DNA of 64,000 bases from an uncultured virus (IMG/VR IMGVR_UViG_3300025652_000051). Its lineage: Duplodnaviria > Heunggongvirae > Uroviricota > Caudoviricetes. The first letter of the stretch is position 1. Each line of letters starts with the position of its first letter. The position numbers and the translations under genes are program-made. Below the pieces are notes generated by a model, which searched no databases, was not told the DNA's origin, and saw only the letters and a program-made list of their open reading frames with translations. The DNA is taken from the IMG/VR virus record IMGVR_UViG_3300025652_000051; one strand, given 5' to 3'. Of the stretch, positions 1-64,000 are shown in pieces.

Positions 1-1065
1 TATAAGAGAAGATACGTAGACTACTATAATGAAGAAACACTAAGAGGGTATAAAACTTCTTCTTTTAATGAGCTACCTGGAGATTCTGTTTTAAACCTTC
101 TAGATAATTATTATGGTCAAAGAGATCCCGATGGTCGTGTTCCTTTAGTTTTTACATACAATACTAGAAATGCTAACGTATTAAAATTTTCTTTTGATAG
201 TAGCCCTTACAAGGCATCCTTTTTAGATTACTCTTCTGAATCAACTTTTAACTTATTGGATCAGGCGTTTGATATCGAAGAGGTCATAGCAGATAATTCT
301 ATCTATACGGATTCTTTAGGACAGTTAATAACTTTCCTTGCCGATGAGTTAAACAAGGCTAGGGAACAAGATAACTATAATGATGATGTTATAGGTTCTT
401 TAAAAACTGCGTTAAAATCCAAGGGTGCTCTAATGTATCTTGGATCTCTAGATTATATCACAGAACCTGAAACGACTAAAACAAAGCCTACCGATACCAC
501 AACTTTCTTACAAGCTGTTCTAATTAGAGCCGCTTTTAAGTCGGGTAAACTTAAATCAAGCCCACCTGGAAAAAACTTTTTGAATGAATTAAACATTTTA
601 AGAAAAATAAATAAGTATGTTATTGACGTTAACCTTAAAACTCTTCCATTTTTCAATCTTCAATCGTCTTTGAGCCGCCCATGCATCTTACATGGCAACT
701 CTAATTATGTAGTAGGTTCCAAGATTTCAGAAAGAATGAGGAGTGATGATGAGTATGGAGGAGGAGCAGAGTCTTTTTTTAATGGAAAGTACATAGTGGT
801 GGAAGTTAATCATCACATGGATCCTACTAATTCATACTCAGAATTTAAGTTAGCAAACAACGACTACGGAACTAATACCAGCCTTACTAACTCGGTTTGG
901 ACTGAATTATTTTCTGAGGCATTAAAGGGAGCTAGAGAGGCAATAGAAAACGATAAAAAACAAGCGGAGGCAGCTAAAAGACTCGCAAATAGTGCAGACG
1001 CAAAGAGAGCAGCCGCAGAAGCGAAAAGAAAGGAATCGAACACAGGCAACGGAGGAGGCAAATGA
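1..1065 (+). CDS. 5'-truncated baseplate hub-like protein (gp27/gpD-like C-terminus)
   Basis: Frame is open from base 1 (YKRRYVDYYNEE...), so the ORF-track start at 256 is internal; C-terminal FFNGKYIVVEVNHHMDPTNSYSEFKL resembles hub C-termini; lies directly upstream of a gp5-like spike. Confidence 0.55.
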   Translation, partial: YKRRYVDYYNEETLRGYKTSSFNELPGDSVLNLLDNYYGQRDPDGRVPLVFTYNTRNANVLKFSFDSSPYKASFLDYSSESTFNLLDQAFDIEEVIADNSIYTDSLGQLITFLADELNKAREQDNYNDDVIGSLKTALKSKGALMYLGSLDYITEPETTKTKPTDTTTFLQAVLIRAAFKSGKLKSSPPGKNFLNELNILRKINKYVIDVNLKTLPFFNLQSSLSRPCILHGNSNYVVGSKISERMRSDDEYGGGAESFFNGKYIVVEVNHHMDPTNSYSEFKLANNDYGTNTSLTNSVWTELFSEALKGAREAIENDKKQAEAAKRLANSADAKRAAAEAKRKESNTGNGGGK

Positions 1066-2201
1066 ATGTACTAGTGGGAATTGTAGAAAGTTTTAACGAT
1101 GCTACCGAAACTGGAAAGATGATTGTATCCTTCCCTTCGTTAGACAACAGAGTAGAGACGGTTACCTATACTTCTCCTTACTATCGCATGAATTCTGGAG
1201 GTATGGTGGCAATACCTGAGATAGGAACAGAGATTTTAGCTCTGCATAATACTAATCCAAACGATGGAGAGAGTTTATTCTACTTTTTATCATGTGTGAT
1301 ATCGGAAAAGTACAGAGGAGGTTCAGATGAATTTTTGCAAAACCCTTCTCCAGGAAAGCAATCTCGCGCTAGGATAAATCCAAACTTCACTCCGTTTAAT
1401 AATAACGACACTAAAGCTAAGATATACGCTAAAGATGGAACTCCAGTAACTCAAGCATTCACTAACACTGCGGGAGCAGGATTATACATTCACAGGGATT
1501 TCGAAAAAGTACCGATAGCTAATGATGTCACTTTAAAGTCGGAAGGAGGAAACGAAGTAAACGTAGGTAGTTTAGGAGTTCAGATATCAAATGAGGAAGG
1601 GGACTCCGTAGTTCTAACAGGTGCTACAAAGAATGACATGTATGCAAAGAGGGGACTATACATCGAGACTACTGGTCCTCAAGAATACAAATGTGTTAAC
1701 TCAGATATTAACATGAGAATTCTTGAGGGTGGCGACGTAAATATTGAAAACAATTCTGCTGGTCTTCGATCTTTGGGCAAATGGTTTGGAAATATTAGAT
1801 TAAAAAGTAGGTTTCGTAATATAGACTTAGTAGCAGGTTCTCCCACTAGTAATGTAAATATAATTACACCTGGAGCTAACATACAGGTTGACGGACTAGG
1901 TAATATAAAAATACTATCTACAGGTGGATTAAATTTTAATACTATTGGATCTATGAATTTTACATCTAACACAGGGGATATCAACTTAACATCATTGGCG
2001 GGATCCGTAAATTCTTACGCCGGTATGGCTATATCTACGCAGGCTACAAATTACTTTAAGAACACTAGTGATGACAATTTCGCTGGTGCTACTGTAGATA
2101 CGAATAGTGCAATTGCTCCTTTCCCAGTTCCACCTCCTCTTGCAGCATCACCTCCTGATATTACAGCTAATGATTACGGAGATCCTTTAGGAGCAATTTA
2201 A
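1062..2201 (+). CDS. Baseplate central spike, gp5/gpV/VgrG-like, no lysozyme domain evident
   Basis: N-terminal OB-fold signature (GIVESFND..GKMIV; GGMVAIPEIGTEILAL) and C-terminal beta-helix-like repeats (GNIKILSTGGLNFNTIGSMNF). Confidence 0.7.
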   Translation: MNVLVGIVESFNDATETGKMIVSFPSLDNRVETVTYTSPYYRMNSGGMVAIPEIGTEILALHNTNPNDGESLFYFLSCVISEKYRGGSDEFLQNPSPGKQSRARINPNFTPFNNNDTKAKIYAKDGTPVTQAFTNTAGAGLYIHRDFEKVPIANDVTLKSEGGNEVNVGSLGVQISNEEGDSVVLTGATKNDMYAKRGLYIETTGPQEYKCVNSDINMRILEGGDVNIENNSAGLRSLGKWFGNIRLKSRFRNIDLVAGSPTSNVNIITPGANIQVDGLGNIKILSTGGLNFNTIGSMNFTSNTGDINLTSLAGSVNSYAGMAISTQATNYFKNTSDDNFAGATVDTNSAIAPFPVPPPLAASPPDITANDYGDPLGAI

Positions 2202-4822
2202 TGGCTTTTGACGCAAAAACATTTTTAGAATCAGATCCTAGTAATAGTTTAGGAGGTTTAGGGGCTAGCTTTGGATTGCCTAGCTGTATGTTAGGTCTAG
2301 CAGCCGATGTATTAGGTCTTATACCTGCTCCTATCCTCTTGGCGATGAGGCAAGCTATTGAGTTTGCTCAAGCATTAGCAGACGCTGTTATTAAAAGAAT
2401 TAATTCATACATTAGGGATTTATTAGGTATTTCATTATTCCCTGACAGAGATGGGTTTAAAGGATACTTCTCTGAGTTCTCCAGATTTAAGATGGATGTT
2501 CTTTCTGGAATCGTAGGTGCCATAGCTGGATTTGCTGCTTTCGCGCAGGCAATACAGCAAGCCGCTGAAGAATTAATGGGGAGATATCAGCAAGCTGTTG
2601 ATTGCCTCGCTGCCTTTAAAAAGTCTTTAGATTTTCAGAATGGAAATGCAGGAGAGAGAAGAGCGGAGTTAGCTGCCCTTGAACCTACTGGATACGATAA
2701 TATGATAAACTCCCAGTTTGGAGTTTACTTTCAGCAATCTCAGCAAGCTCAACAATTTAGCGATGAATGTCAGGATCAACTAGATGTTATTGATGGAATC
2801 TTATTAGAAAGAACTTTAAACCCTTCTTTAGAGCCTGGAGATTTGCCTGATGAAGTTGTAGAGTCAGTATTCCGTTTGGAAGCTGGACCTCCTAAGTCTA
2901 CCCTTGGTAAGTTTGTTCTCTCTGTTGATGGTCTGTATTATGACTCCAAGACAGATGGGATTACTCCGGCGTTGCTTGAGTTAGATAATAGAAAGAAGGA
3001 TCTAGATCTTCTTGATGAGGGAGGGTTTGATAATCCTGACCTTTGGAAACTAGAATATGATCCTAGCTTGGGTGGTAGGGGTGCTCCGACAACTTCAGAT
3101 GAGCTACAGTATTACTTCAATAGTATCCTAGATCCTAAGTTATTAGATAATTCTCAAGCATTATTAAACTTCTATAATGCGGATGAGCTTTTATTGTCTT
3201 TGGAAGGGCAGAAGGATAGAAAGGTATTTGATGTTTCATCTGAGATTCAAGAGCTAATAGATGACGGGGAGTCACAGGCGGTGATATCTAATCTTCGTCA
3301 AGTTATGCTGTCTGAGACCTCTCATTTCCAGGATAAGATAAATAAACGTAAGAAGCAAATTGAGCTTGCTGTTAAGGTTCCTAATTTCTTAGGTAATGGA
3401 CCTCAATTCACTCCTGGCAATGTTCCTGTAAATGATTTCTCTTACTTAGCTGGGTCAAACTTTTTACTAGATATTGAAAATCAAAGAAGCATTACTATAG
3501 ATCAAGCAGATGTTACAGGCGTTGTCTTGCCTTTAGAGATTAAGTATACTGACAAGATTGAGACTAATGATCCTGTAGTGTTGGATCATATTCTATTGAG
3601 TAATGTGGCTAAGGGAGAAATAATTAGTAATCCTTCTAGTCCTGCTGCTCCTACTCTCCATATTAATGATCGTATATCGGAAGATGGGTTAATTGGTTTG
3701 TACAACTATCTGACTGTGCAATCAAGTTTACCTTCGGGAACTGACTTTGGAGTTCATAATAGCAGTAGATTAGGAGGAGGTTACGCTTCTCAAATAATTG
3801 GGTCGGTATCTAGCGTCTTTAATAAGGGTCTAGGTATACCTTTCTTAAGCGGGGTAGCGTTGCCTAGTAAGGATGATAACTCAGTGATTGCAAGTATGGG
3901 ATCTTATGTTAAGCTTCCTTCTAAGAATGAGTTTAAAGACTTCTTGTATAACAGCGAGGGTGCAAGCCTTGAGAACTGGATATATGTTCCTAGCTTAGAT
4001 AACGCCAATGCAGGCTGGAACGTCAATGACAATAGTACGATGGGATTGTATCGCCTCATATTAGCTAACGAGAATGTAGGAATAGCGCAAGGCAAGGAAC
4101 CTCAGCCAGACATAGATAATTTAAATTTAGATTCTGGAACGGATGTTGTAAGAGGTTTAGTATACGGTTTCACAAGAGATAGAAGATTCACACAAGGGTT
4201 AGAGCCTAGTAATAGTGATTCAGACAATAGCGTTGAAAACAGCGTTTTAGTTTTAGCACCAACTCAATCCTATGATTCTTCTAGCGCAGGATTTATTGCT
4301 AATAGAACAGCAAACTGCAATAAGGATTCCTACTACGGGATGACGATTCCTGTGTGGCAAATAATAAACAACAAGTCATTATCTAGTTGCGGAGAATCGT
4401 TTTGCCAGTTATCGGTATCCTTAGATCCTGTTGAGGATAAGATTAGCGTTTATCTTGATGGTACTTTGCTATCCACGTCTAGCTACCAAGGAGTATTTGG
4501 AACAACCAAGGTTAATTCAACATTCAAGGCTCCTTCCGTATACCAAGATAATTCCTTTGAATACTCGGCAGGACCTTATCTAGATTCTTACTTTACTCCT
4601 TGGATTATAGGAGGCGGTTATACGGACGGGTTCTCAGCAGGAAACTTCATGGGAGGAGAGTATGGAGGAAAGGTTAGTGGCCTGAAGGGTTACGTAGGTT
4701 GTAGTAGATTTTATTCAAAGCCACTTAGTGATGGTGAGGTACTAAATAACTATAACGCTACTAAGAATTTCTTCAAGAATATATCTCTAAAAGAGGATTG
4801 GGAATCTGTCATAAGTGAGTAA
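2201..4822 (+). CDS. Virion structural protein with C-terminal LamG/concanavalin-like domain
   Basis: 873 aa; SLENWI...ISVYLDG...GLKGYVGCSRFYSKPLSDGEVLNNY LamG-type pattern; Ala/Leu-rich helical N-terminus. Confidence 0.6.
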   Translation: MAFDAKTFLESDPSNSLGGLGASFGLPSCMLGLAADVLGLIPAPILLAMRQAIEFAQALADAVIKRINSYIRDLLGISLFPDRDGFKGYFSEFSRFKMDVLSGIVGAIAGFAAFAQAIQQAAEELMGRYQQAVDCLAAFKKSLDFQNGNAGERRAELAALEPTGYDNMINSQFGVYFQQSQQAQQFSDECQDQLDVIDGILLERTLNPSLEPGDLPDEVVESVFRLEAGPPKSTLGKFVLSVDGLYYDSKTDGITPALLELDNRKKDLDLLDEGGFDNPDLWKLEYDPSLGGRGAPTTSDELQYYFNSILDPKLLDNSQALLNFYNADELLLSLEGQKDRKVFDVSSEIQELIDDGESQAVISNLRQVMLSETSHFQDKINKRKKQIELAVKVPNFLGNGPQFTPGNVPVNDFSYLAGSNFLLDIENQRSITIDQADVTGVVLPLEIKYTDKIETNDPVVLDHILLSNVAKGEIISNPSSPAAPTLHINDRISEDGLIGLYNYLTVQSSLPSGTDFGVHNSSRLGGGYASQIIGSVSSVFNKGLGIPFLSGVALPSKDDNSVIASMGSYVKLPSKNEFKDFLYNSEGASLENWIYVPSLDNANAGWNVNDNSTMGLYRLILANENVGIAQGKEPQPDIDNLNLDSGTDVVRGLVYGFTRDRRFTQGLEPSNSDSDNSVENSVLVLAPTQSYDSSSAGFIANRTANCNKDSYYGMTIPVWQIINNKSLSSCGESFCQLSVSLDPVEDKISVYLDGTLLSTSSYQGVFGTTKVNSTFKAPSVYQDNSFEYSAGPYLDSYFTPWIIGGGYTDGFSAGNFMGGEYGGKVSGLKGYVGCSRFYSKPLSDGEVLNNYNATKNFFKNISLKEDWESVISE

Positions 4823-4824
4823 GG

Positions 4825-6906
4825 ATGGTAGATAAGTATTTTGTAAACTGTAGAGGGGCAACTTTCAATAAAGTCCATACTGATGAGTGGGATAAGTCAG
4901 GAGGTCTTCCTAGGATGAGCACTCCTTTTCAACCAGTCACAGTTGATTACGATAAGGATTACATGACCTTTGCAGGGTCTACTAAAACTTCTAATTGGCT
5001 TCATTGGAATGATGACGAAGCTAACAGTCAACTAGATTATTTATCTAAAATAGGGGTAAATCTAATAAGGGTATACGCAGACCTGTTTACCTGGGATGCT
5101 TTAGGTAGTAGATATTTGCAATCGGTAGAGTCTCTAGCAAAACTATGCAACTCCAAAAAAATGTATATTCAATGGGTATTATTTGATGGATATACTCAAG
5201 ACGATACTCCTTCTACCAATCATTCATTAGGGTATCTAGATCCCTCTACTATCCCTGAGGCGATGTCTTGGGGAATTCGTAGATGGCAGAGGTGCCCTAC
5301 TATTAACGAGAATAGCATTAGCGGAACCAGAGATTACTTTAAGTTAGTGGAGGACATTCCTAGTAGATCAGGTTCCTCATTATCTCCTAAAGTAGAATCT
5401 TACATATCTGATATGTTGTCAACCGCTGGAAAGTACAGATCGGCATTGTCGTGGGAAGTAATGCACGATGTCAACATTCTTGATACTGAGACTAATGCAT
5501 ATTCTTTTTTAATTGCTGCCATAAACAAGGTGAATTCGTTAAAGACTGCAAATCAAAAAACTACAATTTCGTCAAAATACTTAAATGCGTATAGTACTAA
5601 GGGGTCTAATGGTACACCCGATGTATACGATAGCACCTTAATAGAGCAAGTAATTCCTTTACTTGACTACGCTTGCGAGCTAACAATTAATTTTACAATT
5701 TTAGGCTTTATAAATTCTTACAGGAGATTACTTGATTTTTCTTCTAAAACTAAAAAGCCTTTTATGCTGATAGATTCTTTTAATGAGTCTTTATTGACTC
5801 CTTCTGAATTCTTTACTTTTGCAAAAGATTTCAATGTTGGAGTTATTTGTGAAGGCATGGTTGATCGAGCCATGAGTAGAAAGCCTAACAATGATACGAA
5901 AGGTATTTTGTATGATGACGGGTCTTGCAGAAGAAGTGTTGACGCTAGTGCTGTAAAATCTAAGGCATCTAATGACGGCATAGGGTTCACTAAATTAAGT
6001 TTACCTTCCGAGAAAACTGATTTCAACAATCTGTATAGTAAAGTAGCTTCTAGCTTTGAGAGGTTTGAAGCTCATGGTGACTTTGGTTATTGGACCTTTT
6101 CTTCGATTCATGAGGCTCATGAGGGGTACCCTGAGTTTTCGGGAACGCCTATAGGTTATCTGCCCATGGCATCTTCAGTATCGTCTACCAAGAACGGATG
6201 GGGAGTCGTAGGAGATGGGTTAGGCTACGGTTATGAGAGTAATTATTTATTTTCAAGTCTTAAACTTTGGGACCAGTATGGGAACCAGAACTTCGCAAGC
6301 TGGAAACTATTCCAACATATATCCGATCCTGTAGAAAGGGATAAGCAGGGATCTAAAATGCTGGCAAAGCTTATAAGGCTAACCCAAGACTTGGACATGA
6401 CATTCGGACATAATTTTCACAATAGCGAAGGGTATTCTATACCAAGTTTAGTGTCTTTTGCTACTCAAAATAATGTGCAGACTTATGCTTCGGGGTATTT
6501 GCCAACGTCCCTTACTAAAACTAGTAAGTACAATAAGAGTCCTTTAGTGGGGAGTCCTAAACTTCTTTCAAACTTATCTCCTTCTGATGGAGGGTACAGG
6601 CAATCAGTTACCGAATTAGATAAACCTCTTTGTTATTGGAATAGGCCCTCGGGGGCAGAATTCGCCAGCGGATGCTGTGACTACAGTGCAGCTATTACTG
6701 TAGGGACCATGGATACGGAATATACTGATATCTTAAATACAAAAATTGATTGGTCCTCTTACGACACTGATTTCTTCTATTGGTCGGCATATTTGTATAA
6801 TGCTTACGTTGAAGCTAATAATAGCTTAAAAAGTTATCTAGAAGCATTAGGAGATCCTAGGGTATCGAGCTACTTAGTTACCCAAACCCCAGTGGTAATA
6901 AGCTAG
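4825..6906 (+). CDS. GH5-like (clan GH-A TIM barrel) protein, catalytic residues apparently degenerate
   Basis: RGATF...LDYLSKIGVNLIRVY...YIQWVLFD matches the GH5-type N-terminus; WEVMHD and KPFMLIDS stand where WxxxNEP and KPxxxxE are expected. Confidence 0.6.
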   Translation: MVDKYFVNCRGATFNKVHTDEWDKSGGLPRMSTPFQPVTVDYDKDYMTFAGSTKTSNWLHWNDDEANSQLDYLSKIGVNLIRVYADLFTWDALGSRYLQSVESLAKLCNSKKMYIQWVLFDGYTQDDTPSTNHSLGYLDPSTIPEAMSWGIRRWQRCPTINENSISGTRDYFKLVEDIPSRSGSSLSPKVESYISDMLSTAGKYRSALSWEVMHDVNILDTETNAYSFLIAAINKVNSLKTANQKTTISSKYLNAYSTKGSNGTPDVYDSTLIEQVIPLLDYACELTINFTILGFINSYRRLLDFSSKTKKPFMLIDSFNESLLTPSEFFTFAKDFNVGVICEGMVDRAMSRKPNNDTKGILYDDGSCRRSVDASAVKSKASNDGIGFTKLSLPSEKTDFNNLYSKVASSFERFEAHGDFGYWTFSSIHEAHEGYPEFSGTPIGYLPMASSVSSTKNGWGVVGDGLGYGYESNYLFSSLKLWDQYGNQNFASWKLFQHISDPVERDKQGSKMLAKLIRLTQDLDMTFGHNFHNSEGYSIPSLVSFATQNNVQTYASGYLPTSLTKTSKYNKSPLVGSPKLLSNLSPSDGGYRQSVTELDKPLCYWNRPSGAEFASGCCDYSAAITVGTMDTEYTDILNTKIDWSSYDTDFFYWSAYLYNAYVEANNSLKSYLEALGDPRVSSYLVTQTPVVIS

Positions 6907-9233
6907 TATACCCTTCCCCCTTTAGCAATATGATTATGTTTAATCATTGCTGCTGGCAATACTTCTTCCGCATTTAAAGACTCTTCATAGGTGTAATTGC
7001 TTAAGTAGTTTTCTAACTTATTAATTACGTCATCTGCTGAGGTTCCTACAATCACTAAATTTTGATAGACAGTCCATCCTTGAGGGACAAAAGGAGTACT
7101 GTTTATTCCTGCATATATACTTCCGTATTGCATACCCATGTACATCTTTTGGCCGTAAGGGTCGTTATCCCATAAACCTCTACTAAATTTAGTAGCCCTA
7201 GCATCCCCATTGTTTGCCGTGCCATCATCAGTTATGGTACCACTTACAGCATAATTAGTAATATCACTGATAATATCTGTAGGGTACATCCAATTACTTG
7301 CGACATTTGAAGGACTATTTCCTTTATTAGGAGACATTACGTAGTATTTTCCTACTGCTACAGAAGATAGATCTCCAGGAGCATCATCATTTCTTTCTTG
7401 TATTACCATAACCTTTCTACTTCCTAGCCAGTGCTCAGAAGGAGAAACTCCATATATAGATGTAGAGTCTGTATATCCTTCAAATTTAGAAGTAAACTTA
7501 ACATATCCGTCCGCACCGCTTGTTACTACTTGTGCAAGACTCATAAAGTTTCCAGAAGCATCTGCTCCTTGAGTATTATCTCCTTTGTAGTTGTAAATAA
7601 CTTTTAACGCTTGCCGAAACTGACTTGATGCCTGAAGAGGAGGGAAAGCACTAAAAGTTACTCCTAATTCAAGAGCTTCCTGCCCAGAGACGCTGGTTCC
7701 GTTTGAGAAAGTAATCTTATGAACAGGCAGTCCCGACAACTTTATTTTTCTTTTATTTTCAGGAGAATAAACATACATTTCATTCATTCTTCCGTCTATA
7801 GTTCCTCCTAAAAGGGAGTTATAAGTCCCCCCTGTTCCCGCAAAATCAGCTTGCGACTCATGCCAATACTTCATAGTATCAAATACTTTGTTTTTAATTT
7901 TATCTGATAGTTTTACATCATTAGATTTTAAATAAACATCTGAATTTCTGTAATTATCAATACTAAACTTGGAAGATAAGTATACCCCATATAACTCTCT
8001 GTGTACTCCTTCTACTCCATTATGATTCACATCTTTTTGGAGGTATAGTCTTTGACCTCCGTTAAATATTTGATTTGTATCCACTGCTCCTCTTTCTGTA
8101 GCATTAATTGGTGTATCTAAAAATCCTTTTCCTACACCCTTCGAATCCCAATAATCACTTACGGAACTATTGGAGTAAGTGAACGGATATAAATAATAGG
8201 GGAACGCAGTAGGATCCCCTGAAGTTGCACCACCTCCCTTCAGTTCTCCTCCGAAATCCACAGGATACATGCCAGCTTTTATACTTCCTGAGTCTCCATC
8301 AATATCTACTTTAGAGTAGCATCCTACGGCGTTTGACTGCTGAAAAAAACCATGTATCTTTTCTGGAGTAAATGACCTAGCTTGAGTAATGCCTTTAACT
8401 TGTCTATACATTAACTGGCCCATTGCTGATCCTGGAATAGGGTTGTAGTATGTTAGGGGAAGGGGAGGGTCAAAGTATAGATCCTTTAGAGCGTAATCCT
8501 CCTCACTAGTACCAGTTGAGATTGCGTAAGACGCAAGGAAATCATAAAAGGCTCTAAAGGAGTCTTGTACTTGATAATCGCCATAGGATTGCGCCCCGTA
8601 TCCGAAAAGTCCATCTGGTTGCGTAATGATTGCCCCATCGGCATTCTCACACTCTGCCGATGGTTTGCTTATCCAAACGTCAACCATCCGACCACTATTC
8701 TCATCTACCAATAAAGTGTTATTACCAATAGTGATTACGTTATCTCCCGCGTACTTAGACTGAGTTCCTTCTTTGTAGGGCTTATACCAGTCAAAATACC
8801 AAGATAAAACTCTGTCATAATCAAATCCCCACCTGTTAGTACCGTATCCGTGCCTAATAGCTTCTCCCCCAAATCCTTGGTCAGTGTCATTAAAGTCTAA
8901 AAGGGCTGAAACCTCATCAGAAGCTAGAGTTCCTGATCCGAAATATTTTACATCATCCCAAGCTGATGCTTGAAATCTTCCTGTTACAAAATGGTATTCG
9001 TCTTCAAAAAACGCTCTCCTAGTGTTATTAATGCTTAAACTAGAAGTATCTACTTTTGGACGTGATTGCAGATTAGTAAGTGATTTTTGATTTGTTCTAG
9101 TAAGTTGAGGTCCGTAATCGGCAGAAGCGTTAATAGACTCTCCGCCAAGTGGAAACTCTTCTGAGTTAATGTATCCGTAATTAGGAGTTCTTGGGACAAA
9201 ATCGTCGTGATGCTCTCTTGATATTCTAGCCAT
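6903..9233 (-). CDS. Large hypothetical protein, probably virion-associated
   Basis: Long ORF rich in G/S/Y/D; likely start MARISREHH at 9233 (ORF track starts at 9284); TAGATA late-type element upstream; stop overlaps the convergent gene's stop (CTAG 6903-6906). Confidence 0.65.
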   Translation of the reverse strand: MARISREHHDDFVPRTPNYGYINSEEFPLGGESINASADYGPQLTRTNQKSLTNLQSRPKVDTSSLSINNTRRAFFEDEYHFVTGRFQASAWDDVKYFGSGTLASDEVSALLDFNDTDQGFGGEAIRHGYGTNRWGFDYDRVLSWYFDWYKPYKEGTQSKYAGDNVITIGNNTLLVDENSGRMVDVWISKPSAECENADGAIITQPDGLFGYGAQSYGDYQVQDSFRAFYDFLASYAISTGTSEEDYALKDLYFDPPLPLTYYNPIPGSAMGQLMYRQVKGITQARSFTPEKIHGFFQQSNAVGCYSKVDIDGDSGSIKAGMYPVDFGGELKGGGATSGDPTAFPYYLYPFTYSNSSVSDYWDSKGVGKGFLDTPINATERGAVDTNQIFNGGQRLYLQKDVNHNGVEGVHRELYGVYLSSKFSIDNYRNSDVYLKSNDVKLSDKIKNKVFDTMKYWHESQADFAGTGGTYNSLLGGTIDGRMNEMYVYSPENKRKIKLSGLPVHKITFSNGTSVSGQEALELGVTFSAFPPLQASSQFRQALKVIYNYKGDNTQGADASGNFMSLAQVVTSGADGYVKFTSKFEGYTDSTSIYGVSPSEHWLGSRKVMVIQERNDDAPGDLSSVAVGKYYVMSPNKGNSPSNVASNWMYPTDIISDITNYAVSGTITDDGTANNGDARATKFSRGLWDNDPYGQKMYMGMQYGSIYAGINSTPFVPQGWTVYQNLVIVGTSADDVINKLENYLSNYTYEESLNAEEVLPAAMIKHNHIAKGGRVY

Positions 9234-9262
9234 GGTATATTGAGGTAATTTGTATACTGCCT

Positions 9263-9273
9263 CTAAATATCTA
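9263..9273. promoter_or_regulatory. Overlapping divergent late-promoter candidates (CTAAATA on +, TAGATA on -)
   Basis: ctaaatatcta between divergent genes starting at 9233(-) and 9303(+). Confidence 0.5.
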
Positions 9274-9302
9274 TACAGATACATTTTTCTGAATATTTTA
9301 AA

Positions 9303-9746
9303 ATGGCAATTTCAAGCAACACAACAACTTTTGGAAATTTAGTTCCGGGGCCTATGCAGAGACCCGTTACAGGTCAGGATCCTAGATTAGTAGGTTTAGA
9401 GTACCCTGTACCTGTTGACCCTAAAAACGGATACTTCAGCAAGATGTCGGGACTATCATTAGTTAAGTCTAATTTAAGGTCTATTTTAAAGACGGAAAGA
9501 GGCGAGCGTTTTATGAGACCTGATTACGGGTGCAATTTGCGTAAGTTTCTAATGGAGCCTTTAGATGCTGTGACCTTTTCACTGATAAAAGAAGAGATTG
9601 TCATTGCCATACGTAGATACCTTAGCACAGTTTCTTTAGGAAAGGTTCAAGTGTTTGAAACTGTAGATTCTAACTTAAAAGTAAATCTCTTTTGCAACTA
9701 TAGAAATTTAACTTCGACTTCATTTAATGTCGGTGTAAGGATATAA
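9303..9746 (+). CDS. Baseplate wedge protein, gp25/GPW-like
   Basis: NLRSILKTERGERFMRPDYGCNLRKFLMEP is the gp25-family signature. Confidence 0.9.
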   Translation: MAISSNTTTFGNLVPGPMQRPVTGQDPRLVGLEYPVPVDPKNGYFSKMSGLSLVKSNLRSILKTERGERFMRPDYGCNLRKFLMEPLDAVTFSLIKEEIVIAIRRYLSTVSLGKVQVFETVDSNLKVNLFCNYRNLTSTSFNVGVRI

Positions 9747-11350
9747 TGGTAGTATTTTCAGGAACGGTTCAATCAGATTTTTTAAAGAAACTTCCTTCTG
9801 AACTGGACAATAAGCAGGGACTCATAAATTTCGCTTCGTCGGACTTTAATTCTTTACGATCTAATCTGTTATCGTATGTAAAAGCTAATTTTCCTTTAGA
9901 TTATAATAACTTTGAAAGCTCTGACTTTGGAATGTTATTACTTGAGATGATGGCAGCGGTAGGGCACATTCAATCGAATAAGTCTGATTACCTTGCTAAC
10001 GAAAACTACATTGGAACGGCACGTAGTAGGGATAGTGTAAAGAGATTGATGGAGCTTATAGGGGTTCGGATGAAGGGTCCTATTGCTGCTGCTGCTAACG
10101 CATCCGTTACATACACTACGAACGCTGTTGCTGCTCCTTCTTCAATGACAGTAGCGGCTGTTGATAGAGTTAAATCAATTACGTCTCCTGAGGATGGAGC
10201 TACGTTAAGTTATACGTTATACAAAGTAAACTCAAACGGAACTGTAGACTTAACCACTCCTTCAGTTGATTTAGAATTTGAAGTTTCTTCTTCAGGCGGC
10301 ACAGTCTTGGTTACGGATGCGGTATTGTTGGAAGGAGCTTTGGTAAGAGAGAGGGGGACCTTTACGTCTCCTGAATCTATCCAATCAATCAATCTAGGTC
10401 AAGCCCCTTACATTGAGAAAAGTGCTCAGGTGTACCTAGAAGGAAATCCTCTAACCGAGGGAATTTATAAGGAAGAAGAAAATATCTATTTCGCCTCCGG
10501 CGGCACAGATAAGGTTTTTCAGGTAACTACTGATGAAACTTTTAGGGCTTCTCTTTTGTTCGGGGATAACAGTATTGGTCAAAGCCCTTCTATAGGAGAT
10601 CAATATACTGTCACTTATCGAGTTGGAGGAGGAACTAGAGGTAATATCGCAAATGGATCTTTAAACATTCCTATAACCATTACTTCCACGCTTGGCGCAG
10701 CTACGGAGCAGATTCAAGGAACCTTGGAAAATACTAGTGTAGGAACTGGAGGAAGAGGTGCCGAGTCTATAGCTCAAGCTAAAAGATATGCGCCACTAGT
10801 GTTTAGAAGTCAGGACCGGCTTGTAACTCTTTCTGATTATAAGGGGTTTGCTAATTTGTTTGCCTCTAACTACGGAAGCACTGGGAAGGTCACAGCCACC
10901 GTTAGACGAGCTTATTCTTCCGCTAATATGATAGACTTGTTTGTATTAGAACGAGCCTCAGACAGGCAACTGAGGCGTGCTACGAAGGAGTATAAGAGAC
11001 AGCTTCTGGCTGAGATACAAGACAAGAAGATGCTTACGGATGAGGTTGTCATCGTTGACGGATTAATCAGAACTTTAGATTTGATAGTAACTTTAACTGT
11101 AGATTCTAAATTCAGAAGAAATGAAGCTCCTTTAATTCAGAGTGCAAGAGCGTCCATTGAAAACTACATGAACATTGATAATACTGACTTTGCGGAGCCT
11201 TTCGTTCCTCAGGATCTTATTAGAACTGTTCTAGAGGATGAAACTAATATTAGATACGCAACGGTTGACAATGTGGAATCTGCAATTACAGTAGGCTTTA
11301 ATGAAATCATACAGCTTAATAACTTAACTGTCAAGGTAAATTACATCTAA
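9746..11350 (+). CDS. Baseplate wedge protein, gp6/baseplate J-like
   Basis: DFNSLRSNL..Y...DYNNFESSDFG, FGDNSIGQSP, YRVGGGTRGNI, GGRGAESI, QDRLVTLSDY. Confidence 0.88.
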   Translation: MVVFSGTVQSDFLKKLPSELDNKQGLINFASSDFNSLRSNLLSYVKANFPLDYNNFESSDFGMLLLEMMAAVGHIQSNKSDYLANENYIGTARSRDSVKRLMELIGVRMKGPIAAAANASVTYTTNAVAAPSSMTVAAVDRVKSITSPEDGATLSYTLYKVNSNGTVDLTTPSVDLEFEVSSSGGTVLVTDAVLLEGALVRERGTFTSPESIQSINLGQAPYIEKSAQVYLEGNPLTEGIYKEEENIYFASGGTDKVFQVTTDETFRASLLFGDNSIGQSPSIGDQYTVTYRVGGGTRGNIANGSLNIPITITSTLGAATEQIQGTLENTSVGTGGRGAESIAQAKRYAPLVFRSQDRLVTLSDYKGFANLFASNYGSTGKVTATVRRAYSSANMIDLFVLERASDRQLRRATKEYKRQLLAEIQDKKMLTDEVVIVDGLIRTLDLIVTLTVDSKFRRNEAPLIQSARASIENYMNIDNTDFAEPFVPQDLIRTVLEDETNIRYATVDNVESAITVGFNEIIQLNNLTVKVNYI

Positions 11351-14300
11351 TGTCGGGTAAGACTTATTTAAGAAATCAAACATACTTTAAGCCAAATTAC
11401 TTTAAAGCATTAAAGTACATTCTTCCTGAGTATCTCTATGAAGATGATATCGAGGGAACCGCTAAGGACGTTGATGTAGTTGACACTTTAATCAACTCTC
11501 ATTTAGATATCGCTAATAACATATCTTCTGTGTTACATGTTAGTGCTGTTTCGCAGGGCTTGTACAGTTCCATAGATTCCTTTAAGGGCATAGCTCCATT
11601 TTTTGTAAAGCAAAATCAACTAACCAACATTACTACTCAAGAGTTCGAAGATGATGTTCTTACTTATTTTGACAGGACGTTTGCTAGTTTTGAGAACTTA
11701 AATGAGTTTGACCAGTTCCTAGAGGATACTTTACTTCCAGCTATAAACTTAAACAATCCTGACTCTACTTACTTTGGAAGTATAGGATCCACCTCCGCTA
11801 TACACAATTATTTAATAAATAAATTATCTTGGATGTATTTTTTAAATACTTCAGGAGATTCTTTTGATCCCTCTTCTTATGTCAAGGGTTTAATAACAAG
11901 TAGTTTATTTGTAGGCAATCCTGTAAGCATTAGTGACGGTATCAAGGGATTGACGGAGTTTGTATGGAGAAACGAAATGGGGGACTACTATCCTTCAAGT
12001 TTGTTTGCCCCTGGATCATCTGCTTCTTTGAGTGGGACACAGCAATTAGATAAGTTAAAGACCTGGGTTGATGTAGCTTACTCCCCTCTTTATGCTGACA
12101 AATCCGACTTTACTGTTAGAGATAGATTTAAAACCTTTTCTGAAAACAGTATAAAGTATACTGATAAGGTTGAAAGTGGTCCGTTCGCCAGATTGATTAG
12201 GTCTTTATCTTTCCTAGCTTTTGACATCAACAATCAAACTGAGGAGATTGCTTCTCTATACGATATAGATGATTGTCCTGATGATTACCTTCCTCTTGTA
12301 GCTCAATTAATTGGTTGGGATTTATATGGGGATGATGCGAATAAATGGAGGTTACAACTAAGAAACGCTGTTTCAATTTATAAAACTATTGGAACTAAAA
12401 AAGCAATTCAACGTACTGTAAATACTGTTTTTCCTAAAGATAAATTTCCCATTGAAAGTAGGATTACTGAGATGTGGGAGTCTTATGTTCCTTATCTAAT
12501 TTACTACGCTTTAGCTACGGAGTCCGATAAGTTTAAAGACTTCCAGACATGGAATCGTGACGAAGCTGAAAACATGGATGTTGAAGGTTACTCAACCAAC
12601 AGCATGGATGAAAACATTAGGATGGCTGTCGATAGGATTCTACTAGAAACAGTCCAGCAGTTCCCTGATAGTTTCTCCCTAACTTATTGGATTGAACAAT
12701 CAAGTTTATCGTTTAATTACAGAGGAAGAGTATATCCTATTCCTCCGTTTGAAGAGTATCCATACTATGTTAACGTAGAGCTAAACCAAGATATGATCAG
12801 CTTTATAGCTGATAGATTAGCTTGCTTTGGAGTTAGACAGGAGTTTGCTTTAGATGTTAGCTCCTACATATCTTCTAATGCATTGAACGTCGATGATGAA
12901 CCTCGTGCAGGGTCATGGCTATTATTTACGTCAGGTTATAATTCTCCTCCAAATCTTGATAACCTTTTATTGAACCTTAACGATAACAGGTTTGATTACG
13001 CTAGCTTGTGGTCAGGTAAATCTTCTCACTTTAAACTTGTTTTAGATGCTTCTGAATTTGATTTTACTAAGAAAGGATTGACTGGCGTTGACTCCGGGGA
13101 TGCTATTGGACTTTTATCTCAGTCTGTGCTTAGGAGTGCTCCTGCTCACTCCATACCTTTAATATCCTTAGAAGTTTCAGGAGAACCTGACTTAGTGTCC
13201 TTGGAGGGTAGTTCCCTTCCTTTAATATACTACGACGATACAGAGATAGATGTTGGTGCTGGAAATAATTACTTCACTAAGGGATTCTCTTTTAACAGTT
13301 ATAAGAGAGGAGTTAATCCTGGGGGAAACGAAATTCAAAGATCTGCTACCGAAAGCTTGGTATCTCCTGAGTTTCTAACAGAATCAGTAGTAGGTGCAAT
13401 ACCTAGAAATACTTCTAGAAGAAGATCCTATGAGAAAGTAATGCCATTTAATGGGTATTACGATAGGACCGGATTTAATATGCCTGTTGGATTTAGCATG
13501 GCATCAGGTTTAAGCGGTATTCCTTTAGGGTTAGTCCCTAGTTCTTTGGGATACACTCCTGTTACTAGCCATGTTAATCTTCCTGCTATCTGGGCGCAAT
13601 GCGAAGGATTGAATTCTACTAATTCTTATTACGAGTATGATGTTAGTAATACTCAAAACGTAAGAGGCATAGCGTCCACGTTCCAAAGTAATTCAGACTA
13701 TACTACTGATCGAGGGCAGCTTCCAGGAATATATGCTTCAATGCATAGAATAAGTGAGAATGAAAAGTATTTAAGATCTTATCTTGTTAGCGGTCCTATT
13801 GCACTTAAAAATCAAATAGCTATTACTACTGATGAAACTGAGTTAAATACCCTACGAGATTTGCTAACAAATCAAACTAGAGGTATACTTCAGTCGTATG
13901 CTAACGGGTTTAGCAACTCTTCTGTAGTAGGATACGCATTCCCTGAATCCACTAGTGATTATTATAACTTTGAGTTTGGAAGAGATTTACACAGGCTTTA
14001 CCATCAGTATAAAGACAACTTCAAGTGGCACAGGTTAAGTCCTGAGGTACAAGAGTTAGATGGTGCAAACTTATTCTCTCATGTTTTTGGACCTTTAGTA
14101 TACAATCATAATTTTGAAAAATTAGGAAACGTAACGGAATTAGTATCAACCTCTTTTGCTTCTCCTGCTAAGATAAGTGTTACTAGCACTCCCTTTACAG
14201 GAGCAGGATCCTTCGCTGCTTCGTCGCCAGAGAGTATGTATTTGGATACTCCTGAAAGGGTATCTTCTGGCATAATAGATGGAGTTGAGCTTGTACTAGC

Positions 14301-15321
14301 TTCAGCTACAAGCGAGAATAATTCTTTTTCTATAATTAAAGTTCCTGGTAGTTCGAAGAAATCGTATGAGGAAACTTTCCTCTTTGATAAAACTTTGCTA
14401 TTAATGAGGTCAGGATTTGGTGCTCTTACAAGGATTAGATTTGATATTTCTAAGTATGAAGAACCTTACAATCATCCTATCTCTAAGAACTTCTTAACTC
14501 CTGATCACGACTTTAAAATTGATTTAAACAGTATTATTAGCAATGATGCGGGAACTTTCTTGGGAGGGCGAAGAGTAGGGGTTTGGATCCACACTAAGCC
14601 TGAGTCGGGAAAAATGTGGACTTACGATAAGTATGGTAAGTGGATCCATCATGATCAACGGGTTAGCAGATCACACTTAATGTCCAGATACGGTCATATC
14701 AAGTCTTTAGCTTATAAGCCAAATGATCCTGAATCTACTAATACTCCTGGTCTAGAGTGTATCGATAATACGGGGACCTCTAGGACTTCTCCAGTGATTG
14801 GATTAGGTGAAGATGATTTTGAGAACTTTGAGATTCACTTTGATACTAGGAACAGAGAGTTAATAGTTCCGAAAGATTACCAAAGCTCTTATGGACAGAT
14901 TCACAGGTTAACTCAAGAGTATGTAGTTGAAGTATTTATGGCTCCAGGATCCCAACCCGATGAATTTATGTTGATTGACAAGGTTAGTATTCAAGACTTA
15001 ACATTAAAAACTTTGTCAGAAGTATTTGCAGCAGGAACTCTATCTGATCCTCTATGCAGCTTAAGTGAATTTAAATACGGTTGTGAGGAGTATAGGGTGG
15101 AGCTTTCTAAGAAAGATTTGTTTGATGTTTTAAAGCATTTTAATAACTTGTCAGGAAAGAATGCTGCGATCCCTTATGCTAGCAGAGACAAAGATAAGAC
15201 TGAGACTATAATGGGACCTCGGGGAGGTTCAAAAGTTAACTATGTGTTTACGGATGAGTTTGTCGGAGGGAGACATTTACTTAATCCTATACTACATTTA
15301 GAGATTATATTCTATTCATAA
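11350..15321 (+). CDS. Large baseplate wedge protein (gp7/P2 gpI-like domain)
   Basis: YDIDDCPDDYLPLVAQLIGW...LRNAVSIYKTIGTKKAI is the gpI-like motif; follows gp6. Confidence 0.7.
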   Translation: MSGKTYLRNQTYFKPNYFKALKYILPEYLYEDDIEGTAKDVDVVDTLINSHLDIANNISSVLHVSAVSQGLYSSIDSFKGIAPFFVKQNQLTNITTQEFEDDVLTYFDRTFASFENLNEFDQFLEDTLLPAINLNNPDSTYFGSIGSTSAIHNYLINKLSWMYFLNTSGDSFDPSSYVKGLITSSLFVGNPVSISDGIKGLTEFVWRNEMGDYYPSSLFAPGSSASLSGTQQLDKLKTWVDVAYSPLYADKSDFTVRDRFKTFSENSIKYTDKVESGPFARLIRSLSFLAFDINNQTEEIASLYDIDDCPDDYLPLVAQLIGWDLYGDDANKWRLQLRNAVSIYKTIGTKKAIQRTVNTVFPKDKFPIESRITEMWESYVPYLIYYALATESDKFKDFQTWNRDEAENMDVEGYSTNSMDENIRMAVDRILLETVQQFPDSFSLTYWIEQSSLSFNYRGRVYPIPPFEEYPYYVNVELNQDMISFIADRLACFGVRQEFALDVSSYISSNALNVDDEPRAGSWLLFTSGYNSPPNLDNLLLNLNDNRFDYASLWSGKSSHFKLVLDASEFDFTKKGLTGVDSGDAIGLLSQSVLRSAPAHSIPLISLEVSGEPDLVSLEGSSLPLIYYDDTEIDVGAGNNYFTKGFSFNSYKRGVNPGGNEIQRSATESLVSPEFLTESVVGAIPRNTSRRRSYEKVMPFNGYYDRTGFNMPVGFSMASGLSGIPLGLVPSSLGYTPVTSHVNLPAIWAQCEGLNSTNSYYEYDVSNTQNVRGIASTFQSNSDYTTDRGQLPGIYASMHRISENEKYLRSYLVSGPIALKNQIAITTDETELNTLRDLLTNQTRGILQSYANGFSNSSVVGYAFPESTSDYYNFEFGRDLHRLYHQYKDNFKWHRLSPEVQELDGANLFSHVFGPLVYNHNFEKLGNVTELVSTSFASPAKISVTSTPFTGAGSFAASSPESMYLDTPERVSSGIIDGVELVLASATSENNSFSIIKVPGSSKKSYEETFLFDKTLLLMRSGFGALTRIRFDISKYEEPYNHPISKNFLTPDHDFKIDLNSIISNDAGTFLGGRRVGVWIHTKPESGKMWTYDKYGKWIHHDQRVSRSHLMSRYGHIKSLAYKPNDPESTNTPGLECIDNTGTSRTSPVIGLGEDDFENFEIHFDTRNRELIVPKDYQSSYGQIHRLTQEYVVEVFMAPGSQPDEFMLIDKVSIQDLTLKTLSEVFAAGTLSDPLCSLSEFKYGCEEYRVELSKKDLFDVLKHFNNLSGKNAAIPYASRDKDKTETIMGPRGGSKVNYVFTDEFVGGRHLLNPILHLEIIFYS

Positions 15322-16433
15322 TGATTACTCAAGGATTTGGAGAAGTATTAACTGATGCTCTTACGGTGAACCCTGCACTTGCTGACCTTCCTTCAGCAAG
15401 TGCAATACTGGACACCTCTAACTACACTTTCCAAGCTATAACCTATGGAAAAGATGCAGACGGGTTTAGAGGTTTTCATTCACACGCAATTATAAACAAT
15501 GCTGCAACAGGGTGGGTTAATGGTGCTATTTCAAACGGAGCGTCCTCTTACGACGGCCAGCTTTTTGGTGTTATAAACTACGCTTATCCTGCAACCGGAA
15601 TTGCTGGTACTGTAAGTTCTTATGTTACTTCAGCTACTTATGTTGAATTTTCCTCGACGTATAACTCAGTACCTAATTATCCAAGTATATCAGATACTCG
15701 ATTAGAAAGAGGCTCTACCTTAAACACTCCTGTATCTTCATTCTATATCCCCAGTGCATTACCAGACTTAGGCCACTATCCTAATGCTGCTGTAGATCCT
15801 CAACTAAGTAGTATTTGGAATAAAGTAGGAGGATATCCCGTCTCTGGAAACACTAAGTATGACTTTTATTACGGAGGCGGAGGAGGTTTAATTCCGTTAT
15901 TTAGTGGTACTCTTAGTAGCTATTATAATGCTAATTCCCTGTTAGATAAAGACGGATACTTAACCATGAATCCTTCAGGATTAGGTCCTTCCGGGCCTGC
16001 TTCTAGGTATGATAACGGACCTATTTTAGTTAGTGCTGCTACCGAAGGGTTTAATGAGTTAATAGGGGTTCCTGTACACCCTTCTGGGGGTCTTATAAAG
16101 TTGTGTTCCACCATTAGAAATGGTGACGCAGTGAGCCTAGCTGCTTTCGGAGGAGTTAAACACATAGGGGTTTATTGCATGGATGTTAAGAAGATGCTAT
16201 CAGAAGGATTATTACCGCCTTATAAATGGGATGCCCTAAATAATATTAGAAAATATAAACTCGTGGCAAAAGTAACCACTATACATGATCCTTTGATGCA
16301 TAGAGACTGTGTTATATTGTCGGGTTTGCAAGATTTACTTAATGTAGGAACATCGGTAAGTTTTGGTACAACAATATATCATTATCTCGACCAAGCAGGA
16401 CCTCTCGTTTCTATAATATTTGATTTTAAATAA
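15321..16433 (+). CDS. Baseplate/tail-fibre anchoring structural protein
   Basis: MITQGFGEVL start and KHIGVY...YKLVAK motifs; paralogous pattern to the next ORF. Confidence 0.5.
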   Translation: MITQGFGEVLTDALTVNPALADLPSASAILDTSNYTFQAITYGKDADGFRGFHSHAIINNAATGWVNGAISNGASSYDGQLFGVINYAYPATGIAGTVSSYVTSATYVEFSSTYNSVPNYPSISDTRLERGSTLNTPVSSFYIPSALPDLGHYPNAAVDPQLSSIWNKVGGYPVSGNTKYDFYYGGGGGLIPLFSGTLSSYYNANSLLDKDGYLTMNPSGLGPSGPASRYDNGPILVSAATEGFNELIGVPVHPSGGLIKLCSTIRNGDAVSLAAFGGVKHIGVYCMDVKKMLSEGLLPPYKWDALNNIRKYKLVAKVTTIHDPLMHRDCVILSGLQDLLNVGTSVSFGTTIYHYLDQAGPLVSIIFDFK

Positions 16434-16434
16434 T

Positions 16435-17052
16435 ATGAATAAATCACTATCAAGTCAATTGGGTATTAAAGGTCATCTCACTATCCACAAGGTAAAGGAT
16501 GATCAGGAAGAGCTACTTTATGACGAAGATAATGTCATTGTATCGGGCTTCGGATGGGCGTTAGCTCATCTTTACGGTAGAGTGGGATCAGACACCATTA
16601 CTGATTACCAAATCGACAGGTTCAAGTTAGGTGTTAGCGGATCTGAAGCACTTCAGGTAAGCTCCACCTCCGATCTTTCTGGATCCCTATCTTCTGCTGC
16701 GGAATACACCTCTACTGGTGATAGCAACCTAGCTGCCGTATCAGGGTATCAATGGCAAAACAATGACGCTCCGGCCACTCCAAGATGGTATGCTAAGATA
16801 CCTTACAGCAAGGTTACAAAGGTAGATGAAAGAACTGTAAGATACACTATATTCATTGATGAGGATTCTTGTAATAACCTTTCTAGACCAGGAGTCTCTG
16901 AGGCTAGTTTAAATGAAATTGGGTTGTTTGTAAAGAATCCAAAAGCAAGTTCACCTGAGACTTCTATTTTAGCAGCTTACAGGTACTTTAGCAATATTAG
17001 AAAAACATCAGATTTCGGTCTAGTGTTTAGATGGACAATATCATTCGGATAA
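16435..17052 (+). CDS. Baseplate/tail-collar-type structural protein
   Basis: NVIVSGFG...LNEIGLF...LAAYRYF..IRKT.DF.LVFRWTI; likely ATG at 16435. Confidence 0.6.
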   Translation: MNKSLSSQLGIKGHLTIHKVKDDQEELLYDEDNVIVSGFGWALAHLYGRVGSDTITDYQIDRFKLGVSGSEALQVSSTSDLSGSLSSAAEYTSTGDSNLAAVSGYQWQNNDAPATPRWYAKIPYSKVTKVDERTVRYTIFIDEDSCNNLSRPGVSEASLNEIGLFVKNPKASSPETSILAAYRYFSNIRKTSDFGLVFRWTISFG

Positions 17053-17053
17053 A

Positions 17054-20000
17054 ATGTTAAACCCAAGTGACGTGTATGTTGAAGGTGGCTCAGATAAGCT
17101 ATTAGTCTGTTGGACTGATAAGGTTACGAAGTATGACGCTAGCTCCTTTTATAACTGGGAGCAAGACAACCTGCCTTTATATGATTTAGATGAGCGTACT
17201 CATTTAGCTTGGGAGAAGTTTGGTCACCCTACCTCAGCATTGACAGGCATGTCATTTATTGTATCCGCAGACGCTACAGACTCTTGCAACCCTTTGTACT
17301 TCACTACTCTTAGTGCTTGTGTGGCTGCGTTACCAGAGGTTATTAATTATCCTATTCTTGTAGAAGTTGCAAGCTTTGGCAACCTAGGAGGTTTAGAGTT
17401 ATCTAATAAGTCTTTTGGTCCTAGAGGTTCTATTGAAATTGTAAATAGAAACAGTTCTTTTGGATCGCCTACTACCGCTAGTGGTGCGGGTAGCAATAAG
17501 ATGTCTTATGCTACTTTTGATTCGGATTATACAGATTACTCTTTAGTTTCTTCAATTAGCAATGGCAATACCGCTTCTATAGCTGCTGCTCTGACAGCGG
17601 GATCTGCATGTCCTCTGCTAGCTAACGATGCTCAGAATGCTAGACTTCTTACTAAGGGTAGTAATGGGGAAGAAATATTTATTTCTTCGGGTGTTTCACC
17701 TAGTTCGTATGCGGATGCTAGATTTGTAAATCCTTATGTATTCTGTAAGAAAACCGATTTTAATGCCCCTTCTTTAGGTAGATTAACGGCTGCTCTTGCA
17801 AGCACTGAAGCCCCTTGGGATGTTGCGGCTACGAGTGTTACTGTTGCTTCTAAATTTAAGTTTACTCCTTTTGATAAGGGTAGAACTGCTGAGAAAGATA
17901 CTTATGACGTGAGCACCGTAAACCACTTATCTGGCGATGAGATAAAATGGGGTGGCTTAAGTAACAACAGTCCTATGACTGCTTTTGCTTACTTTAATAG
18001 CCTAGATTATATTAAGGTTAACAATTGCAATGGTCCTGTCTATATTAGAAATTTCAATGTGGATAGTCAACATGCGAAGGACAGGGGAATTGAAGTAAAA
18101 AACTCTAAGGTTAATTTAGAAAGATGTTCAGTCTCTAGAGCTAACAAGGCAGGATTACATGTAGATAGCTCTGAAGTTAATTTATTAAGAGGGTTTGTTT
18201 CATTTAGAAACTACGAATTAATTAACCTAGTGAGGACAGGTGTGCCTTTTGCAGACAAGAGAGAAAGCTACGCTAGTCAAGACTCTTACGGTGCAGGAAT
18301 TTACGCAATTAATTCTATTGTAAATATACAGTCTACTTATTCTAGAGATATTGAAAAGTCTTCTCAAGCTTCGGCTGCTCCTTACTATGCTAATTGGGCA
18401 GCGGCAGCAGGAGCATCAGGCATTCCTCTTCCTTCCTTAGAAGCTATTTACTGCTTGTCTAGAAACGACATAGGCATCCATGCTGTCAACTCTACCTTAA
18501 CAGGCGGAAGAACTGAGCTAAACGGAATTTCTCCTACCTCCTGGAATGACGCTATTGCATTAACTTCTGAGCTTAATACTGAAGCCGGTATACGATTAGA
18601 AAATAGTGTTGTAGATTATAGTGGTAGATTACTACTGGATGGAAATTATTTTGGTCTTGATTCTGCTAACTCAAAGGTTTTCGTCGATTCGGTAGCAGCT
18701 AGGTATAATCAAGCAACAGGATATAAGTTTGTAAATTCTGAGTTCGTATACAATAAAGATTTGTATGCCGGATATCTTATGGGAGTATCTCAGGAAGTAG
18801 GGATTGAGACACATTTACTTTCGCAAGTTTTAGGTGCTTCAAATAACAAGGATATAGAATGTTATAACTCAACCATATCTCCCTTGTATGCGAGTTCTAT
18901 GCCTAGCCTTTATCAAGCGGTTTACACTGCTTCCTCTTTTGGCAAGTCTGATAAGACAGTAGGCAGCGATGGCACTGTCTTGCTTCCTTCTATTGAAGCT
19001 ACTAATAACTCTAAATTAGATTTGATCGGTGCTCATATTGATAGGTCCGAAATAGAAGATGATTTAACAGGAAATTCAGAAGCTTGCTACGGAGCAATGA
19101 TTAAGGCAACCGACAATTCAACAGTTGTTTGTAGGGGAACTAAGCGATATGCTAACGTCATGTTGGGTCCTGATAGTAGGGCGAAGTCACATCCTTTAGC
19201 CGCCGTGTATGCTGGGAACAATTCTAAGGTAGCATTTCAAGGCCCTACTGTCATAGCTATGGTGGGTGTTGATGCTTTGGCTGAGGGGAACTCGATTATT
19301 GATTTCGGACCTCACAGAAATACTGAAAATGAATTACTAGTATCCTCTTTTGATTTATCTTCTGACTCGTCAAACCATAGTAGAGTTGAACTGCACTCTG
19401 TAAGAGCATGTCTAGTCGCTAATCAACAATCTAAAATCAGTATGACTGATTTAGGTAGTTATACTACTTTATATGAAAATAGTCCTAGCGTTAGTGGCCG
19501 AGATGATACTTACACTTATCTACTTAGCGATCAAAAAGAACTTTGCGTAAGTGGTGGATGGATGCAGTTATATCCTAATGCAAACTTAAGCAGAAGCCCG
19601 ACTCAAATTCCTTACAAGCCAGCAAACCTTCCCGCTAAAACTGTAAGTGCAAGATATGCTTTTGCATCGGAAGCGAGTATTCTAGGGTACAGGTATCTAA
19701 ACGCTTACGCCAGTCTTGACGCTACTCCTTCTGCTGTTACAACAGGTGGAATGTCTGTAAGGGCGGTTGGAGATAGTTTAGTAGAGGCTACTAATGTTCA
19801 CTTCCCTTGTGGATGGCCTAACTGCTCTGGTGTAGTATACGACTTCGATGGTACGGCTCCTCTTCTGGGTCCTGTATGTAGCAGGTTGCACATTTGGAAT
19901 ATTGCCGATACTTCTTTACTGAAGGCTTCCTACTTATCTATATCGGGAGTTCATCCAGTTGATGCTCCTTATCACGGTCCTTCGGGAACTTGGAGTGATC

Positions 20001-20575
20001 ACTATGGTGCCCCTAGTACAACTCCTGATACTAGCGGACTATCTATTTTAGATTACTATGGAGTGAATACGGCTAATCCTTTCTTAGGCAGACCCTCTGT
20101 TCAAAATCTTGGAGCTTTCCGATTGTACTTCTCTGTTGACCCAGTTGCTAAATTCCTTGATGCTGCTGGAGGATCTTTGTCAGGAGTTATTCCTCAGGTA
20201 TTCTCACAAGGCTATAGTTTTTCCGGTGCTGTATCAGCCACTGATAACCCTTTCTACGGAGCTAGCGCAAACTACACCTCTCTACTTAGAAAGAAACTTG
20301 TCAATGGTGTTGAAACTAATACTTGGGTGGCTTCTGGATTTTACTATCCTTCTGAAATGGTATCAAATCCAGATACAACCTTGGTAATCGTAGATGATTC
20401 TGGGGCTAACGCATTTGCAAACGCGAAACATAATTCAGTTGACAAATCCTTAATAGGAAAGCGTGTTAATATCTTCTACCCTACTAAGGGATTTGGAGGC
20501 GACTCTGATACTGTTTCACAATACGGACAAGGACTATTATCAGTTAATAACTTCGATCTTAAGAAGGATGACTAA
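17054..20575 (+). CDS. Tail spike/fibre with parallel beta-helix (pectin lyase-like) repeats
   Basis: 1173 aa; recurrent GIxxxNSxVxL motifs (GIEVKNSKVNL, GLHVDSSEVNL, GIYAINSIVNI, GIRLENSVVDY). Confidence 0.65.
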   Translation: MLNPSDVYVEGGSDKLLVCWTDKVTKYDASSFYNWEQDNLPLYDLDERTHLAWEKFGHPTSALTGMSFIVSADATDSCNPLYFTTLSACVAALPEVINYPILVEVASFGNLGGLELSNKSFGPRGSIEIVNRNSSFGSPTTASGAGSNKMSYATFDSDYTDYSLVSSISNGNTASIAAALTAGSACPLLANDAQNARLLTKGSNGEEIFISSGVSPSSYADARFVNPYVFCKKTDFNAPSLGRLTAALASTEAPWDVAATSVTVASKFKFTPFDKGRTAEKDTYDVSTVNHLSGDEIKWGGLSNNSPMTAFAYFNSLDYIKVNNCNGPVYIRNFNVDSQHAKDRGIEVKNSKVNLERCSVSRANKAGLHVDSSEVNLLRGFVSFRNYELINLVRTGVPFADKRESYASQDSYGAGIYAINSIVNIQSTYSRDIEKSSQASAAPYYANWAAAAGASGIPLPSLEAIYCLSRNDIGIHAVNSTLTGGRTELNGISPTSWNDAIALTSELNTEAGIRLENSVVDYSGRLLLDGNYFGLDSANSKVFVDSVAARYNQATGYKFVNSEFVYNKDLYAGYLMGVSQEVGIETHLLSQVLGASNNKDIECYNSTISPLYASSMPSLYQAVYTASSFGKSDKTVGSDGTVLLPSIEATNNSKLDLIGAHIDRSEIEDDLTGNSEACYGAMIKATDNSTVVCRGTKRYANVMLGPDSRAKSHPLAAVYAGNNSKVAFQGPTVIAMVGVDALAEGNSIIDFGPHRNTENELLVSSFDLSSDSSNHSRVELHSVRACLVANQQSKISMTDLGSYTTLYENSPSVSGRDDTYTYLLSDQKELCVSGGWMQLYPNANLSRSPTQIPYKPANLPAKTVSARYAFASEASILGYRYLNAYASLDATPSAVTTGGMSVRAVGDSLVEATNVHFPCGWPNCSGVVYDFDGTAPLLGPVCSRLHIWNIADTSLLKASYLSISGVHPVDAPYHGPSGTWSDHYGAPSTTPDTSGLSILDYYGVNTANPFLGRPSVQNLGAFRLYFSVDPVAKFLDAAGGSLSGVIPQVFSQGYSFSGAVSATDNPFYGASANYTSLLRKKLVNGVETNTWVASGFYYPSEMVSNPDTTLVIVDDSGANAFANAKHNSVDKSLIGKRVNIFYPTKGFGGDSDTVSQYGQGLLSVNNFDLKKDD

Positions 20576-23145
20576 TGGCTACTAAATACTACGACACTAA
20601 TTACACTTTTATCAACCCTGTTAGATACTTTAAGGCTAACGATCCCTATTACTTTGAAGTTGACAACATTCCAATTAAGCAATTAGAAGAGAGTAACAAT
20701 TTTTTAAAGGATCAGGTAGATGGTCTTCTAGATGAAGTTAACAAGACTGAAGAAACCGCTGAGATTGATAGAAGTGGATTTAGCGAACTTAAACCTTACG
20801 TTGTAGGTAATGACAGGGTAGTAAGGGTAAAGCCTGGACGTTACACTTCTCGTATAAATAACGCTTACTCCTTAACACCCTTGCAAGTTGTCGATCAAGT
20901 GTTCGGGTTAGGTAATGCTGTAAGTGGAGAATCTAACACTTGGCAAACTGAGACCAATAGAGGTTCCTATGTATCAGGAATACTAAACGAGTTTACCAGA
21001 GGAAGAGAAGGTATTGCTTTAAATATGAATGGTCTTTTTGAAAGATCTTTTGTATGGCCTATTGACACTGAGGATGGAGAAAGCCTCACAACTCCTAATC
21101 TACTTAACGTAACCAATAATTTAGATTACGGGGGCAATTTAGCAAGGGATGATAAGCCTTTATACCCTAACGTCATTGGAGCGTTAATAAAGAGTATGAC
21201 GGAGGATTTAACTAGAAATCTAACTCTTGTTAAGAATTTATATGCTCCTACTACCCCTCGTTTTGGAGGGCAACAAGGTAGAACTGAGTCTGAGTTTATA
21301 AAGAGATGGAGAGGAGCTATTAGAACTTCTGTTGTAGATGTTCCTGATGAGCTTCAAATAGAGATTCCTCCGTTTGTTGGTGATGACTTCTTTTACACTA
21401 ATGAGGCAGGAGATAAAACTAATGTAGATTCTAATGTAAGAATTGATTTAGTATTTATATATTCAAAAGCTGTCGATGAAGTGGATACTACCATCGCAAA
21501 GTTCGACTCTCTTGGAAATGTAGAGCCTCCTAAGACCACGCCGGTTCTGGGAGTTCTTAAAGGTGCTGGCCTAGGAGTATCTAAGAAAACTTCAATTAAC
21601 AATCTGGGTACCGAAGACACAGTTGATTTAACTAGTTTAGACGGTATGCCTTTAATGCTGGCTAACCCTGGTGATCAAACTGGAGATCACATAGGATTTA
21701 CAACTTCTGCCATGGGAGTTATCAGAGGTTCATTCCCCTCCCCTGATGACTTACTTAACCTAGCTCCTGTTCTTTCTGAAAATTTAGAAACAGATTCTTA
21801 TGCTTTGATAGGACAAACTATCCTGCCCGTAGCTTATATTTTAGTTGAAAAGGGTAGTGAGCTTGTGTCAAATGAATTTATTACCAAAGACCATGTTCTA
21901 GACATTAGACCCTTCTTTAGAACAACAGAGCTTGCATATAACGAAAGAGCAGGACTTGCAGCGGCAACTCCTCAAATTTCTATAGCTAACCCTGTCGTGA
22001 CGGAAGCTCATTTGGAGATGGCTAAATCAGAAATTTATAATGATTTAAGGAGAGAGGTTGTAAATAATAACACTCCTCCTGGTGGTGATCCTGACCCAGA
22101 TATTGAAACAGGTATCATAGCTGCGGGAGTAATTACTGGCGGGTTTGATTATGGTCCTGAGGGGGCTTTAATGCGTCAAAGAGCACGGCAAAACGCTACT
22201 CTTGAAGAAATGAAAACTAGTGTCATAGAAGAGTTCGGATATTATCCTAACTCAGTAGAAGACAGGGCCATGTGGGATCATGCAAGGTGGTATTTAGACA
22301 ACCAGGGAACTTTTGGATCGGAAGCAGCTACGGACTTTATTAATGTAGGAGATACTACATTTGTACGCCACGGGAACCCAATCGCTGAACAGATGCCTCC
22401 CTGGAATGGTACAAAGAAGAATGGTTTCTCGTCTAATCCTAATTTTAACGGTAATCTAGGTAACATGGGATGGGGTAAAGCGTTTAGATACCATAATCAT
22501 AGGGGCGGTGGTCAAGACCTTAATTCAAGATTCAAACATAATGAAGTATTCTTTGTTTCAAAAAGAATTAATATGCCTGCTAATCCTGCATCTAACTACC
22601 ATGTTAATGTTAACTTTTTAAACTGTGTACCTCTAACAGATTTAGGATCAAGAATGGGTGAGAATCAAACTCATCAACAACCAGCAGGAATATGGGTTGT
22701 AAAGCATCCTAAGTATTTTATAATAAATGTTGCTTGGCCTAATGATGGGCTGTTTTCTAGGTTATATAACGGTGACGAGTATGACCCCACAGACGCAGGC
22801 AAGCCCTGGAAGAGCAGAGATTCTGCTAGGCAGTATAGCGGGTTTATGCTTCCTTCTTTTGATTCGTCTCTCAATAACCTAGACGATTCTTACGACTATT
22901 ATCTTTCTGTACTTCAGGATGATGTAATAAGTAACCAGACAGCAGACTATGAGGGGATGTTTAAACAGTCTAATATCGACACTAGCGACATTGAAAAGTA
23001 CAACGCCATAACTCCTATTCTATACCCATCGGTTACTTGGGAAGTTATAGCATTGTCTAATAGCATGTACGCAAGAGGAATGGGGCCATCCGAAGAAGTT
23101 TCTACTTTAAGTATCAGAAACGGAAACTCTTACATTAATTTCTAA
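20575..23145 (+). CDS. Tail fibre/baseplate-associated structural protein
   Basis: 856 aa; N-terminal YYFEVDNIPIKQLEE motif shared with the previous ORF; VLDIRPF motif seen in phage structural proteins. Confidence 0.55.
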   Translation: MATKYYDTNYTFINPVRYFKANDPYYFEVDNIPIKQLEESNNFLKDQVDGLLDEVNKTEETAEIDRSGFSELKPYVVGNDRVVRVKPGRYTSRINNAYSLTPLQVVDQVFGLGNAVSGESNTWQTETNRGSYVSGILNEFTRGREGIALNMNGLFERSFVWPIDTEDGESLTTPNLLNVTNNLDYGGNLARDDKPLYPNVIGALIKSMTEDLTRNLTLVKNLYAPTTPRFGGQQGRTESEFIKRWRGAIRTSVVDVPDELQIEIPPFVGDDFFYTNEAGDKTNVDSNVRIDLVFIYSKAVDEVDTTIAKFDSLGNVEPPKTTPVLGVLKGAGLGVSKKTSINNLGTEDTVDLTSLDGMPLMLANPGDQTGDHIGFTTSAMGVIRGSFPSPDDLLNLAPVLSENLETDSYALIGQTILPVAYILVEKGSELVSNEFITKDHVLDIRPFFRTTELAYNERAGLAAATPQISIANPVVTEAHLEMAKSEIYNDLRREVVNNNTPPGGDPDPDIETGIIAAGVITGGFDYGPEGALMRQRARQNATLEEMKTSVIEEFGYYPNSVEDRAMWDHARWYLDNQGTFGSEAATDFINVGDTTFVRHGNPIAEQMPPWNGTKKNGFSSNPNFNGNLGNMGWGKAFRYHNHRGGGQDLNSRFKHNEVFFVSKRINMPANPASNYHVNVNFLNCVPLTDLGSRMGENQTHQQPAGIWVVKHPKYFIINVAWPNDGLFSRLYNGDEYDPTDAGKPWKSRDSARQYSGFMLPSFDSSLNNLDDSYDYYLSVLQDDVISNQTADYEGMFKQSNIDTSDIEKYNAITPILYPSVTWEVIALSNSMYARGMGPSEEVSTLSIRNGNSYINF

Positions 23146-23155
23146 GCAGGATTAA

Positions 23156-25711
23156 GTGACGGGATTTAATTATTTAATATATAATGGATGTCGAACGGCA
23201 ATCCTTCCCGGCTTTCAAAACCCTGTAGGGCCTTCTCAGCCGGGATCTAGCCCAGTCATTCTGGTGCCTTCAGAACCTAAGCCTGCATTCCCTGTTTTTA
23301 TTCCCAACGGAGATCCTCCCGGCCCAGGAACTGGAGGTCCAACCACTCCAAACCCTCAGTTCCCAGGACCTGGAGGACCGTCAACAGGAGGTCCAACCAC
23401 AACAGGTCCAACGGGTCCGTCAACAGGAGGTCCCGCAGGTCCAACCACAACAGGTCCAACGGGTCCGTCAACAGGAGGTCCTGCGAAAATGTATCGATGC
23501 CAAGAGATTAGATTCATTTGTCCAGAAGATTTAGAGAGACCGTTAAGTCAACAAAGGGTAAGGTCAATTCTTCGTAATTGCGTCGAAGAGTTTCCTGGCC
23601 TAGGCCCAGGAGTTATTGCGTCAGGGATGCAAGGTAACGAAGGATATGTCATTGTCCTTGGAGGTCTTAAAACTCAACAGCAGTGTGCTCAGTCTTGTGT
23701 GCCTCCTCAATCGGTATTTTCTGTAACTTGTGGACCCTTAGGAGGCGGCGGCGGTGGAGGAGGAGGTTCTGAGCCTCCTCAGAATTATGTTAGACAAACT
23801 TTATCCGAGATAGAGATTAATCAACAAAATCAAAACACTAGCAATGGAAACGAAATAAGTGTTGACAAATCTCTACTTCCCAGGTTCCAAGCAAACTTGT
23901 ATAGTAATGTTTATACTCCTTCTCTTTATGATCCTCAGAAAAATTTCTTCAAGGTAGCTGTTACCACTGAAATAGAAAGCTCAGTCAATAACTCTTATAG
24001 AAATGTGTTTAGGCAGTCTGTGGCTAAGGAAGTTAATAGCTTACTTCGTTATCAAAGCACTATTAATAGAGAGTGGGAAGAGACCGCTATTCAAAATCTA
24101 ACTGATGAAAAATTAATATTTAGCTTAAACTCTAACCTAGTAGAAGCTTTCAATAATCTTAGAGACATAACGGGTAAAGTTATTGGACTATCTTCTTTCT
24201 TAGAGGTTGTTAGAAAACATATTGTAACAGGAACTCTGAATGAGTTTAATCCTGAATATTACCTAAGAAGTTACCAGCTACAGAAGTCTAATAAATTTGT
24301 TAGCTTTGCTAAGTCTGAGAGTAAGAGTTCTAATGAATTATTCTCTCTACTGTATTTAAAAGATTCAGAATTCAACTTATCAAACACTCCTAGGCAAGGA
24401 CAAAAGTTAATTGAAATGGGAAGGTTTAGATTTTTAAACGAAGATTTGAATGTTTCTCTGGGTATAACAAAAGAAGATGGTTCCAAGGTTGACTTGTCTG
24501 TTCCAAACGAGGGGATACCCATAAACTTCTTGGCTAGTAAAAGTGCTTCAACTCCTCCTAGCGTTGGGTCTCCAGAATTACTAAACATAGGAGACGGGGG
24601 CGGTTACTATTTTGCGTCAAGAGTTCTTGATGATAATCAAATCCCGGTAGCTACCTCAAACTCTTCTAAAACATCTTACTACGCTCCTGCTTCAGTGAGA
24701 TCGGCCCTACTAGAGGTTGTTGATTCTAGCTTTGAATACACGATAAAAGCAAAGTCTTTAGTTAGTAAGAATGAATTTGTTAGCGGCGACACAGGAACAA
24801 GTGTTTTGGAGCCTTTGTACTTTGGAGCAAATTTAGCTTCTGTCTCTAGCTTTTCGTTTAACAACGGAACAGTAGAGTCTTATTCCTCCACCTATTCTAG
24901 AATTACGGAACCGTCTAGTATTCAGCAGCATATAAATAACAACGCTCTTAGCATTCCTGAGGTGTACTTGGATTACAGAGACCCTCTATACAGATACATT
25001 CTAGATGCTTCTTCTTTTGACATGGAGTCTAAAGATTTAAGTAATAAAGGATTTGAGTCTAACCCTGTTGTTTTAGGGGAAGATAACTTCGTAAAGAATA
25101 TTCCATTTGCTTTTATAATTATTCCTAGTAGGGGTTCTAACTTCAATCCTTTCAACGGTAGGTCCACAGTGACTGAGATGTCGGATACTGTAACTAGGGA
25201 GATTACTCTTAGACCCCCCATCAATACCTCAATTTCTAAGGAAAAAAGCAACAACTTTGAATTCTATAATCTTTATAATGATGACGGGTCTAAAAGAATA
25301 GGCTTCAATGAAGAAGAGGATTTCCATAACTTTGGGTATCGATATGTCCCTAGCAACTATTATAATTCATTTTATTCTGATGGATCGGTATCAACCAGTT
25401 CTTCCCCTGTATCTTCTTATGGCTCCTCATATCTGGTGAAGGACGTATTGGATTTTATAAAAGACGAGCATAATCCATCCTCTATAGTATGGTTTGATGT
25501 GTTTAGCAGGATGCCCTTATCTAAGGTTGGTGAGCTAATGTATGACATGCCAGAGGGGTTTATGGACCTAATAGCAAACGGGTATAGGCACGGGATACAT
25601 GTTAAAAATGCTCAAAGGTCATCGAATAACCCTGTATCTCTATTACCTAGCGATTCAAAGACTATAGTTAACAGTTCTAATAGAAAAGACTTAAGGTCAG
25701 TGGATCGTTAA
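23156..25711 (+). CDS. Structural protein with Pro/Gly/Thr-rich repeat linker and small Cys-rich domain
   Basis: 851 aa; GPTTTGPTGPSTGG repeats, poly-Gly tract, several Cys between them; GTG start preceded by AGGA. Confidence 0.6.
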   Translation: MTGFNYLIYNGCRTAILPGFQNPVGPSQPGSSPVILVPSEPKPAFPVFIPNGDPPGPGTGGPTTPNPQFPGPGGPSTGGPTTTGPTGPSTGGPAGPTTTGPTGPSTGGPAKMYRCQEIRFICPEDLERPLSQQRVRSILRNCVEEFPGLGPGVIASGMQGNEGYVIVLGGLKTQQQCAQSCVPPQSVFSVTCGPLGGGGGGGGGSEPPQNYVRQTLSEIEINQQNQNTSNGNEISVDKSLLPRFQANLYSNVYTPSLYDPQKNFFKVAVTTEIESSVNNSYRNVFRQSVAKEVNSLLRYQSTINREWEETAIQNLTDEKLIFSLNSNLVEAFNNLRDITGKVIGLSSFLEVVRKHIVTGTLNEFNPEYYLRSYQLQKSNKFVSFAKSESKSSNELFSLLYLKDSEFNLSNTPRQGQKLIEMGRFRFLNEDLNVSLGITKEDGSKVDLSVPNEGIPINFLASKSASTPPSVGSPELLNIGDGGGYYFASRVLDDNQIPVATSNSSKTSYYAPASVRSALLEVVDSSFEYTIKAKSLVSKNEFVSGDTGTSVLEPLYFGANLASVSSFSFNNGTVESYSSTYSRITEPSSIQQHINNNALSIPEVYLDYRDPLYRYILDASSFDMESKDLSNKGFESNPVVLGEDNFVKNIPFAFIIIPSRGSNFNPFNGRSTVTEMSDTVTREITLRPPINTSISKEKSNNFEFYNLYNDDGSKRIGFNEEEDFHNFGYRYVPSNYYNSFYSDGSVSTSSSPVSSYGSSYLVKDVLDFIKDEHNPSSIVWFDVFSRMPLSKVGELMYDMPEGFMDLIANGYRHGIHVKNAQRSSNNPVSLLPSDSKTIVNSSNRKDLRSVDR
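23389..23481 (+). repeat. Two identical 45-bp direct repeats, 48-bp period (16 codons)
   Basis: aggtccaaccacaacaggtccaacgggtccgtcaacaggaggtcc at 23389-23433 and 23437-23481. Confidence 0.9.
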
Positions 25712-25765
25712 TTTTATTACGCATATTTACGTGGAAACAATACATATATTTAACGGAGCTTTATT

Positions 25766-26095
25766 ATGAAATATCTAACTGTAGACGACGATTACGTCGC
25801 AAATATTCTTTCGGCCAACAAGTTAGCCGAGTCAACGACTCTTGAGGAGTCTTCGGAAGTTGTGGAAATTGAAGAAACGATTTCCGAGCATGTATGCCCT
25901 TTATGTGAATCTTCACTTGATGAGGCTATTTCTGACGAGTCTTGGTCCGCTTGTGTTGACAAGATCCTAGAAGCTATTAACGAGTCTAGTGCTGAAGTCG
26001 GAGAAGACCTTAGCGAAAAGAGTAGCTGTGATGACGAGGACTATGATGAAGAATTAGACGATGACGAAGAAGAGGAAAAAAAGCCTAAGAAGTAA
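25766..26095 (+). CDS. Acidic prohead-core-like protein
   Basis: Very acidic 109 aa, multiple L/I-x-E motifs (LAE, LEE, LDE, INE, LSE), CPLC; first gene of the head cluster. Confidence 0.5.
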   Translation: MKYLTVDDDYVANILSANKLAESTTLEESSEVVEIEETISEHVCPLCESSLDEAISDESWSACVDKILEAINESSAEVGEDLSEKSSCDDEDYDEELDDDEEEEKKPKK

Positions 26096-26107
26096 TCGTA
26101 ATTTATT

Positions 26108-26539
26108 ATGGATACCAAAAGCCTATTAGCTATTTCAGAAAATATCATGTCGCAACCTCCGGTTACGGAAGTTGCTTCTCCTAAGTCGGAACTTGTAGAT
26201 GATGGTCTAAAAGCTGTTGTTGTTCCCGACTCATATATTGATACTATTCTTGGGTTTGCAGGAAAGATGAATGAATCTTCTGCCCCTAAAACTTTAGAAA
26301 CTCCGAAAGCTGAATCTATTGATGAAGCTAAAGTTTTAAAAGAGAAGCTGGGTTCACTTGTGGGTAGGCTTAAGAGCTTGCTAGGAGAAGCTAGAGAAGT
26401 TATGCAAGAATTAACTTCCGCTGGTTGCCTTGGTGCCGCTCAGGAAACTAGTATGGGAATGAAGAGAAGAGACGATTCTTATCCTCCTAGTCTAACTTCT
26501 CCTAAAAAGAAAAAGAAGAAAAAGTATGGATCTCGTTAA
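26108..26539 (+). CDS. Head-cluster hypothetical protein (possible core/internal protein)
   Basis: 143 aa; ISE, MNE, IDE, LKE motifs; poly-Lys C-terminus. Confidence 0.5.
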   Translation: MDTKSLLAISENIMSQPPVTEVASPKSELVDDGLKAVVVPDSYIDTILGFAGKMNESSAPKTLETPKAESIDEAKVLKEKLGSLVGRLKSLLGEAREVMQELTSAGCLGAAQETSMGMKRRDDSYPPSLTSPKKKKKKKYGSR

Positions 26540-26930
26540 CTTAATTAAAGAGGCTAAAGCCGAGAGTGGCGAAGGTTCTGCCGAAGGAAGGGCTAAAGGA
26601 TTGGGGTCTGGTAAGAAATCACACTCTAAATCCTCTAAGTCTCGTGTGAAAGTATACGACTCAATTACTGATGCTTTACGCAACGGTTATGTTGGTCAAA
26701 TGTTCTCCACTAAAAACTCAGATAGACTTTACGTAATTACTAAAAGAAAATGGGGAAGCGATGATGAGCAGGAAGTTGGAGGCAGAGTCGCAAAGGGATT
26801 CTCTTCTGGAACAATACCATCTAAGTTTTCTGATGTCAAGAAGTATGCTGTGAGAACTTTATTGCGTCACGGCAAACAAAATACTGATAAATTCAAAAGC
26901 AATAAGTATTGGTCTCGGGACCAGAAATAG
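26526..26930 (+). CDS. Basic head-cluster hypothetical protein
   Basis: 134 aa, Lys-rich, N-terminal LIKE motif. Confidence 0.5.
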   Translation: MDLVNLIKEAKAESGEGSAEGRAKGLGSGKKSHSKSSKSRVKVYDSITDALRNGYVGQMFSTKNSDRLYVITKRKWGSDDEQEVGGRVAKGFSSGTIPSKFSDVKKYAVRTLLRHGKQNTDKFKSNKYWSRDQK

Positions 26931-26938
26931 GAATCATA

Positions 26939-28180
26939 ATGTTATTAGTAGAGTACAGCGTCTTAGATAAGGTCAAAGTTATTAATGAAAGTAAGAATGG
27001 AATTACCAAGCTTAAGTTGCTTGGCAAGTTCCAAAAGTGCGATGAACAAAATAACAACGGCAGAGTATACCCTAGAAAGGTTCTTGAAAACCAAGTAAAG
27101 ACTATTCAAGAAAAGATCGGAGATCGCTCTCTCGTAGGTGCTCTTGACCACCCTGCTAATGATGCTATTCACTTGTCTCAAGCTTCTCACTTAATCACCA
27201 AGTTATGGGTAGAGAAGAATGGGGATGTTATGGGTGAGTGTGAAATCCTATCCACTCCTAACGGTAAGATTGTCGAAGCTCTTATTAATGACGGTGTTAA
27301 GATCGGTATCTCAAGCAGAGGTTTAGGCAGTGTATCGGAAGGCTCTGAAGGTAAGATTGTTAACGAAGACTTTAAGCTTGTGACGTTTGACCTTGTATCT
27401 GATCCTTCGACTAAAGGAGCTTTTCCTGGGCTATGTGAATCCATGAGAGAGAACAGTGAGCGTGCTCAAAGGATTGTTTCAAAGCATAAGAAGGATAGAG
27501 TTCTTCTCACGATGCTTGAAAGCAAGATTAACGAAGCCCTTAAGGGCAACCAGAAGGAGCTTGACAAGGATGGAAATAAAAAGATCAATAAGAAGGATTT
27601 TAAAATGATGAGAGGCGATTCAGATACAGATGAAGGTTCGGAAGGTGAAGGTTCGGTGGGTGAGAAGAGTGAGTTCCCTGATCTGAACCGCGATGATAAG
27701 ACTACATTTGCTGACATTCTCGTGGGTAAGCTGAAAGGTAAGAAAGGTAAGAAGAAGACCAGAGAGGGGTATGATTTAACCGGAGAGGCAAGACAGGACA
27801 GAGAAAACGCTAGACTTGTGGCTGCTAAGAAGAAGAGGGAAGAAAAAGCTAGACTTAATGCTGCTAATGCCAAACCCAAACCCTTACCTAATGCCAAACC
27901 CTTACCAAGAGAGGATTCTTCTATGTCATTCAATGAGAGAGTTATCAGCAAGATTAAACATAAGTTTGAAGAGGCAAGAACAAACTATGACGGCATGTCA
28001 GGAGAGGACATAATTAATACACCTTTATATCCTAAAAAGAAACAAACACCGGACAAGACTACGGCGGAAACGGAGTTAGCTAAGGCGCGAATAGATAAGA
28101 AAACAGGACAGATTCGAGGTCCCAAGAATGGTCCCGTTACTATGCAACCTAAAAGACCTAATTCAAATGTTACAAGATAG
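26939..28180 (+). CDS. Prohead protease (T4 gp21-like) with long C-terminal extension
   Basis: NNNGRVYP, GALDHP, SHLI, ILSTPNGKI, GISSRGLGS, FDLVSDPS; likely start MLLVEY at 26939. Confidence 0.93.
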   Translation: MLLVEYSVLDKVKVINESKNGITKLKLLGKFQKCDEQNNNGRVYPRKVLENQVKTIQEKIGDRSLVGALDHPANDAIHLSQASHLITKLWVEKNGDVMGECEILSTPNGKIVEALINDGVKIGISSRGLGSVSEGSEGKIVNEDFKLVTFDLVSDPSTKGAFPGLCESMRENSERAQRIVSKHKKDRVLLTMLESKINEALKGNQKELDKDGNKKINKKDFKMMRGDSDTDEGSEGEGSVGEKSEFPDLNRDDKTTFADILVGKLKGKKGKKKTREGYDLTGEARQDRENARLVAAKKKREEKARLNAANAKPKPLPNAKPLPREDSSMSFNERVISKIKHKFEEARTNYDGMSGEDIINTPLYPKKKQTPDKTTAETELAKARIDKKTGQIRGPKNGPVTMQPKRPNSNVTR

Positions 28181-28193
28181 AGGAAAATAACTT

Positions 28194-28622
28194 ATGGCAG
28201 TAAAAAAGTCTAACGAATCTGAAGGTTCTCCTACGGTTATCATTCGTGATACAAAGTCAGAAATAGATATGAAACGAGAAGAAGCTAAAAATGAGCGTGC
28301 TAAATATAACGCAACCGTAGAGCATCAAAAACAGATTGCAAAGTTAGAGATTTCTAAGTTAAAGCTACAACAATCGGCTAGGAGCAAGGCCCAATCCCAC
28401 ATTGCAGTGGTGGGGCCACTCTACCTCTGTATCCTGGTGGGTGGTTTTGTTACCGCCTTGGCCTGCGGTGCTATTCCTGAATCACAAATTTCAGTGGCTT
28501 CCGCCTTACTGACTTTATTGGTAACTTCCTTCATGGCGAACTTAAGGACTATAATCTCTGAGTCTCCCGAAACTGATGAGTTAGGTAAAAAGAAAGGAAA
28601 GCCACCGTCTGAAAATAATTAG
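28194..28622 (+). CDS. Two-transmembrane protein with N-terminal coiled coil
   Basis: Hydrophobic segments IAVVGPLYLCILVGGFVTALACG and ISVASALLTLLVTSFMA; GAGGA RBS upstream. Confidence 0.6.
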   Translation: MAVKKSNESEGSPTVIIRDTKSEIDMKREEAKNERAKYNATVEHQKQIAKLEISKLKLQQSARSKAQSHIAVVGPLYLCILVGGFVTALACGAIPESQISVASALLTLLVTSFMANLRTIISESPETDELGKKKGKPPSENN

Positions 28623-28643
28623 CAGTAAATTAGTTACAAACAA

Positions 28644-28650
28644 CTAAATA
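28644..28650 (+). promoter_or_regulatory. Late promoter candidate CTAAATA
   Basis: Intergenic, upstream of the scaffold and capsid genes; resembles T4 TATAAATA. Confidence 0.6.
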
Positions 28651-28668
28651 GCTATATAGAGGTTAAAC

Positions 28669-29316
28669 ATGTCACAGAGTAAAGAAGTTTTAGATTCCGT
28701 TGCCGAGTATCTTCCCGAAGATCTCGATGAAGCTACCCTTGAGAAGATAGCTACATTAGTTGCTGTAACTATTAATGAGAAAGTTCAAGAAAGAACTGAG
28801 GATCTAACCACGAAAGTACAATCATTCATTCGTGGTAACATTGATAAGTTAAAGGAGCAAGCACTTAAGGAGCTTGAACTACAGAACGAGACGTTCCGTA
28901 ATGCTCAAATGTTTGAAACCGTTCGATCCATGTTTGCATTAGAGAATACCACGAATGATGAAATGAATGGTATGCAAGCCCTTGCAACTCTAGGTGAGCA
29001 ACAGGAAGAGAAGAACGAGGCCCTCCTACGTCAAGTCAACAAGCTCCTAAAGGAGAACGTCAGCTTGAAGCGTAGTAGCAAGGTTGCCCAAGATAAGAAT
29101 CAAAAGCTAGAAGAAACTTTACAAGAGGTTAAGACTCAGGTCGAAAGCCTTAAGGAATCTGATAGCGCAGAGAGAAACCTCTCTGGTAAGGCACTCGTCA
29201 TTAGTGAAGATAACTTCAAAGTGAAGGAAGCTAGTGAAAAGTTAAATGAAAACCACGCTGTCCCCGGTAACGAATGGATAAATCAAGGCGTGTTAGACAA
29301 GCTCAATAATAAGTAA
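28669..29316 (+). CDS. Prohead scaffolding protein (gp22-like)
   Basis: Glu-rich coiled coil between the protease and major capsid genes. Confidence 0.75.
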   Translation: MSQSKEVLDSVAEYLPEDLDEATLEKIATLVAVTINEKVQERTEDLTTKVQSFIRGNIDKLKEQALKELELQNETFRNAQMFETVRSMFALENTTNDEMNGMQALATLGEQQEEKNEALLRQVNKLLKENVSLKRSSKVAQDKNQKLEETLQEVKTQVESLKESDSAERNLSGKALVISEDNFKVKEASEKLNENHAVPGNEWINQGVLDKLNNK

Positions 29317-29336
29317 TAATTGAGGAAACAAGTATT

Positions 29337-31022
29337 ATGACTGCAATAGACAGAGATCAATTACTGAAGCGTTGGGAACCACTCCTTGAAGGGATCGGAG
29401 ATGATCACATCGCATATCAAACCGCTAGATTGATGGAAAACCAAGCTAAGGCTTTCCAAACTAACAACCTTAATGAGGAAGTTATCGGCGTTGGTGGCAC
29501 GACTACGGGTAAGATTGGAACTTTCCAAAAGTTCGCATTCCCGATGATTCGTCGTATGTACCCTGAGTTGGTTTTCAATAAGATTGGTGCCACCCAGACC
29601 ATGGACGGCCCGGTTTCGCAAATCTTCTACATGGGTAACTCGCGTGCTCACGCGAATGTGGGTCAAACAATGTACTCCAAGTTCCGAATCACTCCTCGCA
29701 ACCTAGTTGCAGAGAAGATTGGATCCCAGAGTGGCGTTGCTGGTTACCCTCCGGTTGCTTTCGACCCTATTGACGGAACGAGTGCGTTAACTTACGCTGG
29801 TGCAAAAGACGGGTTTGATACCTCCAATGTTCTTGGTTTATTTGATGGTCCGACTGCTGGTGCAGGGCATCCTTCGGGCACCATGGGTGGCAAGCTTGCT
29901 TCTTATCCTAACGAGAAGTCGATCCTTGGTTACTCTGTTTCCGCAGGCGAGCGATTAGCTACTACTGGCATTCCTGAAGTTAACCTTCACATCCAGAAGC
30001 AAACCGTTCAAGCTCGTGAGCGTAAGATGAGAGCACTTTGGACTCTTGAGGCTGCTCAAGACCTTAAGGCATATCACAACCTTGACATGGAATCAGAATT
30101 AACTGACCTCTTGTCAAAGGAAATGAACCTTGAAATCGACCGTGAACTCATTGAAGACATTCGAATGATCGCTTACGGCCCTGGTGCTATTGGATCTGGT
30201 GAGGGTTGGAGAATCGAAAGTCTTTACCAAGGTGGAGCAGATTCATTCACTGGCTTAGGCGGCGATGTAACGGCTACTAATCCTGACGAAGCTTTAAACG
30301 GTGGAACTTTTGTGGCTGGTTCTTACGAGTATGACTTTAGTGCCGATATGAAGCTTGAAGAGTCCTTGACAGGTGCTGATGCGGTTAACGGTATTCATAA
30401 CCGTTACTCGAACATCTACGTGATGGATCTTAAGAGATTCACGGGTGAGCAAGGTACCTCGAATTTTGCTCCGCAAACTCTGGGTCACATTTACTCGAAT
30501 GTCCTGGCACTGATTAACTTTGCTAGCACGGATATCTACCGTACGACCCTGCGTGGTCCGGGTAATGTCCTTATCACGTCTCCTGTCATCGCATCGATGC
30601 TTGAGTCAGCTGCGAAGCTTGAAGGTGGTCTTCCTGAGAAGGATGGTCCTACTAACATGACTGGCAACCAAATCCAATACGTTGGTAAGTTTGCTGGTAA
30701 GTACGATCTGGTTGTCGATCCTATGTTCCCTGAAGATGAGATCATCGTCGGTTACAAGGGTTCGAACGCAATGGATGCAGGCTTCTTCTACTGCCCTTAC
30801 GTTCCTATGATGCCATTGGATACGGTTACGGATCCTGAGACCTTCCAACCGAGAAAGGGTATCCTGACTCGTTACGGTAAGGCAGCAGTTATGCCTGCTT
30901 CAAGATTCTACCGTGTGATTCGATTGATTGGTACGGGTGTTGATTACCTCACGCCGGAGATCATGAGAAACACCGCGTTCCATGGTAATTCGTTTGATAA
31001 CGGTCAGTACTCTAGAAAGTAA
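29337..31022 (+). CDS. Major capsid protein (T4 gp23-like)
   Basis: KRWEPLLEG, RKMRALWTLEAAQDLKAYH, EIDRE, DAGFFYCPYVP, DPETFQPRKGILTRYG. Confidence 0.97.
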   Translation: MTAIDRDQLLKRWEPLLEGIGDDHIAYQTARLMENQAKAFQTNNLNEEVIGVGGTTTGKIGTFQKFAFPMIRRMYPELVFNKIGATQTMDGPVSQIFYMGNSRAHANVGQTMYSKFRITPRNLVAEKIGSQSGVAGYPPVAFDPIDGTSALTYAGAKDGFDTSNVLGLFDGPTAGAGHPSGTMGGKLASYPNEKSILGYSVSAGERLATTGIPEVNLHIQKQTVQARERKMRALWTLEAAQDLKAYHNLDMESELTDLLSKEMNLEIDRELIEDIRMIAYGPGAIGSGEGWRIESLYQGGADSFTGLGGDVTATNPDEALNGGTFVAGSYEYDFSADMKLEESLTGADAVNGIHNRYSNIYVMDLKRFTGEQGTSNFAPQTLGHIYSNVLALINFASTDIYRTTLRGPGNVLITSPVIASMLESAAKLEGGLPEKDGPTNMTGNQIQYVGKFAGKYDLVVDPMFPEDEIIVGYKGSNAMDAGFFYCPYVPMMPLDTVTDPETFQPRKGILTRYGKAAVMPASRFYRVIRLIGTGVDYLTPEIMRNTAFHGNSFDNGQYSRK

Positions 31023-31044
31023 TTAAACTTTAGAGGTTAAAATT

Positions 31045-31078
31045 GAAAAGGGTTCAGATTATATCTGAACCCTTTTTC
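31045..31078 (+). terminator. Rho-independent terminator (possibly bidirectional)
   Basis: gaaaagggttcagat-tat-atctgaaccctttttc hairpin flanked by A and T tracts, after the capsid gene. Confidence 0.85.
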
Positions 31079-31088
31079 TATTCCATGG

Positions 31089-31095
31089 GTAAATA
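31089..31095 (+). promoter_or_regulatory. Late promoter candidate GTAAATA
   Basis: Directly after the terminator, 8 nt before the neck gene ATG. Confidence 0.55.
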
Positions 31096-31103
31096 TATTT
31101 GAT

Positions 31104-31967
31104 ATGGGTGATAAAATAGGAATACCGATTGTTACATCTTACGGATCATCTTACGGAACTTACGGTGGAAGTAGATTAAAAGATTATAAAAGCCCTAAGG
31201 ACACTAGTCTTAACAATAAAGATGCTAAGGGTGTAAATGAGTTTAACGACTTCAACAGCACTATTAGAGATTACGTATTGGCTAAGTTAGGTCATCCCGT
31301 AATTGACGTTGAACTAGATGACTTTCAAATACAAATTTGTTTAGACGAAGCTAAGTCTAAATTAGAGTATCATGCCCCTGATTGGATGACTCAATATGCA
31401 ACTTTCTCTGCATCTGCTGGTGTAAACGTATACGAGCTTCCTCAAGAAGTAGCGGACAATTTAAATGATGTTTGGTATAAGAGAGACTTTTTTAAATTCG
31501 GAGCTTCACCAGGATCATTGGAATATGATTTTTCTATCATGTTCTTTACGAATACTGGTTTATTTAATAACTATAATGTTAGTCAGTATCTTCTAATGCA
31601 ACAATACCTTAAGCAGGTAAAAAATGTATTAGGTCAGATGGCTACGTGGCAGTTGGTTAACAATAAATATCTGCACCTTTGGCCTAAGCCAGAATCAAAC
31701 GGAGAGGAGGTTCTGTTAGAGTTTAGAGCTTTTGATCCGACCACTCTACATCACGCTTATAAAAGTTGGTTGCAGAGATATACCCTAGCATTGTCCAAAG
31801 AGATATTAGCAGGGATCAGAGGTAAGTATCAGACTCTACCTGGGCCAGGAGGAGGTACGAGATTAAATGGAAATGAATTAGCCTACCAAGCTAAAGATGA
31901 GAAAGAGATGTTAATAGAAGAGTTATTATCTTCCATTGAAGCTCCTCCTTTGTTTGATATATTCTAA
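31104..31967 (+). CDS. Neck protein (gp13-like)
   Basis: DYVLAKLGHPVIDVELDDFQ...WLQRYTLALSKEIL..IRGKY..LPGPGGGTRLNG. Confidence 0.9.
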   Translation: MGDKIGIPIVTSYGSSYGTYGGSRLKDYKSPKDTSLNNKDAKGVNEFNDFNSTIRDYVLAKLGHPVIDVELDDFQIQICLDEAKSKLEYHAPDWMTQYATFSASAGVNVYELPQEVADNLNDVWYKRDFFKFGASPGSLEYDFSIMFFTNTGLFNNYNVSQYLLMQQYLKQVKNVLGQMATWQLVNNKYLHLWPKPESNGEEVLLEFRAFDPTTLHHAYKSWLQRYTLALSKEILAGIRGKYQTLPGPGGGTRLNGNELAYQAKDEKEMLIEELLSSIEAPPLFDIF

Positions 31968-32512
31968 TGACTAGATTCAAGGTTAACACTCCTCCTACCA
32001 ACTTCCCTAAAGACAGGGATACTCGTTTATCTTTATTCAATAAGAAGAACGATAAGAATCTATTTAATTTAATAGATTCTGAAAATATAAAATTATCAGG
32101 ATCTAGAGTTCAGGTGTTTGAGTATATTCCTTCTAACGATATTGATGATGTCTATCAAGAGTCTCGTCAAAAGACAATAGCTTCGGAGCCTGTCACTTTG
32201 TGGGCACACTATGACCCTCGACCTGTGGAAGAGAACCTATCTCAGTTTGGCGTAGAGATGCAGATAGATCAAGTCTTTATATTTAACAAGTCATACATTG
32301 AGAATACCTTGGGAAGGGCTATTTCCATTGGAGATATCATACGTCCTGATTTTCAAGAAATGAAATTTGAAGTATACGAAGTTCAAGAAGATAGTTTTGA
32401 AGCATATGGTGTTTACCATTTAATGGTTCATGCTAAACTTCTTAGAGATACTGAGGATATACATAATCAAGACTCCTTTGATCGTCCCGACCAGATTGGA
32501 GGGAGATACTAA
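31967..32512 (+). CDS. Neck/head completion protein (gp14-like)
   Basis: ENIKLSG..V, DDVYQES, LSQFGV, GDII...FEVYEV; gene order. Confidence 0.8.
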   Translation: MTRFKVNTPPTNFPKDRDTRLSLFNKKNDKNLFNLIDSENIKLSGSRVQVFEYIPSNDIDDVYQESRQKTIASEPVTLWAHYDPRPVEENLSQFGVEMQIDQVFIFNKSYIENTLGRAISIGDIIRPDFQEMKFEVYEVQEDSFEAYGVYHLMVHAKLLRDTEDIHNQDSFDRPDQIGGRY

Positions 32513-33165
32513 TGAGAGATAAAGACAGCTTATACATTAGGAATCAGATTGTCGATCTCACGACCACTAAGATTTTACCAGTAATTGATAACGTCTATAA
32601 AGAAAGCCTGAGGAGTATGTTACATACTTTCGGTAACATGTACTACCTTGATGGCAACAGTAATCGTATTAAGGTTAATTGTTCTCATGGAAATCCAGAA
32701 AGAATAGCAGGCCGTATCAAGTCAGACAATACTCTAGTTCTTCCTATGCTTACTATTGTTGAAACACAGACAGTAAGCGATCCTGAGAGAATGCGGTATC
32801 AAAGTATTGTCAGTGAAACTGAATGGGACGCTGATAAAAGGAGGGCTACCAGAGTCCTAAGCCTACCTCCTAGACCTATTAATATTACTTATGAGATCAA
32901 CGTATGGGCCAAATACAAGGCTGATATGGACATGCTCAGATCCAGCATATTCTCTATGTTTAGTCCTGATCTAAATGTAGAAACTCAATTCTCAGTTCAT
33001 AACAAAGCTTTCATCAATAGTGAGAGGGAAGTAGGAACAGTAACTGCCGCAGATACCAGTGATAGAGTACTTCAAAAAGCTATTAGTGTGACGCTAGAAA
33101 CGTACATACCTAGTCCTAAATTCTTCTTTACCAATACTGGGGAGATTAAAGAGTTTGGTGTTTAA
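32512..33165 (+). CDS. Tail terminator/sheath stabiliser (gp15-like)
   Basis: LVLPMLTI...DPER...PRPINITYEINVWAKY..DM...FSP; gene order. Confidence 0.75.
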   Translation: MRDKDSLYIRNQIVDLTTTKILPVIDNVYKESLRSMLHTFGNMYYLDGNSNRIKVNCSHGNPERIAGRIKSDNTLVLPMLTIVETQTVSDPERMRYQSIVSETEWDADKRRATRVLSLPPRPINITYEINVWAKYKADMDMLRSSIFSMFSPDLNVETQFSVHNKAFINSEREVGTVTAADTSDRVLQKAISVTLETYIPSPKFFFTNTGEIKEFGV

Positions 33166-33173
33166 TAAGATCG

Positions 33174-34208
33174 ATGTCGATTAATATTAACATTGACGAT
33201 CCTCGTGCTCGTCCCAATGCTAGACCAGCAAGGCCCACTTCCAATCGAGGGACTCTTACCTTCATAGCTGAAATAGAAGAGCGTGGGAGACCAGACGTAT
33301 TTAGAAACCTTACCAGAGGTGTAGATGAAATTGTAGAACCATCGCCTTCTGATCCTGTACAAAAGCCTGTAACACTATCTCTTGATCCGGCGTTACTAAC
33401 TCTTAGCATTTTAAACCTAGGCTTAAGAGGTTTAAACACTCCTCTGAATCTAGGTTCTGTATCGTCTACTTTGTCCGCTAGCGCAGAGTTTACTACTAGC
33501 AATAATGCTGTTAGAAAAGATCTTGGGAATGTGTCTACTACCCTTACTGTTGATTCTAATTTCCTGTCTACAAGTAATCTACGAAAAGATCTTGGAAACC
33601 TATCCAGCACTCTAACGGTCGATGGTAGTTTCTTAGCTATAGCAAATGTTAGAAAGGATTTAGGTAGCGTAGATGTTTCTCTTGAAGCAAGCTCAATGTC
33701 TGTTGGAATCGATACTAACCTCGGAAATGTATTCACTACGTTGTCGGCAAGTAGTATCTCCTTGGCTGAACAGTTAAACCTTGGAAATGTTTCAAGTACT
33801 CTCACAGTTGATGGAGAGTTCGAGGGTGTGGAGAATCAAAGGAAGGATTTAGGTAGCGTAGATGTTTCTCTTGAAGCAAGCTCAATGTCTGTCAGGGCTG
33901 ACGTTAACCTAGGAAATGTGTTCACCGTCTTAACAGCTAGCAGTATCTCCTTGGCCGACCGAATAGTTCTTGGAAATGTTTCAAGTACCCTCACTGTTAC
34001 CGCAGACTTCTTGGCAACAGATAATCAAAGGAAAGCTTTAGGTCTTGTTGAGACAAACCTTGAAGCTAGTGGTCTATCACTCGCCACTGATATTGGAAAT
34101 CTTGCAACGGTTGAAACTGATCTTGAGGCTAATGTCCTATCCTTGAACACCGACCTTATATTCTCGCTTCCTGATGACATGGTGACTCCTCCAGATATCG
34201 ATCCTTAG
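33174..34208 (+). CDS. Ser/Thr-rich repeat structural protein (about 20-23 aa LGxVxxxL repeats)
   Basis: About a dozen repeats such as RKDLGNVSTTLTVD and RKDLGSVDVSLEASS. Confidence 0.6.
   Translation: MSININIDDPRARPNARPARPTSNRGTLTFIAEIEERGRPDVFRNLTRGVDEIVEPSPSDPVQKPVTLSLDPALLTLSILNLGLRGLNTPLNLGSVSSTLSASAEFTTSNNAVRKDLGNVSTTLTVDSNFLSTSNLRKDLGNLSSTLTVDGSFLAIANVRKDLGSVDVSLEASSMSVGIDTNLGNVFTTLSASSISLAEQLNLGNVSSTLTVDGEFEGVENQRKDLGSVDVSLEASSMSVRADVNLGNVFTVLTASSISLADRIVLGNVSSTLTVTADFLATDNQRKALGLVETNLEASGLSLATDIGNLATVETDLEANVLSLNTDLIFSLPDDMVTPPDIDP
33654..33892 (+). repeat. Two identical 50-bp direct repeats 189 bp apart
   Basis: aaggatttaggtagcgtagatgtttctcttgaagcaagctcaatgtctgt at 33654-33703 and 33843-33892. 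Confidence 0.9.
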
Positions 34209-34244
34209 GTAATAATTTAAGAGCGTTTTAATTAACCTTAATAG

Positions 34245-34251
34245 CTAAATA
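34245..34251 (+). promoter_or_regulatory. Late promoter candidate CTAAATA
   Basis: Intergenic; followed by AGGAG RBS and ATG at 34270. Confidence 0.6.
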
Positions 34252-34269
34252 AAGTAGGAGTTATATATT

Positions 34270-34758
34270 ATGTGGACTAATAGAGGTAAGCAAAGAATGT
34301 TCGAAGAGTTTTTCGAAGCTAGTAGCGTGGCTACTGATTTTAGGCTGCAACTAGCCTCAGCCACTGTTCCAGATGGCAATTCTCAGTGGGGTGCAAACGT
34401 CAGTAGCACTTCTCAAGTAGTTTTAGTATCCGCATTGGAAGTTGGAACCTCAGGTTTACTTGTTCCTAGATCAACTAATGACTCTTCAGGATTTGATGTT
34501 TCTAGTTGGCTGCAAATAACGCCTGCTGCAAGTGCGGCTAGAGCAGTCCTACAAACTGCGGGGGATGTGTATCAATACTCGGGAACTATCACGGGTGCTA
34601 AATATGTTCTGTTGACAGAGTTTGCAAATACTCCTGCTGGAACATTCGACGCATCTGGAGCAGAGATATATGCTTGGTGGGATATTGGACCTGAGGAAAC
34701 AAATATAACCGCAGGTAACACATTAACAATTACTAATTTATCTTTGCAAGCAAATTAA
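34270..34758 (+). CDS. Small tail/collar-associated structural protein
   Basis: 162 aa; MWTNRGK...IYAWWDI...ITAGNTLTI pattern typical of phage minor tail proteins; strong RBS. Confidence 0.55.
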   Translation: MWTNRGKQRMFEEFFEASSVATDFRLQLASATVPDGNSQWGANVSSTSQVVLVSALEVGTSGLLVPRSTNDSSGFDVSSWLQITPAASAARAVLQTAGDVYQYSGTITGAKYVLLTEFANTPAGTFDASGAEIYAWWDIGPEETNITAGNTLTITNLSLQAN

Positions 34759-34765
34759 CCATTTT

Positions 34766-34787
34766 TATAAATATCTATTAGTAAATA
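34766..34787 (+). promoter_or_regulatory. Tandem late promoter candidates TATAAATA and GTAAATA
   Basis: Exact T4 late consensus TATAAATA at 34766-34773 and GTAAATA at 34781-34787, upstream of the sheath operon. Confidence 0.65.
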
Positions 34788-34803
34788 CAGTAGGAGAAAC
34801 AAT

Positions 34804-35061
34804 ATGAACACCATAACCAACACAAGTATGCAAGGTATTAGTATACCTTTTAAAACTCCTCAAGGAGTTAAATACTTGTTTCTAGCCCCTAATCAGAACG
34901 TCCAAGTTCCTGATAATTGGGATAGTAAAATTGTTAAAAATTTAGTACGTAGAAGGATGGTAAGAATGGTTTATTCTCCTGACGTGACTCCTGTTCCTAC
35001 TGTTGTTCCTGCTCTTCCATTACCGAGCAAGAAACCTCTCACAAAATTTAAGAGTAATTAA
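34804..35061 (+). CDS. Small hypothetical protein upstream of tail sheath
   Basis: 85 aa, AGGAG RBS. Confidence 0.65.
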   Translation: MNTITNTSMQGISIPFKTPQGVKYLFLAPNQNVQVPDNWDSKIVKNLVRRRMVRMVYSPDVTPVPTVVPALPLPSKKPLTKFKSN

Positions 35062-35063
35062 TC

Positions 35064-37040
35064 ATGGCAATACCAACCAGTCCATCCGTTGTAGTTATTG
35101 AAAACGATATTTCAATATACACTCCGAATATCAATTCAAGTGTTGTAGGTTTAGTAGGGTTCGCTAATAAGGGTCCTGTTAATGAGCCTACGCTTATTAC
35201 AAGCCAAGAAAACCTTTTAAGACTTTTTGGAAAGCCAGACACCGCTCTCGAAGGCCAGGGTCTTGAGGGTGCTTTAGAGATTCTAGAAGCTACCAACCAA
35301 CTTTACTTTGTAAGAGGTATTGATCCTAATAAGGTGCTAGCATACGCTTCTGCTAATGTAGCTGTGGGAGCTTCTCCTGCTCTCGTAGTCAGCGGATACA
35401 ATCCTACTCATGCGTCTTCAATATACTATTCAATTACTGATAATGCTACCAACACTGCTGTAACGGCTACGGTTGAAATTGCAAGCTCTACAGACTTCAC
35501 AACCTCCTCTGCTATAATTCAAAACGCTTTTAACCCTTCTATTACATCGGATCAAAACGTGTTTGCTTATGTTGAAGGTGACAATGTTTTCTTAGCTTCT
35601 AAGTTTGCCGGATCGGGTGCAACTCTACAACTGTCTGCCGCTGCTGGTATGGGCTTTAGACCTGTTAATATCTTAGGTGCTGTCAGTGCCACGGGTGAAG
35701 CTAATAACATTACTCGTAACGGATACACTTCTTCTAGCGTAGACTTGGTTGTAAACTCAATTTATCCAGGAACTGCTTACAATGTAACAGCCCTTAGAGA
35801 TGGTAGTACCCAAGGTGTGTCAGTTGAGGTAGCCAACCTATCCACTAAAGATAGAATTATTGTAAACAGTGATGGTGCTCAAGCTGAGTCCTTCTCTCCA
35901 ATTGAGTTATCTCCTTCTGGGATTGAATCTGTTGAGTTTATATTAAATTCAGAACTATTAAATAATCAATCCGAGTATGTGTTTGCAGAACTTTTGAGCG
36001 GTGCTGACGCTTACGTTACTCCTGATCAGTTCGGAGTGACTGCAACAGCGGCTGGGTTTGCAAACGCTACCGAGAATTCTCCTGTTGGAACTCCAAGATT
36101 TGTAAAGCCTATTCAAGGAACCTACAATCTTGCTAATGGAGAAAGTGGAGCTTCGGCTGCTACTAATCTAATTGGATCAAAGACTACTAAGACGGGTATT
36201 TATGCTTTAGACGATGATGGTTTAAATATCTCTATCGGGCTGATCCCTGGCATCACGGATGATTCCGTTCAGAATGCTTTTGTATCTTTGGCTGAAACTT
36301 CTAAGAACTTCATGGCAATTGTATCCCCTCCATACGCATTGAATGAAGTTCAAGATGCGGTAAAATGGATTAACGGTCAAGATCCAACTACTAGAACGGC
36401 TGCTTTAAACTCTTCGTATGCTGCGGTTTACTGGCCTTGGGTTCAAGTGTTTAATCCTTTTGCTTCAGCAGAACAATGGTATGATCCTGCAATCTTTGCT
36501 GCTAGACAGTGTGTCTTCACAGATGCTGTGTCAGAGCCGTGGTTCGCTCCTGCTGGCTTTAGAAGAGGTCGCCTATCCAAGCCTACTGCCACAGAGATCG
36601 TCGTTAATCAAGGCGACAGGGATGCTCTATACTCAAACTCAGTAAACCCTATTTCGAATGATCCTACTACAGGCATTACGATCTTTGGTCAAAGAACTAC
36701 TCAGAGAGCACCAACGGCACTTGATAGAGTTAATGTTCGTAGACTAATGATCTACATCCGAAAGGTATTACTTGAGCTTGGCAAGCCATTCCAGTTTGAG
36801 CCTAATGATCAACTCACTTGGGAGTTAATTGAAGATGCGATTAATCCTTTCCTTGATGATCTTCTAGCTAGAAGAGCAATCCTTGAAGGTGCTGTAAAGT
36901 GTGACTCAACTATTAACACTCCTGCAAGAGTTGACAGAAATGAACTTTGGTGTTCGGTAACAATTAAGCCTACTAAGGCTGCTGAAACAATTGTATTCGA
37001 AGTTAACCTTACGAGTCAATCAGCAACAATTAATGGATAA
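35064..37040 (+). CDS. Tail sheath protein (gp18-like)
   Basis: SPSVVVIEND, GFANKGPVNEP, SSYAAVYWPW, PWFAPAGFRRG, DRVNVRRL. Confidence 0.96.
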   Translation: MAIPTSPSVVVIENDISIYTPNINSSVVGLVGFANKGPVNEPTLITSQENLLRLFGKPDTALEGQGLEGALEILEATNQLYFVRGIDPNKVLAYASANVAVGASPALVVSGYNPTHASSIYYSITDNATNTAVTATVEIASSTDFTTSSAIIQNAFNPSITSDQNVFAYVEGDNVFLASKFAGSGATLQLSAAAGMGFRPVNILGAVSATGEANNITRNGYTSSSVDLVVNSIYPGTAYNVTALRDGSTQGVSVEVANLSTKDRIIVNSDGAQAESFSPIELSPSGIESVEFILNSELLNNQSEYVFAELLSGADAYVTPDQFGVTATAAGFANATENSPVGTPRFVKPIQGTYNLANGESGASAATNLIGSKTTKTGIYALDDDGLNISIGLIPGITDDSVQNAFVSLAETSKNFMAIVSPPYALNEVQDAVKWINGQDPTTRTAALNSSYAAVYWPWVQVFNPFASAEQWYDPAIFAARQCVFTDAVSEPWFAPAGFRRGRLSKPTATEIVVNQGDRDALYSNSVNPISNDPTTGITIFGQRTTQRAPTALDRVNVRRLMIYIRKVLLELGKPFQFEPNDQLTWELIEDAINPFLDDLLARRAILEGAVKCDSTINTPARVDRNELWCSVTIKPTKAAETIVFEVNLTSQSATING

Positions 37041-37045
37041 TAATT

Positions 37046-37633
37046 ATGGTAGATAGTTTTTTAAAGAATGATTTCAGAGCAAACTTTGAGCCTGGGAAGA
37101 CTCTTCCTAAGGTTTCCACCAAGTTGGATGCTATTAGAGCCTACCAGTTTGAAGTTAAGTTTTTCGGATTACCGGCAGAGTTTAGATTGCAGCAACAAGA
37201 ATTAACTTCTGCTGCTAAGAGAGTTAGTCCTATTGGAGGTGCTGTAGAAGATATTGTAGTAGATCGTTTAAATGATAAAGTTTACTACCCTGGCAAGTTT
37301 ACTCCACAGCCTCTTACGATAACTTTTGATAACCAATTGTTGTCTCGTAATACTCCTGCACTTTGGAACTGGTTTAAGTCTATCTACGATCCTATGACAG
37401 GGGACCTAACTCAACTGGCTGCTCCTGGTGGTCCTGGCAACAAGTCTTTCAAGGCTGCTAAGATGACTATCCTAGAGTTGGACAACACTAACGAACCTCA
37501 CTCTTATGTAGAAGTTTACGGTGTTTATCCTACAGGGGTTACCTTCTCGGAAAAGAACTACGCTACAAACGATTTCTCAACGATTGAAGTAAGTTTCCGA
37601 TACGACTTCATTGACTACGACCGACTTAACTAA
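37046..37633 (+). CDS. Tail tube protein (gp19-like)
   Basis: YYPGKFT...ITF...WNWF...GVYPT.V...IEVSFRYD; follows the sheath gene. Confidence 0.88.
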   Translation: MVDSFLKNDFRANFEPGKTLPKVSTKLDAIRAYQFEVKFFGLPAEFRLQQQELTSAAKRVSPIGGAVEDIVVDRLNDKVYYPGKFTPQPLTITFDNQLLSRNTPALWNWFKSIYDPMTGDLTQLAAPGGPGNKSFKAAKMTILELDNTNEPHSYVEVYGVYPTGVTFSEKNYATNDFSTIEVSFRYDFIDYDRLN

Positions 37634-37655
37634 CGGTCTAATACTCTTACTACGG

Positions 37656-37690
37656 TAGCCTTCTCCTCTAAATAAGAGGGAAGGCTATTT
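37656..37690 (+). terminator. Terminator-like hairpin with TAAATA at its loop
   Basis: tagccttctcctct-aaata-agagggaaggcta-ttt after the tube gene. Confidence 0.65.
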
Positions 37691-37704
37691 GTCTATAATA
37701 AAGT

Positions 37705-40176
37705 ATGGATTTCTATAAAGAATTACTGGAGAGTTTCAGTCGAATTACAGGTCGAAGGCTTAGTTTACTGGAGCAAGAAGAAGACCCTAGAGTACCTAAA
37801 GCTTTAGATATTTTAAAGAATTCTCAATGGAATCCTGAAGGTCCTAAGGGACAAGTAGCTACAGTTAATGGCAAGCAAGCTCGATGGTATGCAGGCACTC
37901 AATCAAAATCATTAATAATTTCTAATGGAACTGGAGTATACGATCCAAAAAATAGTATTCTTGCTCCTTCTAAAGGAAACAACCAAAAATTTAAAGCATT
38001 ATTAACAGCTATTGTAGGTGAGGAAGAAGGTGTAACCAAATTTGAAACTAAAAGATCAAAGAGTCCTGGGGAATGGGCCATCGAAAGAATGACTCAGACA
38101 TTGAGTGGTCTTACGAAAGAAATTGCAAACTCAATACTTAAATCTTTTAAAACAGTGTCAGACAATTGTGTGAACAGGACATGGTTTGTGAAGTTAGCTA
38201 AGTCTGTCGGAATGACACCTCAAGGTGCTCTTAGCTGGTTTACAGGTGGAGGACAGCAATCTTTAGAATCTCGATTAACTAACCTATCTTTTAAACTCAT
38301 ATATAAAGATGGAAAACTTATAAAAGTAGACTCTAAGCCCGACGCAGAATTAAGATCTAAGATTGCAGATAAGTTAGCCAATTTAACAGAGTTGGCTAAC
38401 GGAAATAAAAAAACCACCAACGAAGGTTATTGTAAAAAACTTAGAAATGAATTTGCAATGACGGGTTCAGAGGGCAATAGATCTTTAATTGTAGCAGCAG
38501 ATAATAATGTTTTAGATAATGACTCTATTGTAGTGTCGGATCAAACGGGATTATATGAAGGGGTTCTTAAAAAAGCGTTTACTCAATGTAATAAAAGAGT
38601 TTCTCCTGATGAAGTTGATTTATACACGGACAAGGCGGGAGGAGCGAACGCAAACCGAGGATTTACCTTTGAAGAATTGCCTCAAGTTTTAAATCTTTTT
38701 AATCTCATTCAAGAAGCAAAAGCTAATGAAGACGAAGCAATGGTCGATTGTTTAGGTAATCAATTAACAAAACTGGTCACTGACATAAAAAGAAAAGTTG
38801 ATAAGCTGACCGAACAAACTGAAACATGGACTGAAAGTGAGAAGCAAACTGGCTTAGACCTTGAAGACGCTGCTACCGTTGCTATGGCTCAAGAATTAGT
38901 TACACAAGTAGGGTCTAAAGAAGGAAGCTTTACAACTAAATTAGTTAAATCAATGATTCCTTATGGAAAAGAAATAGCCAAGAGAGGGTCAGTCATGGCT
39001 TTACCAGCCGGTACAGACACGGGAGGGGGAAAGAGACAAGATGTTATAGAGGTATTCGACAACTGTGATGACGCAAAAGATGCAGCCAGTAAGCTTGGTG
39101 TTGATCCCGTACTAACCCCAATTTCAGATCTATCGGATGATCACCAAGAATCTTTAAAGTGCTTAAAAGGATCTGACAAGTTGAAAGGCTTGTCCGAGGA
39201 TTCTCCCGAAGAAGAAAAAACAGTGTGCATTATTAACACAAGTCTTAAAAATTATATTGGACTTTCTAAAGGGATTACTGCCGGGTCACAAACAGGAGGA
39301 TCTCAAGCTAGGACTGTTGAAATTGTAGATAAGATACTTAGGGGAGAAAAATTAACTGACGCGGAGAATGACATTGTAAACTCTGAAGAAGCATACAAAG
39401 ACTTCATAGGTTTAGATAAAAAATCTTACCGAGAAGCAGCAAAAATATTAAAAGAGGGATCTGATTTAAATGGATTCTTAATTAATAATGAAAAAGTTAG
39501 CGTTCAAGTAAACGGAGAACAAGTCACTTCTAACGTATTTGATACCGCCGGTAATATTGTAGTAGATTCTCTAATTGATGCGGTAGGGTATCTCCCTGAG
39601 TCACCAGAAGCAAACAATTTAAGGCAGATTATTGAAGAGTATAAAGGCGACCCTCCAGACAAGATAAAGAGAAAGGTTGCACTATACGTTGAAAAGCAAT
39701 CGTTAATGTCTAAAATAAATAGTGGAGATCAAAATGCAGTTAATGCTCTTAAATTAAAAATGATGAGAGTAGGTGGGGATAGCACCAGGGATTTAGGATT
39801 AGAAATTAGAGATATTAAGAACAATGAAATATTTGGATTTAAGCATAATCAACCGTTAGAAGATGCGTTTGCGAATCTAGGGAAACCTGGGTCTAAGTGG
39901 AAGATAAACGAAGGTAAACCGGGTTCAACTACCATAACTTTAGAGGACGATAACGGTAACACAATCTCCCTGGAAGCAGTAGTATCTAGAAAGTCTAACG
40001 GAACGTATTCAAATAGCTACTCAGTACACTACGGAAAGAAAACAATAAGTAACTACAACAAGTACTCTAACAATTCTAAAAGCCCTAAGGAAGAGTCTAC
40101 GGTTATTAAAGCCTTAAGTTTAATAGAAAGTATTTTAGTATCTTTAAAAAAGAAAGTAGCTATTAGCGATGCTTAG
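37705..40176 (+). CDS. 823-aa hypothetical protein; possible head-packaged PD-(D/E)xK-type nuclease
   Basis: N-terminal LLES/LLEQ processing-like motifs; RGFTFEE...RQD...SLK pattern; Lys/Glu-rich. Confidence 0.45.
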   Translation: MDFYKELLESFSRITGRRLSLLEQEEDPRVPKALDILKNSQWNPEGPKGQVATVNGKQARWYAGTQSKSLIISNGTGVYDPKNSILAPSKGNNQKFKALLTAIVGEEEGVTKFETKRSKSPGEWAIERMTQTLSGLTKEIANSILKSFKTVSDNCVNRTWFVKLAKSVGMTPQGALSWFTGGGQQSLESRLTNLSFKLIYKDGKLIKVDSKPDAELRSKIADKLANLTELANGNKKTTNEGYCKKLRNEFAMTGSEGNRSLIVAADNNVLDNDSIVVSDQTGLYEGVLKKAFTQCNKRVSPDEVDLYTDKAGGANANRGFTFEELPQVLNLFNLIQEAKANEDEAMVDCLGNQLTKLVTDIKRKVDKLTEQTETWTESEKQTGLDLEDAATVAMAQELVTQVGSKEGSFTTKLVKSMIPYGKEIAKRGSVMALPAGTDTGGGKRQDVIEVFDNCDDAKDAASKLGVDPVLTPISDLSDDHQESLKCLKGSDKLKGLSEDSPEEEKTVCIINTSLKNYIGLSKGITAGSQTGGSQARTVEIVDKILRGEKLTDAENDIVNSEEAYKDFIGLDKKSYREAAKILKEGSDLNGFLINNEKVSVQVNGEQVTSNVFDTAGNIVVDSLIDAVGYLPESPEANNLRQIIEEYKGDPPDKIKRKVALYVEKQSLMSKINSGDQNAVNALKLKMMRVGGDSTRDLGLEIRDIKNNEIFGFKHNQPLEDAFANLGKPGSKWKINEGKPGSTTITLEDDNGNTISLEAVVSRKSNGTYSNSYSVHYGKKTISNYNKYSNNSKSPKEESTVIKALSLIESILVSLKKKVAISDA

Positions 40177-40656
40177 TAGATCTGCTAACTTAAACATCTC
40201 TACTTGAACGTCATTAAATACCCCAGAAACCTTAGATCCCCTTACTGGAAGGTTTAATTCATTAGTAATAGCCATTGGATCTCTACGATCCTGACCAATA
40301 ATTAAAATAAACTTTCTAGAAGATTTTTTAGAATCTCTGTGAGCTTGTCCTATCATATTAAATATTTGAGATTTAGGATTAAGTAGATCACTTACTCTTT
40401 CGTCATTGTATCCTTTCTTTATTTCAATGACGTATTTAAACTTCTCGGGAGTTATAAGGTCTCCATATATTTTTAAATATGAAGGTAAGTTATGAGTAGT
40501 AGCGAATGCTCCAGAACCAGGGCTTCTACAGAATTCATTAGTTTCAAATCTTTCATTAAGCATCTTGGCTATTTTATTCTCGAATCTATTTCCTTTCGCT
40601 CTAGAGTTAAGTTTCTTCTTCCTTGTTAAAGGACTAATGTCAAAATCATCTTTCAT
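40144..40656 (-). CDS. Holliday junction resolvase (Hjc-like PD-(D/E)xK)
   Basis: NSRAKGNRFENKIAKML...RSPGSGA...GDLI...IEIKKG. Confidence 0.8.
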   Translation of the reverse strand: MKDDFDISPLTRKKKLNSRAKGNRFENKIAKMLNERFETNEFCRSPGSGAFATTHNLPSYLKIYGDLITPEKFKYVIEIKKGYNDERVSDLLNPKSQIFNMIGQAHRDSKKSSRKFILIIGQDRRDPMAITNELNLPVRGSKVSGVFNDVQVEMFKLADLLSIANSYFLF

Positions 40657-40671
40657 ATTTTAGTTCCATGA

Positions 40672-40680
40672 CTATAATAG
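40672..40680. promoter_or_regulatory. Quasi-palindromic -10 element CTATAATAG between divergent genes
   Basis: TATAAT on + lies 6 nt before ATG 40685; TATTAT on - precedes the resolvase gene. Confidence 0.6.
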
Positions 40681-40684
40681 GCTC

Positions 40685-40996
40685 ATGGATAAAGTATCGT
40701 TTAAGTTGAAGGATGCTAAAGTTAAATTAACCGAAAGGAGTAGAGGTCGTATGAAGATTCAGATTAAGTTAAGTAAGGAAGAAGCGGAAGGCTTTAAGAA
40801 CTTCTGCAAGCTCAAGCCACCAGAGTTAGGTGATGAGGATTTTTATAAGCAGGTTTTCTTTGCCGGGTGTAATACAATGACAGAGCAGATTAGGACTCTC
40901 GTGGAGCAACACCAGCAATCTAAGGCAGAGGGATCACCCGAAGCTGTAACCGAAGAGCCACAAGTAGAAGTCGCAGATGAGCAAAGTAAAGAATAA
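40685..40996 (+). CDS. Small hypothetical protein, possible ribbon-helix-helix DNA binder
   Basis: MKIQIKLSKEEAEGFKNFC strand-helix pattern. Confidence 0.45.
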   Translation: MDKVSFKLKDAKVKLTERSRGRMKIQIKLSKEEAEGFKNFCKLKPPELGDEDFYKQVFFAGCNTMTEQIRTLVEQHQQSKAEGSPEAVTEEPQVEVADEQSKE

Positions 40997-41348
40997 TTTC
41001 AGTGTTGTTAACCTTAAGACTTCTAAGCAATTAGAGTCTACTGTGGTTAGCAATATAGAAGATAGGAATTACGCATATTATCTCATTGTAAATAAGTGGG
41101 ATGACGTGTGTAACTACTTTAATGATCAATTGCCTTCTGACGGTACTACGGATTTAAATGTCATTGACATTTTTGATGTTCGTAATCCTTTGGGAGTAAT
41201 TAGGTCTGCGATTAAATCTCACAGAGAAACCATTTCCACTGCGTGCTTGCAGTCTTATGATCAGCTACCAATGATGGTTGTTATTCATAAGTCATTTCCG
41301 CGAGTGGTAACTTACAATGGTTCTATCGGCGCGGAACTAGGCATGTAG
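40977..41348 (+). CDS. Thioredoxin-like fold protein with degenerate active site
   Basis: YLIVNKWDDVC in place of WCxxC; later QLPMMVVI cis-Pro-like motif. Confidence 0.45.
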   Translation: MSKVKNNFSVVNLKTSKQLESTVVSNIEDRNYAYYLIVNKWDDVCNYFNDQLPSDGTTDLNVIDIFDVRNPLGVIRSAIKSHRETISTACLQSYDQLPMMVVIHKSFPRVVTYNGSIGAELGM

Positions 41349-41677
41349 TTCCCGGCCTTAAATCTTTTATAAGCCTCCATCTTCTCATTATACTTCTTAT
41401 TCTTAGTGTAAATGAGTCGGAGGTTATTAAGGATGACGGTAGTAAAGTAATTGAAGGCTTGACCAGATTCTCTCTTGAAATTGTTCAATACCTTTATTAT
41501 AAGTAAGAAGCATTCTTGTTTTGCTTCTTCATGATCGACGTTAAATCTAAAAGATAACATTAGTCGATCAATAAGAACATCGAACATGTTGAATAATTCA
41601 TTCTCATGTTCTTTGTTACCTGATTTGAATTCTTGTATTAGGTCTTCAAATTTTTTATTGTCAATATAATTAGCCAC
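41312..41677 (-). CDS. Late-transcription sigma factor, gp55-like, minimal length
   Basis: NYIDNKKF...EAKQECFLLIIKVLNNFKRESGQAFNYFTTVILN matches the gp55 sigma-2 pattern; GTG start at 41677. Confidence 0.8.
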   Translation of the reverse strand: MANYIDNKKFEDLIQEFKSGNKEHENELFNMFDVLIDRLMLSFRFNVDHEEAKQECFLLIIKVLNNFKRESGQAFNYFTTVILNNLRLIYTKNKKYNEKMEAYKRFKAGNYMPSSAPIEPL

Positions 41678-41681
41678 CAAT

Positions 41682-41690
41682 CTATCATAG
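41682..41690. promoter_or_regulatory. Bidirectional -10 element CTATCATAG
   Basis: TATCAT(+) and TATGAT(-) each lie 6 nt from a start codon (ATG 41695, GTG 41677). Confidence 0.7.
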
Positions 41691-41694
41691 TCCT

Positions 41695-42729
41695 ATGAGC
41701 GATCTCAGTTTTCGAGGAGCCAACCCTAAGTGCGGCGAATGCCCTGCTTTAAAGCTTCCATTGCCTAAGCATACTATCTTAGATTACGAGTTTGAATCCA
41801 CTTGTGATATTCTGTTCTTATCAGATTCCCCTAAGTTGTTCGAAGGGGAGTATGCTGCGTTTCGTCCTAATGAGTATAGGATTATTAAGAACGAACTAGA
41901 GCGTATGGGTTTAGGTGAATGGAAGGTGGGGTTCTCAACTGCTGTTAAGTGCCCTCAATTCACTGCTGATAACCTGTCATCTGCCGTTAGGAAAGCTTGT
42001 AAGGTCCACCTTCATGATACTCTTGATCACATGAAGCCTTCTTTAGTTTTTGCTTGTGGTAGCGTAGCTACTAACATGCTCTATGGTAGGAACAAAGAGT
42101 CTGGAAAGGTTAGAGGTAAGACGGATGTTATGGAGACCGAGAACGGACATGAGTTTAAGGTTGTTCCTATTATTCATCCTTTCCAAGTTGTAGCGGAGCC
42201 TAAGAATGCTTTTCTTTTCAGGGGCGATATCAAAGCCGCTATTGAAAATGACTTGTTAGACATGTCTATAGAGTCTCATGCTCCATACACAATGTGTTTG
42301 AGTATTGAAGAGTTGGATAAGGTTAAGGACGAGTTTACTAGCACCTCCTTGGATGTAGCGGTAGACATTGAGACTACAGGTCTTGATTTTAACAATGATT
42401 CCATCCACACTGTATCAATGACCTTGGTAGATAGAGAGACAGGGGACTTAGGTAGGACCTTGGTGGTACCCGTTGATCACAAGGAGGCTAAACTAGGTTA
42501 CAAAACTAAGGGAAGATTCATGTCTTTCATCTGTGAAGTAATGCGTAATAAGAACAATCGTAAAGTCCTTCAAAATTGTGGCTTTGACCTTAAGTTCCTA
42601 AAGCGTTATGGTGTAGAGGATGTGTATAATGTCTTCGATACAAAGATCCTTCAGCATTTTCTTAACGAGAACATTCCTAAGAGTCTCGCAGATCTTGCTA
42701 AATACTACTTCCCTAATGAGAAGTTCTAA
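41695..42729 (+). CDS. DNA polymerase A part 1: UDG family-4-like domain plus 3'-5' exonuclease ExoI/ExoII
   Basis: CGEC...AVKC...AC...HPF (UDG-4 like); VAVDIETTGL, QNCGFDLKFL, FDTKI. Confidence 0.85.
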   Translation: MSDLSFRGANPKCGECPALKLPLPKHTILDYEFESTCDILFLSDSPKLFEGEYAAFRPNEYRIIKNELERMGLGEWKVGFSTAVKCPQFTADNLSSAVRKACKVHLHDTLDHMKPSLVFACGSVATNMLYGRNKESGKVRGKTDVMETENGHEFKVVPIIHPFQVVAEPKNAFLFRGDIKAAIENDLLDMSIESHAPYTMCLSIEELDKVKDEFTSTSLDVAVDIETTGLDFNNDSIHTVSMTLVDRETGDLGRTLVVPVDHKEAKLGYKTKGRFMSFICEVMRNKNNRKVLQNCGFDLKFLKRYGVEDVYNVFDTKILQHFLNENIPKSLADLAKYYFPNEKF

Positions 42730-43259
42730 TGCTATCAGTTAAAAACGCAAACACTTTTGATTTCAAGAATATCCCACTAATAGATTGCTGTGAGGGTAAC
42801 GCTAAAGACACTAACATTACTGCCCGTGTGTATGCTAAACTTCTACAGGAGGTTAAGGAGAAGGGTCTAGAAAAGTTTTATGAAAAACTAATATCCCCTT
42901 TGGCTATCGCGTTCCGAGACATGGAGTATGAAGGTCTACTTATTGACAAGGATAAGTTGGACCAGTTAGATGAGGAGCTACTACTTAAGATTAAAGAAGC
43001 TGAACATCACTTGAAGGAGGCTGCTGGCTTGGAGGATGTTGTTAATCTTAATTCCACTCAGCAATTGATTAATGTGATCTACTCATTTACAAAGGATACT
43101 AAAGGCAACTGGAATCAGACAGAGGACTTTGGCTTAGGTTTGTATCCTTTTGAGTTTACTAAGAAGGGTGCTCCCTCTACAAACGAGGAGACTCTGAACA
43201 AGGTTAAGAACATGGTAGAAGAAGAGTTCGTCTCTAGAGGATTGATTAATGAGAAGTAA
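42729..43259 (+). CDS. DNA polymerase A part 2: ExoIII and thumb
   Basis: GNAKDT, DMEYEGLLID, NLNSTQQL, TKKGAPSTNEETL. Confidence 0.85.
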   Translation: MLSVKNANTFDFKNIPLIDCCEGNAKDTNITARVYAKLLQEVKEKGLEKFYEKLISPLAIAFRDMEYEGLLIDKDKLDQLDEELLLKIKEAEHHLKEAAGLEDVVNLNSTQQLINVIYSFTKDTKGNWNQTEDFGLGLYPFEFTKKGAPSTNEETLNKVKNMVEEEFVSRGLINEK

Positions 43260-44313
43260 TGGTGAAGTAGCGATTGCTAAATCCGTATTGGCAAATATGT
43301 CGGATGCTCAAGTGAAAGCTGCCAAGAGATTCTTTGATCGCTTCTCTGAGTATAAGAAGTACACAAAGCTGCATTCTACTTATATTGAGGGAGTGAGAAA
43401 TGCTCTTAAAAATACTGGAGATAGAATATATTGTAAGTACGATTTAGGAGGGACAGTGACGGGTCGCATCTCTAACTCAGGTGCAAGTATTGGTAGGAAG
43501 AAGACTGATAAGATCGGTGTTAGTTTTCACACGCTACCTAGAGAGGCGTTGGATGTTAACATTAGAGATTACGTAGTAGCTCCTAAGGGGCATGATTTCA
43601 TTACTGTGGACTATGCAGGTATGGAGCTACGAGTTTTGGCTCACATAGCTAATGAACGCAACATGATCAAGGCTTTCGAGTCTGGAGCAGACCTTCATAG
43701 TTATTCCGCTGGCCTCACGTTTAGCAAAGATCCTTCTGAAGTAACTAAGGAACAACGTCAGATTGCCAAGGCAGTATCATTCCTTACTGTATACGGTGGA
43801 ACAGGATATACTCTTGCTTCTAAGCATAACATGCCAGAGGATAGAGCCAACGAGATCATTGAATCGTGGATGAGAGCATTCCCTGGTGTTCGCAGGTATA
43901 TGGATACCGTTGATGATTACATTAAGCAGTTTGGGTACGCTAAGACTTTGTTTGGTAGATACAGACATCTTCCAAACTACAAGTCACCCTTCAAGAACAT
44001 TCGTAGGGAATCATTTAGGCAGGGATTGAACTTCACTATTCAATCTCCTGCTAGTGATATTCTTCTGTGCGGAATGCTAGGTGTGGTTAACAAGCTTAAG
44101 GGAATGAAGGGTAAAGTAATTGCTACCGTTCACGACTCTATTGAACTTATCTGCCCAAAGGAGGAGACGAAGGAGGTTGTTAGGATAGTGACAGATGAGC
44201 TTGTCAATTATCACTACATGAAGAATAACTTTGGGATCAACCTCAGAGTCCCTTTAGCAGTGGACGTTGAGGTTGGATCTAGTTTTGGGAATGGCGTAGC
44301 TTATAAAGTCTAG
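43249..44313 (+). CDS. polA: DNA polymerase A part 3: palm and fingers
   Basis: KLHSTY, TVTGRIS, motif A DYAGMELRVLAH, motif B RQIAKAVSFLTVYG, motif C TVHDS. Confidence 0.93.
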   Translation: MRSNGEVAIAKSVLANMSDAQVKAAKRFFDRFSEYKKYTKLHSTYIEGVRNALKNTGDRIYCKYDLGGTVTGRISNSGASIGRKKTDKIGVSFHTLPREALDVNIRDYVVAPKGHDFITVDYAGMELRVLAHIANERNMIKAFESGADLHSYSAGLTFSKDPSEVTKEQRQIAKAVSFLTVYGGTGYTLASKHNMPEDRANEIIESWMRAFPGVRRYMDTVDDYIKQFGYAKTLFGRYRHLPNYKSPFKNIRRESFRQGLNFTIQSPASDILLCGMLGVVNKLKGMKGKVIATVHDSIELICPKEETKEVVRIVTDELVNYHYMKNNFGINLRVPLAVDVEVGSSFGNGVAYKV

Positions 44314-44314
44314 G

Positions 44315-45304
44315 TTAGCTAATTGTAGAACTATCCAAATCGGAACCTGTACCAGATCTCCTAACTTTTTTAGAGGAAAGTGCTTTCGACTGTTTATTAG
44401 CTGCCTTTTTTACTTTATCTTTGAATGCCTTTTCCTTATCTGGATGCCCTCCAATCCCCATTTTCTCAGGGTTATCTGGAGCATTACGCGCCGTATCTGT
44501 CTCAGCCTTTTCGGTATCTATGGCTCGCTGTCTTACTAGATCCGCGCCTCTGCCTCTTTTATGAATATTTTCGGCATCACTTCTTCCTATCGTATTACGA
44601 CGTTGCCTAGTTCCACTTTCACCTCGTTCTTGAGCACTTGCTATAGATGCATCGCCTTGTGCTCTAGCAGCCTGATCTACTGCCGCTTGATTTCGCATCT
44701 TCGGCTCGCCCGGATTTTCTTTACTATGCTTCTTTTGGAGTGCTCTTGCAGCATCTTTCATGCCTTTTTGAAACGCTTCTAAAACCTTTTCACCCAAATA
44801 ATCTCTAGCTTCTGCTACCTTCTTCTTCTTGCTGCTACCCTTAGGTTGACAGGACCCCTTAGAGTAAGCTTTCTTTCCTGGGGTAGGCTCGTAACCGCTC
44901 CAGCATCTTTCAGCAAGTTCGATTCTAGCATTCTCTAATTTAATTTGTCTTTCACTCATAGTAGGCATTCCTTCTTTATTTATATCAGTCGAGCAGTTCC
45001 ACTTCTTCAAAGATAGGCTAAGACGATCTTTGCCTGTATTGTTACTGTCTTTTTGTCGCTTTCTCATGCCACCCATACGCGCACAAAATGACTTACGACG
45101 TTTAGCATCCTTACTACCTTTCTTAAGCTTTGATGGCTTAGTAGTTACAGCAGTTTTAATTTCAGATCCAGGGTTAGCGGCTCTGATACGCTTGGCACCC
45201 TGCTCGGTTGTACCTCCAGTTTTGGATTTATCTCCACTTTTAACTGAAAATTTCTTAGGCATTTTGGTTTTTTCTAGTATAGGTTCTTCTGTTTTATTAT
45301 TCAT
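44315..45304 (-). CDS. Basic modular protein, probable late/internal head protein
   Basis: KRRKSFCARMGG...SLKKWNC and RCWSGYEPTPGKKAYSKGSC modules common in T4-like phages; GTAAATA upstream on -. Confidence 0.65.
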   Translation of the reverse strand: MNNKTEEPILEKTKMPKKFSVKSGDKSKTGGTTEQGAKRIRAANPGSEIKTAVTTKPSKLKKGSKDAKRRKSFCARMGGMRKRQKDSNNTGKDRLSLSLKKWNCSTDINKEGMPTMSERQIKLENARIELAERCWSGYEPTPGKKAYSKGSCQPKGSSKKKKVAEARDYLGEKVLEAFQKGMKDAARALQKKHSKENPGEPKMRNQAAVDQAARAQGDASIASAQERGESGTRQRRNTIGRSDAENIHKRGRGADLVRQRAIDTEKAETDTARNAPDNPEKMGIGGHPDKEKAFKDKVKKAANKQSKALSSKKVRRSGTGSDLDSSTIS

Positions 45305-45335
45305 AATCGTTGACCTTAGTCTATTATTCTATAGG

Positions 45336-45342
45336 TATTTAC
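45336..45342 (-). promoter_or_regulatory. Late promoter candidate GTAAATA
   Basis: Reverse complement of tatttac, about 30 nt upstream of ATG 45304(-). Confidence 0.55.
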
Positions 45343-45359
45343 TATACAATCCCGCTTAT

Positions 45360-46145
45360 ATGATTGATAAAATAGACTTTCTAAAAGACACTAAAAGTTC
45401 CGTATCGCTCATCGACAAGATGAAGCATGACCATGCCCTTAAAGTAACAAATGCTGCTAGGGTGTCTTACGATAATGAGAAGGAGGAGTTTACGGAAAAG
45501 GATAAGAAGCTTACTAAATTCCTCTGGGGACATGAGCATACTTCTCCTTTTCGGCATTCCTACTATACCTTTCAGATTAAGCTACCTCTTATTATAGCTA
45601 GGCAATTGATGAAGTATCAGGTAGGGTCCACTTTCAGAACTACGGAATTAAATGGGGAAGAGATAACCATCCAAGAGTTTGATCATATTTACGATGTTGA
45701 TAAGGGTTGCTCTTGGAACGAGGTATCAGGAAGATACACCACTACTTCGGAAGATTTTTATACACCTTCTAAGTTAAGGTCAAATCCTGGTCATGGAAAC
45801 AAGCAATCTTCTGGTGAGTATATTAACCCTATGGATAAGTACTCCATGGGGTATATGTATGATGGTGAAATCCAAGAACACATGCAGGATCAGTGTAAGA
45901 GGGCCATTTATCTTTACAAAAGATTAATTGACAACGGTGTAGCAAAAGAAATGGCTAGGGGAATTCTTCCTCAATACATGTATACCAAAGCTACTTGGAC
46001 GATCAGTCTTCAAAGTGTAATATGGTTTCTTCACCAGCGACTTAAGTCTGATGCTCAGTGGGAGATCCAGCAGTTAGCGGAAGGTATTTATGAGTTGGTG
46101 AAGGACGATCTTGGTAAGTTAGGATTGTCTAAGGAAGATCTATGA
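45360..46145 (+). CDS. thyX: Flavin-dependent thymidylate synthase
   Basis: NAARVSY, HEHTSPF, WNEVSGRY, EMARGILP, AQWEIQ; true start MIDKID at 45360. Confidence 0.93.
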   Translation: MIDKIDFLKDTKSSVSLIDKMKHDHALKVTNAARVSYDNEKEEFTEKDKKLTKFLWGHEHTSPFRHSYYTFQIKLPLIIARQLMKYQVGSTFRTTELNGEEITIQEFDHIYDVDKGCSWNEVSGRYTTTSEDFYTPSKLRSNPGHGNKQSSGEYINPMDKYSMGYMYDGEIQEHMQDQCKRAIYLYKRLIDNGVAKEMARGILPQYMYTKATWTISLQSVIWFLHQRLKSDAQWEIQQLAEGIYELVKDDLGKLGLSKEDL

Positions 46146-47194
46146 GTAAGTGTTTGATTATTGGGGATACTCACTTTGATACTAAGTGTGAAGGGTACTT
46201 AGATGTTCAAGTAGAATCTACTTTAAAATTAGTTAAGGAGCATAAGCCTAAGTATATTGTTTTCCTAGGAGACATATATCACCACAGAAAGCCAACTCCC
46301 GAAGTTGTTGTAGCGGTCCATAAGCTTTTTCAAAAGATAAGTCTTACGCCTGGAGTAACAAAGATATATGTCTTACGAGGCAATCACGATTCTCAAAACA
46401 GGAGTGACGATGGTCTTACTGCTTTAGAGACCCTGTGCTACCCTGGATCTAAGGTGACGGTAGTTAAGCATACGATCTATGATCCTAATTTAAACTTCCT
46501 TTTAATACCTCACTACGAAGATGATGATGTTATTAAAGAACACTTGAACTCCAATGGCAATGAAAAGACTGTTGCATTCGGACATTTCAGCTACACTCCA
46601 GACCACCTAGGGATCAAAGGATTCGAATCTTCTCTTAAGCTAACAGATTTCAAATGCAGAACTATTCTTGGGCACATCCACAAGCATCTTGAAGACGACC
46701 ATGTAACAATACTTGGAACTCCTTGGACCACTAATTTTGGAGAGTCCGATAAGGATAACTTTGTAGGGGTTATGGAGGAGATTCCTGGCGGCTGGGGACC
46801 ACTTAATAAATTTAAAGTACGATTCGGTCCTAGATTTTATGAGGCACCCTACGAAGCATTAGAGGCTATGGAGTATGAGATATCCGACAAGAATTACTTT
46901 ACTCTTTTAAGGGTTATACTCAACAGGTTCTCTGATGACCCTATTTCCCTCCTCCGGGCCGACATAGCAAATAAATTTAAAGTAGCTTATGTTGATATAA
47001 AATTTCAACCTATTTATGATGATAAATTAAATGAGAGACTATCAGGCTATGATCCTAATATCCCTTTAACGGTTATTGATGATGACATCATTACTCGTTA
47101 TGTTGAAGAGCAGGCATCTACAATACCTCAAGAGATGCTAGAAAGAGGATTGAACCTGATACGAGAATATGCAGATCAAGACACTGATAGCTAG
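46142..47194 (+). CDS. Recombination endonuclease, gp47/SbcD/Mre11-like
   Basis: GDTH, LGDIY, GNHD, GHF, LGHIH metallophosphoesterase motifs. Confidence 0.9.
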   Translation: MSKCLIIGDTHFDTKCEGYLDVQVESTLKLVKEHKPKYIVFLGDIYHHRKPTPEVVVAVHKLFQKISLTPGVTKIYVLRGNHDSQNRSDDGLTALETLCYPGSKVTVVKHTIYDPNLNFLLIPHYEDDDVIKEHLNSNGNEKTVAFGHFSYTPDHLGIKGFESSLKLTDFKCRTILGHIHKHLEDDHVTILGTPWTTNFGESDKDNFVGVMEEIPGGWGPLNKFKVRFGPRFYEAPYEALEAMEYEISDKNYFTLLRVILNRFSDDPISLLRADIANKFKVAYVDIKFQPIYDDKLNERLSGYDPNIPLTVIDDDIITRYVEEQASTIPQEMLERGLNLIREYADQDTDS

Positions 47195-48770
47195 AAATTT
47201 TTATTCCTTTAGTCACCTAGAAGTAGATTTCTCTAAAATGACAGGGATCACCAGGATTCTTGGTAGAAACAAAGATAGTGGAGGATCTAACGGTGCTGGT
47301 AAAAGCGCGTTGTTTGAAGCTGTTACCTGGGGTGTGTATGGCACTACAATTAGGAAGTCTACGGAAGCTGCTCTAATCAACTCTCAGGCTGGCGAGGATT
47401 GCTCTGTAAGCATTGTATTAGAAAAGAAGGGTATAGGTACCGTCTTGATTAGCCGGTCTAAAAGACCCACTTCATTAAACGTAGAAGTTAATGGAAAGTT
47501 AATAAATCGAGCTAACGCAAGCCAGACTCAAGAGTATTTAGAAGAGTTGCTAGAGACTGACTACAAGTCTTTCTTAGCATCCGTGGTATTTGGACAGCAC
47601 TCAACATTTACCTTCCTAGATTCATCTCCCGAGGATAAGCGTAAGATAATTAAGAATTGTTTTAATCTGGACGATATCTTTTCTAAGCGTTCATCGGTCA
47701 AACAGTTGAAGTCATCCTACCAGGGGGAGTTAAAAGTAGTTGGGACTCTTATTAAGAATTTAGTAGAGGAACAGGATAAGCTAGAGAAAGAAGTCCCTGA
47801 TGACAAGTTTAAGTTAGTTAAGCTTCCTAGCCTTGAAAACATCCTAAAAGCGGAAGGTAAGATCAACGAAAGTGAGAAGATTGTAAGGGATCTCCAACGC
47901 ACGATGAAAAAGGAAAGGGATCGGTTGAGAAGGGTGAATGACTCGATCAAGGAAGGCGTTTATAAAAACGATAAGGAGTGTCCTGTCTGTAAAAATTCAT
48001 ATGTAAAGTCTCAGACCGAGAAGGATGTTCAGGCATTTAATCAGGAAGCTCAAGATCTTTCGGATTCTATTACGGAGAAGGAGAATAAGATAAATGAGCT
48101 TAAGGACACAAATGATACAATAATTCCTAAGATTTCTTCATCTGAGTGGGCAAAGTATAATAAGAAAAATAAACAGATTGAAAATGCTCAAAGCAGTATA
48201 CATAGACTACGCCAAGTTTTAGGACAGCTAGAGGAATACGAAAACAGACGTATCGAACTTGACTCACTACTGGAAGTTATGAAGTTCTGGGAAATTGCTT
48301 TCTCAGAGAAGGGACTTATTCGTTATATTATTAGGAACATTTTGGACTACTTTAATTTAAGATCTAATGAGTATGTTTCGATACTAACCAATAATCAGTT
48401 TTCCTTAGAGTTCAACGATGAGTTGACGGAAACAATTCGTAATAACGGAGTAGAGACTAAGTATATTTCTTTATCTGGGGGTGAGAAAAGGAAGGTTAAC
48501 TTGTCTATAATGTTATCCCTTCAAGATCTCAGTTCTAAGATTTCGAGAACTGATTGCAATTTACTCTTCTTTGATGAGGTTTGCGATAATATCGATAATC
48601 CTGGAATCTTGGCTGTTAATAATCTTCTCCGCATGTTAGAATCCCAGAATGTAGAGAAGAAGGTATTGGTAATTACTCATAACAATTACCTTCAAGAACT
48701 TCTGGGAGATACAGACGCGATCACGATCACAAAACACAAAGGAATCAGTAAGATTAACAATGGCAATTAA
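47169..48770 (+). CDS. Recombination ATPase, gp46/SbcC/Rad50-like
   Basis: NGAGKS Walker A, CPVC zinc hook, LSGGE signature, FFDEV Walker B, ITH. Confidence 0.93.
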   Translation: MQIKTLIARNFYSFSHLEVDFSKMTGITRILGRNKDSGGSNGAGKSALFEAVTWGVYGTTIRKSTEAALINSQAGEDCSVSIVLEKKGIGTVLISRSKRPTSLNVEVNGKLINRANASQTQEYLEELLETDYKSFLASVVFGQHSTFTFLDSSPEDKRKIIKNCFNLDDIFSKRSSVKQLKSSYQGELKVVGTLIKNLVEEQDKLEKEVPDDKFKLVKLPSLENILKAEGKINESEKIVRDLQRTMKKERDRLRRVNDSIKEGVYKNDKECPVCKNSYVKSQTEKDVQAFNQEAQDLSDSITEKENKINELKDTNDTIIPKISSSEWAKYNKKNKQIENAQSSIHRLRQVLGQLEEYENRRIELDSLLEVMKFWEIAFSEKGLIRYIIRNILDYFNLRSNEYVSILTNNQFSLEFNDELTETIRNNGVETKYISLSGGEKRKVNLSIMLSLQDLSSKISRTDCNLLFFDEVCDNIDNPGILAVNNLLRMLESQNVEKKVLVITHNNYLQELLGDTDAITITKHKGISKINNGN

Positions 48771-50664
48771 GCAACTAGACAGTTTAGGACAAGATATCTT
48801 CATGCAGCGTTACGCCTATCCAGGTGAAACAAAGTATTCGGAGAGATGCAAGGCTATGGCAAAGCATGTAGCTTCCTCAGAGAGCGAGGACGAGATTGAG
48901 AAACAGGAGAAGCGTTTCTATGATGCTCTAAGCACGGGGGATCTTGTTCCTGGAGGTCGCATTATTTATGGTGCTGGTCGTAGCCATCAGAACTTACTTA
49001 ACTGTTATGCTATTGAACCGGAGGATACTGTTGAATCCATTGGTAAGACTATTCAGGACATGTATCGTATTTCTTGTGGTGGTGGAGGTATTGGATTTAA
49101 CTTCTCTAAGCTCCGTCCTAAGGGCGATGACATTGGTAATGTAAAAAACTCTGCTCCCGGATCTGTTTCCGTGATGCAAATGATTAATGAGGTAGGAAAT
49201 CATGTTAAAGCGGGTAAGAATAGAAGAACCGCGCTTATGGCGGAACTTAATGTGGATCATCCTGATCTACTGGACTTTTTGCACATCAAGCTGGATTTAT
49301 CTCAGCTAACAAACTTCAATATTTCAGTGGCTATCACTGACAAGTTTATTGAAGCGTGTGAGAATAATGACAATTGGGAGTTCAAGTTTAACAATAAGCG
49401 ATACAAGGTATACCAAACCAACCGAGTATCCAGTGACGGGACTAGTGAGATCATTAACATCGTTGCTCTTTCCCAAGAAGATGCCTTGGAGCGTGCAAAG
49501 CTTCATCATCTTAATCTGTGGAATGACACGTTTGAGGATGTTCAAGAGGTTAACTTCAAGGCTATTGACCTATGGAATCGTTTGTGGGAGAATGCTGTTA
49601 AGTCTGGTGAGCCGGGTATTTTCAACCTATCTCTTACTAACAGATACACTAACATGTCGTACTTCCTTAAGATGAATGCCACAAATCCTTGTGGTGAGAT
49701 TCCTTTGGATTCATACGCTAACTGTTGCTTGGGCCACATCAACCTTTCTAACATGGTAAACGAAACGAGCGATGATTTAGACTGGAATCGTCTTGCTAGA
49801 ACAATTAGAACGGGTATTCGTTTCCTGGATAACGTCTTGACCGTAAATCACTATCCTTTGGAGGAGTGTAAGATTGCGGGTGATCGATCTAGGCGTATTG
49901 GTTTGGGGACTATGGGTCTACATCACATGCTTATCAAGCTAGGCATTAAGTACGGAAGCGAGAAGTCTATTGAATTTATTGATAGGCTTTATACTACCAT
50001 CCGTAATGAGTCCTATCTCTCTTCGGTTTATCTTGCTCGTGAACGAGGTTCCTTCCCTGAGTTTAGCTACAGGAAGTATTTGAATGAGGAGTTTGCAAAG
50101 ACATTACCTGCTCGTATTCGAATGCTGATTAAGGAGCATGGTATTCGTAATGCAGTGATGCTTACAGCCGCTCCTACGGGTACAATTGCCATGGTTCACA
50201 ACGTATCCACGGGTATCGAGCCTATCTTCGCTCCAATGTATAATCGTCGTTATCGTGAAGGCAATACTTGGAAATCTACACTTGTTCTTGATCCTTTGTT
50301 TAAGGATGAGCTTCTCAAGGGTAATGATGGCCGACATGTTGTAGGGGCATACGATATTACCCCAGAGCAACATATGGGAGTTCAGGCGTGCATTCAAAAG
50401 TATATTGATAACGCTATCAGCAAGACTATCAATCTTCCTTCAGATGCTGATCATGATCAGGTTTCTAAAATGGCTTTGAAGTATGCACCTTATCTCAAGG
50501 GTATGACTGTGTATCGTGCTGGATCTAAGGGCATGGAACCTTTAGAGGCTTTACCTCTCACTGACGAGAATATTGATATGGCGAAGAAACTTATTGCCGA
50601 CGAGCAAGTAGAAGCCTCTGTAGGTGTTGAATCCTGCGTTATTGGCGGGGAGTGTGGATCATAA
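48760..50664 (+). CDS. nrdJ: Ribonucleotide reductase, class II (B12-dependent) type
   Basis: PGGRI, LLNCY, GGGGIG, TNPCGEIPL, CCLG, APTGT, ISKTINLP, C-terminal Cys pair; no ATP cone and no adjacent nrdB. Confidence 0.8.
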   Translation: MAIKQLDSLGQDIFMQRYAYPGETKYSERCKAMAKHVASSESEDEIEKQEKRFYDALSTGDLVPGGRIIYGAGRSHQNLLNCYAIEPEDTVESIGKTIQDMYRISCGGGGIGFNFSKLRPKGDDIGNVKNSAPGSVSVMQMINEVGNHVKAGKNRRTALMAELNVDHPDLLDFLHIKLDLSQLTNFNISVAITDKFIEACENNDNWEFKFNNKRYKVYQTNRVSSDGTSEIINIVALSQEDALERAKLHHLNLWNDTFEDVQEVNFKAIDLWNRLWENAVKSGEPGIFNLSLTNRYTNMSYFLKMNATNPCGEIPLDSYANCCLGHINLSNMVNETSDDLDWNRLARTIRTGIRFLDNVLTVNHYPLEECKIAGDRSRRIGLGTMGLHHMLIKLGIKYGSEKSIEFIDRLYTTIRNESYLSSVYLARERGSFPEFSYRKYLNEEFAKTLPARIRMLIKEHGIRNAVMLTAAPTGTIAMVHNVSTGIEPIFAPMYNRRYREGNTWKSTLVLDPLFKDELLKGNDGRHVVGAYDITPEQHMGVQACIQKYIDNAISKTINLPSDADHDQVSKMALKYAPYLKGMTVYRAGSKGMEPLEALPLTDENIDMAKKLIADEQVEASVGVESCVIGGECGS

Positions 50665-51275
50665 TGAGTGATTCCTTACTAGAAACTTATAATTGTAAGC
50701 ATTGCGGAACTAGAAGTTCCGTATTTGTGGAGAGGTCCGATGAGACTGGATTGTTTTATTATTACAAGCGTGTAGGTAGGAAGATTCATGAGGATAAAGT
50801 TCCTACTCATGACGGGACAGGTGATGTGGAGTACCATCCAGATTATCATGGAGACCCCACCTACTGGCATAAGTATGAAAAGGAGTGGTCAATGGAATAT
50901 TTTGACACTATTAAATGTCCTAATTGCAAGAAAGAAACTGAAAAGCGAGCTTCAATTTATTACTTCAGTGTAGGTGAAGGAAGAAATTCTTACAAGTCTT
51001 TGAAAGAGCGTATGCGTTATGCTAATGAGGGAATGGATAAGAAACAAGCGGAACAATTCCTTCAAGAGTCTTGCGAAGCTTCCAAAGATCGTGTAAAGTC
51101 TGGAGGACAGCACTATAAGAGGGTCGTTCCTGATTACGAAGCTATGCATAGACAAGGGAAAGTACGTAGACTGAATGATCAAGAGAGGGCCGACAAGATT
51201 GAATCTTTAAAGAGGACTAATTCAATGATTACTAAACAAGGTACCATTGGAAAAGCCGCACGCCGACCTAAGTAA
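50664..51275 (+). CDS. Zinc-ribbon (FmdB-like) protein
   Basis: YNCKHCG ... CPNC with a long insert between the CxxC pairs; start at 50664. Confidence 0.55.
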   Translation: MSDSLLETYNCKHCGTRSSVFVERSDETGLFYYYKRVGRKIHEDKVPTHDGTGDVEYHPDYHGDPTYWHKYEKEWSMEYFDTIKCPNCKKETEKRASIYYFSVGEGRNSYKSLKERMRYANEGMDKKQAEQFLQESCEASKDRVKSGGQHYKRVVPDYEAMHRQGKVRRLNDQERADKIESLKRTNSMITKQGTIGKAARRPK

Positions 51276-51286
51276 TAATTAATCAT

Positions 51287-52603
51287 ATGCCGTATCACAT
51301 CTCCGACAACACCAAGAAAGGGTGTTTGTATCTCCTTAAGCATGATCTGGAATTCTTTTCCGAAATTGTTCCATTGCTTAAGCCCGAGTTCTTTGACTTT
51401 CCTGCTTACAAAAATCTTTTTATAGGGATTAGTGAGTATTACGATGAGTATAGAAAGCTTCCCTCGGACGGAGTACTACCTGATTACATTGTAAACAATG
51501 TTTCTAATGCGTGCTTGGACGGTATTGACTACACCAGTACCATTGCTGAGGTCAATTCTTTTGACAAGTCTTGCCTAGATGATCGAGAGTTTCTGTTAGA
51601 CACTGTAGAGACTTTTGCTCGTCAAAAAGCTATGGAGCAAGCTGTTAGGAAGGCTGTAGCTATCCTTAACGAGGAGGGTGAGATAGGACAGGTTGAAGAG
51701 CTTGTTAAGTCCGCTCTCCTCGTTAATCGAAGCGTGAACGTAGGTCAAGACTACTTTAAGGATGTATCGGATAGAATTAAGAGGGAAAGCGAGGATAAGG
51801 GAAGGTTAAAGATTCCAACTATCTTCGCTAGCCACAATAGAAACCTTGAGGGAGGTTTGTGTAGGAAGGAGTTTGCAATGGTGGCTGCTCCTCCTGGCGT
51901 AGGAAAATCTCTCTACTTGGTTAATCAAGGAGCCAGTGCTGTTGTATCAGGAAAGAACGTCTTGTACATTTCTTTAGAGATGTCGCAGGATAAGATTGCA
52001 GCAAGATTTGATTCAGTATTGTCCGACTTGTCTAGTAGAGATCTTAAGGAGAAGCCACTAGTTAAGATTAAGCTTAAAGAACGTCTTAACGAGATTAGGG
52101 ATAAGAGTCGTGGAAGGCTAATCATTAAAGAGTTTCCAACTGGAGCTATGAATGTGAATCAGCTTAGAGCCTACCTTGTGCAGTTGAAGCTTCATAGCAA
52201 TTTTACCCCTGATGTTATTATTGTAGACTACCTAGAGCTTTTACGCCCTAACCGTATTATCGACTCCGAGTATCAGGCACAGCAAAGGATCGCAGAGGAA
52301 TTAAGAGGTCTTGCGGTAGAGCATAATGTCCTTATGTGGACGGCAACTCAAACCAATAGGCAGGCTAGAAGGGTGGCTGTTATCACCGATGCAGAGCTAG
52401 GAGATTCTTACGGTAAGATTCGAGTGGCTGACTGGGCCATATCACTAAATCAAACTCAAGAAGAGTATGACGAAGGAGCGATGAGAGTTTTTGTAATGAA
52501 GGCTAGAGACTCTAAGCAGCATTACTTAATTAACGTGTCTGTAGATTACACGACACTTCAAATGAGGGAGCCGTATAACAATGAACATACCCAAACAGAC
52601 TAG
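51287..52603 (+). CDS. Replicative helicase (DnaB/gp41-like)
   Basis: APPGVGKS, YISLEM, IIKEFP, IIVDYLEL, TATQTNR. Confidence 0.92.
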   Translation: MPYHISDNTKKGCLYLLKHDLEFFSEIVPLLKPEFFDFPAYKNLFIGISEYYDEYRKLPSDGVLPDYIVNNVSNACLDGIDYTSTIAEVNSFDKSCLDDREFLLDTVETFARQKAMEQAVRKAVAILNEEGEIGQVEELVKSALLVNRSVNVGQDYFKDVSDRIKRESEDKGRLKIPTIFASHNRNLEGGLCRKEFAMVAAPPGVGKSLYLVNQGASAVVSGKNVLYISLEMSQDKIAARFDSVLSDLSSRDLKEKPLVKIKLKERLNEIRDKSRGRLIIKEFPTGAMNVNQLRAYLVQLKLHSNFTPDVIIVDYLELLRPNRIIDSEYQAQQRIAEELRGLAVEHNVLMWTATQTNRQARRVAVITDAELGDSYGKIRVADWAISLNQTQEEYDEGAMRVFVMKARDSKQHYLINVSVDYTTLQMREPYNNEHTQTD

Positions 52604-52982
52604 TTTAGACTTTATTAAGGACAAAAAGCATATTTACAACAAGCTTATTGAAAAGGGGGTTAAGTCTGTAAACGTAGGTTGGGCCGTTTTTGAATTTGAG
52701 CTTCACTCTAAGTTAATATCTGACGATCAAAAGGTCGATGGGTTGACTGAGTTTGATACTAAAAAGATAAAATTAGAAATGAATCTTTCTGATTTAGACG
52801 CTCGTGAGACTATAATACACGAGATATATCATTGTATGCTTGAAGCTGTGGGTTTAGATGAACGAAACTTTGACACACAGCGAATGTTCTTAACTAACGA
52901 GCAATTAGTGGTATGCTTATCCAAGCAGACTATGACTCTGCATCATCTTAACCCAAAACTATTCTCAACGATTTATGCTTGA
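52581..52982 (+). CDS. Small HExxH metallopeptidase-like protein
   Basis: ETIIHEIYHCML ... NEQLV. Confidence 0.6.
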   Translation: MNIPKQTSLDFIKDKKHIYNKLIEKGVKSVNVGWAVFEFELHSKLISDDQKVDGLTEFDTKKIKLEMNLSDLDARETIIHEIYHCMLEAVGLDERNFDTQRMFLTNEQLVVCLSKQTMTLHHLNPKLFSTIYA

Positions 52983-53412
52983 TATTGTCAAAATAGACCC
53001 CGCGTCATTAACCCACGATATTTATGATGATGTTGTGAGCGTTGTATCTACGGTTGCTCGCGACCCTGATAAGGCTGCTGATCAACTTTCTTATATTTCC
53101 TCACAATACGGTTACTACTATGGTATAATGATCCGGGCCAAGAGACTTTTAGATAATGCTGTAGAGACATTAGAAAGCTTCAAGGCCGAGGCAAGAACAT
53201 CAAAGCGTAATTCAGGAGTTAAACTTACAGTCGCTGCGGCTGAAGATCACGTTAACTCTCTTGAAGAGACGTTTGAATTAAACAGTGAAATAAATCGTCT
53301 TAAAGAAGGTTATGGATACGCGAAAGGTATATGTAACAGTCTTGAGATGAAGAAAGACATGCTTATCCAGCTTTCAGCTAACAGCAGGCAGGAAATAAAG
53401 CTTAACCAGTAA
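52975..53412 (+). CDS. Recombination mediator, UvsY-like
   Basis: Helical 145 aa ending LEMKKDMLIQLSANSRQE; adjacent to SSB. Confidence 0.6.
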   Translation: MLDIVKIDPASLTHDIYDDVVSVVSTVARDPDKAADQLSYISSQYGYYYGIMIRAKRLLDNAVETLESFKAEARTSKRNSGVKLTVAAAEDHVNSLEETFELNSEINRLKEGYGYAKGICNSLEMKKDMLIQLSANSRQEIKLNQ

Positions 53413-53453
53413 TTTGTTAGCATTTAGCAATAATCAGCCTAAAGGAGAAAACA

Positions 53454-54269
53454 ATGGCAAAAACACTAGCAGAACTTAGAGACATGCATAAGAGAATGAT
53501 GGCAGAAGAGAAGCCATCCACCCAAGCTTCCAAATCGTCAGAGTGGGCGACTTTTGAAGACGGTGATAATATTGTAAGGTTCCTTCCTGGAAAGGAAGAT
53601 CCTTTGGAATTCTTTGTAGAAGGTCATGTTCACAAGTATCAGGATGCTGAAGGAAACTGGCGTAGTTACAAGTGCCGTAAATCACAAGGAGAGAAGTGTC
53701 CAGTATGTGACTACTACTTCGATCTCTGGGGTCGCCACAAGGAGCTAAACCTGGGTAAGGGTGCCGATGGCAAGAATGTTAAGTCTAAGTTTGGTGATCT
53801 AGCTGTAAAGATTAAGTCTAAGCCTAGATTCTATGCTATTGGGGTTATCAGAAGCTTGCAAGAAGCTGGTGAGAATCCTGTTCGATACATTGCTATGAGT
53901 CAGCAGCTTTTCAATCCTGTGTTTGCAGCCATGGTTAGCGAAGATTTCCAAGATGAGGACAATCCTGACAATACGACTATTATCTCAATTGAGAGAGGTA
54001 ATGATTTTAACGTGAGGTTGACAAAGAATGGAAACTACGTCAACTTCAATGAATCGTCCGCTAAGTATAAGAAGACTCGTGCAGGAACTCCTGCTGAGGT
54101 AGCAGAGTGGATGGATAATGAACTGAACTTGAAGTCTCTCGTAGAGGTTGACAGTTATGAAAAGGGGAAAGAGGTTGTAATGTCTCTTGAGTCTGCTCTC
54201 AACCCTGTTAAGACTGAGAGCACGTCGCCTCCTTGGGAGGAGACTACTAGTGAGGATTTACAGGTATGA
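53454..54269 (+). CDS. Single-stranded DNA-binding protein (gp32-like)
   Basis: IVRFLP, H...C.....CPVC zinc site, GNDFNV, acidic C-tail; AAGGAG RBS. Confidence 0.85.
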   Translation: MAKTLAELRDMHKRMMAEEKPSTQASKSSEWATFEDGDNIVRFLPGKEDPLEFFVEGHVHKYQDAEGNWRSYKCRKSQGEKCPVCDYYFDLWGRHKELNLGKGADGKNVKSKFGDLAVKIKSKPRFYAIGVIRSLQEAGENPVRYIAMSQQLFNPVFAAMVSEDFQDEDNPDNTTIISIERGNDFNVRLTKNGNYVNFNESSAKYKKTRAGTPAEVAEWMDNELNLKSLVEVDSYEKGKEVVMSLESALNPVKTESTSPPWEETTSEDLQV

Positions 54270-54823
54270 TGAATAGAAAGTTTTTAGTTACAGGTTTGCT
54301 CGCCTTGATGATGAGTATGATGTTTGCGTCCTGCTCTGTTCTTGAGAGCTTGTTTGAAGATAAGGTCGTTACTACTATTAGCAATGTTAGAGAAGATAGG
54401 CGTGCTGAGGCGGTCCCTGCGGACCTAGGTATGCTTCCTCCTGATGTTGCTGCTAGGATGGCTAAGGATGGTGAGACACTTGTGGTTGTGGATAAGGATG
54501 ACATTCTAGATCCAATGGGTAATGTCGTGGACATTACAGATCCAGGTTCAGAGGCTTTAGATTCTGTTCTTGGAATGGGTCTTGGAGCACTTAATTCGGT
54601 ATTCCCAGGGGTAGCAGCATTAGAAGGATTGGGCTTGCTATTTTCAAAGAGGAAGCGAAAGCACTACGGCAAGGCTATGAAGGCTGCTGTCCCAGCTAAT
54701 GGTAAGGTAGAGTTGAAGGATGCTGTATTATCCTTAGGGAAGGCTATTGGTGTTGCACATAGTTCTGGCAACTCAAAGAAGGTCTTCGAGGAAGAAGAGG
54801 AGAAGGAAGTTAAGAAGAGTTAG
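54266..54823 (+). CDS. Lipoprotein
   Basis: Signal peptide MMNRKFLVTGLLALMMSMMFAS-C; later Gly-rich hydrophobic segment followed by KRKRKH. Confidence 0.7.
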   Translation: MMNRKFLVTGLLALMMSMMFASCSVLESLFEDKVVTTISNVREDRRAEAVPADLGMLPPDVAARMAKDGETLVVVDKDDILDPMGNVVDITDPGSEALDSVLGMGLGALNSVFPGVAALEGLGLLFSKRKRKHYGKAMKAAVPANGKVELKDAVLSLGKAIGVAHSSGNSKKVFEEEEEKEVKKS

Positions 54824-54858
54824 GGCTAATCGTTTCGGCCTATAACGTCTTGAGTTGG

Positions 54859-54893
54859 CTAGATCAGGTCTTCGGATCTGATCTAGTTTTTTT
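54859..54893 (+). terminator. Rho-independent terminator with cUUCGg tetraloop
   Basis: ctagatcaggtc-ttcg-gatctgatctag-ttttttt. Confidence 0.9.
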
Positions 54894-54906
54894 ATACCTA
54901 CACGGC

Positions 54907-54912
54907 TATAAT
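54907..54912 (+). promoter_or_regulatory. -10 element TATAAT, probably leaderless promoter of the glycan cluster
   Basis: 6 nt upstream of ATG 54919, right after the terminator. Confidence 0.6.
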
Positions 54913-54918
54913 GATTCA

Positions 54919-56085
54919 ATGAATCGTAAGCTCAGAATTTTAGTGGTATACGCTAACCATGGAGGCTGTAGTTACTATCGTCAACTATCTCCAATGAAGA
55001 TGATGGCAGAGGAATTGCATGACAAGGTAGAAGTTAAAATTACTGACAACCCTTTAGAGATTGACCCTAAGAAGAATTACGCTCCTCCTAACGATAAGCT
55101 TGATGACATGAATTGGGCTGATATTGTATTTGTAGCAAACATACTAAAGTTTGGAGGTCCTTACACTGCTCGCGTAATAGGTATTGCAAAGGAGCTTAAG
55201 AAGTTTGTTCACTTTGACACTGATGATTTGCTTACCGAGTTATACGAAGAGCATCATCTTTACGATACTTATAAAGAAAACAAGCTAGATGAGATTACTA
55301 AGTTTTGCTATTACAATGCCGATTTAGTAACCGTCACTCAAATTAAATTTGCTGAGAGAATCAAGCCTCTCGTAGGTAAGTGTTTAGCTATCGTAAAGAA
55401 TGTAATAGATTACACTCTCCCTGCTTGGAATCACCCTAAGACAAAGGCTAAGTTTACTCGCGTAGGATACGCAGCAGGCATTCACCATAGAGGAGACGTA
55501 AAGGTATTTAACTCTGTTCCTCATCTTGTAAACCAAAAGATAGGAAGAGAGAATGTTCAATGGAATTTCTACGGTCATCCTCCACCTGATCCCAATAAGG
55601 ATAAGAATAGTTGGGAAGCTAAGGTCTGGCCTGAATACATGTCACAGCTTCTCAGCGGCTTCAAGGGGCAGAAAAACTATAACATACACTATGCTTTGCC
55701 TCCTGATATTTACGGTCGTTACTACGCAGATATGGACGTTGCCATAGCTCCTTTACAGATGAATAATTTTAATGATTCCAAGTCTGATATTAAGGTTGCT
55801 GAGTGTTCACGCTACAAAATTCCCTTGGTAGCAAGCAATGTAGGATGCTACGATGAAAACATTATAAATGGCGAGACAGGATATTTGATTGATCCTGACG
55901 CTCCAAAGAGTGAGTGGGTTAAGATCCTTGGTAAGCTTTGTAAGGATAAGAAACATCGCATTGAGCTAGGTAAGAACCTCCATGATAAAACTAAAGATTT
56001 ATTCGATGGCAGAAAGCAATCTCAACAAAGGTATGATCTTTACATGAGAGCTATTCAGGATTTAGGACATAAGATAGATGATTAA
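54919..56085 (+). CDS. Glycosyltransferase, GT-B/GT4-like
   Basis: GGCSYYRQ..P, DTDD, DVAIAPL..NNFNDSKSDIKVAE, VASNV; start MNRKLR at 54919. Confidence 0.85.
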   Translation: MNRKLRILVVYANHGGCSYYRQLSPMKMMAEELHDKVEVKITDNPLEIDPKKNYAPPNDKLDDMNWADIVFVANILKFGGPYTARVIGIAKELKKFVHFDTDDLLTELYEEHHLYDTYKENKLDEITKFCYYNADLVTVTQIKFAERIKPLVGKCLAIVKNVIDYTLPAWNHPKTKAKFTRVGYAAGIHHRGDVKVFNSVPHLVNQKIGRENVQWNFYGHPPPDPNKDKNSWEAKVWPEYMSQLLSGFKGQKNYNIHYALPPDIYGRYYADMDVAIAPLQMNNFNDSKSDIKVAECSRYKIPLVASNVGCYDENIINGETGYLIDPDAPKSEWVKILGKLCKDKKHRIELGKNLHDKTKDLFDGRKQSQQRYDLYMRAIQDLGHKIDD

Positions 56086-56788
56086 GACTTTCAAGCATAG
56101 CGGAGATTTAGGTGACATCATTTACTCTCTGCCAACCATTAAAGCGTTGGGGGGCGGTGTGCTATACTTAGACCCTACAGGAGGTTCAAACGATCCATTG
56201 GTTTCATGGGGTAAGAGGGTTAATACCTCTTTAAATGAGGAGCTTATAGGAAGCTTAAAGCCTTTACTTGAACAGCAAGAATATATTAAAGAAATAAAAC
56301 TTTGGGATAGCTCTGTAGGCGTTGACTACAATCTAAATGAGTTCAGAAATAATTTGACCAATAATTTGAGTGATTCTCACTTGAAGGCTTTCGGTCTTTC
56401 ATCATCAAGAAGGGATGATATTTGGCTTAGTATTGATGAGCCTTTATACCATAGTTCGGGCAGGAAGACTCTGATGGCTAGGTCCTTAAGGGTTCACTCT
56501 AATCACTCATTTTGGGAGACGCTACCAGATTCAACTATTGAAGACCTTGTATTTGTTGGTAGTAAATTTGAGTATGAAGTATTTTACAAAACCTTCAAAT
56601 ATGATATACCTTTTTGGGATTTGTCTATTTTGGACTTAGCTAGAGCGATAGCGTGTTGTAAGCTATTTATAAGTAATCAAACTTTTGGTTCTGCGATAGC
56701 GGAGGGCTTTAAAAAAGATTTAATACAAGAGGTTTACCGCTTGTGCCCCTTGGCAATTTTTCAAAGAGAAGGAGCTAGCTATGTATGA
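56078..56788 (+). CDS. Glycosyltransferase, GT9-like
   Basis: SGDLGDIIYSLP; LDLARAIACCKLFISNQT. Confidence 0.65.
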   Translation: MIKTFKHSGDLGDIIYSLPTIKALGGGVLYLDPTGGSNDPLVSWGKRVNTSLNEELIGSLKPLLEQQEYIKEIKLWDSSVGVDYNLNEFRNNLTNNLSDSHLKAFGLSSSRRDDIWLSIDEPLYHSSGRKTLMARSLRVHSNHSFWETLPDSTIEDLVFVGSKFEYEVFYKTFKYDIPFWDLSILDLARAIACCKLFISNQTFGSAIAEGFKKDLIQEVYRLCPLAIFQREGASYV

Positions 56789-57612
56789 GCGTAAAATTCG
56801 TATCTGATTTTCTTTTAGAAGATTCTCCTGGAGGTGCGGAGCATGTTGATGATACTGTTATTACTGCGCTTGGACTCGAAGCGGTGAGGTCTAGGGACTT
56901 TACGCCAAACGAAGAAGACTTTTATATTATATCCAACATCTCTCTTCTCCCTCAGAGTAGCATTGATTACTTAGCAGCTAAGTGTAAGTACATCATACTG
57001 GAGCACGACTATAAGTTTCACCCTACAAGGCACCCGTGGAGGTACCCTAACAACATAGTCGATTCTGGTGAGTTGATTAATCTCAGTCTATACGAGAATG
57101 CGATAATGACTTTCGTTCAGACCGATGATCACTTAGAAGTATTCAAGCTAAACAATATTAAAGGTAATTTTGAAAGTTTGAATTGTAGCATTTGGTCTAC
57201 TGAAGAGTTGGATAATCTCGTTGATCTTCATCGTTTGAGTAGATTGAAAGAAAGTTCTTTTGCGATTATTAATTCAGAAAACTGGATAAAGAATACAAAA
57301 CAAGCAGTTGAGTTTTGTCATAGCATGAAGATAACTTATGAATTAATTGAGAGTCAAGACTATAATATATTTCTAAGATCGTTGTCTAGATACTCCGCTC
57401 TTGTATTCTTCCCTATTGCTAGGGAAACCTGTTGTAGACTATTAGTAGAAGCAAAATGTCTGGGTTTAAATGTTATAACGTCTCAAAATTCTGGAGCATT
57501 TCAAGCAGATTGGTTTAGATTAAATGGGACTGATCTTATCAGCTATCTTAGAGAGCAGTCTTTGAAAAATTTGAGATCTATAGAAGGTTTATTAAATGAA
57601 AATAAAAATTAA
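56785..57612 (+). CDS. Glycosyltransferase, GT-B
   Basis: GGAE at the N-terminus; FFP..RETCCRLLVEAKCLG (ExxxxxxxE). Confidence 0.7.
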   Translation: MSVKFVSDFLLEDSPGGAEHVDDTVITALGLEAVRSRDFTPNEEDFYIISNISLLPQSSIDYLAAKCKYIILEHDYKFHPTRHPWRYPNNIVDSGELINLSLYENAIMTFVQTDDHLEVFKLNNIKGNFESLNCSIWSTEELDNLVDLHRLSRLKESSFAIINSENWIKNTKQAVEFCHSMKITYELIESQDYNIFLRSLSRYSALVFFPIARETCCRLLVEAKCLGLNVITSQNSGAFQADWFRLNGTDLISYLREQSLKNLRSIEGLLNENKN

Positions 57613-58207
57613 AGATATGAACATAGCTTATCTTACCTCTGAAAAATACCCTAAGAGGGACAAGGACACTAAAGAACTTTTACAGATTTCTAACTTAAGT
57701 TTTGAAAGGTATGATGGAGGGATTACAACCCCTTATACAATTGGGGTTGCAAAAGGTCATCTTCAAGCTTTGAAGTCTTTATCACTTCCGTCTCTTCTAT
57801 TGGAAGATGATATAAAAGTTTTAAATGGTTCTTCAATTGAAGTTGATCAAGAGTTTGAAGTTCCCGACGATGCTGATGCTTTATATTTAGGTACAAGCAT
57901 GTATGGTCGGTTAGAGGGGAAAACCGTTCTTAACGGAGTCTTGGCAACGACCACTTCTAACCCTAGCGTCAACTCTGTGTATAACATGCTAAGTATGCAC
58001 GCAATAGTTTACTTGTCCGATAGATATAGAAATCATATTATGAATCTCTTGCAAATCCATATTGAAGATCCTACTGGAGGAGTTGATGATCCTATAGCCG
58101 AACACATGAGTGAATATAACGTATACGCAGTTGCTGATCCTGTATTTTATCAAGCTGACGGGCATAGTGAACAAGCGACAATGAATAGGATTCCTTTAAA
58201 GATATGA
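57596..58207 (+). CDS. Glycosyltransferase, GT25-like
   Basis: H..AL...LLLEDD; ALYLG; HAIVY. Confidence 0.6.
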   Translation: MKIKIKDMNIAYLTSEKYPKRDKDTKELLQISNLSFERYDGGITTPYTIGVAKGHLQALKSLSLPSLLLEDDIKVLNGSSIEVDQEFEVPDDADALYLGTSMYGRLEGKTVLNGVLATTTSNPSVNSVYNMLSMHAIVYLSDRYRNHIMNLLQIHIEDPTGGVDDPIAEHMSEYNVYAVADPVFYQADGHSEQATMNRIPLKI

Positions 58208-58764
58208 AACTTTCAATATTAGTTCCAACGATGCCCACCAGGGTTGATTATTTAAAAAGATTAAAAAGATCTTTTAAAGGTCAATTAACTCCTGATGTAG
58301 AGTTAATAGTGTTTGAGGGGGATGTTGGACAATCCATCGGTAGCAAGCGTAATAAACTTCTTGAGATGGCGAAGGGGGATTACATAGCTTTTGTGGATGA
58401 TGATGATATTGTATCTCATCACTACATCTCCAGAGTATTAAAAGCTATTGAATCGAATCCTGACGTTGTAGGTATCCACTTACTTCATTACGAAGACTAT
58501 GGGTTAAGGGGTTTGACGTATCATTCTCTTCGTTTCAAGGAATGGTCTGATGAGCCTAATCCTCAATATCCACAATTAAGAAATTACTATAGGAATCCAA
58601 ACCATATTAATCCTGTAAGAAGAGAGTTAGCTATTCAAGTTAAGTTTCCAGAGATAAACATGGGAGAAGATAAAGATTACTCAATGCGTTTGAAGCCTTT
58701 ATTGAGTAGCGAAGTTTATATAAGCGATCCCATATACGCATATTTATTTAGGAGTATGAAATAA
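58204..58764 (+). CDS. Glycosyltransferase, GT2
   Basis: LSILVPT, KRNKLL..AKGDYIAFVDDDD, GED. Confidence 0.85.
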   Translation: MKLSILVPTMPTRVDYLKRLKRSFKGQLTPDVELIVFEGDVGQSIGSKRNKLLEMAKGDYIAFVDDDDIVSHHYISRVLKAIESNPDVVGIHLLHYEDYGLRGLTYHSLRFKEWSDEPNPQYPQLRNYYRNPNHINPVRRELAIQVKFPEINMGEDKDYSMRLKPLLSSEVYISDPIYAYLFRSMK

Positions 58765-59303
58765 TGTCACACAAAGAAGAAAGAGACTTTTGCACTTCGG
58801 TTAAACACAAATTTCCGTATTCTTTTAAGGGTAAAAGAGTATTGGAAGTGGGTAGTGGAGATATAAATGGTAACAACAACTACTTATTTGAAGACTGTTG
58901 TTTAACCCGTGTAGATGTCTGTAAAGGACCTAACGTCGATATTGTATCCTACGCTCATGATTTAACTTTTGTTGACGATCTTTTTGATACAGTAATATCC
59001 ACTGAGTGTTTTGAGCATGACAAGCATTATGTTAAATCTTTACAAAACATGGTACGTATGCTTAGACCGGGTGGATTGCTTCTCTTTACTTGCGCGACAA
59101 CTGGAAGACCTGAGCATGGCACAAGTAGAAGTAAGCCTTGGCAAGTTCTTTCAACACGCATGGAAAACTCAGAAGATTACTACAAGAACCTAACTGAGCA
59201 AGATATTCGAGAAGTTATCGATGTTGATAAAGTTTTCATAGAGCACGAATTTTCTGCTGAATTAAATCATTGCGATCTTTTCTTCTGGGGTATAAAGAAG
59301 TGA
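58764..59303 (+). CDS. Class I SAM-dependent methyltransferase
   Basis: VLEVGSG, FDTVISTECFEH, LRPGG. Confidence 0.85.
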   Translation: MSHKEERDFCTSVKHKFPYSFKGKRVLEVGSGDINGNNNYLFEDCCLTRVDVCKGPNVDIVSYAHDLTFVDDLFDTVISTECFEHDKHYVKSLQNMVRMLRPGGLLLFTCATTGRPEHGTSRSKPWQVLSTRMENSEDYYKNLTEQDIREVIDVDKVFIEHEFSAELNHCDLFFWGIKK

Positions 59304-60250
59304 AGATTAATGTGATACCTGGGAGAGATCCTCACTATACTAGGTTAACTCAATCCCTACAGGCTTTAGGCCATGAAGTTCTTGTGGGTGAACCTGAGAC
59401 TGGTGTTAAGTTTGACATGGCTTTTGTTAGTCCTAGTTACGACAAAGGTTACAATCAATCAGATAATATTCTATTCTTTGATGCTGAAGATGATCATAAG
59501 CATTTTGATCCTGGCGTAGCTTACCATGAGTTAAAAGATAAAGTAATCGCATACGCAAAAATGCATTACGTGGATGATGACAGAGGTGACGGAATTAAAA
59601 ACGTGGCCTTCCCCATCATTCCCTACCTTACACATATACAAGCAGCATCGGTGCAGATACCTGATTTTTCTGCAAAAAATGCAGTGCCCTTTATGGCGGT
59701 AAGTCCGACGTTTATAGGTAATTATAAGGGAACTGCACCGCGAGACCCTAGGTTCACCGCAGAGTTTGCCCCAGGGGATCTAATGTATAATCAAAGGTAT
59801 CAATGGCTCTACAGCCTTGAAGAAAACAACATATTTTATCAAGGTGGTGTTGTTTTTTGGAAAGATAATGTCAGCTTTGAAGAACAAAGAAAATACTACG
59901 GCGACGTAATTAAAACATTTGAAGTGAGTAGGGTTGAAAATTATCTTGAAAAATTGGCATATTGTCGAATAGGTCTTTGCCCAACCGGCCACGATAGATT
60001 GAGTTGGAGAGTTTTTGATATCATGGCAATGGGATCAATTTTAATATCAACTGACCGTCAAGATCAGAAGCATCTCTACAATCCAAAGGCTATTATAGAG
60101 ATAAAGGATGATGAGGATTTGGGAATGACTTTGCACAAGTTGCAACCTGATTACAAAGAGATTTGGAAAGAACACAATGAGAACAGGAAGGTTCTTTCCC
60201 AGCTAACCCCGGACATCATCTGGAAAGATTTTAAGGAACAATTGATATGA
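59300..60250 (+). CDS. Putative glycosyltransferase (GT-B C-terminal domain)
   Basis: IGLCPTG..SWRVFDIMAMGSILIS; GTG start at 59300. Confidence 0.55.
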   Translation: MKINVIPGRDPHYTRLTQSLQALGHEVLVGEPETGVKFDMAFVSPSYDKGYNQSDNILFFDAEDDHKHFDPGVAYHELKDKVIAYAKMHYVDDDRGDGIKNVAFPIIPYLTHIQAASVQIPDFSAKNAVPFMAVSPTFIGNYKGTAPRDPRFTAEFAPGDLMYNQRYQWLYSLEENNIFYQGGVVFWKDNVSFEEQRKYYGDVIKTFEVSRVENYLEKLAYCRIGLCPTGHDRLSWRVFDIMAMGSILISTDRQDQKHLYNPKAIIEIKDDEDLGMTLHKLQPDYKEIWKEHNENRKVLSQLTPDIIWKDFKEQLI

Positions 60251-60266
60251 CCTATTATTACCCACG

Positions 60267-60968
60267 ATGAAAAAACTATTACTAATTCAACCAGGGGCTT
60301 TTGGAGACATTATAGTGTGTGCTCCTATAGCAAAATGGTACGCGGACAGGGGGTATGAGGTGACTTACCCTGCGAGAGAGAAGTATCATTCTCTTCTTAA
60401 TAAGTTGAGCTACATTAAACCAGTCATATTAAATGAAGATGAGTTAGACTCCGATTGGCTTCGCTCTGATGTCATGAAAATATTACCAGAGTGTAGTAAT
60501 TATGATTTGATTATTAATTTAGCAGATAGGGGTCCACACTCCACTGCACAACGACCTTGGGAGAAGAATCAAGAAGCTAAGTATAGATTATCTCGTGTCC
60601 CTCGTGAAGAGCAGTATAATTTAGTATGGGATAGGGATATTGAAAAAGAGAATTTAATATATGATAAGTATGTAACTTCAACTCCTTATGCATTCGTTCA
60701 CAATACTTCTTCCGATGGTGAAGATATTGATTTACCTGCTACCTCTCTACCAATAATTAAGAATGATACCCCCTTGGGCTATAATATATTTGATTGGTAC
60801 AAGGTAATCTGCCAAGCTGAAGAGATCTACTGCACAGAAAGTGCTCTTCATTGCTTTTGCGACGGTATCTCTAAAGATATCACCAGTAAACGATTCTTGC
60901 TCTCAAGAGTGGCGGGTAACGGGCATCTACTGACTACTTCTAAATTTTGGGATAAAAGGTATTTATAG
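60267..60968 (+). CDS. Glycosyltransferase, GT9-like
   Basis: LLIQPGAFGDIIVCAPI; AEEIYCTESAL. Confidence 0.6.
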   Translation: MKKLLLIQPGAFGDIIVCAPIAKWYADRGYEVTYPAREKYHSLLNKLSYIKPVILNEDELDSDWLRSDVMKILPECSNYDLIINLADRGPHSTAQRPWEKNQEAKYRLSRVPREEQYNLVWDRDIEKENLIYDKYVTSTPYAFVHNTSSDGEDIDLPATSLPIIKNDTPLGYNIFDWYKVICQAEEIYCTESALHCFCDGISKDITSKRFLLSRVAGNGHLLTTSKFWDKRYL

Positions 60969-60969
60969 T

Positions 60970-61353
60970 ATGGAGATTAAAATAACTATATCAGTTGGGG
61001 AACTTCTCGATAAAATTTCTATATTAAAGATTAAATCAAGTAAATTCTCGTGTTCTAAAAAACTTGAATACGTCAATCGTGAGTTAAGTAAGTTGATTGA
61101 TTGTGCTGAGACTCACGAGGTTTTTGATGAATCTTTACTTCATGAATTAGAGGATGTTAACAGGAGGTTGTGGGACATCGAAGATGAGATTAGGGTATTA
61201 GAAAAGTCTAAAGATTTCTCAGACAATTTTATTGAGTTAGCTCGGAAAGTATACATCACTAATGATAAAAGATTTATCCTAAAGTGCAACGCAGATGAGA
61301 AGTATGAGTCTATTATAAGGGAACAAAAGGATTATATAAATTACGATGGGTGA
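60970..61353 (+). CDS. Small helical protein of the DUF6165 type found in glycosylation loci
   Basis: ISVGELLDKISILKIK...VNRRLWDIEDEIR...FIELARKVYITNDKR. Confidence 0.75.
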   Translation: MEIKITISVGELLDKISILKIKSSKFSCSKKLEYVNRELSKLIDCAETHEVFDESLLHELEDVNRRLWDIEDEIRVLEKSKDFSDNFIELARKVYITNDKRFILKCNADEKYESIIREQKDYINYDG

Positions 61354-61942
61354 TCTTCAACAACACAATCTTCAAAGTTTTATTCAAGACTATAACTGTA
61401 AACAGTTTGTAGAGACGGGAACTGGTAAGGGGACAGGATTAAGTTACGCCTGCTCTTTCCCTTTTGAAAGCCTACACAGTATTGAGATAGTTCCTGAGCT
61501 TTACGAACACTGCGTTCAGGTTTTCAAATCTGATGAGAGAGTGTCCTTAATTCACGATAACTCTCTTGATGGGTTAAGGACCATTTTGAGTTCACTAAGT
61601 GATGATCCGACCTTCTTTTGGCTAGATGCACACTTCCCAGGAGCAGATTTTCATTTTAATGATTATGATCATATGAAAGATGAGAAACATCTGCATATGC
61701 CCTTAGTCGATGAGATAAAACTAATACACTCTAGTAGACCTAACTGCGCTGATGTTTATATCATTGACGATCTTCACCTGTATGAGGATGGACCCTTTGA
61801 AATTCACATGCCTGAGTTTATAGAAAAGTATGGAAACAAGAACATCACTCCCGCAACTGATCTTTTAAAAGACACTCATGTCTTTATTAGAGATCCTAGA
61901 CATCAAGGTTTCTTGATATTAGTCCCTAAAAAAAATGGATAA
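61346..61942 (+). CDS. Putative SAM-dependent methyltransferase
   Basis: FVETGTGKG, SIE, FFWLDAH, IIDD. Confidence 0.7.
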   Translation: MGDLQQHNLQSFIQDYNCKQFVETGTGKGTGLSYACSFPFESLHSIEIVPELYEHCVQVFKSDERVSLIHDNSLDGLRTILSSLSDDPTFFWLDAHFPGADFHFNDYDHMKDEKHLHMPLVDEIKLIHSSRPNCADVYIIDDLHLYEDGPFEIHMPEFIEKYGNKNITPATDLLKDTHVFIRDPRHQGFLILVPKKNG

Positions 61943-61945
61943 AAA

Positions 61946-62770
61946 ATGGATAAACAAATAAAAATTAAGCATTTAGCAGACTACCACAATTGGGAACGTG
62001 TAAATGATTGTATTCCTAAAGGCGTTTACGCAGGGGCTTTACCCTTCGAGGATGGTTATGTGGCCGCTTGTAGGGTTGGTAACGTAGGCTTTGAAGATAA
62101 AATTCATGCGGTGACTTATGACTCAAATTTAAATTTATTAACCTCAGAAGAGGTTTGTAAAGGCGAGGATCCTAGGGGCTTTCTATTAAATGAAATTCCT
62201 TTTGCTCTTTTCTGGTCTCCAAGACTCGCTTCTCGATTTGCTGATTTCCCGATGTCCTACAGTCTTGTTAACCTTAAGACTAAGCAGGTTGTAGATCTTT
62301 CCATAGACGGTGTGAAAGAAACTCGAATGGAGGTTCTAGGTAAAAATTGGATGCCTCTGGTTAAAGACGGTGAGTTGTTTATAGTTGTTTCGATAGAGCC
62401 TAGAATTTGTGTTTTAAAGGTAAATGTAGACAACGGTATTTGTAATTGGTTAGAGGGCTTTGCTCCTGTAGGTAACATAGAAGTTACACATAGTAGAGGA
62501 GGAACTCCGTTTGTTTATAATGAAACTCTTGAAAGGTATGTTGGATTTGGGCATAGGACATACTCTACTACTCATCATAACATATATTTTTACACCATAA
62601 GTAAAGACTTTGATGATGTTTATATCGGCCCCGATATTAATACGGGTAAGGGTTGCGTGCAGGATCCTATGTCTATTTTTACGAAAAATGGTAAGACTTT
62701 CTTTACCGTTGGTCGATGGAATTTCCCTAACGAAGGTGAAATGGGTATTTACGAACTAATTATTGATTAA
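61946..62770 (+). CDS. Beta-propeller glycosidase/phosphorylase-like protein (GH130/GH43-like)
   Basis: GEDPR, KNWMP, RGGTP, QDP motifs. Confidence 0.55.
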   Translation: MDKQIKIKHLADYHNWERVNDCIPKGVYAGALPFEDGYVAACRVGNVGFEDKIHAVTYDSNLNLLTSEEVCKGEDPRGFLLNEIPFALFWSPRLASRFADFPMSYSLVNLKTKQVVDLSIDGVKETRMEVLGKNWMPLVKDGELFIVVSIEPRICVLKVNVDNGICNWLEGFAPVGNIEVTHSRGGTPFVYNETLERYVGFGHRTYSTTHHNIYFYTISKDFDDVYIGPDINTGKGCVQDPMSIFTKNGKTFFTVGRWNFPNEGEMGIYELIID

Positions 62771-62771
62771 A

Positions 62772-63731
62772 ATGAAGACTATATTAATTTGTGGCGGAGC
62801 GGGATTTATAGGTCATCACCTTGCTCGTAAGTTGAAGTCTGAGGGTCATTATGTGGTTGTGGCTGATATAAAGACTCGTAATGAATACTGCGAGGATAAT
62901 GAATACTGCCATCAGTATTTACAGTTGGACCTGTGTAAGGATGATAGTTGGGCTGCTATCCATGATCAGTTTAAGGAGTTTGATGAGGTATACCAACTAG
63001 CAGCCGACATGGGAGGAGCGGGTTATATCTTTACGGGGGATAATGATGCAAACGTAATGACTAACTCGTCATTAGTAAACTTGCATTGTGTTCAGTTTGC
63101 TACTAAATGGAAGGCTAAGGTGTTCTACTCCAGTTCTGCTTGCATGTACCCCAGCCACAATCAGGAAGATCCAAATAATCCTAATTGTAAAGAAGACTCT
63201 GCATACCCCGCTAACCCAGATTCGGAGTATGGGTGGGAGAAGTTATTCAGCGAGAGACTTTATCTTGCTGCGGCTAGGAACTATGGCCTAGATGTTAGAG
63301 TAGCTAGGTTCCATAACATCTTTGGTCCTGAAGGAATTTATGACGGGGGTAAGGAGAAAGCTCCTGCTGCTTTGTGTCGTAAGGTTGCTAAGTCTGAAGG
63401 CAGTATTGAAGTGTGGGGTCCAGGAACTCAGACTCGCTCCTTCCTCTTCATTGATGAGTGCATAGAGGCAGTTCAAAGATTAATGGAATCAGATTTTAAA
63501 GATCCAGTAAATATAGGTTCCGATGAGATGATATCAATTAATGATCTTGCTAAAATGGTTATTGAAATATCAGGTAAAAGGTGTATTATTAACAACATCG
63601 AAGGCCCTTTAGGTGTGATGGGTAGGAATTCAGACAATGAGCTTATTCAAGATAAGCTTGGATGGTCTCCCTCCATGCCCCTTCGAGACGGTATTCAGAA
63701 AACATACGAATGGATTAGTAATGAACTTTAA
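62772..63731 (+). CDS. GDP-mannose 3,5-epimerase-like NAD-dependent epimerase
   Basis: GGAGFIG, QLAADMGGAGYI, YSSSACMYP, YGWEKLFSE, RFHNIFGP, KEKAPAALCRK. Confidence 0.88.
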   Translation: MKTILICGGAGFIGHHLARKLKSEGHYVVVADIKTRNEYCEDNEYCHQYLQLDLCKDDSWAAIHDQFKEFDEVYQLAADMGGAGYIFTGDNDANVMTNSSLVNLHCVQFATKWKAKVFYSSSACMYPSHNQEDPNNPNCKEDSAYPANPDSEYGWEKLFSERLYLAAARNYGLDVRVARFHNIFGPEGIYDGGKEKAPAALCRKVAKSEGSIEVWGPGTQTRSFLFIDECIEAVQRLMESDFKDPVNIGSDEMISINDLAKMVIEISGKRCIINNIEGPLGVMGRNSDNELIQDKLGWSPSMPLRDGIQKTYEWISNEL

Positions 63732-64000
63732 CGAATTTCAACAAGAATGTACCCGCACTGCTAACCCTAACATCAGTCGCCAGGACGCAAACCTTAATTG
63801 GGCTTTGGGGATTGCAGGGGAAGCTGGAGAATACTGTGAGCTTATTAAAAAGCACACATTCCACGGGAAGGATCTAGATTTAGATGCCGCTAAGAAGGAG
63901 CTAGGAGACGTTCTATTCTACGTTGCCATGGCTGCTAAGAATCTACACCTTAGTTTAGAAGAGGTTGCTAAAGCCAACCTACAGAAGCTGAGAGCTAGGT
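63721..64000 (+). CDS. mazG: MazG-like nucleotide pyrophosphohydrolase (3'-truncated)
   Basis: Not in the ORF track; translates MNFNEFQQECTRTAN...LGIAGEAGEYCELIKKH...KELGDVLFYVA...NLQKLRAR. Confidence 0.88.
   Translation, partial: MNFNEFQQECTRTANPNISRQDANLNWALGIAGEAGEYCELIKKHTFHGKDLDLDAAKKELGDVLFYVAMAAKNLHLSLEEVAKANLQKLRAR

Follow-up and report, generated by a model that had tools for sequence, protein, structure and literature searches.

A family A DNA polymerase divided among three genes in a marine phage group

Family A DNA polymerases are textbook single-chain enzymes, and the stretch of DNA analysed here (the window: 64,000 nucleotides from an uncultured Caudoviricetes virus, IMG/VR record IMGVR_UViG_3300025652_000051) raises the question of how such an enzyme can be encoded by three consecutive open reading frames. 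The three frames could be genuine genes whose products act together, fragments that recoding or splicing restores to one chain, genuine genes of a polymerase that has given up proofreading, or the product of error or decay.

Layout of the locus and placement of the domains

The original prediction described three overlapping, translationally coupled ORFs, and the ORF list together with the sequence bears out the overlaps:

41695..42729, + strand: gene A (344 aa), N-terminal family-4-UDG-like domain and first part of the 3'-5' exonuclease (ExoI, ExoII)
42729..43259, + strand: gene B (176 aa), ExoIII helix, exonuclease-to-polymerase linker helices and first half of the thumb
43249..44313, + strand: gene C (354 aa), short N-terminal helix, second thumb helix, palm and fingers
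42726..42730, + strand: junction 1, TAATG, one base common to the A stop and the B start
43249..43259, + strand: junction 2, 11-nt overlap of the end of B and the start of C, with the B TAA at 43257-43259

The TAATG makes the last A of the gene A stop codon the first base of the gene B ATG, and the ATG of C at 43249 begins 11 nt before the end of the B TAA. Translational coupling of A, B and C fits these overlaps and is plausible in this genome; it is not a conserved requirement, as in relatives 0.3-2.4 kb of other genes can separate them. The three products are colinear on phrog_17, at profile positions 547-785, 800-922 and 930-1236. The phage genome also carries tail-sheath and baseplate genes.

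In gene A, Pfam places UDG (PF03167) at residues 61-171 (E = 2.2e-07) and DNA_pol_A_exo1 (PF01612) at residues 204-339 (E = 1.4e-13), the latter match being confined to profile positions 7-128 of 173. The conserved elements, judged from an alignment of 24 sequences, are:

41731..42000, + strand: four cysteines of the UDG-like domain (C13, C16, C86, C102), invariant columns
42364..42372, + strand: ExoI, D224-I-E226, with D224 and E226 invariant in 24/24 sequences
42583..42588, + strand: ExoII, F297-D298, invariant in 24/24 sequences

The spacing of the four cysteines is that of the 4Fe-4S ligands in family-4 UDGs, a role that they may have here. The GE(A/G)PG-type catalytic motif A of UDG is replaced, S-D-S-P-K in the window aligning with G-E-A-P-G in PDB 4zbx; H161 and P162 of UDG motif B, HP(S/A), are kept in the A alignment. 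The carboxylates that a DEDD exonuclease calls for in ExoI (DxE) and ExoII ((N)xxx(F/Y)D) are present in A as D224, E226 and D298.

The third exonuclease motif lies on another chain than the first two, in gene B, where the relevant elements are:

42795..42821, + strand: ExoIII region, G23-N24-A25-x-D27-x3-T31, with G23, N24, A25, D27 and T31 invariant in 24/24 sequences
43185..43235, + strand: C-terminal helix of B, residues 153-169 (DSSP on the model), part of the extra sequence at the second break

Residues 5-157 of B align with Klenow chain positions 156-292, equal to Pol I 479-615, and D27 aligns with Klenow D501, preserving the ExoIII Asp. The Pfam DNA_pol_A match in B is weak and below cut-off (residues 75-161, profile 2-70). 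A profile search with B returned 87 clusters with E<1e-30; almost all are stand-alone proteins, 157-181 aa long, aligned from profile position 1 onward. Mean pLDDT in the single-chain B model is 81.8; Foldseek found no significant PDB match for this isolated model (best E 0.17), and its top rows were all PolA large fragments, with rmsd above 9 Å.

Gene C matches Pfam DNA_pol_A (PF00476) over profile positions 59-380 of 381 (E = 1.3e-73) and aligns with the Bst, Taq and Klenow polymerases. Its catalytic motifs are:

43609..43626, + strand: motif A, D121...E126, invariant in 25/25 sequences and aligned to the Bst motif
43756..43797, + strand: motif B, R170, K174, F178, Y182 and G183, invariant columns supported by the alignment
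44131..44139, + strand: motif C, H295-D296-S297, with H295 and D296 invariant; HDS rather than HDE

The elements expected of PF00476 (a DYSQIELR-type motif A with the catalytic Asp, the O-helix pattern R...K...F/Y...YG of motif B and the second catalytic Asp in motif C) are all found in C, and the invariance of the catalytic residues and their alignment to the Bst motifs agree with the earlier view that motifs A, B and C are intact. The residue equivalent to Klenow 762, in motif B, is Phe. Among the 10 nearest unsplit UDG-PolAs, 4 likewise have Ser after the HD of motif C, and 8 have HDS, HDA or HDC.

Mapped onto Klenow, break 1 falls before residue 479, inside the exonuclease domain between ExoII and ExoIII, and break 2 falls within the thumb, B ending opposite 615 and C resuming at 629. 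The order that had been predicted (UDG with ExoI/ExoII, ExoIII with thumb, palm with fingers) is indeed colinear across the three genes; the second break, in contrast, lies inside the thumb and not at the thumb/palm border. About 39 extra residues accompany break 2. Extra helical residues on both sides of this break had been claimed from the sequence, and the predicted models contain them at B 153-169 (DSSP) and C 3-15. The model of C has helices at 3-15 and 19-55, and residues 59-105 are of low confidence.

Conservation of the breaks and possible routes to a single chain

Whether related genomes share the breakpoints was a check proposed with the original prediction. A profile of C retrieved 80 related IMG/VR loci, and A and B are separate ORFs with a stop between them in all 76 loci that have both, as are B and C in all 78 loci that have both. 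Both breakpoints are unchanged in relatives down to about 30-50% identity. Because the same arrangement recurs in independent metagenome contigs, the architecture is far beyond chance. The best 120 C homologues of near length span 293-374 aa at 58-100% identity, and the best matches of at least 621 aa reach only 32-38% identity. The best of these longer matches, P0121 (626 aa), was considered as a fused relative and rejected; it combines two incomplete PolA copies of bacterial type. Against GenBank phages, blastn of the region and tblastn of B gave no match and tblastn of C gave at most 34% identity; by these searches, no cultured or deposited phage is a close relative. One related record (G001), 45 kb long, is a fragment that does not include the polymerase region.

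All three pieces are under purifying selection, with dN/dS of 0.03-0.12 in unsaturated pairs. Values for A, B and C were 0.050, 0.042 and 0.027 in the pair L023-L024, 0.060, 0.065 and 0.063 in L008-L019, and 0.122, 0.038 and 0.035 in L051-L052. The termini of the pieces are also conserved, M1-L2 of B being invariant. Split ORFs are often errors, and this general prior is the one argument for attributing the breaks to sequencing or assembly indels, or to a pseudogene in a defective virus. Shared breakpoints in independent contigs from many samples (76/76 and 78/78), purifying selection and conserved termini make such an origin extremely improbable, and the earlier suggestion that the split is no error is upheld on the same grounds.

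A second explanation is that a ribosomal frameshift at one or both overlaps yields a fused, full-length active polymerase. The overlaps are short and in different frames, so that in principle ribosomes could shift by −1 at junction 1 or by +1 at junction 2. The junction sequence, inspected by eye, has no slippery heptamer, and the overlaps vary among relatives. A and B overlap by 1 nt in 59 of 76 related loci (the literal TAATG being verified in 46 of the 76), and B and C by 1-44 nt in 76 of 78, counted from the earliest start codon of C, which can be ATG, GTG or TTG. In ten loci, unrelated genes lie between A and B in inserts of 274-634 nt, with opposite-strand ORFs in six, so that no frameshift can fuse the pieces there; 585 nt separate B from C in one relative, and in the sister clade described below A lies 0.4-2.4 kb from the fused B-C gene. 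Both junctions of one locus (L074) are occupied, by a 2OG-Fe(II) oxygenase and DUF6445. We consider recoding very unlikely.

Splicing could likewise restore one chain, through a group I or group II intron or through split inteins that join the products of a "fractured gene". UDG-PolA genes of the SPO1 type contain an intron with an HNH gene, and in one relative (L037) an HNH endonuclease gene sits at junction 1. Fractured genes with split inteins occur in marine metagenomes, according to PMC2677866. In the window, however, the ORFs overlap and have zero intervening sequence. Rfam detected no intron family in positions 40000-46000 of the window or in the loci of ten relatives, nine of them with inserts. 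Extensions of the size of intein halves (~100 aa or ~35 aa) are absent, the termini being colinear with Klenow and the unsplit relatives. Even in L037 the end of A and the start of B are the same residues as in insert-free loci, so that intein halves are absent there too. The overlapping ORFs, the Rfam result and the termini confirm the earlier statement that neither intron nor intein is involved, and we regard splicing as hardly credible.

The putative composite proofreading site and the preferred reading

The four exonuclease carboxylates, D224, E226 and D298 of A and D27 of B, are invariant among sequences down to 30-40% identity. The ExoIII tyrosine, in contrast, is replaced: the invariant G23 of B occupies the position of Klenow Y497, and the YxxxD pattern is absent. 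This Gly is present in every form that has break 1 (24/24 B sequences and 8/8 fused B-C forms), and the Tyr is retained in 10/10 unsplit relatives. Proofreading may therefore be altered or weakened.

The replacement gives some weight to the possibility that the three genes are real and that proofreading is lost or vestigial, with A and the N-terminus of B acting only as a scaffold and polymerisation alone surviving. A scaffold role would accord with the UDG-like domain lacking its GE(A/G)PG-type motif, and with the statement by Czernecki et al. 2023 (PMC10201439) that PolAs structurally require the exonuclease domain even if it is inactive. Invariance of all four carboxylates and a dN/dS of A as low as that of C speak against it. 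So does the Klenow enzyme, in which mutation of the ExoIII tyrosine lowers exonuclease activity without abolishing it. We think a purely structural role for the exonuclease unlikely.

Taken together, conserved breakpoints, purifying selection, invariant carboxylates divided between A and B, and the lack of intron or intein support a multi-chain PolA with a putative composite proofreading site as the best reading of the sequence data. It is highly probable that the three genes of the locus encode a real replicative polymerase of family A (UDG-PolA type) and that their products have to associate non-covalently into one enzyme. In such an enzyme, chain A would bring in the UDG-like domain together with the part of the proofreading site that holds ExoI and ExoII. 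The ExoIII helix, the link to the polymerase domain and the thumb's first half would come from chain B, and chain C would contribute the remaining thumb helix as well as palm and fingers, which carry the catalytic motifs. Heterotrimer assembly, polymerase activity and exonuclease activity are what these sequences predict. In the two relatives of at least 99% estimated completeness (111 and 131 kb), one PolA each and no other PolA or PolB match were found. Judged from these two, the three-gene PolA is probably the sole DNA polymerase that can be recognised in this phage, a second one encoded outside the window being conceivable.

Probable order of the fissions and comparison with known systems

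A sister clade of 80 loci indicates how the three-gene form may have arisen. Sixty of its loci have only the first break, with A separate and B-C fused. Six others contain a roughly 505-aa ORF without a detected B, A is missing from the available stretch in five, another five are three-part, and the last four are truncated. Between A and B-C in this clade sit glutamine-synthetase-like, ThyX, PD-(D/E)XK and other genes. The ten nearest unsplit relatives, identified as hits to B, all join UDG and DNA_pol_A in one chain, in the order UDG-exonuclease-PolA, with lengths of 755-835 aa. In a quick LG+G4 tree search, with long branches flagged, all 93 break-1 forms were set apart from the 10 unsplit forms (SH-aLRT 100), and 42 three-part rows formed one group (support 88), whose sister is a fused form. 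The AU test weakly rejected a single origin for the B/C break (p 0.033), for a group that was named after the tree had been seen; L138 was left out, as a contig end accounted for its "split" label.

The sister clade and the single-chain nearest relatives suggest two successive fissions, probably starting from a single-chain UDG-exonuclease-polymerase ancestor. The first fission, inside the exonuclease domain, would be common to a large marine phage group, and the second, at the enlarged tip of the thumb, would belong to a subclade, in which this site may have been cut on two independent occasions. A further, rather doubtful, suggestion is that the fissions are adaptive and not neutral, so that assembly of A, B and C is regulated or the helix pair at the thumb tip docks another replisome protein. 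It draws on the cut exonuclease site, the lost ExoIII Tyr and the position of the thumb cut at an enlarged two-helix tip; if assembly were regulated in this way, proofreading or processivity could be tuned by subunit supply.

If the three chains do form one enzyme, a large and apparently abundant marine phage group builds its proofreading site and its thumb each from two polypeptides. In the group, unsplit, two-piece and three-piece forms make up a naturally occurring nested series, which provides material for studying how a polymerase tolerates within-domain breaks, offers natural split points for engineering and could show if the enzyme can do without the ExoIII tyrosine. Surveys of viromes with PolA as the marker gene should be read with caution, as C alone resembles an exonuclease-less polymerase and A and B are easily left unannotated.

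In the part of the literature covered, including PMC6302109 and PMC11348598, we found no report of a three-gene PolA split with within-domain breaks. Two-gene splits into exonuclease and polymerase have been published, and the 2023 reclassification (PMC10201439) presents a split of this kind as the first one seen in family A. According to PMC10201439 and a Nature 2025 paper (PMC12695635), the split PolAs of T7-like cyanophages (S-SBP1 / S-TIP37 type) are likewise spread over more than one gene through fission and not frameshifting, and likewise place exonuclease and polymerase functions on different chains. The polymerase described here differs in having three genes, both breaks inside domains, the UDG-PolA type, and a genome with tail-sheath and baseplate genes; the single break at the exonuclease/polymerase border of the T7-like enzymes is absent, the breaks lying before Klenow 479 and between 615 and 629.

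Single-chain UDG-PolAs (N4-like cluster 17 and SPO1-like; PMC10201439) have the same order of UDG-like domain, 3'-5' exonuclease and PolA. The nearest unsplit UDG-PolAs share the HDS-type variants of motif C with the three-gene form; unlike it, they are one polypeptide and keep the ExoIII Tyr. The split DNA polymerase of the OM43 phage MEP401 type (PMC10580990), found in podovirus relatives of Zobellviridae, is a comparable case with two pieces. In other enzyme families, PMC2677866 describes a split gp43 (PolB) in T4-like Aeromonas phages and an nrdA split by a homing-endonuclease gene in phage Aeh1. These resemble the three-chain PolA proposed here in that an essential replication enzyme is encoded by separate genes whose products reassemble, with a mobile endonuclease gene at the break in some genomes (here an HNH gene in L037); they differ in having two pieces against three, and the junctions in the window are empty. 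By this analogy, endonuclease invasion might conceivably have caused the fissions described here. Next to these systems, the three-gene PolA with within-domain breaks would be unusual in nature as a single enzyme built from three polypeptides.

Layout of the three genes and position of the breaks

41695..42729, + strand: gene A, ORF of 344 aa
42726-42730, + strand: junction 1 between A and B, TAATG, seen in the DNA
42729..43259, + strand: gene B, ORF of 176 aa
43249-43259, + strand: junction 2 between B and C, ATG of C 11 nt upstream of the end of the B TAA, seen in the DNA
43249..44313, + strand: gene C, ORF of 354 aa

The three plus-strand ORFs and both overlaps of the original prediction agree with the ORF listing and with the DNA itself. 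Pfam placed a UDG domain (aa 61-171) and DNA_pol_A_exo1 (aa 204-339, only profile positions 7-128 of 173) on gene A, a weak, below-threshold DNA_pol_A match (profile positions 2-70) on gene B, and DNA_pol_A (positions 59-380 of 381, E 1.3e-73) on gene C; PHROG 17, 'DNA polymerase', was matched colinearly by A (profile positions 547-785), B (800-922) and C (930-1236). Catalytic motifs A, B and C, described earlier as intact, were complete and invariant in gene C across 25 homologues, motif C being HDS. A 122-aa ORF without a PHROG match (41312-41680, minus strand) is divergent from gene A, and the 14 nt between the two starts leave room for only a very short shared promoter region. Convergent with gene C is a Lys/Arg-rich 329-aa ORF (44315-45304, minus strand). 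Eight PHROGs of unknown function, phrog_727 (E 5e-19) among them, match its first ~100 residues with their C-terminal ends.

In Klenow numbering (605-residue chain, Pol I 324-928), B residues 5-157 align to chain residues 156-292 (Pol I 479-615), gap-free in the ExoIII region, with B D27 paired with Klenow D501 and B G23 with Y497. Because ExoI (D224, E226) and ExoII (D298) sit on A and ExoIII on B, this alignment places break 1 within the exonuclease domain. At break 2, C residue 34 aligns with chain residue 306 (Pol I 629), leaving 13 Klenow residues (616-628) opposite B 158-176 and C 1-33, an excess of about 39 residues. Single-chain models predicted helices at B 153-169 (mean pLDDT 81.8) and at C 3-15, ahead of a long C helix (19-55), consistent with the extra helical residues originally proposed on both sides of this break. 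The matching Klenow/Bst segment is the thumb; the second boundary, first drawn between thumb and palm/fingers, is better placed as a cut through the thumb. Insertions at the thumb tip are described for T7 and phiKMV-like PolAs by Czernecki et al. (PMC10201439).

Glycine stands invariantly in place of the ExoIII tyrosine in 24/24 three-part sequences (window 42795-42821, B aa 23-31) and also in 8/8 fused forms, in which B and C are one chain (B-C); 10/10 of the nearest unsplit UDG-PolAs keep the tyrosine. All four exonuclease carboxylates stay invariant, and we read the exonuclease site as remodelled but probably still functional. In the UDG-like domain, four cysteines are invariant and motif B retains its His-Pro, and a GE(A/G)PG-type motif is absent.

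Conservation of the split and alternative explanations

A C-profile search retrieved 80 IMG/VR loci, tblastn confirming 224 of 232 candidate stretches. Relatives, in which the original prediction proposed to look for the same breakpoints, do carry them: a stop lies between A and B in 76/76 loci with both present, and B and C are separate ORFs in 78/78, the loci outside these counts being cut by contig ends. The 1-nt A/B overlap of the window recurs in 59 of the 76 (literal TAATG confirmed in 46), and B and C overlap by 1-44 nt in 76 of the 78, counting from the first start codon. Among these loci, identity to the window is as low as 29-40% (A, B) and 47-56% (C). In a large protein collection, the best 120 near-length C homologues were 293-374 aa long (58-100% identity), and the best matches of at least 621 aa reached only 32-38%. 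The top longer match, P0121 (626 aa), was rejected: it carries the polymerase domain of a bacterial-type PolA twice, each time incomplete, and is probably an assembly chimera. Nei-Gojobori dN/dS for A, B and C, restricted to unsaturated pairs since dS was saturated in most others, was 0.050, 0.042 and 0.027 (loci L023-L024), 0.060, 0.065 and 0.063 (L008-L019) and 0.122, 0.038 and 0.035 (L051-L052). Conservation among relatives excludes an error as the source of the split, and the three-gene UDG-type family A polymerase is real and conserved; we infer that A, B and C assemble and that the enzyme is active.

Ten related loci showed an A-B gap of 274-634 nt. Inserts at junction 1 were an HNH_3 endonuclease gene exactly at the junction (L037:2853-3470; PF13392, E 4.9e-10), a 91-aa ORF that looks hydrophobic on inspection and may encode a membrane protein (L058, L072), and conserved opposite-strand ORFs (L062, L063, L064, L080, L070, L075). 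In one relative, genes fill both junctions: a 2OG-Fe(II) oxygenase (A-B, L074:2259-2816) and a DUF6445 protein (B-C, L074:3345-3971). No intein or intron signature was found at the HNH insert, which may be a relic of the event that split the gene. Loci with genes between A and B cannot yield a fused translation product; these intervening genes, together with overlaps that vary in length among relatives, make frameshift fusion of the pieces into one chain unlikely. Nor does an intron interrupt the polymerase gene or an intein occupy the breaks, as originally stated: the window ORFs overlap, Rfam gave no match in the window region or in the loci of 10 relatives (9 with inserts between pieces), and the ends of the pieces line up colinearly with both Klenow and the unsplit relatives.

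Unsplit, two-part and three-part forms

Scoring a B profile against 1.84 billion representatives gave 87 clusters at E<1e-30; almost all of these are free-standing proteins, 157-181 aa long and starting at profile position 1. Proteins of 480-563 aa share the ML(T/S) N-terminus of B and then run into polymerase, representing fused B-C, and single-chain proteins of 755-835 aa were matched at E around 1e-15; UDG and DNA_pol_A were present in 10/10 of the single-chain proteins scanned, with an exo Pfam match in 9/10. A profile of fused forms retrieved 80 further loci: 60 with A and B-C, six with a ~505-aa ORF whose B part was missed by tblastn, five lacking A in the available stretch, five three-part and four truncated. 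In this sister clade, A and B-C usually lie 0.4-2.4 kb apart, separated by a glutamine-synthetase-like gene (PF00120/PF03951) in 16 of 29 gaps examined (loci L083-L157), by ThyX (5), PD-(D/E)XK nuclease (4) or saccharopine-dehydrogenase-like (2) genes, and also by small unknown ORFs.

A quick maximum-likelihood tree built on the C region, with 103 rows left by thinning at 93% identity and long branches flagged, separated all 93 break-1 forms from the 10 that are unsplit (SH-aLRT 100). Forty-two three-part rows clustered together (support 88), their sister being the fused protein P0308 (support 95). Forcing all three-part rows together cost 79.7 log-likelihood units (p-AU 0.033, post hoc), in a test without L138, whose split label came from a contig end. 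Because the three-part pair L136/L139 is nested within the two-part clade and the L136 group shares the thumb cut site, with ~20 extra residues there relative to fused neighbours, the thumb break appears to have arisen twice or to have been transferred.

Genomic setting and known split polymerases

In each of five long relatives, PolA palm/fingers was matched exactly once and PolB not at all. Two of these relatives are at least 99% complete by estimate (131 kb, 111 kb), one being the L075 record with its opposite-strand ORF between A and B. Scanning 54 window ORFs revealed no second polymerase, a myovirus-type structural module (baseplate wedge, sheath, tube, major head protein) and a replication module with RusA-like resolvase, ThyX, SbcCD-like proteins, ribonucleotide reductase, DnaB-like helicase and SSB. 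Around the baseplate genes lie very large plus-strand ORFs (2201-25711; 873, 693, 1323, 1173, 856 and 851 aa) without a PHROG match at E<=1e-5, and amid them a 793-aa ORF on the opposite strand (6903-9284). P0014, a C homologue of 79% identity, is labelled by NCBI as coming from a Candidatus Poseidoniales archaeon MAG; the bacterial-type replication genes of the window suggest that a viral contig was binned there and that the gene is not archaeal.

Earlier reports describe a two-gene exo/pol split in T7-like cyanophages as the first PolA split (PMC10201439; also PMC12695635), a polymerase in two pieces in OM43 phages (PMC10580990) and, as older analogues, the split PolB of T4-like phages and an endonuclease-split nrdA (PMC2677866). 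We found no three-gene PolA broken inside domains in the passages of literature searched, including those of PMC6302109 and PMC11348598. Whereas PolA of T7-like cyanophages is divided into two genes, exo and pol, that of the window comprises three genes with breaks inside domains.
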